Translations under genes and position numbers: made by a program | Notes under the pieces: generated by a model | Told to the model about the DNA's origin: nothing | What the model saw: only the letters and a program-made list of their open reading frames with translations | Databases searched by the model: none | Origin: Planctomycetota bacterium | Lineage (GTDB): Bacteria; Planctomycetota; Planctomycetia; Pirellulales; Pirellulaceae | Direction: 5' to 3' | NCBI GenBank assembly: GCA_041178745.1 | Contig: JBEGUT010000001.1 | Coordinates: 1 to 44,567 of the forward strand | DNA: 44,567 bases | In this document: piece after piece, positions 1 to 44,567 of the stretch | Numbering within the stretch: position 1 is the first letter of the stretch | How the letters are laid out: each line of letters begins with the position of its first letter

Positions 1-280
1 TCGATCAATTCTTTTGGAAGCCCACGATTTTAGGTCTGCTTACCTAACTTGGCAATGCCAAATGATTTGCCTAAAGGATCGGTTTTAGTGGCTCGAATTT
101 CGAGCTTTGGGAGCATTTTTCGGGCAAATTCGCTGGTGTTGCCCCTTTATTGCCTGCGTAAGGCCGTTTTTTGGCAGTCGCCAATTTACTACGACTGGCC
201 GATGTCTAAGTCCAAGTTAAATATCAAGGATAGCCTCTTATGGCCATCGTACCGGCCTTTTTCCTGGATGGGTCTATCGA

Positions 281-1072
281 CTTGCTGGCAAATCAAAAAG
301 GTAAGCCAGTAAGCGGGGACAGTTTTTGTTCGAGTCGACGTGCATGACTGCTAGCAAACCACGAGGAAGAGAGGACAGTCCTTGTTCCGTGCTTGTTCCG
401 TGGATTGGTCGATTGGCTTGCTAGCGATTAAAAAAACCAACTAGAAAAACTAACTAGGACAGTCCTTGTTCGCATCGACATTCTCGCCCTGCTAGCAAGC
501 TTACGTAAGACGGCGGAAGACAGGACAGTCCTCGTTCTTTTGTTGCAGGTCGGCGCCAGTTGCTAGCAAATCACACTGAAGACCGTGAAGCGAGGACAGT
601 CCATGTTCTGCGGAGTCGTTGATCGACTTGCTAGCAAATCCTCCGCAGCAAACTGAGATACCAGGGGAAGAGAGGACAGTCCTTGTTCTCGGCTGACTTG
701 CTAGCAAATCAAAAAGGGAAACCGGGACAGTCCTGTTCGCCTTGATGTCCTCGCCCTGCTAGCAAACTTACGTAAGACGGCGGAAGACAGGACAGTCCTC
801 GTTCTTTTGTTGCAGGTCGGCGATAGTTGCTAGCAAATCCCACTGAAGACCGTGAAGGCAGGACAGTCCTTGTTCTTTGGAGTCGCTCATCGACTTGCTA
901 GCAAATCCCCCGGCAGCAAGCGGAGGTACCAGGGGAAGAGAGGACAGTCCATGTTCTTGTTCACTTGTTGAAGATTGGCTCGGCTTGATAGTTTAACTTG
1001 ATGAAGAAAGTGAAGACGGGACAGTCCTTGTTGCGTGTTGTTGCGTGGATGACAACAGCTTGCTAGCAAACT
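281..1072 (+). repeat. Mosaic intergenic repeat array A: about 11 units alternating a GGACAGTCCTTGTTC-type module with a TTGCTAGCAA-type module
   Basis: Read directly. GGACAGT cores start near 317 (degenerate), 373, 457, 523, 594, 674, 725, 790, 861, 942 and 1019. GCTAGC cores are at 350, 420, 491, 562, 630, 700, 758, 829, 897 and 1062, plus a GCTGGC variant at 284. Block about 457-690 recurs at about 724-957 (offset 267-268 bp). Confidence 0.9.
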
Positions 1073-1177
1073 ATACAGAAGTGAGGGCGGTCTTTCTTCC
1101 GGGGCTTTGTTGCCAAGAGTCGCCTCCAGAAAGTTCTTGCCGTCAGCGATGAGTCTGTACCAAAGGAACTTGCTGGC

Positions 1178-2641
1178 TCACGGTTTCACGAGCGTTTTTC
1201 TTTTAAAGATCGCCGTCCAGATACAGGGCAGTCCCCAGCCAGTTAACAGATAAAGCATCGGCAGGGCGGGGGACCGCATGCGCATGTTGCTCCAGTACAC
1301 CGCATGAACCATCGTCACGCTGAGAACCAATAGCCAGCCGACAAACCATGGGAAGCTTTTGTTGGCTGCACCGAGCTTGTAGGCGCCCAGCAGCGCCACA
1401 ACATACAGCCCGATATACCAAACGCAGATGAGCCATTTCGAGGCAGAGTCGGGGCGCGGGTTGGGAAGTGGTGTCCAGAGCCAACCAAGTCTCACCACAG
1501 CTGACCAAGTTGCGATCGCTGGTCGTTCTCTGATAGTCGCTATCGCAACTTTTTGTGCTAGCTGATCTTCAATGATTTCGCGATGAAGTTTAGAGTCTAA
1601 GTGATTGCGACTTGTCTGGTCGCTTTTTTTCTCCTTGCTGTTAGAAGGCGTTTCGCTCGACAGGCCACTCGCATCGGTCGCGACGTTTTGTTTTGTACGC
1701 ACCGCTTGATGCCAAAAGTCTTCTGACATCGGATCCATCGTGTCACGATTTGCCCATAACTTGTGAAAGCGATCCTCGTCCCAATCGCGAGAGAGGGAGC
1801 CGGAAGCGAGATGATCATACAGAATCGGATTGTTGGCGAGCAGCAAGGTGTAGCCGCCATGAGTAGTCGCCCAAATCGGTTTTCCTATTTCTCTTTGATT
1901 ACGGATCATCCATGGTGCGATAATAGTCATCGCGCCGATCAAGATCGCCGCGGTTGCACGCATTTTTGCGCCGCGCTCGGCTCGCATCGAAGTGATAATC
2001 GAGCCATTGAAAATCGCGCTGGCGAGAAAGGTTAGAAGAATCAAGCCAAGCCAAACGATTGCCGTAGGTCTTGTGAGCGTTGCAATGCCGAAACTCATTC
2101 CAGCGATCAGACCGGCAAGCAGCATCGAAGAGTTTGTTTTGTCTCTCGAATCAGTATCTTCAAGAGTGTCGTAAACTTGAATGCAGAGCCACCATGAAAG
2201 CAGAGCAAGTGTTGTTGCCAACGTCTCGGTCATTAAGAGTTGGCTTTGACGGACAAGCAACGGATCAAAAGAGAAGGCGATAGCGATCAGTGAAATATAA
2301 GGTACAGCGAGTCTCCGCCCGATGAGCAACAAAAACCCAGCAGAGCAAGTTGCCGAGAGCGAGTGAAGAATACCGATGGCCATGACGGATGGTTGGCCGA
2401 AAAGTTTTATCGCTAAAGCTATTGCTGCTGGATAAAGTGGCGGTCGAAAAGCGGTCGGCTGTACCGCTCCGTTTGCATCGGCGAAGCCAAAGGTGCTCGA
2501 TGCTGCGAGTTGTTTCGCCAGCGTCAGGTAGCTATCTGGATCGGTAAGTAAAATGGTCGCTGGAATTGCGATAACAGCCAAGCGAAAAATGAAGACCGCA
2601 CTGAGCAACCACCAATCGCCACGAATCACGGCGAGCACCAT
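1178..2641 (-). CDS. Polytopic membrane protein, GT-C fold glycosyltransferase family 39 / ArnT-PMT-like
   Basis: 487-aa ORF with many hydrophobic helices. The N-terminal region (TDPDSYLTLAKQLA...FRPPLYPAAIAL) looks like PMT_2/ArnT-type proteins. It overlaps the upstream gene by 16 nt on the same strand. Confidence 0.6.
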   Translation of the reverse strand: MVLAVIRGDWWLLSAVFIFRLAVIAIPATILLTDPDSYLTLAKQLAASSTFGFADANGAVQPTAFRPPLYPAAIALAIKLFGQPSVMAIGILHSLSATCSAGFLLLIGRRLAVPYISLIAIAFSFDPLLVRQSQLLMTETLATTLALLSWWLCIQVYDTLEDTDSRDKTNSSMLLAGLIAGMSFGIATLTRPTAIVWLGLILLTFLASAIFNGSIITSMRAERGAKMRATAAILIGAMTIIAPWMIRNQREIGKPIWATTHGGYTLLLANNPILYDHLASGSLSRDWDEDRFHKLWANRDTMDPMSEDFWHQAVRTKQNVATDASGLSSETPSNSKEKKSDQTSRNHLDSKLHREIIEDQLAQKVAIATIRERPAIATWSAVVRLGWLWTPLPNPRPDSASKWLICVWYIGLYVVALLGAYKLGAANKSFPWFVGWLLVLSVTMVHAVYWSNMRMRSPALPMLYLLTGWGLPCIWTAIFKRKTLVKP

Positions 2642-3774
2642 TTCGGATCAGGTTGGTTTTCGATCTTTGCAGGGCTTCCCTGCAATTGATTAATGCTAGA
2701 TCGCTTTTCAGCAACCGCTTCGGGGGTCATTAAGATTTCCAATTGCAAGCAGAATTCCTTTTGTTCGCCAGGTGCGAGAGGAACGATGCGCTGTTGTTCT
2801 TCTTCGAAACCGCGAGCATTAGGGAAACCGGTCGCGGGCTCAAGTCCCGTGACGTATCCATCACGTTCGGCTACGGTATTTTTCCAAAGAATGAAGAAGG
2901 GGAGTGTGTCTGTGCGACTACTGACCGACACTCCCAACGATTCAGCCGCGTTGGTAAGGACGGCAGTGGTCCACTTATTTGAATCGGCAATTGGCTGCGT
3001 GAAGTAAACCTGCTCCTGATAGCCGGCTACAGGTTCGGTAAATGAGTTCCATGTCGCTGCATCTTTAGCGGCATGTGCGTTGCGTGGTACGACGCGACGA
3101 GTGGGTACATAAACATGCGAACCACCTTCAAGGATCGGTCGGCCTATGTTGATGTGATAAAGTAGCTGCATGCTCGAAGGCCGCGCCGATGCATTCATCA
3201 CTGTGTCGTTGATATCGATCGTGCGGCTATTGATTCGCAAGCGATAAGTGGTCTTGATGCGGAGATCATAAATCAGAAAGCGTGATTCGCAGGTAACGGT
3301 CTCAATAGTGATCTCACCTGCTTCGGTATCGACGTTGAGTTCTACATACTCGACAGGGAGGTTGGCGATGCGACCATGAAGCGGGTACTGCAAGTGACCT
3401 TGAGCATTGAATTGAGGTGCTCCATTGCTTTGTAGACCGCAGCGAACGAGTAGTTCATCGAATCCTTCCAGCCAACCGATTCCACTGGGGTCGAAGATCG
3501 GCACGAATTGCGGGTGCACTGGCCCACGCGTTGGTGAGCTCCAGCCGATTTCGATACCATCGCATGAAATTTTCCAAATCCCCATACCGCGAGATGGAAG
3601 AAAGGTGACTTCCATCGGGCCGGTATTGACCCGCAACATCTCGACTCCTTCGCTACGGGCGCCATGAAGACGATCCCAATAAACTTCAAAGTTTCCTTTG
3701 TCGGTTTCGATTTGGGTCGGCGGATGCGATTCTCGATCGAACCAATCAAGTAGAGTCCAAGAGAGTTTGGTCAT
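2626..3774 (-). CDS. Aldose-1-epimerase-like (DUF4432-type) protein
   Basis: 382-aa ORF. The segment GWLEGFDELLVRCGLQSNGAP...YPLHGRIANLP matches my memory of the DUF4432 / galactose-mutarotase-like fold. It is divergent from a sugar isomerase cluster. Confidence 0.6.
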   Translation of the reverse strand: MTKLSWTLLDWFDRESHPPTQIETDKGNFEVYWDRLHGARSEGVEMLRVNTGPMEVTFLPSRGMGIWKISCDGIEIGWSSPTRGPVHPQFVPIFDPSGIGWLEGFDELLVRCGLQSNGAPQFNAQGHLQYPLHGRIANLPVEYVELNVDTEAGEITIETVTCESRFLIYDLRIKTTYRLRINSRTIDINDTVMNASARPSSMQLLYHINIGRPILEGGSHVYVPTRRVVPRNAHAAKDAATWNSFTEPVAGYQEQVYFTQPIADSNKWTTAVLTNAAESLGVSVSSRTDTLPFFILWKNTVAERDGYVTGLEPATGFPNARGFEEEQQRIVPLAPGEQKEFCLQLEILMTPEAVAEKRSSINQLQGSPAKIENQPDPKWCSP

Positions 3775-4060
3775 GGGCTGGTCCTAAAAAGCGACGATGG
3801 CGATCCTTTTCCGCGATGTCGCAGATTATAGCCAAAGCGTTTTGGGGGAGGTGGGGTGAGCCAGATCTACCGTTCGGCATAAATCTAATCCTAAATGGGG
3901 GTTTTTGGGTGGATAGGCCCCCATCGAATACTTGCCGACAACCGATTGGGCGAATACAACCACACCAATATCGTTTTTCCTTAAACCTGAGGGCTTGAGG
4001 AAAAGTTATGCGGCTCGCCGATGAATGTGCGTTTTTTAAAAGCGTTAGAGAATTTCAATC

Positions 4061-5320
4061 ATGACAACCGTGCGTTTGGATGAAGGTTTGGTCAAAGGGG
4101 ATAGTGTTTCGAAGATCTTGCAGCGAGCTTTGGATGCAGGTGAAGGTTTGTTGCGACTGACACCAACCTGGGTACCTCGCAGTTTCTTGCATCCTGGTCG
4201 CCGCATTAAACTTTTTCCTGGCGATCTTTACGCGTTTGGAGCAGACCGTGGTGGTATCGATGAGCGTTGGTTTGCCAGTACCACGGAAGCGGCTAACGAC
4301 GGTCGCGTTTGGCATGAAGGTTTGAGCTTCTGCTTGTTCGAAGGGCAAAAGTTTTTGCTCAAAGATGCAGTCGCTGAAGCGGGAGCACGGTTGATCGGCA
4401 ATTCAATTTTCGGCAAGTACAACCGCTGGCCCGTCTACTCGAAGTTCTTCGACAACATGGGGCCAATTCCTCACCACATGCACCAGTCGCAGAAAGATGC
4501 GGCGCTTGTGGGACAGGAAGGAAAACCCGAAAGCTATTACTTCCCGCCACAATACAACAACGTTGACAACAACTTCTGTTACACCTTCATGGGCCTAGAG
4601 CCTGGAACGACCAAAGAAGATTTGCGTCGTTGTTTGGCTAACTGGAATAAAGGTGATAACGGTATTTTGGATCTGTCCCGAGCTTACCGTTTGAAGCGTG
4701 GTACCGGTTGGTTGATTCCCCCAGGTGTTTTGCATGCACCAGGCTCGCTCTGCACGTACGAGCCTCAGTGGGGCAGTGACGTGTTTGGTATGTTCCAATC
4801 GATCGTCGAAGGTCGCTATGTACCTTGGTCATTGTTGGTCAAAGATATGCCGAAGGATAAGCATCAAGATCTCGACTTCATCATCGGCCAGCTCGACTGG
4901 GAAAAGAACGTAGATACACATTTCAAGGACAGTAATTACATCGAACCGATTGTCGATAGCGAACGAAGTGGTCCCGGTTATACCGACAAGTGGATTGTTT
5001 ATGGATCGATTGACAAGCAGCAATTGTTCTCGGCTAAGGAGTTGACCGTCGAACCAGGTGCGAGGTGCATACTCAAGGATCCAGGCGCCAGCGGTTGGAT
5101 CACTGTGCAGGGCAAGGGAACTATCGGCAAGCTCGCTTTACAAACACCTGCGATGATTCGTTTCGGAGAGAACACTGAGGACGAAGTGTTTATTTCGCAC
5201 GAAGCTGCTACTCGGGGTGTAGAAGTGGTCAACACGGGCGCTGAGCCGCTGGTAGGTCTTCGTTACTTTGGTCCAGACGTTCACGCGAACATGCCAGCCA
5301 ATGGCGCATGGAAGAAGTAG
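4061..5320 (+). CDS. Cupin-type sugar isomerase-like protein (phosphomannose-isomerase-like); function uncertain
   Basis: 419-aa ORF with His-rich GPIPHHMHQSQ and a later WLIPPGVLHAPGS...YEPQ, resembling metal ligands of PMI-type cupins. The ORF is solid; the family call is tentative. Confidence 0.45.
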   Translation: MTTVRLDEGLVKGDSVSKILQRALDAGEGLLRLTPTWVPRSFLHPGRRIKLFPGDLYAFGADRGGIDERWFASTTEAANDGRVWHEGLSFCLFEGQKFLLKDAVAEAGARLIGNSIFGKYNRWPVYSKFFDNMGPIPHHMHQSQKDAALVGQEGKPESYYFPPQYNNVDNNFCYTFMGLEPGTTKEDLRRCLANWNKGDNGILDLSRAYRLKRGTGWLIPPGVLHAPGSLCTYEPQWGSDVFGMFQSIVEGRYVPWSLLVKDMPKDKHQDLDFIIGQLDWEKNVDTHFKDSNYIEPIVDSERSGPGYTDKWIVYGSIDKQQLFSAKELTVEPGARCILKDPGASGWITVQGKGTIGKLALQTPAMIRFGENTEDEVFISHEAATRGVEVVNTGAEPLVGLRYFGPDVHANMPANGAWKK

Positions 5321-5387
5321 TCTTCTCTTTTTCTATCGCTGTTTACATCTTTTCTTTTTACTTTGAAACTTGGAGTTCGATTGTCAT

Positions 5388-6422
5388 ATGACTCAACATG
5401 CGATGCCCAAGCTGCATAATGCGATGTGGCCTGGTTTAGTGGGTAAGGGAAATGAACCGGGTCAGGAGCCGCCGATCAGTCTGGAGAAGATGCTCGATTT
5501 GACTGCGGCTGCGAACGTTAACGGTCGCAAGTTTGATGGGATCGATTATTTCCTCTTTCTTCCACACACCGATCCAAACGCGAGTGACTCTGAGCTCAAT
5601 CGTATCGCTGATATGATCGCGTCGAAGGGTTTTTCGGTTGGATCGTTGGTCGCGCCTGTGTGGCCGGGTACTGTTGGTGATTCTGCGATGGGCGATGATG
5701 CAGCGCAAGAAAAATTCTTGTCCGCTGTGAAGATGGCTTGCCGCATCGCTGGTATCTTCAACAAGCATGGTGTGCGTAAGTATGGTGTGATCCGCATCGA
5801 CTCGGCAGAGTTTGGTGTTGAGAAATGGCGATCTAATGCGAAGGCTAACACCAGTCGTATCGCAGACACTTTCCGCAAGGCTGCCAAGATCGCTGCTGAT
5901 CATGGCGAGCGATTAGCGGCCGAAGGAGAGATTTGTTGGGCCGGTATGCATTCTTGGAAGGATATGCTCGACTTGCTTGAGGCTGTCGGCATGCCAGAAA
6001 CTCTGGGCTTCCAAGCCGACTTGGCACACACCTATCTGTATCTGTTGGGCTACAACGCGCCTGAATACGCGTTGCTCAAGGATGGATACGCAGAAGCTGA
6101 GTTCTGGGCCAAGTATGAGGAGATGACCAACAAGTTGCGTCCTTGGACGATCGATTTCCATGTGGCTCAAAACGATGGTCACGTTCACGGTGCAGGTTCG
6201 CACGACAAGACCGGTAAGCATTGTCCTGCCGATGATCCGAACGGAAAGCTCGACATCGTTCGCTGCGCAGGCTACTGGCTCAAGGACGCCTCGAAGCGTG
6301 GTATTAAGCATATCTGCTGGGATGGTTGTATGTTCCCCAACGCAACTTTGGAGTCGCCGAAGACTTGGAATACCATTCTCGACACGATGATCAAGGTGCA
6401 GAACGCGCATGGCTGGTCTTGA
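5388..6422 (+). CDS. Xylose-isomerase-like TIM-barrel protein (sugar phosphate isomerase/epimerase family)
   Basis: The ORF is listed from TTG 5370; I prefer ATG 5388 (MTQHAMPKL...). Length and composition are typical of AP_endonuc_2/TIM-barrel family members that sit beside Gfo/Idh/MocA genes. Confidence 0.6.
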
Positions 6423-6447
6423 TCGTTAAGCTCACTGGTCACTTTTA

Positions 6448-6475
6448 GACCCCAGGAGGTGACTCCTGGGGTCTC
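6448..6475 (+). terminator. Perfect 12-bp stem-loop downstream of the TIM-barrel gene
   Basis: AGACCCCAGGAG-GTGA-CTCCTGGGGTCT read directly. There is no clear T-tract after it, so terminator function is uncertain. Confidence 0.5.
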
Positions 6476-6553
6476 GATAAATGTAGTTGTCGCTGCAAAA
6501 CATTTTTTAAACTGAAAATGGCTCTCTTTTCCTTTGGCTTTTGGAAATAACTT

Positions 6554-7693
6554 ATGTCGCATACACCTTTACGAATCGGTATGGTTGGCTACGGCTTCAT
6601 GGGTCGCGCTCATTCCAATGGGTACTCCCAAGCGAATCACTTTTTTGATTTGAAGTACAAGCCTGTGTTGCAAGCAGTTGCTGCTCGTAACGCTGATAAA
6701 GCTAAGGCGTTCGCAGACCAGTGGGGTTATCAATCGATTGAGACCGATTGGCGAAAGTTGGTCGAACGCAAAGATATCGACGCGATCGATATTTGCACTC
6801 CGAATAACCTTCATAAAGAAATTGCTCTCGCAGCAGCTGCCAACGGCAAAATGATTCTTTGCGAAAAGCCGTTGTCGATGAATACGGCTGAAGGCGAGGA
6901 AATGGTTGCTGCCGTGGAAAAGGCAGGGGTAGCCAACACGGTGTGGTACAACTACCGCCGTATTCCTGCTGTGTCTTTGGCGAAGCAATTGATTGACGAA
7001 GGCAAGCTGGGACGCATTTTCCATTATCGCGCTTTGTTCTTGCAGGACTGGACGATCTCCGAAGAAGTTCCACAAGGTGGAACCGCGACTTGGCGATTGG
7101 ATGCTCAGGCTGCTGGTAGCGGTGTGACTGGCGACTTGCTGGCTCACTGCATCGACACAGCGATTTGGCTCAACGGTAGTATCACTGGCGTTTCGGCAGT
7201 GACGGAAACGTTCGTTAAAGAACGTATGCATGCCGAGACCGGCAAGAAGGAAGCGGTGCACATCGATGATGCAGCAGCGTTCCTGGCGAAGTTTAAAAAT
7301 GGTTCGTTGGCGACATTCGAGTCGACTCGCTATGCCCGAGGACACAAAGCTCTCTACACGTTGGAAATCAATGGCGAGAAGGCGTCGATCAAATGGGATC
7401 TCCATGACCTTCATCGCTTGAGCTACTTTGATTATCGCGATGAAGGTCGCGTTCGCGGTTGGAGAAGCATTCACGTATCGGATGGTGATCAGCCTTACAT
7501 GAAGAACTGGTGGGTTCCCGGTTTGCAGATCGGATACGAACACAGTTTTGTGCACCAGGTTGTCGACTTCCTCAAGTCGCTTGAGACAGGTAAGCCTTGC
7601 AGTCCAACTTTCCGCGAAGCTTTGGAAACACAAAAGGTTTGCGATGCGGTTCTGCAGAGTGCGAAGTCAGGTGCTTGGGTCGGAATTTCTTAA
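6554..7693 (+). CDS. Gfo/Idh/MocA family NAD(P)-dependent oxidoreductase
   Basis: N-terminal Rossmann motif [16 protein letters not shown] and a conserved LCEKPL motif; 379 aa. Confidence 0.85.
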
Positions 7694-7720
7694 AGAACTT
7701 TCAAGGATCGGTAACGCGGA

Positions 7721-8467
7721 GTGAATTATTTTGCTCATGCCCGCCGCCATTTGCTAAGTAACCAATGGATGATGGGGCCCGGTGTTCAAGCCGGGCCCTA
7801 TTTTCTAGCGGGCGTCGCTTTGCCGGATTGGTTAAGTGTCATCGATCGCCGAGTTAGGGCTCGCAGCGAACCGGCGGCGCGATTGCTCAGGGATTCCGAT
7901 CCCCGGGTTGTCGCTGTGGCGCGTGGTATTATCCAACACCACTTTGATGATCGCTGGTTTCATCAGACCCCAGAATTTCTTGTGCTTTCCAGCCAATTCG
8001 CAGTGGAATTAAGACAGTGGCTCGACGTCGAGCAGGGTGCCCAGCCAGGATTTGTGGGGCATATTTTGGTAGAGTTATTGCTTGATTCAAGTTTGATTTT
8101 AGAAAATCCAGTAGTTCTAGACCGTTACTATAAAGCGCTTGAGCAATTGGATCCGCAGTGTGTCGAGTCAGTTGTCAATCGTGTCAGTAAGCATCCGACT
8201 GATATGGTCAGTCGACTGATTCCTCGGTTTATTCGCGAGCGCTTCTTGTACGACTACCAAGAGGACGCCAAACTTTGGATGCGACTCAACCATGTCATGG
8301 GGCGAGTGAAGTTGCCGCAGTTGCCGGCAAGTCTCATCGACTGGCTACCTGAAGCGCGGCGACGTGTCGAAGAGGCGAAGCATCAGTTGATGTGGGCTCA
8401 AGATCACGACCCTCCTTGGGATCAATTCCTCCAATCATTAGAAACCTCTCCAGATAAGGAAACTTGA
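7721..8467 (+). CDS. Hypothetical protein with a weak ACP-phosphodiesterase (AcpH/DUF479)-like N-terminus
   Basis: GTG start. MNYFAHARRHL and the later GIIQHHFDDRWFH resemble AcpH MNFLAHLHLA and HMHRRID. The similarity is recalled from memory, not computed. Confidence 0.35.
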   Translation: MNYFAHARRHLLSNQWMMGPGVQAGPYFLAGVALPDWLSVIDRRVRARSEPAARLLRDSDPRVVAVARGIIQHHFDDRWFHQTPEFLVLSSQFAVELRQWLDVEQGAQPGFVGHILVELLLDSSLILENPVVLDRYYKALEQLDPQCVESVVNRVSKHPTDMVSRLIPRFIRERFLYDYQEDAKLWMRLNHVMGRVKLPQLPASLIDWLPEARRRVEEAKHQLMWAQDHDPPWDQFLQSLETSPDKET

Positions 8468-8469
8468 TT

Positions 8470-9315
8470 ATGAAAATCGGTATGAATTTGTTGTTATGGT
8501 CCGGTGAGCTCAATGATGGATTGTTACCTATCCTCAAAGAAATAAAGAGCATGGGATTTGATGGAGTGGAGTTGCCGATTTTCAACTTGGATCTCGATTA
8601 TGCCAAATGGGGAAAGATTCTCGATGACATGGGCCTAGCGAGAACTGCGGTCACGGTTCGAAATGTTGACGACAATCCCATCTCCTCCGATGCCGCAGTG
8701 CGTGCGCGAGGTGTCGAACTCAATAAGAAGACCCTCGATTGCTGTGCCGCCGCGGGTGTTGAAAGCTTGATCGGTCCTTATCATTCCGCGCTCGGACACT
8801 TCAGTGGCGCCGGCCGAACCGAGAGCGAATGGAAGTGGGGCGTCGATAGCATGAGCCAAGTTGCTGAACATGCTGGTAAAGTGGGAGTGAAGCTTGGTAT
8901 CGAACCGCTGAATCGTTTCGAATGCTACTTCTTGAACACTCATGCCGATGCAGCTGCTTTTGCTCGCGCGGTCAATCATCCCAATTGCGGAATGATGTAC
9001 GACACTTTTCACAGCAATATAGAAGAGAAAAGTATTCCTGCGGCGCTGCAGGCTTGCAAAGATAAGCTCATTCATATCCACATCAGCGAAAACGATCGCA
9101 GTACACCAGGTGCAGGAAATATACGTTGGCGTGAAAATTTCCAAGCCATCAAGGATATTGGTTACGATGGTTGGTTGGTGATCGAAGCGTTTGGTCTAGC
9201 GCTTCCAGAACTCGCCGCAGCGACTCGTATTTGGCGACGTATGTTCGACAATGAATTGCAGCTTGCTCGTGAAGGCTTGGCGTTTATCAAGTCACAACTT
9301 GCCGCAAATCGGTAG
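8470..9315 (+). CDS. Xylose-isomerase-like TIM-barrel sugar epimerase/isomerase (ketose 3-epimerase-like)
   Basis: MKIGMNLLLWSG...GFDGVELPIF at the N-terminus, and IHISENDRSTPG / WLVIEAF near the C-terminus, are typical of this family. ATG 8470 is preferred to TTG 8464. Confidence 0.75.
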   Translation: MKIGMNLLLWSGELNDGLLPILKEIKSMGFDGVELPIFNLDLDYAKWGKILDDMGLARTAVTVRNVDDNPISSDAAVRARGVELNKKTLDCCAAAGVESLIGPYHSALGHFSGAGRTESEWKWGVDSMSQVAEHAGKVGVKLGIEPLNRFECYFLNTHADAAAFARAVNHPNCGMMYDTFHSNIEEKSIPAALQACKDKLIHIHISENDRSTPGAGNIRWRENFQAIKDIGYDGWLVIEAFGLALPELAAATRIWRRMFDNELQLAREGLAFIKSQLAANR

Positions 9316-9349
9316 TTCATAGGTTGTTACAGCAGATGGTTCTTCAAGG

Positions 9350-9381
9350 CCCAGCGATCCATAGGACTGCTGGGTTTTTTT
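9350..9381 (+). terminator. Rho-independent terminator
   Basis: CCCAGC-(13 nt)-GCTGGG followed by T7 (9375-9381), 35 nt after the stop at 9315. Confidence 0.7.
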
Positions 9382-9498
9382 GTGGGCGATGAATCTCTTG
9401 CAGTTGTTCCCTTGGTGACGTCGGTCAGTAACTTAGAGAAATTAAGAAAGTCTTCTTTTCATTGTGATAAACTCTAGTTCAATCTAGGAGAAGACTTT

Positions 9499-10029
9499 TT
9501 GAATCCTTCCCGTGTTTGCCTGTTGACGTTGGTCTGCCGCATGATCGCGTGGGGCTCTGTGTTGGCCGCACTGGGATGGGTTATTGCTTCTTACGAGTCT
9601 CTTCCCGATGTGATTCGGCTGACGCGTTGGAAGTCAGCCGATAAAAGTTGGTTTATCGCTCTGAGAGTCCCGCTGATCAATCTCTTTTCTCTTGGCTTGA
9701 TTGAGGTTCTCGGCAGATCTATAGCTCGATTAAAGGTTCCTGGTGCTGCTCAGCTTATTACTCCCGTGCTTTTGTTGACAGTGGGTATCAAGGGAGGTAT
9801 TGAGGGTTGGGAGTTAATGCATTTACCTAACCGACATTTTGCTGCGGTACTGTTGCTTGGCTTGACGGTTTTAGCGGGTGTCCTGGTCGCAAGTCGCTGC
9901 GCTGAGTCGCTTCTGAAAAACGGAAACATCGGGAAGTTGAAGCTAACAGGATTTGAGTTATTTTTAGTGACCATCTTTGTTGCAGGGATCATTCTGCTGA
10001 ACGTACCCTTGGTCACCCAGTCTCTCTAA
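9499..10029 (+). CDS. Small integral membrane protein, unknown function
   Basis: 176-aa ORF (TTG start; internal ATG alternative at 9541) with 4-5 hydrophobic segments. Confidence 0.5.
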   Translation: MNPSRVCLLTLVCRMIAWGSVLAALGWVIASYESLPDVIRLTRWKSADKSWFIALRVPLINLFSLGLIEVLGRSIARLKVPGAAQLITPVLLLTVGIKGGIEGWELMHLPNRHFAAVLLLGLTVLAGVLVASRCAESLLKNGNIGKLKLTGFELFLVTIFVAGIILLNVPLVTQSL

Positions 10030-10168
10030 GAGTTCCACGCGGTGCGAGTCAGACGCTGGATGGAAGTTGTGGCGGTGTGGCTAGCGAGAGTGCAGTGACA
10101 TCGGGCCTATCGTTTAGACTTTAGAGGTCAGGCCAACGAGCGAATATTGGGGTGTAGAAATAAACGAA

Positions 10169-10220
10169 GCCGATACCTAAGGGCTCGTGAGAGCTGGCTT
10201 AAGTATCGGCCTTGTTTTTC
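10169..10220 (+). terminator. Long hairpin plus T-tract (intrinsic terminator, possibly bidirectional)
   Basis: GCCGATACCTAAG...CTTAAGTATCGGC (13 bp, one mismatch) encloses an inner GGCTC-GTGA-GAGCT stem and is followed by CTTGTTTTT. It lies between convergent genes. Confidence 0.65.
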
Positions 10221-10590
10221 CTATCGGCTGTTGGCGGCAAAAAATGGAGCCGCTGCGAGAATGGCGAAAGTCGGGCGTGCTACTGCACTTGCCCTTATTG
10301 ACCTTGGCCAACGCAAGTTTTTGGTCCCTCTGCCGAAATGACAGCCTACAGGATCGTGCGGGTACATTCACCCCGCTTCTGTATCATAGACCAGAGTGAA
10401 CTGGTCGCAAGGTACATCGGAATTCAACCACGGCGACTTTCGCTAAATTTTACAATTATTTGATTGGACAAATGGTTTATCGGGCTTGGTATTGCAGTGG
10501 TTGCATCTTGAGTGAAACCAAAGAAAAATTTCTTTGACAAACTAAAGAAAATATTTTCTTCGATTTACGCTGCGGGATGTTTCGATATCG

Positions 10591-11796
10591 CTAGCGATGG
10601 CACAGAGACACCACCGCATTGATCAAGTGATCCATATCGGATTTTCCGTGATAGAGATGGCAAGAGACACGGATGAGATATCGCCCTTGGAAAAAAATAA
10701 TCGGAACTTCGATGCGATAATGGTCCCATAACTGCCTTTGTAGATTGCTCCAATCTCCATCAGGCAGCCAAACTGCGGCCATCCAGCCGTAGAGTGAGTT
10801 GGCTGAGGTATCTGGCACGATGGGAGTGGTACCAAGTCGTTCAGAGAGTTGTTTGCGCACGTAGTCTGCGAGTTGATGATTTCGTTTTCGAAGTCGATTC
10901 AAGTCGAATTGACTAAAGAAATCGACCGCTGTCGGCACGCTCAGGTAAGGGCTGTAATCGCGTGTTCCGACCCAAATTTGGTGATCGGTCCAGTGTCGTA
11001 GTTCGCCCGGTGGGAGGCGACCCCAACTGATTTCAAAAGGTACTGCGAGTGCTTGCCACTGCGGTGCAATATAGGTGAAGCCGCTTCCCAGAGGAGCGCT
11101 GAGCCATTTATGGCAACTCGCGGTATAGAAATCACATTTCAATTGATCGATACTCAGCGGCAATTGGAGAATGGTGTGAGGACCATCAACACAGACTGCG
11201 GCGCCGCTGCGATGGGCCAGTTCAGTAAGTTCAGCAATCGGCAAAATCATAGCTGTCGGTGAAGTGATTTGGCTGAGGATGAGTAGGCGAGTTTGTGGTG
11301 AGATTGCCTTTCGATAGCGGTCGATGATTTCATCGTGAGATTCGATTGGAAACGATAGATCCATTTCGCGATATGATCCACCGGTCTGTCGGCAACGGCG
11401 TTGCCATATTTTTTTTACAGCGCCGTATTCATGCTGGTTGAGAAGTACTTCTTCACCCGGTTTCAACGGAAAGAAGCTGGCGATGTGATTCATGCCAGTC
11501 GTGGCACAAGTGCAGAAGGCGAGATTCTCAGGATTGGTTCCAAGGAATGTAGCGAGTTTTTCGCGAGCAGCCCACCAGGCAGGTTCAAGCTGCCGGAGAT
11601 AGAAGTCCATCGGATTGGAGGTGCAGCGCAGGCTCCATTGATCGCGATCCTGAAGTACCTTGCGAGGCGATAAACCGAAAGCTCCATGATTTAGGTAGAG
11701 TATATTGGGATCTAGATCCCAGGGTTCGCGATAACCGACGCTCCAGTCGTCGAGGACCTGGTTTAGCGAATTTGGTGTGAACGAGAACGAATTCAT
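10591..11796 (-). CDS. Class V aminotransferase-fold PLP enzyme (isopenicillin-N-epimerase / cysteine-desulfurase-like)
   Basis: LNHGAFGLSP near the N-terminus and the PLP-lysine context YTASCHKWLSAPLGSGF; 401 aa. There is a 4-nt overlap with the upstream regulator gene. Confidence 0.8.
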   Translation of the reverse strand: MNSFSFTPNSLNQVLDDWSVGYREPWDLDPNILYLNHGAFGLSPRKVLQDRDQWSLRCTSNPMDFYLRQLEPAWWAAREKLATFLGTNPENLAFCTCATTGMNHIASFFPLKPGEEVLLNQHEYGAVKKIWQRRCRQTGGSYREMDLSFPIESHDEIIDRYRKAISPQTRLLILSQITSPTAMILPIAELTELAHRSGAAVCVDGPHTILQLPLSIDQLKCDFYTASCHKWLSAPLGSGFTYIAPQWQALAVPFEISWGRLPPGELRHWTDHQIWVGTRDYSPYLSVPTAVDFFSQFDLNRLRKRNHQLADYVRKQLSERLGTTPIVPDTSANSLYGWMAAVWLPDGDWSNLQRQLWDHYRIEVPIIFFQGRYLIRVSCHLYHGKSDMDHLINAVVSLCHR

Positions 11797-12467
11797 GATG
11801 GGTGAGTAGTTTCAATGAGGACCATGATTTTTTCGGCGACATCGAAAGAAAGGATTGTGTTTCGTCCATCGATATGAATCTGCACGATGCGCGCCAGCGG
11901 ATCGCTTTGGATAATGTCCCCTTTTGCGTGTGGGATTAGACCATGTTCATGAAGATAGCGAAGAAAGTCAGCCGCTTGTTCCGTGACACGCTGGATAGTA
12001 ATCGAAGTTCCTGATGGACATGCAGCAAGACTGAGTTGGCTAGCGACTCCCACAGTTCCGTCCGCTTTCGGAATCGGATCGCCATGGGGATCGAAAGCGG
12101 GATGGCCTAAAAAGTGGTCGATTCGATCAATAAGCAAGTCACTGACAGCGTGTTCCATATTCTCCGCTTCTTCGTGCACTTGATCCCAAGTGAGATGAAG
12201 GGTTTGAACTAGGAATAATTCGATCAGTCGATGTCGACGAAGCACACGAAGAGCGAGTTGTTGTCCTTTCTCTGTTAGAGTTACTCCGCCGTATGGCGTG
12301 TAATCTGCGAGATCGCTTTCGCGCAGCGTTTTGAGCATGCTGGTGACAGAGCCGGGTGAAACTTGCAGGGCCGTAGCGATAGCGCCCGTAGTAGCTGGCT
12401 CGTGGTCTTTATCCAAGCACAACAGATAGATGGCTTTGACATAATTCTCTACTGTCAGGCTTGGCAA
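11793..12467 (-). CDS. DtxR/MntR-family metal-dependent transcriptional repressor with a C-terminal FeoA/SH3-like domain
   Basis: N-terminal ENYVKAIYLL wHTH, metal-site region VHEEAENMEH and a C-terminal FeoA-like domain; TTG start. Confidence 0.85.
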   Translation of the reverse strand: MPSLTVENYVKAIYLLCLDKDHEPATTGAIATALQVSPGSVTSMLKTLRESDLADYTPYGGVTLTEKGQQLALRVLRRHRLIELFLVQTLHLTWDQVHEEAENMEHAVSDLLIDRIDHFLGHPAFDPHGDPIPKADGTVGVASQLSLAACPSGTSITIQRVTEQAADFLRYLHEHGLIPHAKGDIIQSDPLARIVQIHIDGRNTILSFDVAEKIMVLIETTHPS

Positions 12468-12600
12468 GGGACCGATCTCCCGGAATTCATTTCGCGAGGA
12501 AGGTGTTAGGATGGTGGAGAATCATTGTAAAGTGATTTTGTAGATTCTACTACCTTCGACGACGGTCAATCACTGGATCAAATTTCTCTACCAAGATGGG

Positions 12601-12620
12601 CTAAGGCTGGAAAACCTTAG
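12601..12620. promoter_or_regulatory. Candidate operator: inverted repeat CTAAGG-N8-CCTTAG between the divergent DtxR-family gene and mch
   Basis: Read directly. The outer half-sites TAAGG/CCTTA resemble the ends of the DtxR-box consensus (TTAGG...CCTAA). The inner part does not match. Confidence 0.25.
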
Positions 12621-12716
12621 AAAAGGCTTGTATTAGCAATTCTGTTCCGTGGAACTCGCACCAGAGCCTTGGCAGGGGGATCGACATCGGGAAGAATGGA
12701 GGCCAAGGAGTTAACT

Positions 12717-13661
12717 ATGTTATTGATTAATCAGCATGCAACCGATATGTGCGACGTGGTACGTGCGGAGCAGGACGAACTGCGAGTCAGCCTGCATCGA
12801 TTACCTTGTGGAGCAGAGGTTTTCGACTTTGGTGTAGCGACGCTCGGCGGCATTGTCGCCGGTGAGTGGCTGGCTGAAATCTGCATGGCTGGAAGAGCCG
12901 AAGTTCATGTGTTGTCAGGCGAACGCGCGATTTGGCCTGGGCCTTGGGTGCAGGTGACCAGCGATGATCCGGTGGTGGCATGCATGGCATCACAATATGC
13001 CGGCTGGCCTGTCAAAGTCGGTGAGTATTTTGCGATGGGTTCCGGTCCGATGAGGACCAAGCGAGGAAAGGAGCCTGTCTTACAGACGTTGGGTTTTAAA
13101 GATACATCGACAGGAGCGGTTGGGATTCTGGAGGCAGATCAGTTGCCATCGGATGATGTAGCAAAGGCGATCGCTGAGGAGTGCGGAGTTGCACCGGAGC
13201 ATCTGCGATTGTTGGTAGCTCCGACACGCAGTCTAGCTGGAGTAATTCAGGTTGTAGCAAGAAGTGTCGAGACAGCCCTTCACAAACTCTTTGAACTTGG
13301 TTTTCCATTAACTGCCATCAAGAGCGCACACGGAATCGCGCCGCTTCCTCCGCCGGCAAAGGATTTTGTCAAAGGAATTGGTCGTACGAATGATGCGATT
13401 CTGTATGGCGGACTGGTAACGCTGTATGTCGATATCGAGGATGAAAAGATCAAAGAGGTTGGTTCGCGAGTTCCGAGCCTATCATCGCGAGATTTCGGCG
13501 CTCCATTCGCTGAGATTTTCAAGAAGTATAACTTTGATTTCTATCAAGTTGATGCGGGCCTCTTTAGTCCAGCAGAGGTTTGTTTTTCGAATTTGCGTAC
13601 CGGTCATAGTTTTCGGTATGGAGGACCACGAGCTGATCTGATTGCAAAATCGTTCACCTGA
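12717..13661 (+). CDS. mch: Methenyl-tetrahydromethanopterin cyclohydrolase
   Basis: Conserved Mch blocks ACMASQYAGW, MGSGP, APTRSLAGVIQVVARS, GRTNDAILYGG, PFAEIF..DFYQVD..LFSPAE. ATG 12717 is preceded by AAGGAG at a 6-nt spacing and is preferred to TTG 12669. Confidence 0.9.
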   Translation: MLLINQHATDMCDVVRAEQDELRVSLHRLPCGAEVFDFGVATLGGIVAGEWLAEICMAGRAEVHVLSGERAIWPGPWVQVTSDDPVVACMASQYAGWPVKVGEYFAMGSGPMRTKRGKEPVLQTLGFKDTSTGAVGILEADQLPSDDVAKAIAEECGVAPEHLRLLVAPTRSLAGVIQVVARSVETALHKLFELGFPLTAIKSAHGIAPLPPPAKDFVKGIGRTNDAILYGGLVTLYVDIEDEKIKEVGSRVPSLSSRDFGAPFAEIFKKYNFDFYQVDAGLFSPAEVCFSNLRTGHSFRYGGPRADLIAKSFT

Positions 13662-13669
13662 GAGGCGTT

Positions 13670-14581
13670 GTGAGATTCTGCATTCTTGGTTCTGCCGAAA
13701 ATTGGTTTGTTCGCGATCTTCAGCGTGCTGCCGCCGATCATGAGGTCGAAGTGTGTGCGTTTGATTCTCTGCAGGCAAAATTTGTCCCGTCGATGATGCG
13801 AGGCGATGCATCGACAGGCTGGGAGGTGTGGGGAGGTCAGACACCGATCCATGAAATGGATGCTCTGTTTGTCAGGACCATGCCTCTGGGAACCTTGGAG
13901 CAAGTCGTTGTCCGAATCGACACGCTCCATATGTTGCAGCAAGAGGGAGTGGAGATCGTAAATCCACCGCGAACGCTCGAAATCGCGATCGATAAATGGC
14001 TAACACTTTACTCCTTGCGGGATTTGGGAGTCAGATTACCACCGACTATTTGTTGTCAGCAACGAAGTCAGGCGATGGAGGCCTTCGAGCAATTGGGTGG
14101 CGATGTCGTAGTGAAACCGATTTTCGGTGGCGAAGGACGAGGTATCATGCGGGTCAATGACCTCGATATGGCTTGGCGCGTCTTTAGTACGTTGGATCAA
14201 CTGCGTCACGTTGCCTATCTGCAGAAGTTCCTTCCACACTTTGGTTACGACTTGCGATTGCTGGCGATTGGCCGAAAAGTGATCGCAGTGCGTCGAGAGT
14301 CTCATGGTGATTGGCGCACTAACATCTCGCGCGGCGCGACGGCCGTAGCGGTTGAACCGACTGACATGCAGATTCAATTGGCGCATCGTATCATGGATCG
14401 AATGCAGGCGACCGTGCTGGGAATTGATCTGTTGCCTGCTCAGGATGGTTCGGAGTATTTGCTCGAAGTCAATGCGGTTCCGGGGTGGCGTGGGACGGCA
14501 GAGGCGACAGGGGTTGATGTTGCAAGTGAGATTGTTCGAGAAACTGTTGAGCGAATCGAACAACGCAAGGCTAAAGGTTAG
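13670..14581 (+). CDS. RimK-type ATP-grasp ligase (H4MPT/methanofuran-cofactor glutamate-ligase-like, MptN/OrfY-type)
   Basis: 303 aa, GTG start 8 nt after the mch stop. ATP-grasp blocks VVVKPIFGGEGRGI and LLEVNAVPGW. Adjacency of such a gene to mch is a known arrangement in methylotrophs. Confidence 0.75.
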   Translation: MRFCILGSAENWFVRDLQRAAADHEVEVCAFDSLQAKFVPSMMRGDASTGWEVWGGQTPIHEMDALFVRTMPLGTLEQVVVRIDTLHMLQQEGVEIVNPPRTLEIAIDKWLTLYSLRDLGVRLPPTICCQQRSQAMEAFEQLGGDVVVKPIFGGEGRGIMRVNDLDMAWRVFSTLDQLRHVAYLQKFLPHFGYDLRLLAIGRKVIAVRRESHGDWRTNISRGATAVAVEPTDMQIQLAHRIMDRMQATVLGIDLLPAQDGSEYLLEVNAVPGWRGTAEATGVDVASEIVRETVERIEQRKAKG

Positions 14582-14587
14582 GGGCTG

Positions 14588-16282
14588 ATGACTGCAAGTT
14601 CTACAAGTCATAACGTGGTAGCTCGCTTGACGGCGATGGCCGCTGTGCGCCCCGATCATCTTGCGATCGCCGTTCCGCGCGGCTCGAAGAAGCTTGGTAC
14701 GAAACGTCCATACGATCTGTTGTCGTTCAAGCAATTGGAAGATCGTTCGTCGGCAATTGCGGCGGGGTTGGTGAAGCGGGGGCTTAAGTCGGGTCAGCGT
14801 ATCGCTATGTTGATTCCGTTTAACGCCGACTTTATCACGGTAGTTTTCGGGCTGCTGAAGGCTGGTGCTGTTGTCGTGCTGATCGATCCAGGTATGGGGC
14901 GAAAGCATTTGGTGCGCTGTCTGGAAGAGGCGAAGCCTGATGGCTTCGTGGGAACCCCTTTGGTTCATGTGATTCGCAGCGCGCTTGCCAAACGATTTCC
15001 TCGATCGCCAATGTTAGTCACAACCAAACGTTTGCTCACTTGGCCAAGTTGTCCGACATTGGCAGAGTTAACGCAGGCATCACTTGAGGGGTTTAAGCCG
15101 TATCAAGCTTCGCTGGATGATATGGCGGCGATCATTTTTACAACGGGAAGTACGGGGCCGCCCAAGGGAGTGCGATACACGCATCGCATGTTCAATCGAC
15201 AGATCGATCAGATCGTGGAGCGATATGGAATTGAACCGGGTGGCAAAGATCTTTCCGGGTTTCCATTGTTTGGATTGTTCAATGCGGTGATGGGGACGAC
15301 GACCATCATACCGGACATGAACCCAACGCGTCCTGCCGCTGTGGATCCAGTGAGGTTTCTCGATGCTCTGGACCAATGGGAGATCAATCAATCGTTTGGC
15401 TCTCCAGCTTTGTGGACAGCCGTTGGAAAATATTGCGAGGAAACAGGTCGCAAGATGCCAACTCTACGGCGAGTTCTTTCGGCTGGCGCACCGGTACCTC
15501 CGCGTGTCCTGTCTTGGGTGCGGGCAGCGATGGCAAGTGATGGGTGTGTTTTTACGCCCTACGGCGCAACGGAAGCTTTGCCAGTAGCCTCGATCGAATC
15601 GCGCGAGGTGCTTGAAGAAACATCGATACGTTCGCGTGTGGGTGCGGGGACTTGTGTCGGTCGACCTTTTAGCGGCATCCAGTGGAAGGTTATTGAAATC
15701 GACGATGGTCCTGCTACGACACTGGTCGACGTTCGTGAATTACCTACGGGGCAGATTGGCGAGTTGATGGTTTCAGGCGATGTGGTGTCGCAGCAATACG
15801 AAACGCGTGGTGACCAAAACGCATATCACAAAGTATTTGATGGTGAGCGGTATTGGCATCGCATGGGTGATGTTGGTTACCTCGATGACTTAGGAAGATT
15901 CTGGTTCTGCGGTCGCAAGTCACATCGTGTTCGTACTGCGAGAGGCGTTCTTTTCACGATTCCTTGCGAAGCAATTTTTAATTCACATCCGAGCGTTCAT
16001 CGATCTGCCTTGGTCGGTTTCGGTGAATCGGGTAAGCAGACTCCGGCCGTAGTCGTTGAGGTCTGGGCTAAGTCTCGAAAAGACTATAGGTCAGCCGTGG
16101 CGAAAAAGAATCTTGTCGAGGAGTTGCGATCACTGGCGGCCGCTCATTCACATACGCGTGATATTGAACATATTCTTATCTACCCAGGATCTCTGCCGAC
16201 CGACATTAGACATAACGCGAAAATATTTCGAGAGAAGCTCGGTCCTTGGGCAGAGGTGCAAATTAAGTCAAAAGGGGATTAG
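14588..16282 (+). CDS. ANL-superfamily adenylating enzyme, OleC (beta-lactone synthetase)-like
   Basis: AMP-binding signature IIFTTGSTGPPKGV, PYGATE, MGDVGYLDDLGRFWFCGRKSHRV. It also has DLSGFPLFGLF..IPDMNPTRPA, SAGAPVPP and a C-terminal DIRHNAKIFREKL, which I associate with OleC. ATG lies 6 nt after the previous stop. Confidence 0.65.
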   Translation: MTASSTSHNVVARLTAMAAVRPDHLAIAVPRGSKKLGTKRPYDLLSFKQLEDRSSAIAAGLVKRGLKSGQRIAMLIPFNADFITVVFGLLKAGAVVVLIDPGMGRKHLVRCLEEAKPDGFVGTPLVHVIRSALAKRFPRSPMLVTTKRLLTWPSCPTLAELTQASLEGFKPYQASLDDMAAIIFTTGSTGPPKGVRYTHRMFNRQIDQIVERYGIEPGGKDLSGFPLFGLFNAVMGTTTIIPDMNPTRPAAVDPVRFLDALDQWEINQSFGSPALWTAVGKYCEETGRKMPTLRRVLSAGAPVPPRVLSWVRAAMASDGCVFTPYGATEALPVASIESREVLEETSIRSRVGAGTCVGRPFSGIQWKVIEIDDGPATTLVDVRELPTGQIGELMVSGDVVSQQYETRGDQNAYHKVFDGERYWHRMGDVGYLDDLGRFWFCGRKSHRVRTARGVLFTIPCEAIFNSHPSVHRSALVGFGESGKQTPAVVVEVWAKSRKDYRSAVAKKNLVEELRSLAAAHSHTRDIEHILIYPGSLPTDIRHNAKIFREKLGPWAEVQIKSKGD

Positions 16283-16288
16283 ATCTCT

Positions 16289-17098
16289 ATGGATCTCAAA
16301 CTAAAAGGACACAAGGTACTCGTTGTCGGAGGAGCGAGCGGGATCGGTTTGCAAACGGTTAAGTTGTTGCTGGAGGAAAAAGCTTGCCCGATCATTTGGG
16401 ATATTAAGTCCGATGTCGCTCAAATCGCCGAGCAACTTGCGTCAGAATTTCATGGTGAATGTCGCGGCTTTCGTGTGGATGTGGCGAGTCGAGAAAGCGT
16501 ATCAAGTACCACTGAAGAGACCAAGAAGCATATAAGTCAATTTGATCATGTGGTTCACTGCGCAGCGATAGGTAGCGGTAAGTATGGATTTCCGTTTTCA
16601 AATCTTCAGCCGGAGGATTGGGATCGTTGTTTGCATTTGAATGTTATGGGGATGGTCTATGTTGCGCATGCTGTTACTCCGATGGTGAAAGCGAAGCACT
16701 TTGGTTGCATGGTGTTTCTTGGGTCGGTCGCGGGGCAGATCGGATCGCAAACGGATCCTCCTTATAGTGCCGCTAAAGCTGCGAACATCAATTTTGCGCA
16801 GTGCTTGGCGAAGGATCTAGCGCCGCAAGGCATTCGCGTGAATACGGTGAATCCAGGTATGGTTCAAACACCACTGAATCGAAGTGTTTGGCAAGCATGG
16901 CATGATGCGCAGCCAGAGAATCAGCGGTTGACTTATGATCAGTGGGCTGGGGAAAAAGTAAGCCGCGTGGTGCCATTGGGGCGTTGGCAAACGGTTGAAG
17001 ATATCGCCAACATGATTGTCTTTTTGCTCAGTCCTCGCGCTGGTAATGTGACCGGTCAGACGATTAATGTCGATGGTGGCTTTGTTATGCACTGGTAG
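16289..17098 (+). CDS. Classical short-chain dehydrogenase/reductase (FabG-like)
   Basis: VVGGASGIGL cofactor motif, catalytic YSAAKAA, NTVNPGMVQTP; ATG 6 nt after the previous stop. Confidence 0.85.
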   Translation: MDLKLKGHKVLVVGGASGIGLQTVKLLLEEKACPIIWDIKSDVAQIAEQLASEFHGECRGFRVDVASRESVSSTTEETKKHISQFDHVVHCAAIGSGKYGFPFSNLQPEDWDRCLHLNVMGMVYVAHAVTPMVKAKHFGCMVFLGSVAGQIGSQTDPPYSAAKAANINFAQCLAKDLAPQGIRVNTVNPGMVQTPLNRSVWQAWHDAQPENQRLTYDQWAGEKVSRVVPLGRWQTVEDIANMIVFLLSPRAGNVTGQTINVDGGFVMHW

Positions 17099-17164
17099 CG
17101 CAGAATCAATCGAACAATTTCTTAAGGTGTTTCTGATATCACTTAGCGGGTTATGTATGCAAAG

Positions 17165-17533
17165 CTAGTTGTTCGGGAGTTTTTCAATCCACAAGCGTAG
17201 TAAGGATTCGAGTTCGCGCCCTTCTTCGATCGCTTTTTGACTGCGGAGATGATCTGCGATCTGCTGGTGAGAGAGTCCGAGTTTCTGCAGTTCTTCGCGG
17301 GCGTCATGCCAAGTGGGGAGCCAAACCATGCGACGTTTCATTTCTTCGGTTGTGCCGGTGTAGCGTAGGAAATGCTGCAGGTCGAGAATGAAGAAGACAT
17401 GCGGTTGAAAAGGAGATGTGTGGTGAAACACGTGGTCATCGTCGAGAACGAACTGTCCAGGGGTCGGATTCCAAATGGTATTGCGACTTTTAAGTGTTCG
17501 AGCTAGTTCGATTTCAAGATCTGTGAAGTGCAT
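17165..17533 (-). CDS. Hypothetical protein
   Basis: 122-aa ORF with protein-like composition; no motif recognised. Confidence 0.45.
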   Translation of the reverse strand: MHFTDLEIELARTLKSRNTIWNPTPGQFVLDDDHVFHHTSPFQPHVFFILDLQHFLRYTGTTEEMKRRMVWLPTWHDAREELQKLGLSHQQIADHLRSQKAIEEGRELESLLRLWIEKLPNN

Positions 17534-17660
17534 GTTTGGTAGTTCCCGGTGTTTCTTTTCGTTGATAGGCAGGCGATTGTTTTTTTAGCGGCCGATCATC
17601 GACGGTTGCGATTTAGCGACTTGCGTGTTTTATCGACGATAAATTTTAGCGATGCGGCAA

Positions 17661-18119
17661 TCACTGTTTTGCGTTCTTGAGCCAATGAAGTAATTCGCGG
17701 AGATTGCGGGGATTCTGGCCTAGATCCCCTTTTCCTATCCGCGACCGGCTTATGGCGTTGACCATGGTTCCTTCTGCGGTAGAGGTTAACGTGACATAGA
17801 TGTCATCGCTGAAGCGGAGTAGGGCGGTTGTGCGGACCAGATGGATCTTGCGCGCTGAGGGATCGATCGTCGAGGAATCGATGAAGCTCCAAAGTGGGAG
17901 TTCGGACGGGAGGCGGCGAAGCGAATTTTCCAGGGCATCGGGGGTGGCGGAAGAAGTCCAGGTTCGCAGCCTTTGGTCCTTGGCAGCGGGAGATGTTTCG
18001 GCCACATTGGTGGAGAGGTCGCGCGACCAATCTTCGATGTATGAAAAAATCCAAACTGTGATCGCTACAGCTACAATGGCCACAGCGATACCGATCCAGC
18101 GAAAGAGGTCTGTTGTCAT
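17661..18119 (-). CDS. DUF1499-family protein with an N-terminal membrane anchor
   Basis: N-terminal TM (WIGIAVAIVAVAITVWIF) and a C-terminal RFSDDIYV...SRSRIGKGDLGQNPRNLRELL block typical of DUF1499. Confidence 0.65.
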   Translation of the reverse strand: MTTDLFRWIGIAVAIVAVAITVWIFSYIEDWSRDLSTNVAETSPAAKDQRLRTWTSSATPDALENSLRRLPSELPLWSFIDSSTIDPSARKIHLVRTTALLRFSDDIYVTLTSTAEGTMVNAISRSRIGKGDLGQNPRNLRELLHWLKNAKQ

Positions 18120-19449
18120 GGATCTATTTGAAAATATGGAACGGGATAATAGGCGTCAAAACGAGCCGCTGGCCGCGCGTATGCGACCTCGCGATTTGTC
18201 AGAGTATATCGGACAAGAGCATTTTTTGGGGCCTGGCAAGCTGCTACGCCGTTTGATCGATGCAAAAAGATTGGGATCGATCCTGCTTTATGGCCCACCT
18301 GGTACAGGTAAAACGACGCTCGCACATCTCCTAGCCAAGCACACTGGTGGTGCTTTTCGGCAGCTTAGCGCGGTGACTAGCGGGGTCAAGGAGTTACGGG
18401 AAGTTCTGCAATGGGCGCAGGATGAAGTATCATCCGGACAGCCCAAGCCGCTGCTATTTATCGATGAGATTCATCGCTTTAATCGATCTCAGCAAGATGC
18501 ACTGTTACCTGATGTGGAGTCGGGGATCATCAGTTTGATCGGGGCGACAACGAGTAATCCTTTTTTTGCGGTCAATGGCGCGTTGCTCAGTCGCAGTCAG
18601 ATCTTTCAGTTGCAGCCGCTCCAAGAATCTCAAATTGTTCAATTGCTTGAGCGAGCTATTGCGGATAAGGAACGCGGATTGGGTTGGATACCGATTCAAG
18701 CAGAGAAGGCTGCGCTGGAGTACCTTGCGAGAATTGTAGAAGGGGATGCAAGGCAGGCGTTGGGGGCTTTGGAGGTGGCTGTACTATCCTGTCCTAAGCG
18801 GCCTGTCGTGATTGATTTGCCGCTAGCACAGGAGTCGGTGCAGCAGAAGTTGATTCAATTCGATCCTTCTGGTGATCAGCATTACGACATGGCCAGTGCG
18901 TTGATCAAGAGTATTCGAGGGAGCGATCCCGATGCCTCGTTGTATTGGCTGGCACGGATGCTGGAAAGTGGCGAGGATATAAGGTTTCTTTGTCGAAGGT
19001 TAGTGATTTTGGCAAGTGAGGATGTTGGTAACGCGGATCCGAACGCGTTAACGTTAGCTGTAGCTGCAATGCAAGCATGTGAATTTATTGGTTTGCCAGA
19101 AGCACAGCTGACTTTGTCACAAACGGTTATTTACCTCGCTTGCGCGCCGAAAAGTAATTCCGCAACGGTTGCTATCGGATTAGCTCGGCAGGAAGTTCGG
19201 CAAGGTCAGTTGATTCCTGTGCCTATTCATTTGCGTGATAAACATTATGCAGGTGCCGATCAGTTGGGGCATGGAAAGGGCTATCAGTATTCGCACAACA
19301 GTGACGATGGTGTTGCAGCTCAGGATTACCTCGGTGTGGATCGCATCTTTTACACACCGACCGATCGAGGTGCGGAGCGGGAGATTGGTGAGCGGCTCTT
19401 AAGGATTCGCGAAAGATTGCAGGAAGCGAAGAAGGGCAGTGCATCGTAA
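18118..19449 (+). CDS. rarA: Replication-associated recombination protein A (AAA+ ATPase)
   Basis: PLAARMRP..L.EYIGQEH, Walker A GPPGTGKTT, DEIHRFN.SQQDALLP, GDAR.AL, SIRGSDPDA.LYW..RM, ASEDVGNADP, YLA.APKSN. The listed ORF start at 17800 is an upstream extension; ATG 18118 matches the RarA N-terminus. Confidence 0.9.
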   Translation: MDLFENMERDNRRQNEPLAARMRPRDLSEYIGQEHFLGPGKLLRRLIDAKRLGSILLYGPPGTGKTTLAHLLAKHTGGAFRQLSAVTSGVKELREVLQWAQDEVSSGQPKPLLFIDEIHRFNRSQQDALLPDVESGIISLIGATTSNPFFAVNGALLSRSQIFQLQPLQESQIVQLLERAIADKERGLGWIPIQAEKAALEYLARIVEGDARQALGALEVAVLSCPKRPVVIDLPLAQESVQQKLIQFDPSGDQHYDMASALIKSIRGSDPDASLYWLARMLESGEDIRFLCRRLVILASEDVGNADPNALTLAVAAMQACEFIGLPEAQLTLSQTVIYLACAPKSNSATVAIGLARQEVRQGQLIPVPIHLRDKHYAGADQLGHGKGYQYSHNSDDGVAAQDYLGVDRIFYTPTDRGAEREIGERLLRIRERLQEAKKGSAS

Positions 19450-19578
19450 CTGGTCGATGGCCGGCTGGTTTTTCAGATGTTAACCAAAAGTTTCTCCGAT
19501 GACGCTCATCTTTTGATGACATTCATATTTTGAAAAACGATTCTAGATCTTTTACGACTGCAACTCCGATCGATCAAA

Positions 19579-20130
19579 TTTTCCCTTTTGAATTGCTAGC
19601 AAGTCGAACGACGAATCTACGGAACAAGGACTGTCCTCTCTTCCGCGTGGTTTGCTAGCAGTTCATGCACGTCATCCCGAACCAGGACTGTCCCGGTTTC
19701 CCTTTTGAATTGCTAGCAAGTCGATCGACGAGACCATGGAACAAGGACTGTCCTCTCTTCCGCGTGGTTTGCTAGCACATCATGCATGTCAACTCGAACC
19801 AGGACTGTCCCGGTTTTCCCTTTTGAATTGCTAGCAAGTCGATCGATAAGTCGATGGAACAAGGACTGTCCTCTCTTAACACTGTGCTGAGTGCGAATTG
19901 CTAGCGGGACCGGGCGATTTGCAGCAAAAGAACCAGGACTGTCCCGTCTTTTTTTGGTTGCTAGCATGTCGAGAACTTAGATGCGAGCAAGGACTGTCCT
20001 CTCTTCTGCGAGATTAGCAAGCAAGTCGAATCGGTCTGTCGCAAGAGAACAAGAAGAGAACAAGGACTGTCCCGGTTTCTTGGGGTGAGGGGCGAACAAC
20101 GATCGTTCTTTTTTCGGAGAATGCTAGCAA
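19579..20130 (-). repeat. Mosaic intergenic repeat array B: same family as A and C, inverted orientation, about 8-9 units
   Basis: GGACTGTCC cores at 19628, 19685, 19745, 19802, 19863, 19936, 19991 and 20064. GCTAGC cores at 19595, 19654, 19712, 19771, 19830, 19900, 19960 and 20123, plus a degenerate copy near 20013. The dimer unit repeats at 19581, 19698 and 19816. Confidence 0.9.
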
Positions 20131-20473
20131 TTCACCATAAGAATATTCGGCGACTGCAGTTGCTATCTTGGTTTGAGAAGGAGTTGCAAGACACGACGTG
20201 ACTCCAAAAGGGAGTGACGATTTCTCGAAATGATAGCCTTTCTAAAGTCGTCATTTTTTCTTTTTAGAATCTGTATTCTTTTCGAGTGTTTTGATGGCGA
20301 TAGGTCGCGGGGTTAACGTCATGCTCGTTGGGAGTCAAATTGCTGAGAAGTTTCATAAAGGGTGAAGTTCCTCTTGAGGGGAAGACGAGTTGCAGGCTAT
20401 ACACGCCGCTACTGGAGTTAGTTGGAGGAGTTGTGTTAGCGTTTGGACTTGGGGAGTATGGAGATTTCTATCG

Positions 20474-21022
20474 ATGCCAATACCACATTTTGACGCGACG
20501 ACTTCCGAAGCACTCCACTTTCTTTTCCTGTGGTCGGGATATGGAAGTTTGGTAGGTTTGACGGCAAAGGCAATTATGCCCGGTCGCGATGGTGGCGGGG
20601 CGTTAGCAACTTGGGCGTTAGGTTTGGGGGGAGGATTGATTGGTAATGTGGTTTTAGCGTTGCTGACCAATGAGCCTTTTGACTTGATGACTCCCTATGG
20701 TATCGTCGCTGCGGTTGCAGGTTCCTTTGGATTGCTTTTGGTCTATCGATTGAGCGATGGAAAGTTTTGGGAAGACGAGCCGCAGAAACCAAGGTTGAGG
20801 GAACTGGCTCCGGAGGAAATTGCTGACTTGCCGAGGCCGAAGCGTTTGCGTCGTCGCAAGGCCTGGTTTGATGAACAACGCATGGACACAACTGAGACGG
20901 GTGAGAGTTACTCGGAACCGGAGATACATCGAATCGAGCGAGTGACTCGGCAATTGTTGACGCACAAGACAACGCGAAGTTCTCCTGTGCGCCAAACGCT
21001 AGAAGAACCTGACGAAGCCTAA
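20474..21022 (+). CDS. GlsB/YeaQ/YmgE (transglycosylase-associated) family membrane protein with a charged C-terminal tail
   Basis: SLVGLTAKAIMPGRDGGGALATWALGLGGGLIGN matches the family signature. ATG 20474 is preferred to the listed 20390 start. Confidence 0.6.
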   Translation: MPIPHFDATTSEALHFLFLWSGYGSLVGLTAKAIMPGRDGGGALATWALGLGGGLIGNVVLALLTNEPFDLMTPYGIVAAVAGSFGLLLVYRLSDGKFWEDEPQKPRLRELAPEEIADLPRPKRLRRRKAWFDEQRMDTTETGESYSEPEIHRIERVTRQLLTHKTTRSSPVRQTLEEPDEA

Positions 21023-21202
21023 TTCGATTCGCTATTCCTTGAGCGAAATAGGCTTGATACTGCTAACCATCGGCAGATTGGATATAGACTTTCTGACCGA
21101 CGGCATATGATGCTGCCTGCTTTCTACTTTTCAGTTCTATACCAAACGGCCTTCTTTGGGTTAAGAGTTGTGCAGTGAGTTTCGCGGCGAACCTGAGCTC
21201 CT

Positions 21203-22888
21203 TTACTTATCTTTGACCATAAGTCGACGGATCGACATTCCACCGCTGAGATTTCGGACATCAGTGAAGCCCTGTCCTTTGAGCAAGCAGGCTGCAACAT
21301 GGGATCGCTTACCCGAGTGGCAGACGCAAATTGTTGGGCGAGTCGGGTCAAGTTCGGTCCAACGCGTGGAGAGTTCGTCGACGCTGATGGCAATAGCGCC
21401 TCGCAGTGGGAGTGTCTGTTGCTCTTTTGCGGTGCGAACATCGACTACCTGGAGGCCTGATAGATCGCTGTTGGGTTCGCTGAGGCTTGGCGATTGCTGG
21501 AGATCGTTTGAGGCAGCGAAGGCGGCCATATGCACAGGATCTTTCGCTGAGCCGTAGGGCGGTGCGTAGGCAAGGTCGACTTGTGCGAGATCATCGACCG
21601 TACCTCCGAAGTGCATTGCCGTAGCAATGACATCGATTCGCTTGTCGGCTCCTTCGGCACCAATGCACGATGCTCCAAGTATTTTTCCATCTGTGGGAGA
21701 GTAAATCAGTTTAAGAGTTAGATTTTTCGCGCCTGGGAAATAGCTTGCATGATGAGCCGCTTGGATGATAACGGTTCGGTGAGGAATTTTGTTTAGTCCG
21801 CAGGCGCGTTGGCTCAAGCCCGTACAGGCTGCTGTGAGCTGGAAGACGCGAACAACGGAGGTACCCAAAACACTTCCCATTTCGGTCGATTGTCCAGAAG
21901 CTGCGTGAGCACCGGCGACTCGGCCGCTGCGATTGGCAGGTCCTGCCAGTGGAACTCGAGATGGCTTATCGGTGACTCCATGATGGTATTCCGCCATATC
22001 GCCGACGGCATAGATGAGCGGATCGTTGGTTTGCATGAACTGATTGACGGTTACACCACCGGTTGCACCGAGTTGTAGATCGGCGTCTTTTGCGAGTTCG
22101 ACGCGAGGCCGAACACCTGCGCCAACGAGGACTAAGTCAGTAGAAATTTCTGAACCATCTGCAAGCACAATAGCAGTGGCCTGTTGCTGATTCATTCGTA
22201 GTTCTCGCACGTCCGCATTGACGATGACATCGACGTTGTGGTGAACCAATTCATTATGGATCAACGCCGCCATTTCCGAGTCTAGTGGCGCGAGTACTTG
22301 GGGAGCTTTTTCGAGCAAGGTGACTTTGAGTCCAAGGCGATGGAATTGTTCGACCGTTTCGAGCCCTACGAAACCTGCCCCTATAACGGCGACATTCTGA
22401 ACTGAATTGTTCCTCAGGTAATCGAGGATGCGATCCATATCGGCGAGTGTCCATAGTTGGAAGACATTAGTGGACTGTTGAGGGTAAAATGGAGGTCGCA
22501 ATGGTTCCGAGCCCGTCGCGAGGATGAGCCGATCGTAGTGCAGCGAGCTTTTCTCGCCGGTTGGATGATGAATTATTTCGACAGATTGCTTGTTGCGATC
22601 GATATGAAGTGCTTCGGTTTGAGTGCGCACTTCGATACGAAAGCGTTTGTGAAAAAGTTCCGGTGTGGTCACTAGTAGGCTTTCACGCTGCGCGATGTCA
22701 CCACCGATGTGGTAGGGGAGGCCGCAATTAGCAAAGGAAACAACGGGACCTTTTTCGAGCAATATGATTTCGGCTTTCGCGTTTGCTCGTCGAGCTCTTG
22801 CAGCAGCGGTAGCGCCACCAGCGACTCCACCGACAATAACAATTCGAAGCGGCTGATTGGTTGATGTGTTCATGATGTTAGCATCCAT
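21203..22888 (-). CDS. CoA-disulfide reductase / NADH-oxidase-family flavoprotein fused to a C-terminal rhodanese domain
   Basis: GGVAGG FAD motif, single redox Cys in SFANCGLPYHIGG, a second dinucleotide motif VAVIGAGFVGLE, and a C-terminal rhodanese active-site loop CHSGKRS. Confidence 0.85.
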   Translation of the reverse strand: MDANIMNTSTNQPLRIVIVGGVAGGATAAARARRANAKAEIILLEKGPVVSFANCGLPYHIGGDIAQRESLLVTTPELFHKRFRIEVRTQTEALHIDRNKQSVEIIHHPTGEKSSLHYDRLILATGSEPLRPPFYPQQSTNVFQLWTLADMDRILDYLRNNSVQNVAVIGAGFVGLETVEQFHRLGLKVTLLEKAPQVLAPLDSEMAALIHNELVHHNVDVIVNADVRELRMNQQQATAIVLADGSEISTDLVLVGAGVRPRVELAKDADLQLGATGGVTVNQFMQTNDPLIYAVGDMAEYHHGVTDKPSRVPLAGPANRSGRVAGAHAASGQSTEMGSVLGTSVVRVFQLTAACTGLSQRACGLNKIPHRTVIIQAAHHASYFPGAKNLTLKLIYSPTDGKILGASCIGAEGADKRIDVIATAMHFGGTVDDLAQVDLAYAPPYGSAKDPVHMAAFAASNDLQQSPSLSEPNSDLSGLQVVDVRTAKEQQTLPLRGAIAISVDELSTRWTELDPTRPTICVCHSGKRSHVAACLLKGQGFTDVRNLSGGMSIRRLMVKDK

Positions 22889-22914
22889 TGCGACGTGAAC
22901 AGATTGAAGTGGAT

Positions 22915-23724
22915 CTAGGATCCAAAAGATTCCTTGGGACCGGGAAAAGATCCAGATTGAAGATCAGCTTTGAAGCGAGTGATTGCTTCGGCAGCCGCCT
23001 GGCGGAGTTGAGCGTACTGCCGCACAAACTTTGGCAAATAGCCAGAGTTCCACCCGAGCAGATCATTGGTTACGAGGACTTGGCCGTTGCAACTCGGTCC
23101 GGCTCCAATACCGATGGTCGGAACATGGAGAGTTTTGGTAACTTCAGCAGCGATCTGTTCTGGAACGCATTCCATTAGGACCGCAAAAGCGCCAGCGTTT
23201 TGCGCAGCTTCGGCATCGTGCATGATACGTTCCGCATCGCGCTGGACGACATAGCCCCCTAGTGCGTGGACGCTTTGGGGTCGGAGTCCTACGTGTGCCA
23301 TCACAGGGATACCCGCATCGACCATCGCGGCAATCGTATCGGCCTGAGCGGCACCACCTTCCAGTTTAATGCCATGGCAGCCGGTTCGTTTCATGATTTT
23401 CGCTGCAGATCGAAGGGTGTCTTGGACGCCGAGTTGTCCATGCGGGAAAGGCAGGTCGATGAGAACAAACGCTCTTTTAGCCGCTCGGGCTACCATTTCT
23501 CCATGGTAAATCATGTGGGAAAGGGTAACGGGTAGAGTTGTTTTGTGGCCTTGAACCACCATCCCGAGACTATCGCCAACCAGAAGTACATCCACCCCCG
23601 CTTCATCGAGAAGTTGGGCGGTGGGGAAGTCGTAGGCTGTCAGCATAGTGATGGGCTGGCTTCGAGTCTTCATTTTTTGAAGGTCTCGGACCGTGAGCTG
23701 TTTTTGCGAAAGCGAATCGGCCAT
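22915..23724 (-). CDS. panB: 3-methyl-2-oxobutanoate hydroxymethyltransferase
   Basis: ITMLTAYDFPTA..LDEAGVDVLLVGDSLGMVVQGH and the downstream KLEGG block are classical PanB. Confidence 0.9.
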   Translation of the reverse strand: MADSLSQKQLTVRDLQKMKTRSQPITMLTAYDFPTAQLLDEAGVDVLLVGDSLGMVVQGHKTTLPVTLSHMIYHGEMVARAAKRAFVLIDLPFPHGQLGVQDTLRSAAKIMKRTGCHGIKLEGGAAQADTIAAMVDAGIPVMAHVGLRPQSVHALGGYVVQRDAERIMHDAEAAQNAGAFAVLMECVPEQIAAEVTKTLHVPTIGIGAGPSCNGQVLVTNDLLGWNSGYLPKFVRQYAQLRQAAAEAITRFKADLQSGSFPGPKESFGS

Positions 23725-23929
23725 TGAATTTCTGCTGGAATTGGGAGAGCCTAGGGGCTACTGAAATGAAAAAAACAGGAGACAAGCTTTCGGAAGCTGC
23801 ATAGATTATACTCTGGACTTGGATTATTCCTGTAATCATTGAGTCTAACCGATTTTTAGCAGTAGGTGATTGGCCGAAAAGGTCTGTGGGCAACTGTTCT
23901 TTTGCGATTTTTGAGTGGAGCCTCTCCTT

Positions 23930-24835
23930 ATGATGAGTTTCTTTGGGCGTCGGGAGCGATCTTCGGCGATGACTTGCTCGCAGTCGTTATGGGTTCGTTA
24001 TTTGGTTTTTACTTGCTGCATGCTGACGACCATGGGAATATTGCCTTCGCCAGTTGCTGACCGCGAAGTTGGTCAAGCGTGGGGGCAGGCTCCAGGGGCT
24101 GATCGACAGGCCTTTAAAGTCAATGGAACTTTAAAAGGTATGCAAAACGGGATGTTGATGGTGACGGGTGCAGACAAAAAAGACTACATGGTCAAGTTGC
24201 CTAAGGAACTGGACAAGGTCCGTTATTCAGGACAGGCTGCGGTGGAATGGTTGAGCAATGGTCTTTTCGTTCGATTTGAAACACAAATGGACGAGAAGGG
24301 CCGTGTCGTAGGGGCGGTGAAGCAGATAGAGGTGTTTGTACCTGATCCGCAGTTGCAAAATAATCCAGCGACTATGAAGGAACATGTACCCGGAGTTCAT
24401 CTCCTTGGGGTCGCAGGTAGCGATGGCTTATTCAGCGACGAGAAAGTTCCTGCGAATTCGGTTAAGTCGTATCGAGTGATAGCGCAGCTGATGGGTGTCG
24501 CCAAGAACAAAATGATGGTAGCCGCTGGTAGTAATCGATTGCAGGTTGAAGTTGATCCTAATGTCGCTATTAATGTCTCGGTGCCAGGAATGGATTTATG
24601 CCAGCCAGGCGATGATATTGCGATTAGTGGCTTTACTTATCCGAACCAACCGCAGTTTGTTGAATCTCAAACAATCAGTGTGACCGGAAAACAGCTGATC
24701 GGTCAGAAGGTGAAAAAAGGTTCGAAGGCAGCCGCTTCGAAGACAACAACGAAGAGTCGTAAAGATAAGAAAGATGCTGCCGAGGCTGATGGTGCTAAAG
24801 AGGGAGCGGCAAAACCTAAGGCTGATGATAAGTAG
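23930..24835 (+). CDS. Hypothetical secreted or anchored protein with a Lys/Ala-rich C-terminal tail
   Basis: ORF with a hydrophobic N-terminal segment and a KKGSKAAASKTTTKSRKDKKD tail. ATG 23930 is preferred to GTG 23915. Confidence 0.5.
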   Translation: MMSFFGRRERSSAMTCSQSLWVRYLVFTCCMLTTMGILPSPVADREVGQAWGQAPGADRQAFKVNGTLKGMQNGMLMVTGADKKDYMVKLPKELDKVRYSGQAAVEWLSNGLFVRFETQMDEKGRVVGAVKQIEVFVPDPQLQNNPATMKEHVPGVHLLGVAGSDGLFSDEKVPANSVKSYRVIAQLMGVAKNKMMVAAGSNRLQVEVDPNVAINVSVPGMDLCQPGDDIAISGFTYPNQPQFVESQTISVTGKQLIGQKVKKGSKAAASKTTTKSRKDKKDAAEADGAKEGAAKPKADDK

Positions 24836-25076
24836 CATCGCCAGAAGTGAGTTGTTGTAGCCCCCGACTGCTAGTGCTTTATGTCATTATAGAATCGCGA
24901 TCAGCAGGTGTTGACGTTCGTCAAGTATCGATATGCTTCGATCTCAAGTTGAATCGCTCTTTTGTGTGCATCTTGGGATAGGCTGCGCGAAGGTACTTTC
25001 GCAAAATAGTTGAAGCGGATCTTTTGAACACCTCGATGTTTAATCAACCGGTCTATGGAAATTACAGAGCGGTGTC

Positions 25077-25583
25077 TTATATCCAACCTAACTCCAGGAT
25101 ATGGCGTTCGAGTCGTTCAATCGAAATGATTTGGTGATGGAGGTGACTGATTCGTACAAGGAATTGGTCGGCTTGTGTTGATGACTCGACTGGCAAGTGA
25201 AGATCATCGATCAGCTGATCGAGATGGGCTGAAGTCTCACGATGCTGGCGATCAATCTCATGCAATTGCGGTGTGAGGCTTGGGTGAAGTGAAGCGATCG
25301 ACTCAAAGAGAGCATCGCTGGAAGCTTCGAAAAAATGCTCATTAAGAACTGCACGAAAGTCCTCGAATTGATGGATTAACTCATCTTTAGTTGATCGATC
25401 GTGAAAATCTTGTAACCAAAGTTTCAACTGAACGTTAAGTAAGTTTAACGACTTCTCAGTCTTCGATTGTAGGCAGTGAAGATGTTGGCGAGTGGAGGCA
25501 AGTTCTTGTCTGTTGCGATACATGACATCATCACTTTCAGATTTAGCATATCTCTGGCCGAAGCTGCCGAGTTGGGTTAGCAT
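25077..25583 (-). CDS. Hypothetical helical protein (faint hemerythrin/HHE-like H..E pattern)
   Basis: 168-aa ORF directly downstream of the usp gene. LNEHFFEASSDALFESI and HRETSAHLDQLI resemble HHE-domain spacing only loosely. Confidence 0.4.
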   Translation of the reverse strand: MLTQLGSFGQRYAKSESDDVMYRNRQELASTRQHLHCLQSKTEKSLNLLNVQLKLWLQDFHDRSTKDELIHQFEDFRAVLNEHFFEASSDALFESIASLHPSLTPQLHEIDRQHRETSAHLDQLIDDLHLPVESSTQADQFLVRISHLHHQIISIERLERHILELGWI

Positions 25584-25635
25584 CTCGGCAGTATTGGGGT
25601 AAAAGGTGGTTCACGATTTGTCGCTTGAAAGTTGG

Positions 25636-26079
25636 TTAGCTCTTTTCTGTTGGTAGTTTGGTGACAAGGACGGGACAGCTGGCAAGGCGGACGACGCGTT
25701 CAGCTACGGAACCGAGAAGAAACCGAGAGAACCCGGTGCGACCGTGAGAAGGTATTACGATGAGATCGGCACCCAGTTCGACAGCTCGATCCGCGATAAC
25801 TTGCCCTGGATCTCCTAGACGCACTTCTGTGGCGATACCTTTAAATTCATTGCCGGATAATTCGTCACGCAGTGCATCACTGGCGTGGCGAATACGTTCT
25901 GCATCATCGATCGTGGCCCACACGACGCCTGGTTCTGTTGGGATCAGGAAGGGGAGGACGTGCAGCACATGGACTTGGGATGGTTGGCCAACAATTTGCA
26001 TCGCCATTTTTAGGGAATAGTGCGAATGATCGGAAAAGTCGAAGGGAACCAAAACGCACTTTTTTAGCGGCCAAGCCAT
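25636..26079 (-). CDS. Universal stress protein (UspA family)
   Basis: KKCVLVPFDFSDHS at the N-terminus and a C-terminal ADLIVIPSHGRTGFSRFLLGSVAERVVRLASCPVLV ATP-binding motif. ATG 26079 is preferred to the listed 26151. Confidence 0.85.
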   Translation of the reverse strand: MAWPLKKCVLVPFDFSDHSHYSLKMAMQIVGQPSQVHVLHVLPFLIPTEPGVVWATIDDAERIRHASDALRDELSGNEFKGIATEVRLGDPGQVIADRAVELGADLIVIPSHGRTGFSRFLLGSVAERVVRLASCPVLVTKLPTEKS

Positions 26080-26382
26080 AGTTGCTTTCCTTATGCCGGA
26101 AGTTAACGAACACGAACTCCAGTTGATCATAAGGTTCAAAGCTCGTGCCAATCGATGCGGAGTAGCAGGTTGTTGGCGAAGTTCTAGGTAAATTGTTGGA
26201 ATTAGTGCGTTTGAAGCGATGTTATTCAGGGATCAGATTCCAAAAAAAGGGAATTGAGAGCGAGAAAATGATCCGCTTGGGTGGTAGCAGGATGAATAAT
26301 GGTGGGGGGCTGAGAGTGTTTGGGTTTTTCAAGGGCTTGATGTGTGCGAAAGTGCACACGAATTGTGCGGGGAATGAGCGTC

Positions 26383-27345
26383 ATGGCCAAAATGTTGGAT
26401 CGCGTTGATTTGCGAGGTCTTATACCACCGCTGGTAAGCCCGGTGAATTTTGACGGAAGTTTGGATCTCGAAGGGACGAGACGATTAGTGGATCATGTGA
26501 TCGATGGTGGGGCTGCGGGGTTATTTATTTTGGGAACATGCGGCGAAGGTGCGGCCTTAAGTTATCGAAAGCGATACCAGTTTGTAGAGGCAGTTTGTGA
26601 AGCAGCAGCGGGACGGTTACCGGTGTTGGTTAGTGTGAGCGATACGAGCTTAGAGGAAGCGTTGGATCTGGCAACGCACTCATTCGCTTCCGGCGCATCG
26701 GCTGTTGTTTCGACTGGGCCTTACTTTCTTCCAGTACCTTCAGGACATATGGAAACGTATTTCCAAAGACTGGCGGACGAAAGTGCTTTGCCGCTAGTTT
26801 TGTACAACATGCCTGGCTGCACCAAGTTCAGCATTGCGCCAGCAGTTGTGGGACGCTTGGCAAAGCATCCCAGGATATTGGGTATCAAGGATAGTTCTGG
26901 AGATTTGAATTACGTCCGCGAACTTATTGCTGCAGTTGCTGGCCAAAGTTTTCCGGTGATGATTGGCCCGGAGGAATTGTTATTGCCAGCGATGGAGTTG
27001 GGCGCCGTTGGTGGCGTTAATGGTGGAGGTTTGTTGTTTCCCCAAGTGTATTCGGCTCGCATCGAAGCGTTTCGGCGGGGTGATTTTGATCTAGCGAAAA
27101 AGGCCGATGAATTTGTTCAAACGCTTAGTCGACAACTCTATTCAGCACCCTCGGGGCGAATGGCAGTCATTGAAGCATTGAAGCTCAGCTTGTCGTTGTT
27201 GGGGATATGTCAGCCTTGGGTACTTTCCCCTTTATTGCCGTTGGAAGAGGAGCATCGTCAGCGGATTACCCGATCCATTCCCGATCTCGAATTGATGGCA
27301 CATCAGTTGTGCCCCACCACAAAGCTGCACACTTCTTCCGTTTGA
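26383..27345 (+). CDS. Dihydrodipicolinate synthase / N-acetylneuraminate lyase family aldolase
   Basis: GLFILGTCGEGAALS (GTxGE motif), YNMPG and the Schiff-base lysine context ILGIKDSSGD. The start could be ATG 26374 or 26383. Confidence 0.8.
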   Translation: MAKMLDRVDLRGLIPPLVSPVNFDGSLDLEGTRRLVDHVIDGGAAGLFILGTCGEGAALSYRKRYQFVEAVCEAAAGRLPVLVSVSDTSLEEALDLATHSFASGASAVVSTGPYFLPVPSGHMETYFQRLADESALPLVLYNMPGCTKFSIAPAVVGRLAKHPRILGIKDSSGDLNYVRELIAAVAGQSFPVMIGPEELLLPAMELGAVGGVNGGGLLFPQVYSARIEAFRRGDFDLAKKADEFVQTLSRQLYSAPSGRMAVIEALKLSLSLLGICQPWVLSPLLPLEEEHRQRITRSIPDLELMAHQLCPTTKLHTSSV

Positions 27346-27370
27346 TTCTGACGCGGTAGTTCGCGCTTCA

Positions 27371-27897
27371 CTCGCTAGCATTCTCCCCTAAAACCGGGAC
27401 AGTCCTTGTTCGCGTGCCCCCCAGCCTGCTAGCAAACCACGCTGAAGACAGGACAGTCCTTGTTCTCAGGTCGCAGCTGGGCACGATTTGCTAGCGAATC
27501 TCGCTGAAACTAGAGCGAAGACGGGACAGTCGTTGTTCCGGTCGAACCCGAATCGATCTGCTAGCAAATATCATCTCGAAAAGAGAAGACAGGACAGTCC
27601 TTGTTCTCTGGTTGCAGCTCGGCTCGAATTGCTAGCAAATCAAAAAGGGAAGACTGGGAAAGTCAAGAAAGGACAGTCCTTGTTCTCGGCCGCTGAAACC
27701 GGGACAGTCCTTTTTCCTTGGGTGCGTCAATCGATTTGCTAGCAAGCCACGCAAAAGACAGGACAGTCCTGGTTCCTGCCTTTGTGTTAACATGCCCGAA
27801 CTGCTAGCAAATCAAAAAGGGAAACCGGGACAGTCGTTTCTCCTGTCTTATTCGTTTTGCTGGCAAATCAGAGGCAAGCCAGGGAAGTCGTTGTTCG
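27371..27897 (+). repeat. Mosaic intergenic repeat array C: same family and orientation as A, about 8-9 units
   Basis: GGACAGTC cores at 27397, 27451, 27524, 27592, 27671, 27702, 27761 and 27828, plus a degenerate copy near 27883. GCTAGC cores at 27374, 27428, 27490, 27560, 27631, 27738 and 27803, plus a GCTGGC variant at 27859. Confidence 0.9.
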
Positions 27898-28300
27898 CGC
27901 CGAGGGAAGACGAAGAATTGCCTGTTGGATGAAGGAACTGAAGCCGGCGATGAGATCGGTAGCAGCGAAAGGGGGGGAGTAAATGGCAAAACTGATTGAG
28001 TCGGGTCGGCGAACTTCAATCAGTCAGGGTAGTTGCTTTTGGGGGTGCTTTGATTCGGGGGTGTTAACCGGGGCTATTTGACCTTGTTATTTGAGGTTGG
28101 GTTGACGATACTTTCGTGCTTACATCGAAGTCAGGCTTAACCCAACCATGCCTTGTCGGTTTGGTTTTAGGCGATGAAGTAGTTCGCCACGCTCAAAAGT
28201 TTGTTATGAGTGAGGGATTAGGCCGCGTCTGTCCGAAAAAACTGGGAGCAGACTCGTCGACTTAAGTTAGATTTGTTTTTGGATTTGGAGCAATTTTGGT

Positions 28301-28909
28301 ATGGCTCGGTACCACGGTCCGAAAGCCCGCGTCAATCGTCGCTTGGGCGTCTTGGTTTTTGAAAACGCAGGTGCAATTAAAGCAAAAGAACGTCGCGACA
28401 CACCCCCAGGTATGCACGCTCGCGGACGACGCACCAGTAACTACGGCACTGCTTTGTCGGAAAAGCAGAAGATCAAATACTATTACGGCTTGGGTGAGCG
28501 TCAGCTACGACGCTTCTTTGCCGAAGCCTTGCGCCGCAAAGGCAACACGGGTGAAAACCTTCTCATTCTTTGCGAACGTCGCTTAGACAACGTGGTTCGT
28601 CGCGCTGGTTTCACCAAGACCCGTCCTCAGTCCCGCCAGGGTATCGTCCACGGCCATTTCAAGGTCAACGGCGTTAAGGTAACCAGCCCAAGCTACATGG
28701 TTCGCGCTGGCGATGTGATTGAATTGAAAGGCCGCGAGAATTTGAAGAACCTCTATCGCGGTATTTTGGCTAACAGTAGCGCCCAGCCGTTAGATTGGGT
28801 TAGCTTCGATACAGAAAATCTCACGGCGACTGTAAAGAGCAATCCAACGTCTAACGACGTCAGCTTGCCGGTCAATGCAAACATCGTGGTCGAATTCTTG
28901 TCTCGCTAG
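28301..28909 (+). CDS. rpsD: 30S ribosomal protein S4
   Basis: MARYHGPKARVNRRLG..., YGLGERQLRRFF, S4 RNA-binding domain RLDNVVRRAGF..TR.Q.RQ.I.HGH..VNG. Confidence 0.95.
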   Translation: MARYHGPKARVNRRLGVLVFENAGAIKAKERRDTPPGMHARGRRTSNYGTALSEKQKIKYYYGLGERQLRRFFAEALRRKGNTGENLLILCERRLDNVVRRAGFTKTRPQSRQGIVHGHFKVNGVKVTSPSYMVRAGDVIELKGRENLKNLYRGILANSSAQPLDWVSFDTENLTATVKSNPTSNDVSLPVNANIVVEFLSR

Positions 28910-29022
28910 TCCCAGGCGGCTTTCGAGAATGGCTGCACTTTTGCTTTAGATAGTGCAGCGTAGCTGGCATGGTAGCCGGCACATTAGAATATCGATAACA
29001 CGATACGTTCTTATGGAACTCT

Positions 29023-29142
29023 CGGTGCCCACCTGCTTGATAACAGGTGAGGCACCTTATGGTCCGTGGCACTTGTGGCCTAAAGTCCCTGTGCCCCAGA
29101 CCATAAGGTGTTTCTGAGGTTAGGCTATCGAAATCAGATAGC
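29023..29142 (+). other. Structured intergenic segment (three hairpins, two of them overlapping) between rpsD and lpdA
   Basis: GGTGCCCACCTG/CAGGTGAGGCACC (29023-29055); CACCTTATGGTC/GACCATAAGGTG (29052-29063 with 29098-29109); GGCTATC/GATAGCC (29122-29142). Confidence 0.4.
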
Positions 29143-29168
29143 CGCAAAATCTGTAACGCGAGAACATC

Positions 29169-30599
29169 ATGCACTCACAGCTGGTTGTTTTGGGCGGCGG
29201 GCCAGGTGGTTACGCAGCAGCTTTTCTAGCGGCCGATGAAGGTCTAGAAGTAACCCTGATCGAAGCCGAAGGTAGGCTCGGTGGTACCTGTTTGCTTCGT
29301 GGGTGCATTCCCTCCAAAGCATTGCTGCATGTTGCAAAAGTGATCTCGGAAGCACAAGAGCTCACTCATGATTGGGGCGTTGAGTTCAACACTCCAAAGG
29401 TCAATATCGACAAGGTGCGAGCTCGCAAAGAGAAGGTAATCGCGACCCTAAGTGGCGGTCTCGGTCAACTTGCTAAGCGGCGAAACGTCCGGGTCATCAA
29501 GGCCAAAGGTGTATTCGAAAGCAACACTTCGATTCGTCTTGAAGGAAACGATCCGTCGATCCCGGAAGAAAAAACAATCACTTTCGACTACTGCATTGTG
29601 GCTACTGGTAGCACTCCAGCAATGCCACCTTCGTTCCAAATCGGTAGCTCGTTGGTAATGGATAGCACCGGAGCGCTTGAACTAGCTGACGTTCCAAACA
29701 AGATGCTCGTTGTCGGTGGCGGTTACATCGGTCTGGAAATGGGGACGGTTTACGCAAACCTCGGATCACAAGTATCGGTTGTCGAATTGACCGACGGACT
29801 ACTGCAAGGTGCTGATCGCGACTTGGTAAAACCTTTGCATAAACGCTTGGATGAATTACTCAGCAAGAGAATTTATCTCAACACCAAAGTGGGTTCGATC
29901 GCCGAAGTCGAAGGTCAAGTTGAAGTCACCTTCGAAGGCCCAGGCAAGTTTGGGCATGAGCGATTCGATCGAGTCCTCGTCAGCGTTGGTCGACGTCCAA
30001 CATCGCGCGGAATCGGTCTTGAGAATACGAAGGTCGCGGTCGATCAACGTGGGTTCATTCTGTGTGACAAGCAACAACGCACCGCTGAACCTAACATCTT
30101 TGCTATCGGTGACGTGGCAGGCGAACCGATGCTCGCGCACAAAGCATCGCACGAAGCCAAGGTCGCTGTTGAAGTGATCCTCGGAGAACCGGCATCGTTC
30201 GATAAAGCCGCAATTCCTGCAGTCGTTTTCACGGATCCTGAAATTGCTTGGGCAGGTCTCACCGAAGATCAAGCCAAGAAACAAGGAATCGATGTGGATA
30301 TCGAAACCTATCCATGGGCCGCTAGTGGTCGCGCTCAGGCGCTCGGTCGAACCGACGGGCTCACCAAATTGATCGTTGGAAAAGGTGAGCCAGGTCGAGT
30401 CCTTGGTTGCGGCATCGTTGGGCCAGGTGCTGGTGAACTGATCGCCGAAGCAGTGCTTGCGATCGAGATGGGCTGTGAAGTTCGCGACCTAACAGAAGCG
30501 ATTCACCCACACCCGACGTTGAGTGAAACTTTAATGAATGCAGGAGAAGTTCATTTTGGAACTGCCACTGAAATCTACAAGCCTAAGCGACACGGTTAG
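29169..30599 (+). CDS. lpdA: Dihydrolipoyl dehydrogenase (E3)
   Basis: VVLGGGPGGY, redox disulfide GGTCLLRGCIPSK, second Rossmann motif VVGGGYIGLEMG and C-terminal HPHPTLSE. Confidence 0.9.
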   Translation: MHSQLVVLGGGPGGYAAAFLAADEGLEVTLIEAEGRLGGTCLLRGCIPSKALLHVAKVISEAQELTHDWGVEFNTPKVNIDKVRARKEKVIATLSGGLGQLAKRRNVRVIKAKGVFESNTSIRLEGNDPSIPEEKTITFDYCIVATGSTPAMPPSFQIGSSLVMDSTGALELADVPNKMLVVGGGYIGLEMGTVYANLGSQVSVVELTDGLLQGADRDLVKPLHKRLDELLSKRIYLNTKVGSIAEVEGQVEVTFEGPGKFGHERFDRVLVSVGRRPTSRGIGLENTKVAVDQRGFILCDKQQRTAEPNIFAIGDVAGEPMLAHKASHEAKVAVEVILGEPASFDKAAIPAVVFTDPEIAWAGLTEDQAKKQGIDVDIETYPWAASGRAQALGRTDGLTKLIVGKGEPGRVLGCGIVGPGAGELIAEAVLAIEMGCEVRDLTEAIHPHPTLSETLMNAGEVHFGTATEIYKPKRHG

Positions 30600-30838
30600 T
30601 GCTTAACTGCATTGGCTGAAAAGTTTTCGCAAGCGTTGCAGGCGTTACGGCTCGCGAACGGTTTCTGTCAGGTTTCTCTGTTTTCGACGACTCTGCCAAC
30701 GATTGACGGGCAGAGTTGATTGGATATCCGTCTGTGAACTACCAGTCGTAGCTTTCCTCCCCTACGACTAATCCAACACTGCTTGACTATCTGACGGATT
30801 ACTCGGATTCCAATCATCTCGATTGCAGGAGAATTCGC

Positions 30839-31054
30839 ATGAATGGGAAGGAAGTGATTTTACATCTGCTCAAGGAAGGGGAATGGAACCAAGCCATTTT
30901 GCTGTACCGTGAAGAAACAGGTGTCCCTCGCCGGCAAGCGATTCGCGAAGTCCAGCATCTAGCCCACCTCCATCATCTGCAGCCCGCCATTCCCTGGCTT
31001 TGGAAACGCACGACAAAAACATCAGCACCCTCTAACGACTCAAAGTCCAGGTGA
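30839..31054 (+). CDS. Small hypothetical protein (L7/L12 C-terminal-domain-like motif)
   Basis: 71-aa ORF. LLYREETGVPRRQAIREVQHL resembles the REITGLGLKEAKDLVE helix-turn of L7/L12-CTD-like small proteins. Confidence 0.4.
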   Translation: MNGKEVILHLLKEGEWNQAILLYREETGVPRRQAIREVQHLAHLHHLQPAIPWLWKRTTKTSAPSNDSKSR

Positions 31055-31123
31055 GCTTGCTGGTTTTTGTAACCCAATCAACAGTGCCGAACTAAGCTGC
31101 GAAGCGATTTTCCCGCGAAAAGG

Positions 31124-32177
31124 CTACTGAGGATAGCGGCCATCGGAAGGAAGCGGTTGGTCGGTTTCTTTTGGTAATTGATAACGATCGCTCAGCCACA
31201 CCATCGTCCCGGGATCGCTATAAAAAAATTTCCACTTTCGATGGCTACCAGGAAATGATTTAGCGACTTCGCTGCTTGCTTCCGGCTGAAGTTCCTTACC
31301 GAGTCTAGATCCCGATGGAAGAATCAGACCATCCGCCCCCCAGCGATCAAGCCACTTACCCCACTCACCTTCGCAGCCAAACAATGCGAGATGATCTTCC
31401 ATCACGCCGGGCTGAAAAGCAGCTTCGTAAAGCCCGTCAAGACTTACAAGAATGTTCGGTTGCAACTGCCATGTCACATACGCACCGGTGTCGAAGTCGG
31501 TGATAAGTCTTCCCTGGAATTGACTACGCTCCAAGTATGCGATGGCACCTAAAGGATAATCACCTCGCTCACCTGTAACCGTCACAGGTAAATACGCTTT
31601 CCAAAACGGATACCACAACGCGTACCTCCAAAAAAACAGTCATCACAACACACGCTTGGGCGAGCAGGAGTTTTTTGCGCGACAAAAAGACCTGCAGTCG
31701 ATTTCCCAATGACATGTACGAAATCCATGCTGGTACATCAGCTAGCCAAATCAATCCGTAAATCGAACCATGCCGAATATGCTTCACAGCCATCACCGCA
31801 CAGAATAGCAAAAACAGAAATCCTCTGAGCCGAGTCCAGCGACGATGACGGCCAGCGTAAAGTAACAACGCCACCGATATCGCATAGAAGAACATCGTTT
31901 GCATCGGTTCGTATGTTGTCCAGAGCGGTCCCCATTTAGCGATCAGTGGACGTGGCATCAATAAGCCATAAGCGAGATAGACGATGTATTCACTGCCGTA
32001 AGGAATCACAAATAAAATAAGGACGGCAATCGGAACAGTTGCAAATAGATGCCAAGTATCGAAAAGCAAAATCATCAGCGTCTTAGTTTGAGCATGTCGC
32101 TTTCCTAGCAGGGCGACACGGCTAAGAACGCGGCTCATGGAGAGGTTATTGGCCGATGACGTCATGATCTCTTGCAA
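31124..32177 (-). pseudogene. GT-C-like membrane protein gene interrupted by a frameshift at an A7/T7 homopolymer
   Basis: ORFs 31569-32177 and 31124-31618 overlap in different frames. The downstream frame is open only from 31639. A shift inside A7 (31630-31636) joins ...LLLAQACVVMTVF to FWRYALWYPFWKAYLP..., giving a continuous TM helix plus periplasmic domain. Confidence 0.6.
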
Positions 32178-32661
32178 CGCAATGTGGGTGGGGTTCGATT
32201 GGCAGGATGAATCGTTCGATCATCTCGTCTCGTAGCTTCTGGCTCACCGGGGTAAGAGCAGTGGCCACGATGGGCCATGGCGCAAGGGCGAATCCAAACC
32301 GATTGGCGAGTGCTTGAGAAAAGCTAGCATAGCCCCTGGTGTTTTAGAGATAAGCAAAAGGACGGTTAGTTTGAGGGGCCCTGACTTCTTTTCCGAAACA
32401 CGCAAGATTACCGATTTTGTCGACTTTGCGTAGAAACTGATCTAGGTCCCTGCTTGCGAAGGTTTTAAACTGTCGTTCATGCCAAGCAAGACACAGTCAA
32501 GGAAGACCCTGTCGATGGCAAACTCTGTTAGCAAACGGGGATTGTTACTAACAGAAATTGTGCAAGTGCGAATCTGGCCGGATCGCGCGAGCGGAAGTTA
32601 GCTTGAGAAATCGTGTTCGGGAATTAGAGTCCCGGGCAACTCGAAATGGAGTACCGCGAGC

Positions 32662-33663
32662 ATGGAAGCTCGAAAGATTACGCTAGCTTGTCTAGCGTTA
32701 GCGTCATTGACGTTTTGCGGAGCCGGCTATCGAACTGAAAATTTCATCGTCACTGCCAGTACACCTCAGCTAGCCCGCACAGTAGCGGAGCGTGCAGAAG
32801 GATTTCGAAAGCAGCTAGCGATTTATTGGCTGGGAAAAGAACTTCCACGCTGGCCAGACGCTTGTCCGATTCAGGTGCTTGCACGCCCCAATTTGGGAGC
32901 GGGTGGAGCGACGACTTTCACGTTCTTCAACGGCACCGTCGGTCGTTGGTCGATGAATGTGCAAGGCACGGAAGAGCGGATTCTTGATAGCGTGTTGCCT
33001 CACGAAATTACGCACACGGTTCTAGCCACTCACTTTGCTCCCTTGGGAAAGCCTGTGCCGCGATGGGCGGATGAAGGGGCGTGTACAACGGTGGAGCATA
33101 TTAGCGAGCGAAGCAAGTTCGATCGACTGCTGATCGATTATCTGCACACGGGACAGGGCATTTCATTTCAAGAGCTATATCACATGAAGGATTACCCGAG
33201 CGATCCTCTGCCACTGTATGCAGAGGGCTATTCGTTGGTAAGTTTTCTAGTGGCTCAAGGTGGTCCAAGAAAGTTCGTGCAATATCTTCACGACGGTATG
33301 GTGAGTGACGATTGGGCCGCGACAACTGCCAAGCATTACAAGTACGAAGGCCTTGGCCACGTAAAAAAGAATTGGCTGGCTTGGGTAGGTGACGGAGGGG
33401 GAGATGTAAGTCGTTACGCGGCAGCACCAATTTCGGAAGATGTGATTCTGGCTTCAACAAGCACTCCTTTGTCGGAGATTGCGAGTACTTCAAAGAGTAA
33501 CGAAGAGATGCAGGTGAGAGTGGCAGCAGCCAATGCACCTGCTCGTTCATGGCATCATGCGAAGCTTGGTATCAGCGGTGGAGTGCGGCCAATTAATCCC
33601 AGTCCCAAACCACAACTTCCGCAAGATCCACCTTCCATTCCGGCCAATACCGTTCTCCGCTAG
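32662..33663 (+). CDS. Secreted HExxH (zincin-like) protein, unknown specificity
   Basis: Signal-peptide-like N-terminus (ITLACLALASLTFCGAG), LPHEITHTV zinc-binding-type motif and a downstream WADEGACT glutamate. Confidence 0.55.
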   Translation: MEARKITLACLALASLTFCGAGYRTENFIVTASTPQLARTVAERAEGFRKQLAIYWLGKELPRWPDACPIQVLARPNLGAGGATTFTFFNGTVGRWSMNVQGTEERILDSVLPHEITHTVLATHFAPLGKPVPRWADEGACTTVEHISERSKFDRLLIDYLHTGQGISFQELYHMKDYPSDPLPLYAEGYSLVSFLVAQGGPRKFVQYLHDGMVSDDWAATTAKHYKYEGLGHVKKNWLAWVGDGGGDVSRYAAAPISEDVILASTSTPLSEIASTSKSNEEMQVRVAAANAPARSWHHAKLGISGGVRPINPSPKPQLPQDPPSIPANTVLR

Positions 33664-33900
33664 TTCGAATTTGCGGGGAGTGACAGGGTTTGGACATGAG
33701 TCGGTGCTGGGATGGGTTATCTAGCAAATCGTGATTTCTTGGAATCCCAAAACAAATAGGCTATCCCAAAGATTCATATCGACTTTGGTCTCTATTGAGT
33801 GCGAGTCAAATGATATTTGGCTCGCACTCTCTCGTTTATACAAAGCCTAACCGATACGTACATTCCGTGCCTTACCCTTCACCCGGTAGTCGGAGTGAAG

Positions 33901-35538
33901 TTAATCCTGACCTAATTTGGTCGAACTTGCGGAAGTCTTGCTTTGCATTCGCTCTTTTGCCATATCGACGAAAGATTTCGCCTGATTGTTATCTTCATAG
34001 AGCCGAATGATGCTCTGCCAGATCTGTTTCGCTTGAGACATCTTTCCGTTCTCATAAGCGTTATCTGCTTCATCAAGTTTCGCTTGTAGCATCTTACTCA
34101 GAGCATCAAAAGCGGTAGGGCCGGTGTCTAGTTCCTTGAGTCGTCGCTGCGCAAGAGCTACTACGGCGCGATTCTCTGGATCTTCGTTCATCAATGTGAT
34201 GATCGCTCGATACTGCTGAGCGGCTGCTTCATTATCGCCGAACTTCTCGAATTGGAACGCTTCTGCACATTTCTGTTCAGCTTCGGTCTTCATATCGCGA
34301 CCAAGCCGTGCTGCAACTTCGATTCGTCTGGCGAGATTCGAGGCTTCGATATCCTCCACCATCTCTTTGGCCCAGGCAGCGTTTTGCCCCTGAGGGAATC
34401 GTTCAAGTAGCGGCAATAGATATTCATCCATAGCGGTGTTCATCTGCACCGAATCCTTCGTCTCTAAGAGAGCTTCAGCGCGGCGACGCAGAGTGGCTTC
34501 GTCTAGAGGTCTCATCAACCACACGACAGCGCTGACAGCAACCAAGAGCATAGCGATCAGTCCGGTTGTGCTATTGAATAGCCAAGGAGCTGGATTGCTA
34601 AGAGGCTTGCGCTCTTTCTTCCGCCCGAGTATTTTTTCAACTTCCTTCCGGTCCGCTTTAATTTGGAGTGGATTAAACCCACTGGCAACATGCTCGGCAA
34701 CACTGACTCCTCCCGCTGCTCGCGTGCGCGCTTGATTGAGGGCCATCACAACCGCTGCCATGCTGTAGGGCCGTTGGAGTGGTTCCTTCTGTAGCATTTG
34801 AGCGACTAGTGTGCTGAGCCATACAGGACAATCCAAGACAACCGACGACACGTTCGGAGGGACGGTGCGCTGAATTGAGGCGTCCAGCAGTTCCGGCGAA
34901 GTATTTGTATCGAACGGTGTTTGACCAGCGAGCATCACATAGAGAATCACTCCGAGTGAATAAACATCGGATCGCTCATTTCGCAGCGGTAGTTCTTGTA
35001 ATGCTTCTGGTGCTTGGTAGACACGTTGCTGAGGTGTTAATTGCAGCGGTGTCATCCACAACGCATCATCTTCGCGTCGGATATCGGTGACCTTCGCTTG
35101 CAGTCCACCTTCACAAATCATGATTTTGTCGGGTCGCAATCGATCATGTTGCCAGCCTTGTTCGGAGGCGTACTGAAGCGCCTCAGCGATTTGCAACGCA
35201 TAATCGAGCGCGGTCTCCCAAGGCAACGAGCCGCGTCTTTGCAATAATAAATCAAGCGATTCCCCGTCGAGCCATTCGTACGCTAGGAATGCTTCTTTTT
35301 TCTCAAAGCCACCTCCATAGCAACGTGCAATCCCAGGATGTCGAAGTTCTTTTAAGTCTTCGATCTGGGCAGCAAATTGCTGCTTGCTTTCCGGAGTTAA
35401 GCCCATCGGGGTCGAAAATATTCGAATCGCAGCGGTTTTCTTTTGCTGGATATGCATCGCACGATAGACGTTCGATCGCTTAGGGTCGATACCCAAAGGT
35501 GTTTCTAGAGCGAACGGCCCGACGACTGAGCGTGGCAT
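33901..35538 (-). CDS. Hanks-type Ser/Thr kinase-like protein with degenerate catalytic motifs (predicted pseudokinase), one TM helix and a helical-repeat C-terminal region
   Basis: The kinase fold is recognisable (APE in YQAPEAL, SDVYSLGVILY, LQRP). However, the Gly-loop is degenerate, the VAIK Lys is Arg39 (AAIRIF), HRD is HDR (131-133) with KPxN changed to RPDK, and DFG is DIR (152-154). The TM is near LIAMLLVAVSAVVWL. Confidence 0.75.
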   Translation of the reverse strand: MPRSVVGPFALETPLGIDPKRSNVYRAMHIQQKKTAAIRIFSTPMGLTPESKQQFAAQIEDLKELRHPGIARCYGGGFEKKEAFLAYEWLDGESLDLLLQRRGSLPWETALDYALQIAEALQYASEQGWQHDRLRPDKIMICEGGLQAKVTDIRREDDALWMTPLQLTPQQRVYQAPEALQELPLRNERSDVYSLGVILYVMLAGQTPFDTNTSPELLDASIQRTVPPNVSSVVLDCPVWLSTLVAQMLQKEPLQRPYSMAAVVMALNQARTRAAGGVSVAEHVASGFNPLQIKADRKEVEKILGRKKERKPLSNPAPWLFNSTTGLIAMLLVAVSAVVWLMRPLDEATLRRRAEALLETKDSVQMNTAMDEYLLPLLERFPQGQNAAWAKEMVEDIEASNLARRIEVAARLGRDMKTEAEQKCAEAFQFEKFGDNEAAAQQYRAIITLMNEDPENRAVVALAQRRLKELDTGPTAFDALSKMLQAKLDEADNAYENGKMSQAKQIWQSIIRLYEDNNQAKSFVDMAKERMQSKTSASSTKLGQD

Positions 35539-35663
35539 AGATCCCCTGCAGTCTTGAAAAAATCGATGAGCGATAAGCGAGGAGCTCGCTAATTTACGGG
35601 TCCTTTATCATACGGCCATTAGGAAAATCGTTCCAGTTTTTTGTGAACTTTCCTCTCGCATCG

Positions 35664-37592
35664 TTAGCCGTCGAGATCGCTGAGGACTTTGGGTGGATAA
35701 GCGGTTCTCAGGGCATTCAGCACAGCGATTACATCGATCGTCTCTTGAACCAGTGCGCCAGCGACAGGAGGTAGCCAACCCATTGCGGCCAGTAGCATGC
35801 CGATGATACTGACAGCCATACCCCCAACGGCACTTTGCAGTGCAATGCGTCGCATTCGTCTCCCTAAATGCAGTAATTCATCGACGCGTTCCAGCGAGTT
35901 ATCAAGAATAACCGCATCGGCTGCTTCGCTGGTGATTTCGCTACCTAGTCCAAACGCAATTCCCACCGTAGCAGCAGCCAGTGCGGGAGCATCATTGATC
36001 CCATCACCAACAAAAAATGTTTTATTCTTTGCAGTTTCTTTACGGACTAATTCCAGTTTTTGCTCGGGGCTTTGTGAGGCATAGATTTCACTGATACCCA
36101 CTTGCTCCGCTAAATACTTCACTTCCTCCATACGATCGCCGGAGACAAGAATCACACGTTGAATTCCGTGGCTGGGCTGTAAGTGATTGACGAAGTTGCG
36201 TCCATCGCTACGCGGTTGATCGCGGAATTGAAATGTACCAGCGTAATTCCCATCGATGAGGATCACGCATTCCAATCCACTCTTCGTTGCAGGTAGCTGA
36301 GAACTGGATTCAGGCAATCGTTGAAGTAAAACTTTTCGGCTGGTTACTTCAATGCTGTGCCCAGCGATTTGTCCGATTAATCCACAACCAGGTTCTTCTC
36401 GTACTTGATCTACATTTTGCAGAACCAGTTTTCGATTCTTTGCTTCGGTGACAATTGCTGAACTTAACGGGTGTTTCGAATACTGTTCGAGACTTGCAAC
36501 CATGCGGACTAGAGTTTCCGAATTCCATGCACTCGTTTCGTGCACATCGGTCAATATCGGTCGTCCGTACGTCAGCGTGCCAGTCTTATCGAACATAGCA
36601 ACACGAATGAGGTCGAGCTGTTCGAGGATCGCTGGATCTTTAATGATGATGCTGCGTCGAGCTGCTAGTGAAATCGATCCAATGATCGTGACGGGTATCC
36701 CGATCAAGAGAGGGCAGGGGGTGGCGACGACCAATACCGCGAGGAACCGCATCGCTTCGCCACTGAACCACCAAGCGAGCAAGGCGATCGCTAACGCCAG
36801 CGGAGTGTAGAGGGCACCGAGTTGGTCGCCCAGTCTTCGCATCTTGGGACGACGCTGCGCCGAGTCCTGCATCACTTGCATAATCTTGGCATAGCGCGAA
36901 TCTTCGACGCGACGCAGCGCTTTGATCGTTAAGGCTGATGCGCCGTTGATTGCTCCGGAGATCACTGCGGTACCTGGTGTTTTGGGAACGGCATAGGGTT
37001 CACCCGACAGGAATGATTCGTCCATGTTGCCATGCCCCTCAATGACCTCGCCATCGACAGGACAAATGGCATGGGGATGGATCAGCAAGAGATCGTTGGG
37101 GTTGACCATAGCGAGCGGAATTTCCTCCCAATGGTCGTCTTTGCGTCGATGGGCAATGGATGGGACGCGTTTGGCTAAGGCATCCAATACACTGGAGGCA
37201 CTCCGCACCGCATAGGCTTCCAGCGCTTGGCCTCCAGAGAGCATAAGGACAACGATTGCACCTGCGAGATACTCTTGGAGGAAAACAGATGTTACGATTG
37301 AGACACCTGCCAGAAGATCGGAACCGAATTGTCCCCTGAGCATTGCAGTGAATAATTCCCAAACCAAAGGAATTCCGCCGATAATTAAAGCTGCCAGCAG
37401 GGGCCAGTTGGCGGGTGCTTGCCAGCCCACTGCCGGTGAATCCGGGAGGGAGTATCGCAGCCAAATGTGAGCTATTAAAGTGAGCACGGTGAAAATCGCG
37501 ATGAGCGTATGCACGCTGCGCAGCCAGCGAGGTAAGATCCCTTCCGGAATACCTGAGAATAAATCATCAAACCACTGCTGAAGACGTTCCAT
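35664..37592 (-). CDS. P1B-type heavy-metal-translocating ATPase with a TPCP transmembrane motif and no N-terminal metal-binding domain
   Basis: DKTGTLT phosphorylation site, GDGINDAPAL hinge, SGEP actuator motif and ATPCPLLIG in the metal-site helix; short N-terminus before the first TM. Confidence 0.85.
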   Translation of the reverse strand: MERLQQWFDDLFSGIPEGILPRWLRSVHTLIAIFTVLTLIAHIWLRYSLPDSPAVGWQAPANWPLLAALIIGGIPLVWELFTAMLRGQFGSDLLAGVSIVTSVFLQEYLAGAIVVLMLSGGQALEAYAVRSASSVLDALAKRVPSIAHRRKDDHWEEIPLAMVNPNDLLLIHPHAICPVDGEVIEGHGNMDESFLSGEPYAVPKTPGTAVISGAINGASALTIKALRRVEDSRYAKIMQVMQDSAQRRPKMRRLGDQLGALYTPLALAIALLAWWFSGEAMRFLAVLVVATPCPLLIGIPVTIIGSISLAARRSIIIKDPAILEQLDLIRVAMFDKTGTLTYGRPILTDVHETSAWNSETLVRMVASLEQYSKHPLSSAIVTEAKNRKLVLQNVDQVREEPGCGLIGQIAGHSIEVTSRKVLLQRLPESSSQLPATKSGLECVILIDGNYAGTFQFRDQPRSDGRNFVNHLQPSHGIQRVILVSGDRMEEVKYLAEQVGISEIYASQSPEQKLELVRKETAKNKTFFVGDGINDAPALAAATVGIAFGLGSEITSEAADAVILDNSLERVDELLHLGRRMRRIALQSAVGGMAVSIIGMLLAAMGWLPPVAGALVQETIDVIAVLNALRTAYPPKVLSDLDG

Positions 37593-38793
37593 GGAAAACT
37601 CACTACCTCAAGCCATCGGCTGGTTACATCAACAACATGATACCATGCTTGAGCAATTGATCATGTTGGCGAATCGGAATTCTCACTCCGATAATCCCGA
37701 AGGTCTGGGTCAGGTCGCGGATTGTTTGGAAGAATGCTTTCGGCCCTTCGGAATTCCATGTATTCGAAGAGAACTACAGCCACGGAAATGGATTGATGAT
37801 TTTGGAGAAAATCAGCAGCGCGACAGTAATTCTGCACTCATTTGGAATCAACGTTCGCATTTGGAAAATAAAATCTTACTGGCAATTCACTACGATACCG
37901 TTTATCCCAAGGATAGTCTCTTCCAAAAATGCCAATGGCTGGATAGCAAACGTTTGCATGGACCGGGTGTAGCGGATGCGAAAGGGGGAATTATCTGTTT
38001 GCTGTGGGGGCTACTGGCTGCTGAACGTTTTGGGTTATTGCCGAAATTGGGCTGGAGCGTAGTCCTTAATCCGGATGAAGAGATCGGTTCGCCATGTTCG
38101 TGGCCGCTTTGGCGAGAACTGGCTCCGCAATATCGCTATGGTTTGCTTTTTGAGCCAGCCCTTCCCAATGGTTCTCTGGTAAATATCCGTAAGGGTTCGG
38201 GAATGTTCACGGTGTTGATGCGTGGCCGAGCGGCTCATGCTGGTCGGCATTTCGAGCAGGGACGAAATGCAATCGTGGCCTTGTCGGAGATGGTTGGCGA
38301 ACTGCATGGCTGGAACGGGCAATTGCCAGGGACCACGATCAACGTAGGAAGATTCGTCGGTGGGCAAGCAGTCAATGCTGTTCCTGATCTGGCGATTGCA
38401 CGAATAAACGTTCGAATCAGCGATTTTCAGCAACAAGAAAGCTTTACAACACGACTTTCCGAGCTCGTAAAGACCTATAATACAAGAGAGGGTTTCCAGT
38501 GCCGTTTTGATGGGGGATTCCATGCACCTCCGAAAGTTGTATGCCCACGAACCGAGCGATTGATGGCTTCGATCTCGCAAGCAGCCGCTCAGCAAGCGAA
38601 AGAGGTTCGGTTTGTAGCGACGGGAGGGGTCAGCGACGGAAACAAATTAGCGGCGGCCGGACTGCCAAATATCGATACTCTCGGGCCTGCCGGGGATCGG
38701 TTACACAGTTCAGAAGAATGGGTAGATACAGAAAGTTTATTCGAAAACACTGAACGATTGCTGCGATTGTTGGTCTTATTGCAAGCGGACTAA
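37591..38793 (+). CDS. M20-family metallohydrolase (carboxypeptidase G2 / deacylase-like)
   Basis: HYDTVYP, GPGVADAKGG, NPDEEIGS and the C-terminal GGVSDGN are M20 metal-ligand blocks. Its ATG overlaps the ATPase start codon on the other strand. Confidence 0.8.
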   Translation: MENSLPQAIGWLHQQHDTMLEQLIMLANRNSHSDNPEGLGQVADCLEECFRPFGIPCIRRELQPRKWIDDFGENQQRDSNSALIWNQRSHLENKILLAIHYDTVYPKDSLFQKCQWLDSKRLHGPGVADAKGGIICLLWGLLAAERFGLLPKLGWSVVLNPDEEIGSPCSWPLWRELAPQYRYGLLFEPALPNGSLVNIRKGSGMFTVLMRGRAAHAGRHFEQGRNAIVALSEMVGELHGWNGQLPGTTINVGRFVGGQAVNAVPDLAIARINVRISDFQQQESFTTRLSELVKTYNTREGFQCRFDGGFHAPPKVVCPRTERLMASISQAAAQQAKEVRFVATGGVSDGNKLAAAGLPNIDTLGPAGDRLHSSEEWVDTESLFENTERLLRLLVLLQAD

Positions 38794-38854
38794 TTTAGTA
38801 CATAACGAGGATCGACTAGCAAGGTCTTACTTCGAGGGAGAGGAGTTGGTACTG

Positions 38855-40258
38855 ATGGCAGAGCTCAAGAGTGGTTTGTTAGCTGACCAGTTTCGACAGG
38901 ACCCTCGCGTTCAAAAAGCGCGAGAGTTACTGGCGGATGCCCTGCAGGATTATTCGCAGCGCATCGAAGGGGTTCAGCCTCCAAGCCCATCGCTCAAGGA
39001 AGATTACGAGAAGCTTCTAGAGCGGCTGACATCAGCTCGCGGTGGTGCTCCCTATTTTCCGTATCTCAGCAGCGGTTTGGGTCGCGGGCCTTGGATCGAG
39101 TTGGCTGATGGTAGTGTCAAGCTTGACTTCATCACAGGGATCGGTGTGCATGGACTCGGACATAGCCATCCCAAGATGTTGCAAGCGTCTATCGATGGTG
39201 CGTTACAAGATACTGTGATGCAGGGAAATCTCCAGCAGCATCCACCATCGATCGAACTGTGCGAACGATTATTGGGATGGGCGAAAAAGGGTGGAGCCGC
39301 ATTGCATCATTGCTTGCTCTCCACTTCAGGTGCTATGGCCAATGAGAACGCCATCAAGCTCGCATTGCATCATCGCTCTCCGGCAACTCGTATCTTCGCG
39401 CTGGATCATTGCTTCGCAGGACGTTCTTTAGCCTTGGCGGCATTGACAGATCGACCGCAGTATCGCACCGGTTTGCCGTTGGTCCTTCCCGTCGATTACC
39501 TACCCTGCTTTGATCCCAAAGATCCGCACGGCAGCACGACGAAGGCTGTAGCAACGATGAAACATTACTTGGCTCGCTACCCAAACCAGCACGCCAATCT
39601 TTGGATGGAATTGGTCGCAGGTGAAGGGGGCTATTATCCTGGTACGACCGACTACTTTGAAAGTCTCTGCGAACTTGCTCGCCAGCACCAAGTCCTCATC
39701 ACTTTTGATGAAGTACAAACCTTCTCTCGACTGTCCGAACCGTATGCATTCCAGCATTTTGGTTTGCAGAAGTATGCAGACATTGTCACGATTGGCAAGA
39801 TCACTCAAGTATGCGCAACACTCTATGGCGAGTCGCTGAAGCCGAAAGGACCTTTGCTCAGTCAAACCTTCACGGCAAGTTCTGCATCGATCGCTTCAGG
39901 ACTTGCAATGCTCGATGCGTTAGAAGAGTCGAATTGTTTTGGTAACAAAGGCCGAAACATGCAGCGGCATAAATACTTCGCTGGGAAAATGCAAGCGTTA
40001 GCGGAGCGTTACCCAGGTAAAATATCTGGTCCGTGGGGCGAAGGAATGATGATCGCCTTTACGCCCGGTGATGGCTCGGCGAAAGGTGCACAGGATATGG
40101 TGTATCGCATGTACCACGCAGGCTTGATGGGCTTTGTGGCTGGTAGCGATCCAACACGTATACGGTTTCTACCTCCTCCCGGATGCACCACCGAAGAGGA
40201 TATCGATCATGCCTGCAAAATTTTGGAAGATGTTTTGAAAACTCCCACTGAAGGTTAA
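38855..40258 (+). CDS. Class III (omega) aminotransferase, lysine-epsilon-aminotransferase-like branch; positional equivalent of AstC
   Basis: GIGVHGLGHSHP, SGAMANENAIK, FDEVQT and the PLP-lysine context TIGKITQVC. ATG 38855 follows GGAGAGGAG and is preferred to TTG 38846. Confidence 0.75.
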   Translation: MAELKSGLLADQFRQDPRVQKARELLADALQDYSQRIEGVQPPSPSLKEDYEKLLERLTSARGGAPYFPYLSSGLGRGPWIELADGSVKLDFITGIGVHGLGHSHPKMLQASIDGALQDTVMQGNLQQHPPSIELCERLLGWAKKGGAALHHCLLSTSGAMANENAIKLALHHRSPATRIFALDHCFAGRSLALAALTDRPQYRTGLPLVLPVDYLPCFDPKDPHGSTTKAVATMKHYLARYPNQHANLWMELVAGEGGYYPGTTDYFESLCELARQHQVLITFDEVQTFSRLSEPYAFQHFGLQKYADIVTIGKITQVCATLYGESLKPKGPLLSQTFTASSASIASGLAMLDALEESNCFGNKGRNMQRHKYFAGKMQALAERYPGKISGPWGEGMMIAFTPGDGSAKGAQDMVYRMYHAGLMGFVAGSDPTRIRFLPPPGCTTEEDIDHACKILEDVLKTPTEG

Positions 40259-40263
40259 TCGCG

Positions 40264-41283
40264 ATGGAAATTGTACGCGCCGTACAAGCCGGTGATCTGC
40301 CGCAACTCTGGGAGTTAATCGGTCAGTCTACAGTCGGTTTGACGACGCTACAGATTACTCGCGAGCAACTGCTTGATCGAGTCGAGTTGGCTGTTTTCGC
40401 TTTCAATCGAAAGACGGAAAAGCCATCGGGTGAACCGTATCTTTTTGTGATGGAAGATACTTCGCGCGGAATGCTAGTGGGACTCTCCTGTGTCTTTTCT
40501 AAAGTCGGTGGATTCGAGCCGTCGTATCATTATCGTGTTCTGCAGAAAAAACAGCACTGCGAATCATTGCAAGTTACCCATGATGTGACCGAGTTGCATT
40601 TAGAAAAAATCCACGATGGCCCTACGGAAATTGGGAGCTTATTCCTAACCGAAAACTATCGAGGAAAGGGGCGAGGAAGGTTATTAAGCCTCGCGAGATT
40701 TCTGTTTATGGCTCAACATCCTCTGAGATTCAATCAGGATGTGATTGCCGAGATGCGTGGTGTAGTTAGCGATGATGGATTCTGTCCATTTTGGGAGGGT
40801 GTCGGGAGGCATTTCTTCAAGATGGACTTTCCGCAAGCAGATCGCTTGTCGACGGTCGATAAAAGTTTCATTGAAGACCTGATGCCCCAATATCCTCTTT
40901 ACTTGTGTCTCTTGCATCCATCCGCTCGGGAAGTAATTGGTGTGGTTCATGAACAGACTAAGCCGGCACTTAAAATGTTGCTCGATGAAGGATTTGTCGT
41001 CACTGACCTGATCGATATTTTCGACGGCGGTCCTTTGGTGCGTTGCCAGAGAGAAAAGATCGGAGCGATCGCGCGAACGAGAGTGGTTACGTTTGAAGCA
41101 GTTCAAGAAAAGATCGAGGGAGAAGCAATTCTGGTTGGCACAACGGGTGCTAACTTCAGAAGTTGTCTGAGTCCGGTACGTTTTGCTGGAAATGGTATTG
41201 AGATACCGTCGCTAACGGTAGCTCTCTTGGACGTTCATATCGGTGAGTCACTGGCCATTATGAGTCCTCATCCGACAGTGTGA
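40264..41283 (+). CDS. astA: Arginine N-succinyltransferase
   Basis: Collinear with E. coli AstA as recalled: IRPV-like N-terminus, YHYRV, SELCTLFL-like EIGSLFL, LLS.ARF.FMA, VIAEMRGV.D..G.SPFW, MDF..AD, LMP..P.Y, VIG.VH..T.PA...L..EGF, IDIFDGGP. Confidence 0.9.
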   Translation: MEIVRAVQAGDLPQLWELIGQSTVGLTTLQITREQLLDRVELAVFAFNRKTEKPSGEPYLFVMEDTSRGMLVGLSCVFSKVGGFEPSYHYRVLQKKQHCESLQVTHDVTELHLEKIHDGPTEIGSLFLTENYRGKGRGRLLSLARFLFMAQHPLRFNQDVIAEMRGVVSDDGFCPFWEGVGRHFFKMDFPQADRLSTVDKSFIEDLMPQYPLYLCLLHPSAREVIGVVHEQTKPALKMLLDEGFVVTDLIDIFDGGPLVRCQREKIGAIARTRVVTFEAVQEKIEGEAILVGTTGANFRSCLSPVRFAGNGIEIPSLTVALLDVHIGESLAIMSPHPTV

Positions 41284-41335
41284 CGTGATTGCGATGGCAA
41301 TCAATGTTGGTCAGAGGCTTAACAAGGAGAATCGA

Positions 41336-42838
41336 ATGCACCTCGACACGGCACGTTTATGGATCGATGGTCGATCTTTGCCAGGTGGAGGAGATCTCGC
41401 CTTTAGCCAGAATCCGGTCGATGGAGAGTTGCTTTGGTCTGGGCACTACGCGTCGGTAGCCCAAGTGGATGCGGCGATCCATAGCGCGCGAGCTGCATCG
41501 GCCAGTTGGGCTTGTCGTTCGCTGGATGAGCGAGTCGCCATTGCCAAAAATTATGCCAAGTTACTCCAGGAGCATCGCGATTCACTAGCCAAGTGGATCA
41601 CGCGTGAGACCGGTAAAACACTTTGGGAATCGCTTACCGAAGTAACTACGGCAATTGCAAAAGTCGACGTCTCAATCACAGCGATACAAAATCGACGGTG
41701 GACGCAGAGCGAAAAGATAGATGGGCAAAATGGAGTTACGCGATTCAAGCCGCTCGGTGTGATGCTTGTCTTGGGCCCCTACAATTTCCCTTTACATCTG
41801 CCCGGCAGCCACATGGTCCCAGCTCTTCTCGCTGGCAATACGATCGTGTTTAAACCGAGCGAGCAGGCACCAGCGATTGGGCAGTATCTCAATGATCTGT
41901 GGCAGCAAGCTGGTTTACCAAAAGGTGTCGTCAACCTAATACATGGCAAGGCTGATATTGCCCGTCATGCCGTCGTACACCCTGATGTGGATGGTGTTCT
42001 CTTTACTGGAAGCTATCGCGCTGGCGCTGCCATTCATCAATCGCTAGCTGGGCAACCGCATAAGATGATCGCTCTGGAAATGGGGGGCAACAATCCGCTG
42101 GTCGTATGCTCGCAGGGACGCGAACAGATGGGAGCGACGATTTATGCGATTTTGCAATCAGCTTTCATCACCTCAGGGCAACGCTGCAGCTGTGCTCGGC
42201 GTGTGATTTTGCCCGATGATGGTTTTGGAGATCTCGTTCTCGATACGCTGATCGAGGCGATGCGTTTAGTGACGGTGGGTCATCCGCAGCGCGAGCCGCA
42301 GCCATTTCTGGGAAGCGTCATCCATCTCAAAGCGGCCCGAGAATTAATGGAAACAGAGTCACGTTGGTTGGCGAAGGGAGCGAAGTCATTAGTAGAAATG
42401 CGAGCTGACGAGAAGCATCCAACGATTTTATATCCAGGTCTCGTATCGACCGATGGAGTGGAACTGGAGGATGAAGAATGGTTCGGTCCTCTGCTGCGAG
42501 TCGAAAGATCGAGGAGTTTCGATCATGCGATTGAGTTAGCAAATCGTACAAGCTACGGGCTCACAGCCAGTTTGCTGGGTGGTACATCGGAGCAGTTCGA
42601 ATCCTTCGTACAGCGTGTAAGAGCGGGTGTGGTGAATTGGAATCGGCAAACGACAGGTGCTAGTGGTCGTCTTCCATTCGGTGGTATTGGTCGCAGTGGT
42701 AATCATCGTCCAAGTGCTTATTACGCAGCCGACTATTGCTCGTATCCGATAGCATCGCTGGAAGGTGGTCTCTTGGAGTTACCGAAATCGCCCGCTGCCG
42801 GCCTTGAGGAGGTTTATCAACTATGTTCATCGAAGTAA
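41336..42838 (+). CDS. astD: Succinylglutamate-semialdehyde dehydrogenase (aldehyde dehydrogenase family)
   Basis: ALDH blocks FKPSE, FTGS, catalytic ELGGNNP-type LEMGGNNP and GQRCS Cys. Position is between astA and astB. ATG 41336 is preceded by AAGGAG. Confidence 0.8.
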   Translation: MHLDTARLWIDGRSLPGGGDLAFSQNPVDGELLWSGHYASVAQVDAAIHSARAASASWACRSLDERVAIAKNYAKLLQEHRDSLAKWITRETGKTLWESLTEVTTAIAKVDVSITAIQNRRWTQSEKIDGQNGVTRFKPLGVMLVLGPYNFPLHLPGSHMVPALLAGNTIVFKPSEQAPAIGQYLNDLWQQAGLPKGVVNLIHGKADIARHAVVHPDVDGVLFTGSYRAGAAIHQSLAGQPHKMIALEMGGNNPLVVCSQGREQMGATIYAILQSAFITSGQRCSCARRVILPDDGFGDLVLDTLIEAMRLVTVGHPQREPQPFLGSVIHLKAARELMETESRWLAKGAKSLVEMRADEKHPTILYPGLVSTDGVELEDEEWFGPLLRVERSRSFDHAIELANRTSYGLTASLLGGTSEQFESFVQRVRAGVVNWNRQTTGASGRLPFGGIGRSGNHRPSAYYAADYCSYPIASLEGGLLELPKSPAAGLEEVYQLCSSK

Positions 42839-44172
42839 ATTTCGATGGTCTGGTTGGGCCTACACATCACTATGGTGGTTTGGGTGTAGGCAATATTGCC
42901 TCGTTGGTAAATCGAGCGCGACCTTCTCATCCGCGCGCAGCTGCACTTGAGGGGCTTGAGAAAGCATGGCTGGTCGCACAGCTTGGAGTTCCACAGGTTC
43001 TGTTGCCCCCCTTGGTTCGTCCCAACCGCGCGTTGCTGCGTGGACTTGGTTTCGAAGGTGTGTTGGCTGAGCAATTGAAACGAGCTGCTGAGTCTGACCC
43101 GACAGCCCTATCAGCAGCGATGAGTGCCAGTGCGATGTGGACAGCGAATGCAGCGACTGTTTCGCCATCGCCGGATTGTGAAGATGGTAAGTTGCATATT
43201 ACACCTGCCAACCTGATCAGTTCGCTACATCGAGGTCAGGAGGCAGGGGATCGTACAGCAATGTTTCGTTATTTGTGGCGCAAAGATCACAGTGTCGTGG
43301 TACATGATCCTCTGCCAGCGATCTTGCCGATGCGCGATGAGGGAGCAGCGAATCATCTGCGGCTTACCAATCCAACGGGAGATCGTGGATATGAAATCTT
43401 CGTTTCAGGTGACGACGATCGAGCGGCAACTTCGACTACTAAGTTTATCGTTCGGCAGACACGTCAGGGTATGCGGGTTATCTCCCGATGTCATCATCTG
43501 AGATCAAGTCAGACGTTTTTTCTGCAGCAGTCACCTATCGCTGTTGATGCAGGTGTCTTTCATAACGATGTGATTTCGACAGCGCATGAACATGTATGGT
43601 TTTATCATGAAGATGCATTTGTGGATTCGCAAGATACGCTTGATGCGATTTCAAAAGTGTATCGTACCGAGGCGGGTAGCGATCTTGTGCTTGTACGGGT
43701 TGATCGAGATCAGTTGCCCCTGGAGGAGGCGGTCAAATCGTATCTATTCAATTCCCAGTTGGTGACGCTGCCTAAGAATCACGCCGACGAGCCTTCGCGA
43801 ATCCATTTGATTTGCCCCTCGATTTGTAGCCGGATGCCAAATGTTCAGAACGTAATTGCGCAGTGGCGGGAGAATCGAGCAACGGGTATTGAGCAAGTGC
43901 ATTATGTTTCTCTTGATGAGAGCATGGCCAATGGAGGTGGACCTGCTTGCTTGAGATTGCGTGTCGTTTTGAGCAAGCCTCAGATAAATGCCTTGCCAGA
44001 AGAGTTATGCCTGAATCAGCAGCAGTACGACACGGTGCGTGATTGGATTCTGAAATGGTATCCAGAAACGATAACTCTCAGCGAATTGGCAAATGCCAAA
44101 TTTGCCGAACATTGCGAGGAGGCAGTGCGGCAATATCCCTATCGTCGTTTCTTTATGGCAGGTAAAGATTAG
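42823..44172 (+). CDS. astB: N-succinylarginine dihydrolase
   Basis: EVNFDGLVGPTHHYGGL, MWTANAATVSPS, DEGAANH, GVFHNDVI, YLFNSQL and SMANGGGPACLRLRVVL all match AstB. There is a 16-nt overlap with astD. Confidence 0.92.
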   Translation: MFIEVNFDGLVGPTHHYGGLGVGNIASLVNRARPSHPRAAALEGLEKAWLVAQLGVPQVLLPPLVRPNRALLRGLGFEGVLAEQLKRAAESDPTALSAAMSASAMWTANAATVSPSPDCEDGKLHITPANLISSLHRGQEAGDRTAMFRYLWRKDHSVVVHDPLPAILPMRDEGAANHLRLTNPTGDRGYEIFVSGDDDRAATSTTKFIVRQTRQGMRVISRCHHLRSSQTFFLQQSPIAVDAGVFHNDVISTAHEHVWFYHEDAFVDSQDTLDAISKVYRTEAGSDLVLVRVDRDQLPLEEAVKSYLFNSQLVTLPKNHADEPSRIHLICPSICSRMPNVQNVIAQWRENRATGIEQVHYVSLDESMANGGGPACLRLRVVLSKPQINALPEELCLNQQQYDTVRDWILKWYPETITLSELANAKFAEHCEEAVRQYPYRRFFMAGKD

Positions 44173-44216
44173 TCGATCAGAATTTTTCGCTTGACGCCGG
44201 TTTGTACGTCGACGGA

Positions 44217-44567
44217 TCACTGCTCAGTGATATCTTGCGGTTGGATATGAGTAAGCAGTTCATGGGTGACAGGCGTTATCGGCGCGATGCGACTTGCCAT
44301 CTTACGAATCGATCGTTCGAAAAGGTTACGAACAGTACGACCATTACCAAAATGTTCATCTCTATCTTTGTGCAGTTGGATGAGGTGCTTGTGTACCACC
44401 TGTGATGTTTCAGGAGGACAGTGGTAGTGGTGTTGTTTGCACAGCGACTGAAAGATACTATGCAGTTCATCAGGGCTGTAGTCTTCGAAGGTTAAGTGAG
44501 TACCGATTCGCGAGGTCAGGCCAGGGTTGCTTTTAAGTAGGTCATCGATTGGCTGACTGTATCCAGC
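44217..44567 (-). CDS. AAA+ ATPase, CbbX/SpoVK-like, C-terminal part only (5' end lies beyond the window)
   Basis: The frame is open from the window edge: AGYSQPIDDLLKSNPGLTSRIGTHLTFEDYSPDELHSIF...HFGNGRTVRNLFERS, typical of the CbbX/SpoVK lid region. Confidence 0.65.
   Translation of the reverse strand, partial: AGYSQPIDDLLKSNPGLTSRIGTHLTFEDYSPDELHSIFQSLCKQHHYHCPPETSQVVHKHLIQLHKDRDEHFGNGRTVRNLFERSIRKMASRIAPITPVTHELLTHIQPQDITEQ

Follow-up and report, generated by a model that had tools for sequence, protein, structure and literature searches.

A two-part palindromic repeat in intergenic arrays of Pirellula-like Planctomycetota, most likely an undescribed relative of REP/BIME repeats

What is understood of REP/BIME repeats and of the RAYT proteins that accompany them comes, to our knowledge, almost entirely from Proteobacteria. 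In the related IS200/IS605 elements (IS608, ISDra2) and their gene-less derivatives, a Y1 HUH transposase recognizes subterminal hairpins on one strand, and the left-end hairpin is preceded on its 5' side, at a constant distance, by a short specific sequence; in IS608, the cleavage site precedes the foot of the hairpin by 19 nt. In Proteobacteria, E. coli among them, REP/BIME-RAYT systems (PDB 4ER8; Ton-Hoang et al. 2012, cited in PMC3733652) consist of short (20-40 nt) imperfect palindromes, able to form a stem-loop, in intergenic, mosaic arrays with semi-conserved linkers, with a Y1 HUH gene that is flanked by the repeats. Rhodopirellula baltica carries GTAG- and CGTC-tagged REP super-families together with tyrosine transposase genes, and tandem (head-tail) reiteration of REPs plus flanking DNA has been described (Di Nocera et al. 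2013, PMC3733652). Class 3 TnpAY1 proteins (~155-178 aa, with NHVH, a Y----Q motif of the form YV[VI][AENY]EQ and a CnGA foot) are encoded in “REPtron-like” loci of Planctomycetes, Acidobacteria and Proteobacteria (Quentin et al. 2018, PMC6006769).

Herein we analyzed a stretch of 44,567 nucleotides (44.6 kb, hereafter the window) from a Planctomycetota bacterium of the Pirellulaceae (contig JBEGUT010000001.1), which contains three arrays with about 28 units of a repeat built from two palindromic modules: P1, which reads NGGAC-A-GTCCN', and P2, TTGCTAGCA. Since the same two-part repeat stands beside a hairpin-recognizing (REP-type) tyrosine transposase gene in relatives, its likeliest identity is that of an undescribed family related to the REP/BIME repeats of E. 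coli; a centromere or an RNA gene is less likely. It shares with REP/BIME the short imperfect palindromes, the intergenic location, the mosaic arrays with semi-conserved linkers and, in relatives, the repeat-flanked Y1 HUH gene. Unlike REP/BIME units, which alternate in orientation or pair inverted, the units here run head-to-tail, each of them also includes a palindrome that is not a hairpin (P2), and the GTAG/CGTC foot is absent (of 208 units, 9 contain GTAG and 23 contain CGTC within ±25 nt of P1, at no fixed position); the unpaired tag that defines the GTAG/CGTC super-families is likewise missing. Literature searches for TTGCTAGCAA, GGACAGTCC, GGACTGTCC and GGGACAGTCCC returned primers and unrelated sequences only, and a literature search on REP/REPIN in named planctomycetes gave no account of this repeat family. 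A preceding sequence-only reading of the window had not recognized the repeats as a described family, which agrees with the lack of an Rfam match and of literature on the cores, although the kind of element is one already known.

All 24 exact copies of GGACNGTCC in the window fall within arrays A, B and C (0.35 expected for exact matches in the whole window), spanning 373-1027 (+) in A, 19628-20072 (read on the − strand) in B and 27397-27769 (+) in C, as do all 11 exact copies of TTGCTAGCAA (0.04 expected). The shared three-array architecture and core enrichment put forward in the sequence-only reading are thus real, its observation that the full 10-bp palindrome does not occur outside the arrays was correct, and its GCTAGC counts were exact: 25 in the arrays and 11 elsewhere, the latter at about the frequency expected by chance for 42.7 kb. 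Because GCTAGC is at chance frequency outside the arrays, NheI-like restriction avoidance of this site was rejected. With degenerate copies included, P1-like cores number 11, 9 and 8 in arrays A, B and C, respectively, and P2-like cores the same (Table 1). Units in the window are of uneven length (54-75 bp). Array growth has left visible signs: in array B two unit flavors alternate, the pair recurring every 117 bp with 91% identity, and the 267-bp duplication reported earlier for array A was recovered at an offset of 267-268 bp, with 211 of 236 positions matching (89%). Orthologues of array C, upstream of rpsD, exist in four related strains, between which whole units have been gained or lost. 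The RpsD sequence encoded on the contig is identical to proteins in JGI 3300031787 and 3300042691 and in ENA ERZ27247994. The arrays are flanked by housekeeping genes, at a spacing of one per ~10-15 kb; most likely they are genomic repeats of an ordinary kind that do not regulate these neighbors. A CRISPR-like array was rejected because the linkers are homologous between units, as were tRNA/tmRNA genes, no tRNAs having been found.

Table 1 Positions of the repeat arrays, their internal features and neighboring genes in the window.
Feature	Position	Strand	Description
Array A	281..1100	+	~11 head-to-tail units, P2 (TTGCTAGCAA)-linker-P1-linker; P1 forms GAAGAsAGGACAGTCCTTGTTC or GAAACCGGGACAGTCCTGTTC
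Array A, degenerate edge copy	281-290		TTGCTGGCAA
Array A, degenerate edge copy	near 1086		GGGCGGTCTTTC
Higher-order (four-unit) duplication in array A, copy 1	457..690	+	89% identical to 724-957
Higher-order duplication in array A, copy 2	724..957	+	
MgsA-like AAA+ gene	17800-19449	+	Neighbor of array B
Array B	19579..20131	-	~9 units; first 2.5 periods a 117-bp dimer of flavor 1 + flavor 2; antisense to both neighbors (MgsA-like AAA+ gene and next + strand ORF)
DHDPS-family gene	26344-27345		Neighbor of array C
Array C	27372..27896	+	~8 units; between the DHDPS-family gene and rpsD
rpsD	28301-28909		Neighbor of array C
Example P1 core, GGACAGTCC	373..381	+	24 exact in the window: A 10, B 8 (+ strand reads GGACTGTCC), C 6
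Example P2 core, TTGCTAGCAA	560..569		Conserved palindromic motif

The two cores are far better preserved than the DNA between them, as had been suspected from the window. Across 208 units from many lineages, core positions carry 2 bits each and linker positions less than 0.3 bits. In the orthologous rpsD-upstream array of the four strains, identity was 95.6% for the P1 core and 86.4% for the P2 core against 69.6% for the linkers, the last value being somewhat inflated because alignments of repeats anchor on the cores. Both cores are also retained over phylum-level distances.

The behavior of the GGAC-A-GTCC module is, statistically, that of a hairpin specific to one strand. Of the 150 distinct P1 copies, 68 have G-C at the ±5 pair, 46 have A-T, 27 have G·T and 8 another combination, and the covariation of this pair exceeded that in all 500 shuffles, although a control register slid by +1 scored similarly to the P1 register and the counts are inflated, since the copies are mutually related and drawn from few sub-lineages. 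Among the 208 units, this pair is G·T in 31 and A·C in 2. When all three P1 flavors were folded as single-stranded DNA, the top strand gave −5.2, −5.8 and −5.1 kcal/mol and the bottom strand −3.0, −4.3 and −3.3 kcal/mol. GGACAGTCC would accordingly be read as the loop-proximal portion of a single-stranded DNA hairpin. The longer imperfect palindrome that the sequence-only reading had drawn around this core holds to the fifth pair and is weakly supported farther out: P1 in the window has a short stem of five pairs and some wobbles, outer-stem positions pair in ~50% of cases, and an extended palindrome to ±9, which is ~50% paired with the slid control alike, is unsupported beyond ±5 to ±7. In sister lineages the module is extended to CNGGGGACAGTCCCCNG. 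P2 gave a different picture, with no covariation found beyond TGCTAGCA and no stable structure when folded as single-stranded DNA, and P2 as a hairpin or as a stem closing the unit was therefore ruled out.

The same architecture is present in other Planctomycetota. A first scan, whose pattern fixed 17 bases around a 31-wide gap, was not specific enough, most of its 118 loci being chance matches, and from these the multi-core Planctomycetota loci were retained for comparison. In freshwater Planctomycetota contigs, 62 arrays have TTGCTAGCA(A/T), ~28 nt and then (G)GGGACAGTCCC(C), and all 62 are intergenic. P1 orientation is uniform in 64 of 65 P1 clusters, and, in lineages other than that of the window, 76 of 93 units have P2 28-29 nt upstream of the center of P1. 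Linker sequences vary from lineage to lineage; one unit of the window (C00) aligns, linker included, with units directly upstream of a Y1 transposase-like gene in a sister lineage (locus L127). The arrays show no preferred orientation relative to flanking genes: on the 5' side 17 have the orientation of the neighboring gene and 15 the opposite one, and on the 3' side the numbers are 9 and 13, respectively. A terminator-like hairpin with a T-run after it closes the array in one lineage.

In sister lineages the repeats are linked to a Y1 transposase-like gene. At least six distinct 5' flanks in one lineage are joined to one and the same array end plus leader, three of these junctions within a single MAG, and the leader runs into an ORF (L151:2145-3308) that matches NCBIfam NF047646, the REP-associated tyrosine transposase, at E = 3e-9, a score below the family cutoff. 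Full-length homologues adjoin arrays at L127, L147, L149 and L154, and partial ones at L124 and L158; all of these loci were retrieved by the repeat pattern alone. When the search was instead begun from the protein, 11 of 15 distinct gene loci, one of them in a Kiritimatiellae MAG, had P1 or its GGGACAGACCC variant within ~500 bp, and the other 4 lacked P1. P1 often occurs on both sides of the gene in inverted orientation, and inverted copies are seen only across opposite sides of Y1 genes. A RAYT/Y1 gene flanked by the motifs, which the sequence-only reading had proposed looking for, is thus present in sister lineages; a local profile search recovered none in the window or in loci of its own lineage, and this is weak evidence because only ~150-200 kb of that lineage is visible. 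The loci encoding nine Y1 proteins belong to sister lineages only, and none has units of the window type.

The Y1-like proteins are 350-460 aa long, with N-H-x-H and Y-x-D-L-N invariant, and the family comprises 789 homologues, several of them named “REP element-mobilizing transposase RayT” in IMG. Pfam Y1_Tnp (PF01797) was matched by 12 of 20 members, with scores under the curated Pfam and NCBIfam thresholds. The AlphaFold model (pLDDT 73, pTM 0.75) had as its best PDB match in Foldseek 4ER8, in which E. coli RAYT is in complex with a REP hairpin, and the TnpA structures of ISDra2, IS200 and IS608 occupied ranks 2nd to 27th in this fold search. A direct sequence search against the PDB gave no match and a profile search against PDB transposases a weak one (E = 0.4); only the structure comparison gave a clear PDB match. 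With Y-x-x-x-N-P/A, the tyrosine motif conforms to that of class-2 RAYTs (Table 1 of PMC6006769). Typical RAYTs are, however, ~150-190 aa long, whereas in the proteins here ~100 aa are inserted between HUH and Tyr and a C-terminal domain, at residues ~300-365, is conserved; their gene is multi-copy in at least one lineage, and their sequence scores stay below curated family cutoffs. They also differ from class 3 TnpAY1 in carrying Y-[VI]-D-L-N-[PA], in being twice as long and in lacking the CnGA foot.

We consider it likely that the arrays are non-autonomous REP/BIME-like repeats of this long-form (350-460 aa) Y1 HUH transposase family of Pirellula-like Planctomycetota. The BIME/REP analogy drawn earlier is supported by the Y1 HUH transposase-like gene that the same two motifs flank in relatives, and by the strand-specific hairpin of P1. 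P1 would be the hairpin of the element, made by the top strand of the array when the DNA is single-stranded, and it would represent the type of structure recognized by Y1 transposases such as RAYT and IS200/IS605 TnpA. Units would have been seeded first in intergenic DNA, and their later increase in this genome may have occurred mostly by tandem duplication of multi-unit blocks via slippage or unequal recombination, to which the 117- and 267-bp block duplications and the whole-unit differences between strains point. Action of a transposase on the window arrays is something that we infer, as is any benefit to the host. P2, at its fixed distance 5' of the hairpin, is most likely either a cleavage/target site or a site bound as duplex, in the latter case possibly by the extra C-terminal domain of the transposase or by a host factor; this is the weakest step of the model. 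A bolder version, which we put forward tentatively and regard as unlikely, would make each unit a two-part substrate for a new long-form Y1 class common to the PVC superphylum (Planctomycetota, Kiritimatiellota), the top-strand P1 being bound by the HUH core while P2 serves as cleavage site and preferred target or is bound by the C-terminal domain. If that were true, each insertion would recreate its target and build head-to-tail arrays, a mode of REP amplification unlike the inverted-pair REPIN/BIME route.

The comparison with IS200/IS605 elements and their gene-less derivatives runs along similar lines, in that both have a Y1 HUH transposase, hairpins recognized on one strand and a short specific sequence 5' of the hairpin at fixed distance (here P2); the Y1 gene is also hairpin-flanked, and gene plus leader are multi-copy in one MAG. 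In contrast to those elements, hairpins here are iterated 2-11 times, most arrays (those of the window included) are without the gene, and neither left and right ends nor a target duplication are delimited.

Since neither the window nor the same-lineage loci yielded a Y1 gene, the window arrays may be relics: a minisatellite of REP-like descent on which no transposase acts in this genome, which changes by slippage, unequal crossing-over and gene conversion only, and whose core conservation reflects homogenization instead of selection. Growth by multi-unit block duplication, the decayed units at the array edges, and the shorter P1 stems and less regular units (54-75 bp) of the window compared with the 58-bp period of the gene-carrying lineages would all suit such a history. 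However, the missing gene counts for little given how much of the lineage is visible, neutral decay would need very frequent conversion to leave the cores at 96% and 86% against 70% in the linkers across strains, and the same cores persist over phylum-level distances; we regard a pure relic as unlikely. The arrays might instead consist of sites bound as duplex by a dimeric DNA-binding protein or by two such proteins, with P1 and P2 as operator-like elements of a nucleoid organizer or of a centromere or iteron array like F sopC, whose repeats contain a GGGACC..GGTCCC inverted repeat. Such arrays resemble ours in their direct tandem units, each with a short inverted repeat, and both cores here are palindromes, that of P2 being perfect over 8-10 bp and without a hairpin signature, as a duplex site would be, and P2-P1 spacing is fixed in several lineages. 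A half-site model does not, on the other hand, predict the asymmetry at P1 ±5 (G·T frequent, A·C nearly absent) or the stronger fold of the top strand. In contrast to sopC-like and iteron arrays, where units of regular length stand at one locus per replicon next to par or rep genes, the arrays are chromosomal and multi-locus (three in 44 kb), with units of 54-75 bp in irregular spacing, at intervals of ~10-15 kb amid housekeeping genes; no par, rep or HTH gene accompanies them, while a Y1 transposase gene repeatedly does. We hold this explanation to be very unlikely, and the centromere/iteron analogy of the sequence-only reading, with no ParB-like or Rep gene near the arrays, found no support.

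A structured RNA would account equally well for the strand-specific, G·U-tolerant pairing of P1, each unit giving a hairpin RNA that might act as a protein sponge, as a type III antitoxin-like unit RNA or as an mRNA stabilizer. E. coli REPs do act in mRNA, and the terminator-like hairpin and T-run that close the array in one lineage would fit a transcript. Against this, Rfam gave no matches for the whole window at gathering thresholds and, for array A at E ≤ 10, only mir-1011 and raiA at chance level, so that a known RNA family, including the planctomycete Rhodopirellula-1, was rejected. Promoter and terminator scans showed no enrichment in the three arrays, array orientation is independent of flanking genes, with array B antisense to both of its neighbors, and no conserved toxin or RNA-binding protein gene adjoins the arrays. 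Whole arrays fold modestly better than shuffled sequences with both strands alike (z = −2.6 on one and −3.1 on the other), and this measure was set aside as uninformative. We hold an RNA function likewise to be very unlikely.

Read as REP/BIME-like repeats, the arrays represent a Planctomycetota form of the logic that couples a single-stranded DNA hairpin to a Y1 transposase, with two-module units, head-to-tail order, no GTAG foot and a transposase of double size. P2, at its fixed distance from P1, offers a concrete candidate for the cleavage or target sequence, and the multi-copy state of the transposase in some genomes suggests that IS-like and domesticated states may coexist in one natural system. 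At a practical level, the arrays explain contig breaks in freshwater Pirellula-like genomes, and annotators would do well to flag array regions instead of calling small ORFs there.

The three repeat arrays of the window (A, B and C; 44,567 nt at 50.6% G+C), all intergenic (3/3), are built from units that each carry one P1 module (GGAC-A-GTCC) and one P2 module (a GCTAGC-centred palindrome). A window scan identified 24 copies of GGACNGTCC (0.35 expected) and 11 of TTGCTAGCAA (0.04 expected), every one of them within the arrays. GCTAGC itself was found 25 times in the arrays and 11 times outside, the latter being the chance level for 42.7 kb, and thus the rest of the window shows neither avoidance nor enrichment of the hexamer. 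Cutting the arrays at GCTAGC delimited units of 54-75 bp with the consensus TTGCTAGCAAAyCA - variable - GAAGAsAGGACAGTCCTTGTTC - variable - CGAyTTGCTAGCAA, alongside a second flavour, TTGCTAGCAAwTCAAAAAGGGAAACCGGGACAGTCCTGGTTC. The two flavours alternate in array B as a 117-bp dimer (x 2.5, 91% identity), while in array A positions 457-690 recur at 724-957 with 89% identity and an offset of 267-268 bp; the core counts, coordinates and duplication given by the sequence-only reading were accurate. Window 19498-19533, just past array B at its 3' end, is occupied by GATGACACTCATATTTT x 2.1, a tandem repeat with a 17-nt unit.

Repeat arrays, their neighbours, and loci carrying the Y1 transposase-like gene (L-numbers denote loci from other genomes and metagenomes)
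Feature	Location	Strand	Details
GGACAGTCC copies, array A	window 373-1027	+	exact matches
GGACTGTCC copies, array B	window 19628-20072	units read on -	exact matches
P1-core copies, array C	window 27397-27769	+	exact matches
Array A neighbour		-	487-aa membrane-protein ORF; array downstream of ORF
Array B neighbour			MgsA-type AAA+ gene; array after gene
Array C neighbours			DHDPS-family gene on one side, rpsD on the other
P1/variant within ~500 bp of Y1 gene	L151, L127, L147 group, L166, L167 group, L171, L174, L175, L177 group, L181, L071
Only P2-like site upstream of Y1 gene	L176, L180
Different inverted repeats and GTAG-type tandem repeat	L173
Neither P1 nor P2	L172 (Neorhodopirellula)
L173 repeat features	2533-2763, 2793-2814, 4479-4769
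L172 repeat features	3604-3783, 4530-4661
Insertion genes	L119-L122		1032-aa PF13809 Tubulin_2 protein; 875-aa VWA protein; 199-aa ORF; Methyltransf_7 protein

Most matches from an initial, overly loose pattern scan of GTDB genomes were due to chance, but those with several cores came from Planctomycetota, namely from Pirellula sp. MAGs and from the MAG 'REEB503'. A stricter three-core pattern retrieved 42 loci from JGI metagenomes, and an exact-protein look-up with the window RpsD added five close-relative loci. The scan of relatives for coupled cores that the sequence-only reading had proposed thereby yielded 62 arrays in the collected GTDB, JGI and relative sequences, and by a stricter cluster count P1 cores were uniformly oriented in 64/65 clusters. 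(C)GGGGACAGTCCCC(G) and TTGCTAGCA(A/T) are the cores retained in other lineages, at a tight ~58 bp period and with linkers unrelated to those of the window. Across 208 distinct units, core positions carry 2 bits of information and linkers <0.3 bits. Four strains share an orthologous array 5' of rpsD and differ in it by gain or loss of whole units. Compared in pairs, its P1 cores are 95.6% identical, its P2 cores 86.4% and its linkers 69.6%, a contrast somewhat inflated by the anchoring of repeat alignments on the cores; the suggestion that the cores are better conserved than the linkers is borne out by both comparisons. A P2-poor sub-family occurs at L125 (1103-1418), with P1-like cores only (CACCGGACAGTCCGGTG pairs 22 nt apart) and one GCTAGC. 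In an unrelated phylum, a Collinsella MAG (L106) holds three copies (362, 820, 2405) of the 33-nt perfect palindrome AATGACGAAAAGGGACTGTCCCTTTTCGTCATT with core GGGACTGTCCC, which may reflect convergence or the same element type. In REEB503, a glycine riboswitch aptamer (Rfam RF00504, 58 bits; L110 774-862, - strand) lies ~200 nt from an array.

The P1 module behaves as a hairpin. At ±5 around its central A, 150 distinct copies comprise 68 G-C, 46 A-T and 27 G·T pairs and 8 unpaired, and total pairing and the covariation score were both above those of 500/500 column shuffles, although these counts overstate independent events because the copies are related by descent. The full 208-unit set has 31 G·T and 2 A·C at this position; since a duplex site for a symmetric dimer should tolerate both equally, the imbalance argues for a top-strand ssDNA hairpin, in which G·T alone is tolerated. 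Predicted ssDNA folds of the three flavours gave -5.2, -5.8 and -5.1 kcal/mol for the top strand vs. -3.0, -4.3 and -3.3 for the bottom. The stem beyond ±5 is lineage-dependent, reaching 6-7 pairs in GGGG...CCCC lineages; in the window lineage only ~50% of positions pair there and a control with the partner slid by +1 scored similarly for covariation, so the longer imperfect palindrome earlier drawn around P1 was not upheld. P2 showed no pairing excess outside TGCTAGCA (observed 0.55 vs. expected 0.54 at ±5, 0.36 vs. 0.33 at ±6) and no stable ssDNA fold (0 and -0.6 kcal/mol). Its position is constrained despite the absent hairpin signal, with its centre 28-29 nt 5' of the P1 centre in 76/93 units outside the window lineage, and a centre-to-centre distance of 24-26 or 33 nt within it.

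Arrays of the REEB503-like lineage are joined to at least six different 5' flanks and share one 3' end sequence, which is the signature of a multi-copy element; three of these junctions lie within one MAG, and most are at contig ends. In L151 the common 3' sequence continues into a 387-aa ORF carrying NHIHQ and LYVDLNAVKAGL, which had no Pfam match at E <= 0.001 and matched NCBIfam NF047646 (REP-associated tyrosine transposase) at E = 3e-9 and 36.8 bits, under the curated cutoff of 80 bits. Homologues of this long-form Y1 HUH tyrosine transposase-like gene (Y1 gene) adjoin arrays in L127, L147, L149 and L154 (38% identity, full length) and, partially, in L124 and L158, loci that had been collected by DNA repeat pattern alone. 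The family (789 members at E <= 1e-5) is drawn mainly from MAGs of Pirellula and Pirellulaceae. Many members lie on 1-3-kb contigs, and several are named 'REP element-mobilizing transposase RayT' in IMG. N-H-x-H, R175 and Y-x-D-L-N are invariant in the alignment, an insertion (SWWMRL) between the catalytic motifs and a C-terminal block (RCSDKGFL...Y...L.W) are conserved, and Pfam Y1_Tnp matched 12/20 members. Searches of the PDB by sequence only were negative or weak; the AlphaFold model (pLDDT 73, pTM 0.75) best matched 4ER8 (E. coli REP-associated tyrosine transposase with REP hairpin), followed by ISDra2, IS200 and IS608 TnpA. A conserved leader (L151 1885-1935) separates the Y1 gene from the last P1. 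It contains both a P2 that has degenerated (GGGCTAGCCC) and a hairpin of terminator-like form (CCGAATT...AATTCGG, then T5), is identical at no fewer than six genomic junctions, and is also present in L042, L098, L110, L126, L131, L134, L137 and L162.

For the reverse test, from protein to repeats, the gene loci of nine further family members were retrieved. P1 or its variant GGGACAGACCC (stem CAGGG/CCCTG) was found at most ~500 bp from the Y1 gene in 11/15 distinct loci, including a Kiritimatiellae MAG (L071). The P1 copies flanking the gene are often mutually inverted (L151, L171, L071), but not in L174 and L175. The first unit of array C aligns, linker included, with units directly 5' of the L127 Y1 gene (GCTAGCATTCyCC...AAACCGGGGACAGTCC), and thus the window repeats are homologous to the gene-flanking repeats, beyond a similar style. 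In L173, six 32-nt tandem repeats (CCGTAGCGCGAGCACTCCTGCCCGTTTTCCCCCC) that resemble GTAG-type REPs lie ahead of a distant homologue of the Y1 gene (P0092, 38% identity), and inverted GGGGACACAGCACnTTGC copies stand on either side of it, giving this protein family another kind of cognate repeat. The Neorhodopirellula pilleata homologue at L172, a locus devoid of P1 and P2 motifs, contains nine in-frame 15-nt repeats (SEDQS-like), with a (GGTTTA)n hexamer array downstream.

Being palindromic, extragenic, repeated and associated with a Y1 gene in relatives, the arrays support the earlier likening to REP/BIME mosaics, whereas the accompanying comparison with iterated centromeres was not supported. 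They differ from REP/BIME-RAYT systems in having no GTAG or CGTC foot and no inverted pairing of units, and the Y1 protein is ~2x the RAYT length and multi-copy in at least one genome. Both GTAG and CGTC REPs have been reported from Rhodopirellula baltica, together with numerous tyrosine transposases (Di Nocera et al., PMC3733652), and Quentin et al. (PMC6006769) placed the class 3 TnpAY1 genes found in Planctomycetes, which have 'atypical secondary structures', between IS and REPtron. The class 3 signature (Y----Q, CnGA foot, ~155-178 aa) does not fit the present family, whose Y motif is of class 2 type. Our literature search found no published description of the P1/P2 repeat and no Rfam model matched the arrays, in agreement with the first impression of an undescribed family. 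The results support a REP-like family in the PVC group whose two-module units run head-to-tail and which is tied to a Y1 transposase of long form.

In the model with the best support, P1 would be the top-strand ssDNA hairpin of such an element, recognized by the Y1 family, and the 4ER8, IS608 and ISDra2 complexes suggest by analogy that the Y1 protein binds it. P2 would be a coupled non-hairpin site, for which we favour a cleavage or target role: in IS200/IS605 elements the cleavage site is found 5' of the left-end hairpin at a short and constant distance, and head-to-tail arrays would be accounted for if each unit ended in its own target. Alternatively, P2 could be bound as a duplex by the additional C-terminal domain of the Y1 protein or by a host factor, much as IHF binds some BIME linkers. 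An obligate RNA role is argued against by array orientation, which is unrelated to neighbouring genes (5' side 17 same/15 opposite, 3' side 9 same/13 opposite, from crude ORF calls), by the lack of enrichment of promoter-like or terminator-like sites in the three window arrays, and by the negative Rfam search. A RAYT/Y1 gene flanked by the motifs, which the sequence-only reading had proposed to look for, was found in sister lineages (L151, L127 and others), whereas the window and the collected loci of its lineage yielded none; the window arrays may accordingly be in a relic state. In the model these gene-less arrays grew largely through block duplication, as in the 117-bp dimer and the offset copies of array A.

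Directly 5' of rpsD, ~260 nt (window 28040-28300) are ~92% identical in four strains vs. ~70% in the adjacent array linkers; this stretch, which has no Rfam match, may be a promoter that has been conserved, or a leader for S4 autoregulation. Array C also borders a strain-variable insertion point. Close relatives (L119-L122, ~940-8940, from the DHDPS gene to the rpsD array) carry a ~7.5 kb four-gene insertion exactly at its edge, and the window and L123 are without it, window 27345-27372 being the corresponding empty site.

Follow-up and report, generated by a model that had tools for sequence, protein, structure and literature searches.

The window analysed here is a 44,567-nucleotide stretch of a Planctomycetota bacterium (Pirellulaceae; GenBank assembly GCA_041178745.1, contig JBEGUT010000001.1). 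Array B, the tandem repeat at the centre of this analysis, lies between a rarA gene, confirmed by Pfam, and an open reading frame that the preliminary description had called GlsB-like (Table 1). A Pfam search of this downstream frame gave no match; with NF007771, the YeaQ model, it aligned over 74 of 82 positions (E 1.8e-8), a match below the equivalog cut-off. As YeaQ is a protein that we take to belong to the GlsB/YeaQ/YmgE family, "GlsB-like" is acceptable at the domain level.

Table 1. Array B with its parts and flanking features, followed by the two other arrays of the window (positions are those of the window).
Feature	Position	Strand	Description
rarA/mgsA, upstream flank of array B	17881..19449	+	Replication-associated recombination protein A; Pfam MgsA_C, AAA_assoc_2, AAA
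Terminator-like hairpin and T run	19450..19474	+	Directly 3' of the rarA stop, upstream of array B; terminator scan
A+T-rich "leader"	19475..19578	+	Separates the first array B unit from the terminator-like site of rarA
Array B	19579..20132	+	8 monomers in head-to-tail order, each made of P1, linker, P2 and T-rich tail
Homogeneous part of array B	19579..19877	+	117-bp higher-order repeat (subtype a and subtype b monomers), 2.5 copies, 91% identity
First P1 core TTGCTAGCAA of array B	19593..19602	.	From motif positions
Further P1 cores of array B	starts 19652, 19710, 19769, 19828, 19898 (variant), 19958		
First P2 block GAACAAGGACTGTCCTCTCTTC of array B	19622..19643	+	
GGACTGTCC cores (P2) of array B	starts 19628, 19685, 19745, 19802, 19863, 19936, 19991, 20064		
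Diverged, older part of array B	19878..20132	+	c-like and d-like monomers; last unit and array end orthologous in relatives L042 and L019
Hairpin GAACAACGATCGTTC, then T run, in array orientation	20094..20114	+	Read from sequence; just before the terminal P1-like site
Solitary terminal P1-like site GAATGCTAGCAATTC of array B	20119..20133	.	Kept at the same place in relatives L019, L042 and L005
Membrane protein with YeaQ-like N-terminal domain, downstream flank of array B	20474..21022	+	NF007771
Array A	255..1072	-	10-11 monomers of the same family; includes ~1.8 copies of a 267-bp tetramer
Array C	27371..27880	-	~8 diverged monomers; antisense to both neighbours (dapA-like, rpsD)

The array repeats are genuine and far above chance. 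With 0.04 copies expected in the window, AGGACTGTCC is present 22 times, a count reached by 0/100 shuffles, and all 22 copies fall within the three arrays. Matches to TTGCTAGCA (32 in the window, 0.34 expected) are likewise found only within arrays. The earlier claim of one repeat family in three arrays, with B inverted relative to A and C, is supported. A fourth array, array D, is present in relatives and absent from the window. GC skew is positive across most of the window and shows no clean switch, and a replication origin or terminus was rejected on this basis.

The basic unit of the family is a 57–71-bp monomer with two short palindromic boxes of fixed order and orientation. These are P1 (GATTTGCTAGCAAgTCGA, also written GATTTGCTAGCAAgTC) and P2 (AAGGAC-T-GTCCt, within the block GAACAAGGACTGTCCYSKYTTC), with cores of 10–16 bp and 9–11 bp, respectively. 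The P1 family logo is GATTTGCTAGCAAGTCGA, with symmetry over up to 16 bp, and P1 and P2 follow each other strictly (1212...) in 10 arrays. Among 91–92 distinct units, which descend from few ancestors so that counts of conservation and symmetry are not independent observations, the G/C positions of P1 are 97–100% conserved, ACTGTCC of P2 is 98–100% conserved (91 units) and the linkers are near-random in their profile. Neither the length nor the sequence of the linkers between boxes is constant, and a few recurrent subtypes (a–d) are found in several arrays and species. Comparing the array B consensus of the window with that of L019, 1 of 46 core columns differs versus 19 of 71 non-core columns (Fisher p = 3e-4). 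For both boxes the conservation profile mirrors about the box centre, as expected for homodimer sites. P1–P2 centre distances have modes at 32.5, 34.5 and 37.5 bp, and unit lengths are 58–59, 68 and 70–71 bp; as these are not multiples of the helical turn, rigid cooperative binding is unlikely. The units are also polar, with asymmetric flanks (GAACAA 5' of P2, YTTC 3' of P2 and a T-rich tail before P1). The preliminary description had taken P2 for a 21–24-bp imperfect palindrome. The P2 block is indeed a 22-nt imperfect palindrome, but its symmetry extends over only 9–11 bp and its outer pairs show no covariation (for one pair, 18 Watson-Crick combinations vs 33.5 expected).

Array B is the most regular of the three arrays, as had been noted, and its dimer periodicity is well supported. 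Tandem Repeats Finder reports 19579–19877 with a period of 117, 2.5 copies, 91% matches and a score of 500, and copies of TTGCTAGCAA starting at 19593, 19710 and 19828 lie 117 and then 118 bp apart. In P2, a T-type flavour (TCTCTT..) and a C-type flavour (CGGTTT.., CGTCTT..) alternate across all 8 units. The exact number of dimers is uncertain, as the window is a short-read metagenome contig and the array interrupts Logan contigs from the same organism. A functional unit of ~118 bp, as suggested earlier, was not borne out: two monomer subtypes together make up the dimer, which is a higher-order repeat of local extent. Elsewhere the same monomers are combined into a 132-bp dimer of different subtypes (L042, orthologue of B), a 188-bp trimer (L048, orthologue of A) and a 267-bp tetramer (array A of the window). 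When the dimer copies of array B were aligned with those of L019, substitutions were species-specific and common to the copies, so that the dimers are recent or homogenised amplifications. The array B dimers thus show concerted evolution, and we infer that the 117-bp dimer is a recent local amplification and not a functional unit.

The family to which array B belongs is a bacterial "satellite": tandem arrays interspersed among intergenic regions and restricted to one lineage, an uncultured clade of freshwater Pirellulaceae. These arrays hold fixed intergenic slots, gain and lose units, build repeats of 117, 132, 188 and 267 bp and homogenise within species, while their boxes stay almost invariant. 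In relatives at 83–89% nucleotide identity, the same intergenic positions are occupied by arrays that differ in unit number and are homogenised in a species-specific way. Orthologues were found for array A in L048, for array B in L019 and L042 and for array C in L041, with flanks 83–93% identical. The comparison of the rarA-downstream region proposed in the preliminary description gave 8 units of array B in the window, 10 in L019 and 8 in L042. That description had also raised a local duplication with no conserved position or motif; both are conserved in these relatives. In L005, a relative at ~75% identity, the same two slots and a third hold tandem repeats unrelated to the family, which is itself absent there, and one solitary P1-like site stands at the exact end of the rarA-downstream slot. 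Relatives without the family also have solitary P1-like sites with the same flank (GAWTTGCTAGCA) between genes, and on L022, another planctomycete contig, GGGGACTGTCCCC alternates with TTGCTAGCAA in otherwise unrelated sequence. In Rosistilla oblonga, a cultured relative, a pair of 32-nt inverted repeats forms the 147-bp unit of one tandem array (REPIN/MITE-like), and another array adjoins rarA. Across all metagenome contigs scanned, the family was found at only 6 loci, 4 of them inside one ~45-kb syntenic block. It was absent from 185,579 reference genomes, and the scan of genome contigs returned only 4 chance matches. A phage origin was rejected, as the scan of viral contigs gave single chance matches only. 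A text search of the literature by motif showed nothing of the family among the 20 titles listed, which were mainly about primers and eukaryotic constructs.

Several familiar classes of element were considered and rejected. Orientation relative to the flanking genes differs between arrays, which the preliminary description had held against a simple promoter or terminator role. Our scans agree, with 0 sigma-70-like promoters in arrays A, B and C and terminator-like matches in the arrays no commoner than in shuffles; an intrinsic terminator or sigma-70 promoter in every unit was discarded on these three grounds. By eye, TTGCTA as a -35 element has no conserved -10 at 16–18 bp, GGAAC as an ECF -35 element has no CGTC or GTC at 16–17 bp, and the GG-N10-GC spacing of a sigma-54 promoter is not satisfied. 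A coding repeat was dismissed because the arrays do not agree in the open reading frames that run across them, and unit length is not a multiple of 3. For a CsrA/RsmA sponge (ACA-AGGAC-UGU), the invariant GUCC partner puts GGA in the stem, with one nucleotide too many for the consensus loop. Integron attC/CALIN sites were rejected after inspection of the array sequences gave no RYYYAAC...GTTRRRY pair. A DtxR-family gene lies at 11793–12467 of the window and the L024 array is upstream of znuA; as for a DtxR/MntR operator, P1 is unlike what we take to be the DtxR/IdeR box. A search for tRNA and tmRNA genes in the window returned nothing. No DNA-binding or mobile-element gene linked to the arrays was found among the window ORFs and flanking loci.

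The folding check proposed in the preliminary description did not single out the palindromes as special folds. Isolated hairpins and the whole 117-nt unit were no better than shuffles (z -0.7 to -2.0), including P2 hairpins of -4 to -7 kcal/mol on the forward strand. Departures from symmetry in the P1 flanks are mostly of G.T type on the forward strand (~72 vs 19 A.C), and those in the P2 flanks are of A.C type when read on the forward strand, which makes them G.T on the reverse. There is no coherent single-strand signal, as P1 and P2 departures favour opposite strands and folds are not above shuffles. In metatranscriptome X24, two 151-nt contigs lie inside array A (523–629 and 658–808, depth ~4), which is the only array with such contigs; its coverage is partial and the contigs carry no strand information. 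DNA carry-over is unlikely, as the adjoining ORF 1178–2641 and most of the window are at 0 in X24. No RNA was found over arrays B and C in four metatranscriptomes that cover rpsD at depth 4–13, and RNA contigs on the L024 array were only cross-mapping from array A. A hairpin followed by a T run in array orientation lies 3' of array A (248–229), of array B (20094–20114, missed by the terminator scan, with a comparable hairpin and T run in L042) and of the L041 orthologue of array C, which would fit transcription through the arrays.

These data bear on the possibility that the arrays act at the RNA level, transcribed as long 3'/5' UTRs or as separate non-coding RNAs, which we consider on the whole unlikely yet deserving of attention. 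In that case P1 would form a 6-bp stem closed by a CUAG loop, and P2 a short hairpin whose loop is CUG. These folds would block exonucleases, as REP-like mRNA stabilisers do, or would be sites of processing or protein binding. The unstranded X24 contigs, the hairpins with T runs after the arrays, the G.T excess among P1 departures and the conserved leader of array B (19450–19592, which contains it, is 81% identical to L019) are consistent with such a role. Yet no RNA was seen over arrays B and C in runs with coverage of rpsD, of an sRNA-like region nearby and of the 3' end of dapA; array C runs antisense to the genes on both sides, and a terminator-like site separates rarA from array B. The lack of covariation in the outer P2 pairs, the opposite strand preference of P2 departures and the modest fold scores argue in the same direction, as does a search of Rfam (Rfam 15), which gave no match at the gathering score in the whole window and nothing meaningful in arrays A and B even at E <= 5. 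A selfish repeat, with the boxes recognised in trans by a transposase or recombinase (in the manner of REP/RAYT systems, or of MITEs whose GCAA..TTGC ends abut at TA) and the arrays as a by-product of no host benefit, is an explanation to which we assign a low probability. It would account for the several loci and their presence or absence between species (array D), for synteny with L041 breaking exactly at array C, for the confinement of the family to a narrow clade and for palindromic boxes that resemble REPs, and the inverted repeats of the Rosistilla array could be read likewise. However, the loci recovered are few and mostly in one block, their positions are stable over 83–89% identity, and all units run head to tail, never as the inverted pairs typical of BIMEs and REPINs. 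Nor was GTAG, CTAC, CGTC or GACG conserved next to either box in the logo of 91–92 units (GTAG and CGTC being the tags used as a criterion, PMC3733652), and Pfam and NCBIfam scans detected no transposase in the window or in the flanks of the arrays' loci.

Permissive long intergenic regions in Pirellulaceae might simply accumulate tandem duplications as a neutral minisatellite, with core conservation reflecting recent ancestry and gene conversion. What makes us regard this as improbable is that linker subtypes have diverged beyond recognition with boxes still at 97–100% over all subtypes, arrays and three species-level lineages, that both boxes recur in unrelated context in L022, and that the terminal P1-like site is kept even in L005, despite the unrelated repeats in the slots of L005, the Rosistilla array adjoining rarA, the evident concerted evolution and the variation of copy number and higher-order period between species, all of which speak for it. 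A CRISPR-like array or a type III antitoxin (ToxI-like) array is suggested by regular conserved segments alternating with variable ones and by the position of array B upstream of a small gene, and is in our view very improbable. Only 10–22 bp are conserved per unit, and the would-be spacers vary in length and recur as few subtypes (a–d) across arrays and species, unlike the near-identical 23–55-bp repeats with unique uniform spacers of a CRISPR array, which was rejected on this ground. Pfam and NCBIfam scans found no Cas domains in the 37 window ORFs, the window has no cas or toxN-like genes, and the viral scan gave no more than single chance matches. ToxI-like repeats were rejected as the array is not upstream of a toxN-type endoribonuclease gene and the genes downstream of the arrays are unrelated to one another (the YeaQ-like membrane protein, the dapA 3' end and znuA).

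We tentatively favour, with somewhat less than even confidence, the reading that in each array dimeric proteins bind a cluster of sites on double-stranded DNA, and that unequal recombination built and homogenised these clusters. Arrays would grow and homogenise through replication slippage, unequal recombination and gene conversion, and would have reached neighbouring intergenic regions through ectopic recombination. The boxes would be kept by selection as recognition sites on double-stranded DNA for one or more sequence-specific dimeric proteins. Each array would then offer ~8–12 putative binding sites and form a nucleoprotein block between genes, with a roadblock or insulator, nucleoid structuring and factor titration as candidate roles. 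The motif excess, orthologous slots, core constraint, symmetry, occurrence of P1/P2 outside the family, homogenisation and scarcity of RNA argue for binding sites. On the other side, pure dimer sites would not need polarity and asymmetric flanks, and array A has RNA contigs while its flanking gene shows none. A bolder version, in which the arrays are a functional bacterial counterpart of satellite DNA whose boxes serve lineage-specific DNA-binding proteins in fixed Pirellulaceae slots, seems doubtful to us. Nucleoprotein blocks would there act as insulators, roadblocks or chromosome-structuring anchors, and box and binder would co-evolve; this co-evolution would explain why the slot is conserved yet the family is replaced between lineages, with the window clade, L005 and Rosistilla each different.

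Should the boxes be bound by protein, the arrays would point to a new DNA–protein system in Planctomycetes, a phylum of unusual cell biology and few characterised regulators; if the arrays act as RNA, they would represent a new repeat-derived RNA class. On the practical side, arrays break short-read assemblies (contigs of three relatives end just after rarA) and coincide with a synteny break, and they could serve strain typing as variable-number markers.

Eukaryotic alpha-satellites consist of several monomer subtypes arranged in higher-order repeats, are homogenised within a lineage, turn over at conserved positions and carry a short protein-binding box in otherwise variable monomers. The family described here joins features usual for eukaryotic satellites, namely alternating constrained palindromes, higher-order repeats, concerted evolution and slot conservation with family turnover. 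This is an analogy, as the present arrays span hundreds of bp and not megabases. Among bacterial intergenic repeats, the family shows a likeness to REP/BIME and STAR elements without matching any of them. With the REP/BIME elements of Proteobacteria it shares extragenic palindromes, two alternating "flavours" in clusters, tandem reiteration with flanks and species-specific families (PMC3733652). REPs, for which protein binding, mRNA stabilisation and termination have been proposed as roles, differ in being 20–40-nt stem-loops with a GTAG or CGTC tag, usually in inverted pairs, present in hundreds per genome and linked to RAYTs (PMC3733652); here, the cores are 10–16 and 9–11 bp without a tag, all are direct, few loci were recovered and no RAYT was seen. 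The non-coding satellites of prokaryotes (Subirana & Messeguer 2019, PMC6749651) are also tandem units of >30 nt at several non-coding loci per genome, and dispersed ones were found only in Leptospira interrogans and Methanocella conradii among ~260 reference species. They represent another family and phylum, and bipartite palindromes and conservation of orthologous slots are not described there. STAR elements of Staphylococcus aureus (PMC3532100), from another phylum, have a single 14-bp non-palindromic, G+C-rich core, T(G/A/T)TGTTG(G/T)GGCCC(C/A), with no sequence similarity to the array boxes, whereas two palindromic cores alternate here and higher-order repeats are prominent. The likeness to STAR is one of architecture only, the sequence logo being unlike the STAR consensus, and in architecture it is close: head-to-tail copies of a short conserved core are set apart by recurring variable spacers of at least 40 bp, at several intergenic loci that expand and contract in place within a lineage and differ in location between more distant species.

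Array B, the head-to-tail repeat array studied here, is bounded upstream by rarA and downstream by a membrane-protein gene; the N-terminal domain of this protein fits the YeaQ model at E 1.8e-8, which falls short of the equivalog cut-off. We take this model to stand for the GlsB/YeaQ/YmgE family; a Pfam search of the ORF gave no match. Tandem Repeats Finder reported a period of 117 at 19579-19877 (2.5 copies, 91% matches, score 500) together with a weaker 57-nt sub-period. Counted over the whole 44.6-kb window, AGGACTGTCC occurs 22 times (0.04 expected) and TTGCTAGCA has 32 matches (0.34 expected), with copies of both confined to arrays A, B and C. These periods, counts and flanks bear out the preliminary description of a repeat array with a dimer period of about 117 between rarA and a GlsB-like gene. 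The perfect alternation it had seen between two flavours of P2, one of two short palindromic boxes (P1 and P2) in each monomer, also holds, as TCTCTT.. and CGGTTT../CGTCTT.. take turns across 8/8 units of array B. The dimer number is uncertain because short-read contigs of the same organism break within the array. Three independent short-read contigs (L006, L055 and L056) stop within 70-200 bp past rarA, as would be expected if repeat arrays in the rarA-downstream slot interrupt assembly. Beyond the array, at 20330-20400, lies the block GGGTGAAGTTCCTCTTGAGGGGAAGACGAGTTGCAGGCTAT, upstream of the YeaQ-like ORF; it is nearly identical in the related contig L042 and partly kept in relatives L019 and L005, the intergenic DNA around it diverges, and it may be a 5' UTR element or promoter-proximal site.

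Segmentation of 11 arrays (3 in the window and 8 in related loci) into 91-92 distinct units gave the anatomy listed in the table. At P1, many units contain the perfect 16-bp palindrome GATTTGCTAGCAAATC, and P2 symmetry is limited to GGAC-T-GTCC, plus or minus 1. Far from being random spacers, the linkers belong to a few recurrent subtypes, common to different arrays and species. A dimer of about 118 bp had been proposed as the functional unit; this was not supported, as monomers are combined differently in other arrays, and the basic unit is therefore the monomer.

Positions and composition of the repeat arrays and their units
Feature	Position, motif or length	Strand	Basis, conservation or composition
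Array A	about 255-1072	minus	motif copies
Array B	19579-20132	plus	motif copies and Tandem Repeats Finder
Array C	about 27371-27880	minus	motif copies
P1	GATTTGCTAGCAAGTCGA		central G and C positions 97-100% conserved (91-92 units)
P2	GAACAAGGACTGTCCYSKYTTC		ACTGTCC 98-100% conserved (91-92 units)
Box order			strict P1/P2 alternation
P1 to P2 centre distance	modes 32.5, 34.5, 37.5 bp
P2 to P1 centre distance	24.5-26.5 or 33.5 bp
Unit length	58-59, 68 or 70-71 bp
Linker subtype a	GTCGATCGACnAnnCCAyG
Linker subtype b	GtTCATGCACgnCA..
Linker subtype c	..CGnGCCGAnCTGCnnCnAGA
Linker subtype d	GGGCGAGnAnnTCnAnGC
Array B higher-order repeat	117 bp		a+b dimer
L042 (array B orthologue)	132 bp		a+c dimer, 4.1 copies
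L048 (array A orthologue)	188 bp		b+a+c trimer, 3.7 copies
Window array A	267 bp		tetramer, about 1.8 copies

By its RarA homologues, the window belongs to the Pirellulaceae (Planctomycetota); MAGs are the closest named matches. An exact-pattern scan of one genome per species (185,579 species) returned 4 chance matches only; among metagenome contigs, a small number from freshwater proved to carry the family. In BLAST comparisons, the 205-kb contig Ga0315900_10000043 aligns syntenically with the window (88-93% identity), and all three window arrays have positional orthologues on it: L048 for A, L019 (10 units) for B and L041 for C. A further array B orthologue lies on a Lake Mendota-type contig (L042, 83% identity). 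A fourth array, D, is found in L023, L029, L009 and L037, adjoining the orthologue of window position ~31117, and about 1.1 kb accompanying it is missing from the window. In the comparison of 30927-31117 with L023:1-1245 and L029, array D and this ~1.1 kb, which holds a 259-aa ORF that matches no family, are present in the relatives and absent here. The four arrays fall within one ~45-kb block. Across the metagenome contigs scanned there were only two further loci, L020 and L024 (the latter upstream of znuA on a separate 261-kb contig), so the family is low in copy number and its loci cluster locally. To the left of array C stands a dapA-like gene in the window versus a SAM-dependent methyltransferase gene in L041, a synteny break seen between ~27345-27440 and L041:1-4840.

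In a more distant relative, L005 (~75% nucleotide identity), gene order from the aminotransferase to rpsD is as in the window and P2 is entirely absent. The array B and C slots there hold unrelated tandem repeats with their own palindromes and periods of 93-240 bp, and there is a third array; the three lie at L005:776-1210, 11320-11923 and 19168-19491 and have periods of 133-155, 166-240 and 93 bp. As CACCGCGCGTTTGAG is common to two of the three, they too form a dispersed family. L005 has only one element in common with the array B family, a lone P1-like site (GATGCTAGCAAATC) located where the rarA-downstream slot ends; at this place GAATGCTAGCAATTC-type sites occur in the window, L019 and L042. 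More solitary GAWTTGCTAGCA sites occur in intergenic DNA of L005 and L054. Rosistilla oblonga CP036292 carries a 147-bp tandem array of 4.2 copies between fusA and rarA (L095:3181-3800), its REPIN/MITE-like unit having 32-nt inverted repeats 64 nt apart. In metagenome contigs L022 (7440-7608; planctomycete by its DUF1501 and PSCyt genes) and L021 (80-170), GGGGACTGTCCCC and TTGCTAGCAA take turns in unrelated surrounding sequence. Together these observations show that intergenic slots commonly hold tandem arrays in this bacterial family, and that the P1 and P2 boxes are older and wider than the array B satellite.

Whether the boxes act as DNA or RNA was considered from structure and expression. 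Fold z-scores of the 117-nt unit were -0.70 (RNA, plus strand), -1.32 (RNA, minus), -1.86 (DNA, plus) and -2.02 (DNA, minus), with successive P1 palindromes pairing with one another to give most of the predicted structure. P2 hairpins alone are weak (-4 to -7 kcal/mol on the forward strand, no better than shuffles), no covariation was found in the outer P2 stem, and P1 flanks have a modest pairing excess. Where symmetry is broken, the forward strand shows G.T-type deviations in P1 and A.C-type ones in P2, the latter equivalent to G.T on the reverse strand, so neither strand is favoured. Arrays A and B are followed, in array orientation, by hairpin and T-run features; a terminator-like hairpin lies after the rarA stop codon, ahead of array B, and a sigma-70-like promoter scan of arrays A, B and C found none. 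Metatranscriptome evidence consists of assembled contigs that carry no strand information. Four metatranscriptomes covered rpsD and its 5' UTR at depth 4-13 and the dapA 3' end up to 27380, with nothing over array C, array B or rarA, where a depth of 0 is no proof of absence. In run X24, two 151-nt contigs (depth ~4) lie within array A, the adjacent ORF being at 0, which means that array A is present in RNA at least in part. The same data highlighted two other regions. The intergenic stretch 10160-10430 (expressed part 10205-10396) is 87% identical to L005/L006, versus 73-76% for flanking genes, and gave the deepest RNA contigs of the window in X24 (33 vs 4-8 for rpsD; depth 8 in X26). Rfam returned nothing for it, even at E <= 1; we regard it as a candidate small RNA, abundant and conserved, of no known family. 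All of the metatranscriptomes examined give a strong signal for a 419-aa ORF at 4061-5320 that has no Pfam match (up to 168 deep near 4462 in X17), and the many divergent contigs mapping to 4427-4489 suggest a conserved, highly expressed planctomycete protein. For the arrays, RNA-level hairpins serving as REP-like stabilisers or processing sites seem rather unlikely overall, and arrays that happen to be transcribed may have an RNA role. On balance, recognition on double-stranded DNA is favoured because the conservation profile is symmetric and there is no coherent strand signal.

Paralogous array B dimers have species-specific substitutions in common (for instance window CTCTTCCGCGTGG vs TTCTTCCGCrTGT in L019, and CGAACCA vs AGAACAA), which points either to concerted evolution or to recent amplification that occurred independently. 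Three lineages share an orthologous 3' part of the array, comprising the last unit, the hairpin with its T run and the terminal P1-like site; it is the 5' part that is dynamic. Between window and L019 consensus dimers, 1/46 core columns differ, compared with 19/71 non-core columns (Fisher p = 3e-4), so the boxes are constrained far more than the remainder of the unit. A neutral minisatellite we consider improbable. A selfish REP/MITE-like element with a trans-acting enzyme seems a little less doubtful, and a CRISPR or type III antitoxin is very hard to credit. Our best explanation, held tentatively, is a lineage-specific interspersed satellite in which both palindromic boxes are putative protein-recognition sites on duplex DNA. 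Slippage and unequal recombination would build and homogenise the arrays, and ectopic recombination would spread them locally. Its architecture, distribution, constraint and concerted evolution are documented by the comparisons made here; we infer the proteins that would bind P1 and P2, and likewise any benefit to the host.

Among known systems, the array family lacks the defining tag and inverted orientation of REP/BIME clusters and, with 6 loci in the metagenome contigs scanned, probably their copy number; it also lacks the defining features of CRISPRs, attC arrays and any Rfam family. A literature search for the motif text returned only primers and eukaryotic constructs among the listed papers, judged by title. 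One survey (PMC6749651) recorded long-unit dispersed non-coding satellites from just 2 of ~260 reference prokaryotes. The family comes nearest to REP/BIME clusters (PMC3733652) in its palindromes and its alternation of flavours. Its architecture is nearest to the staphylococcal STAR elements, with which it has in common a direct-repeat core, recurring spacers, intergenic position, several loci, locus stability and no assigned function (PMC3532100). The array B family is a real, non-random and evolutionarily maintained repeat family, a new variant within a known class of bacterial intergenic repeats.
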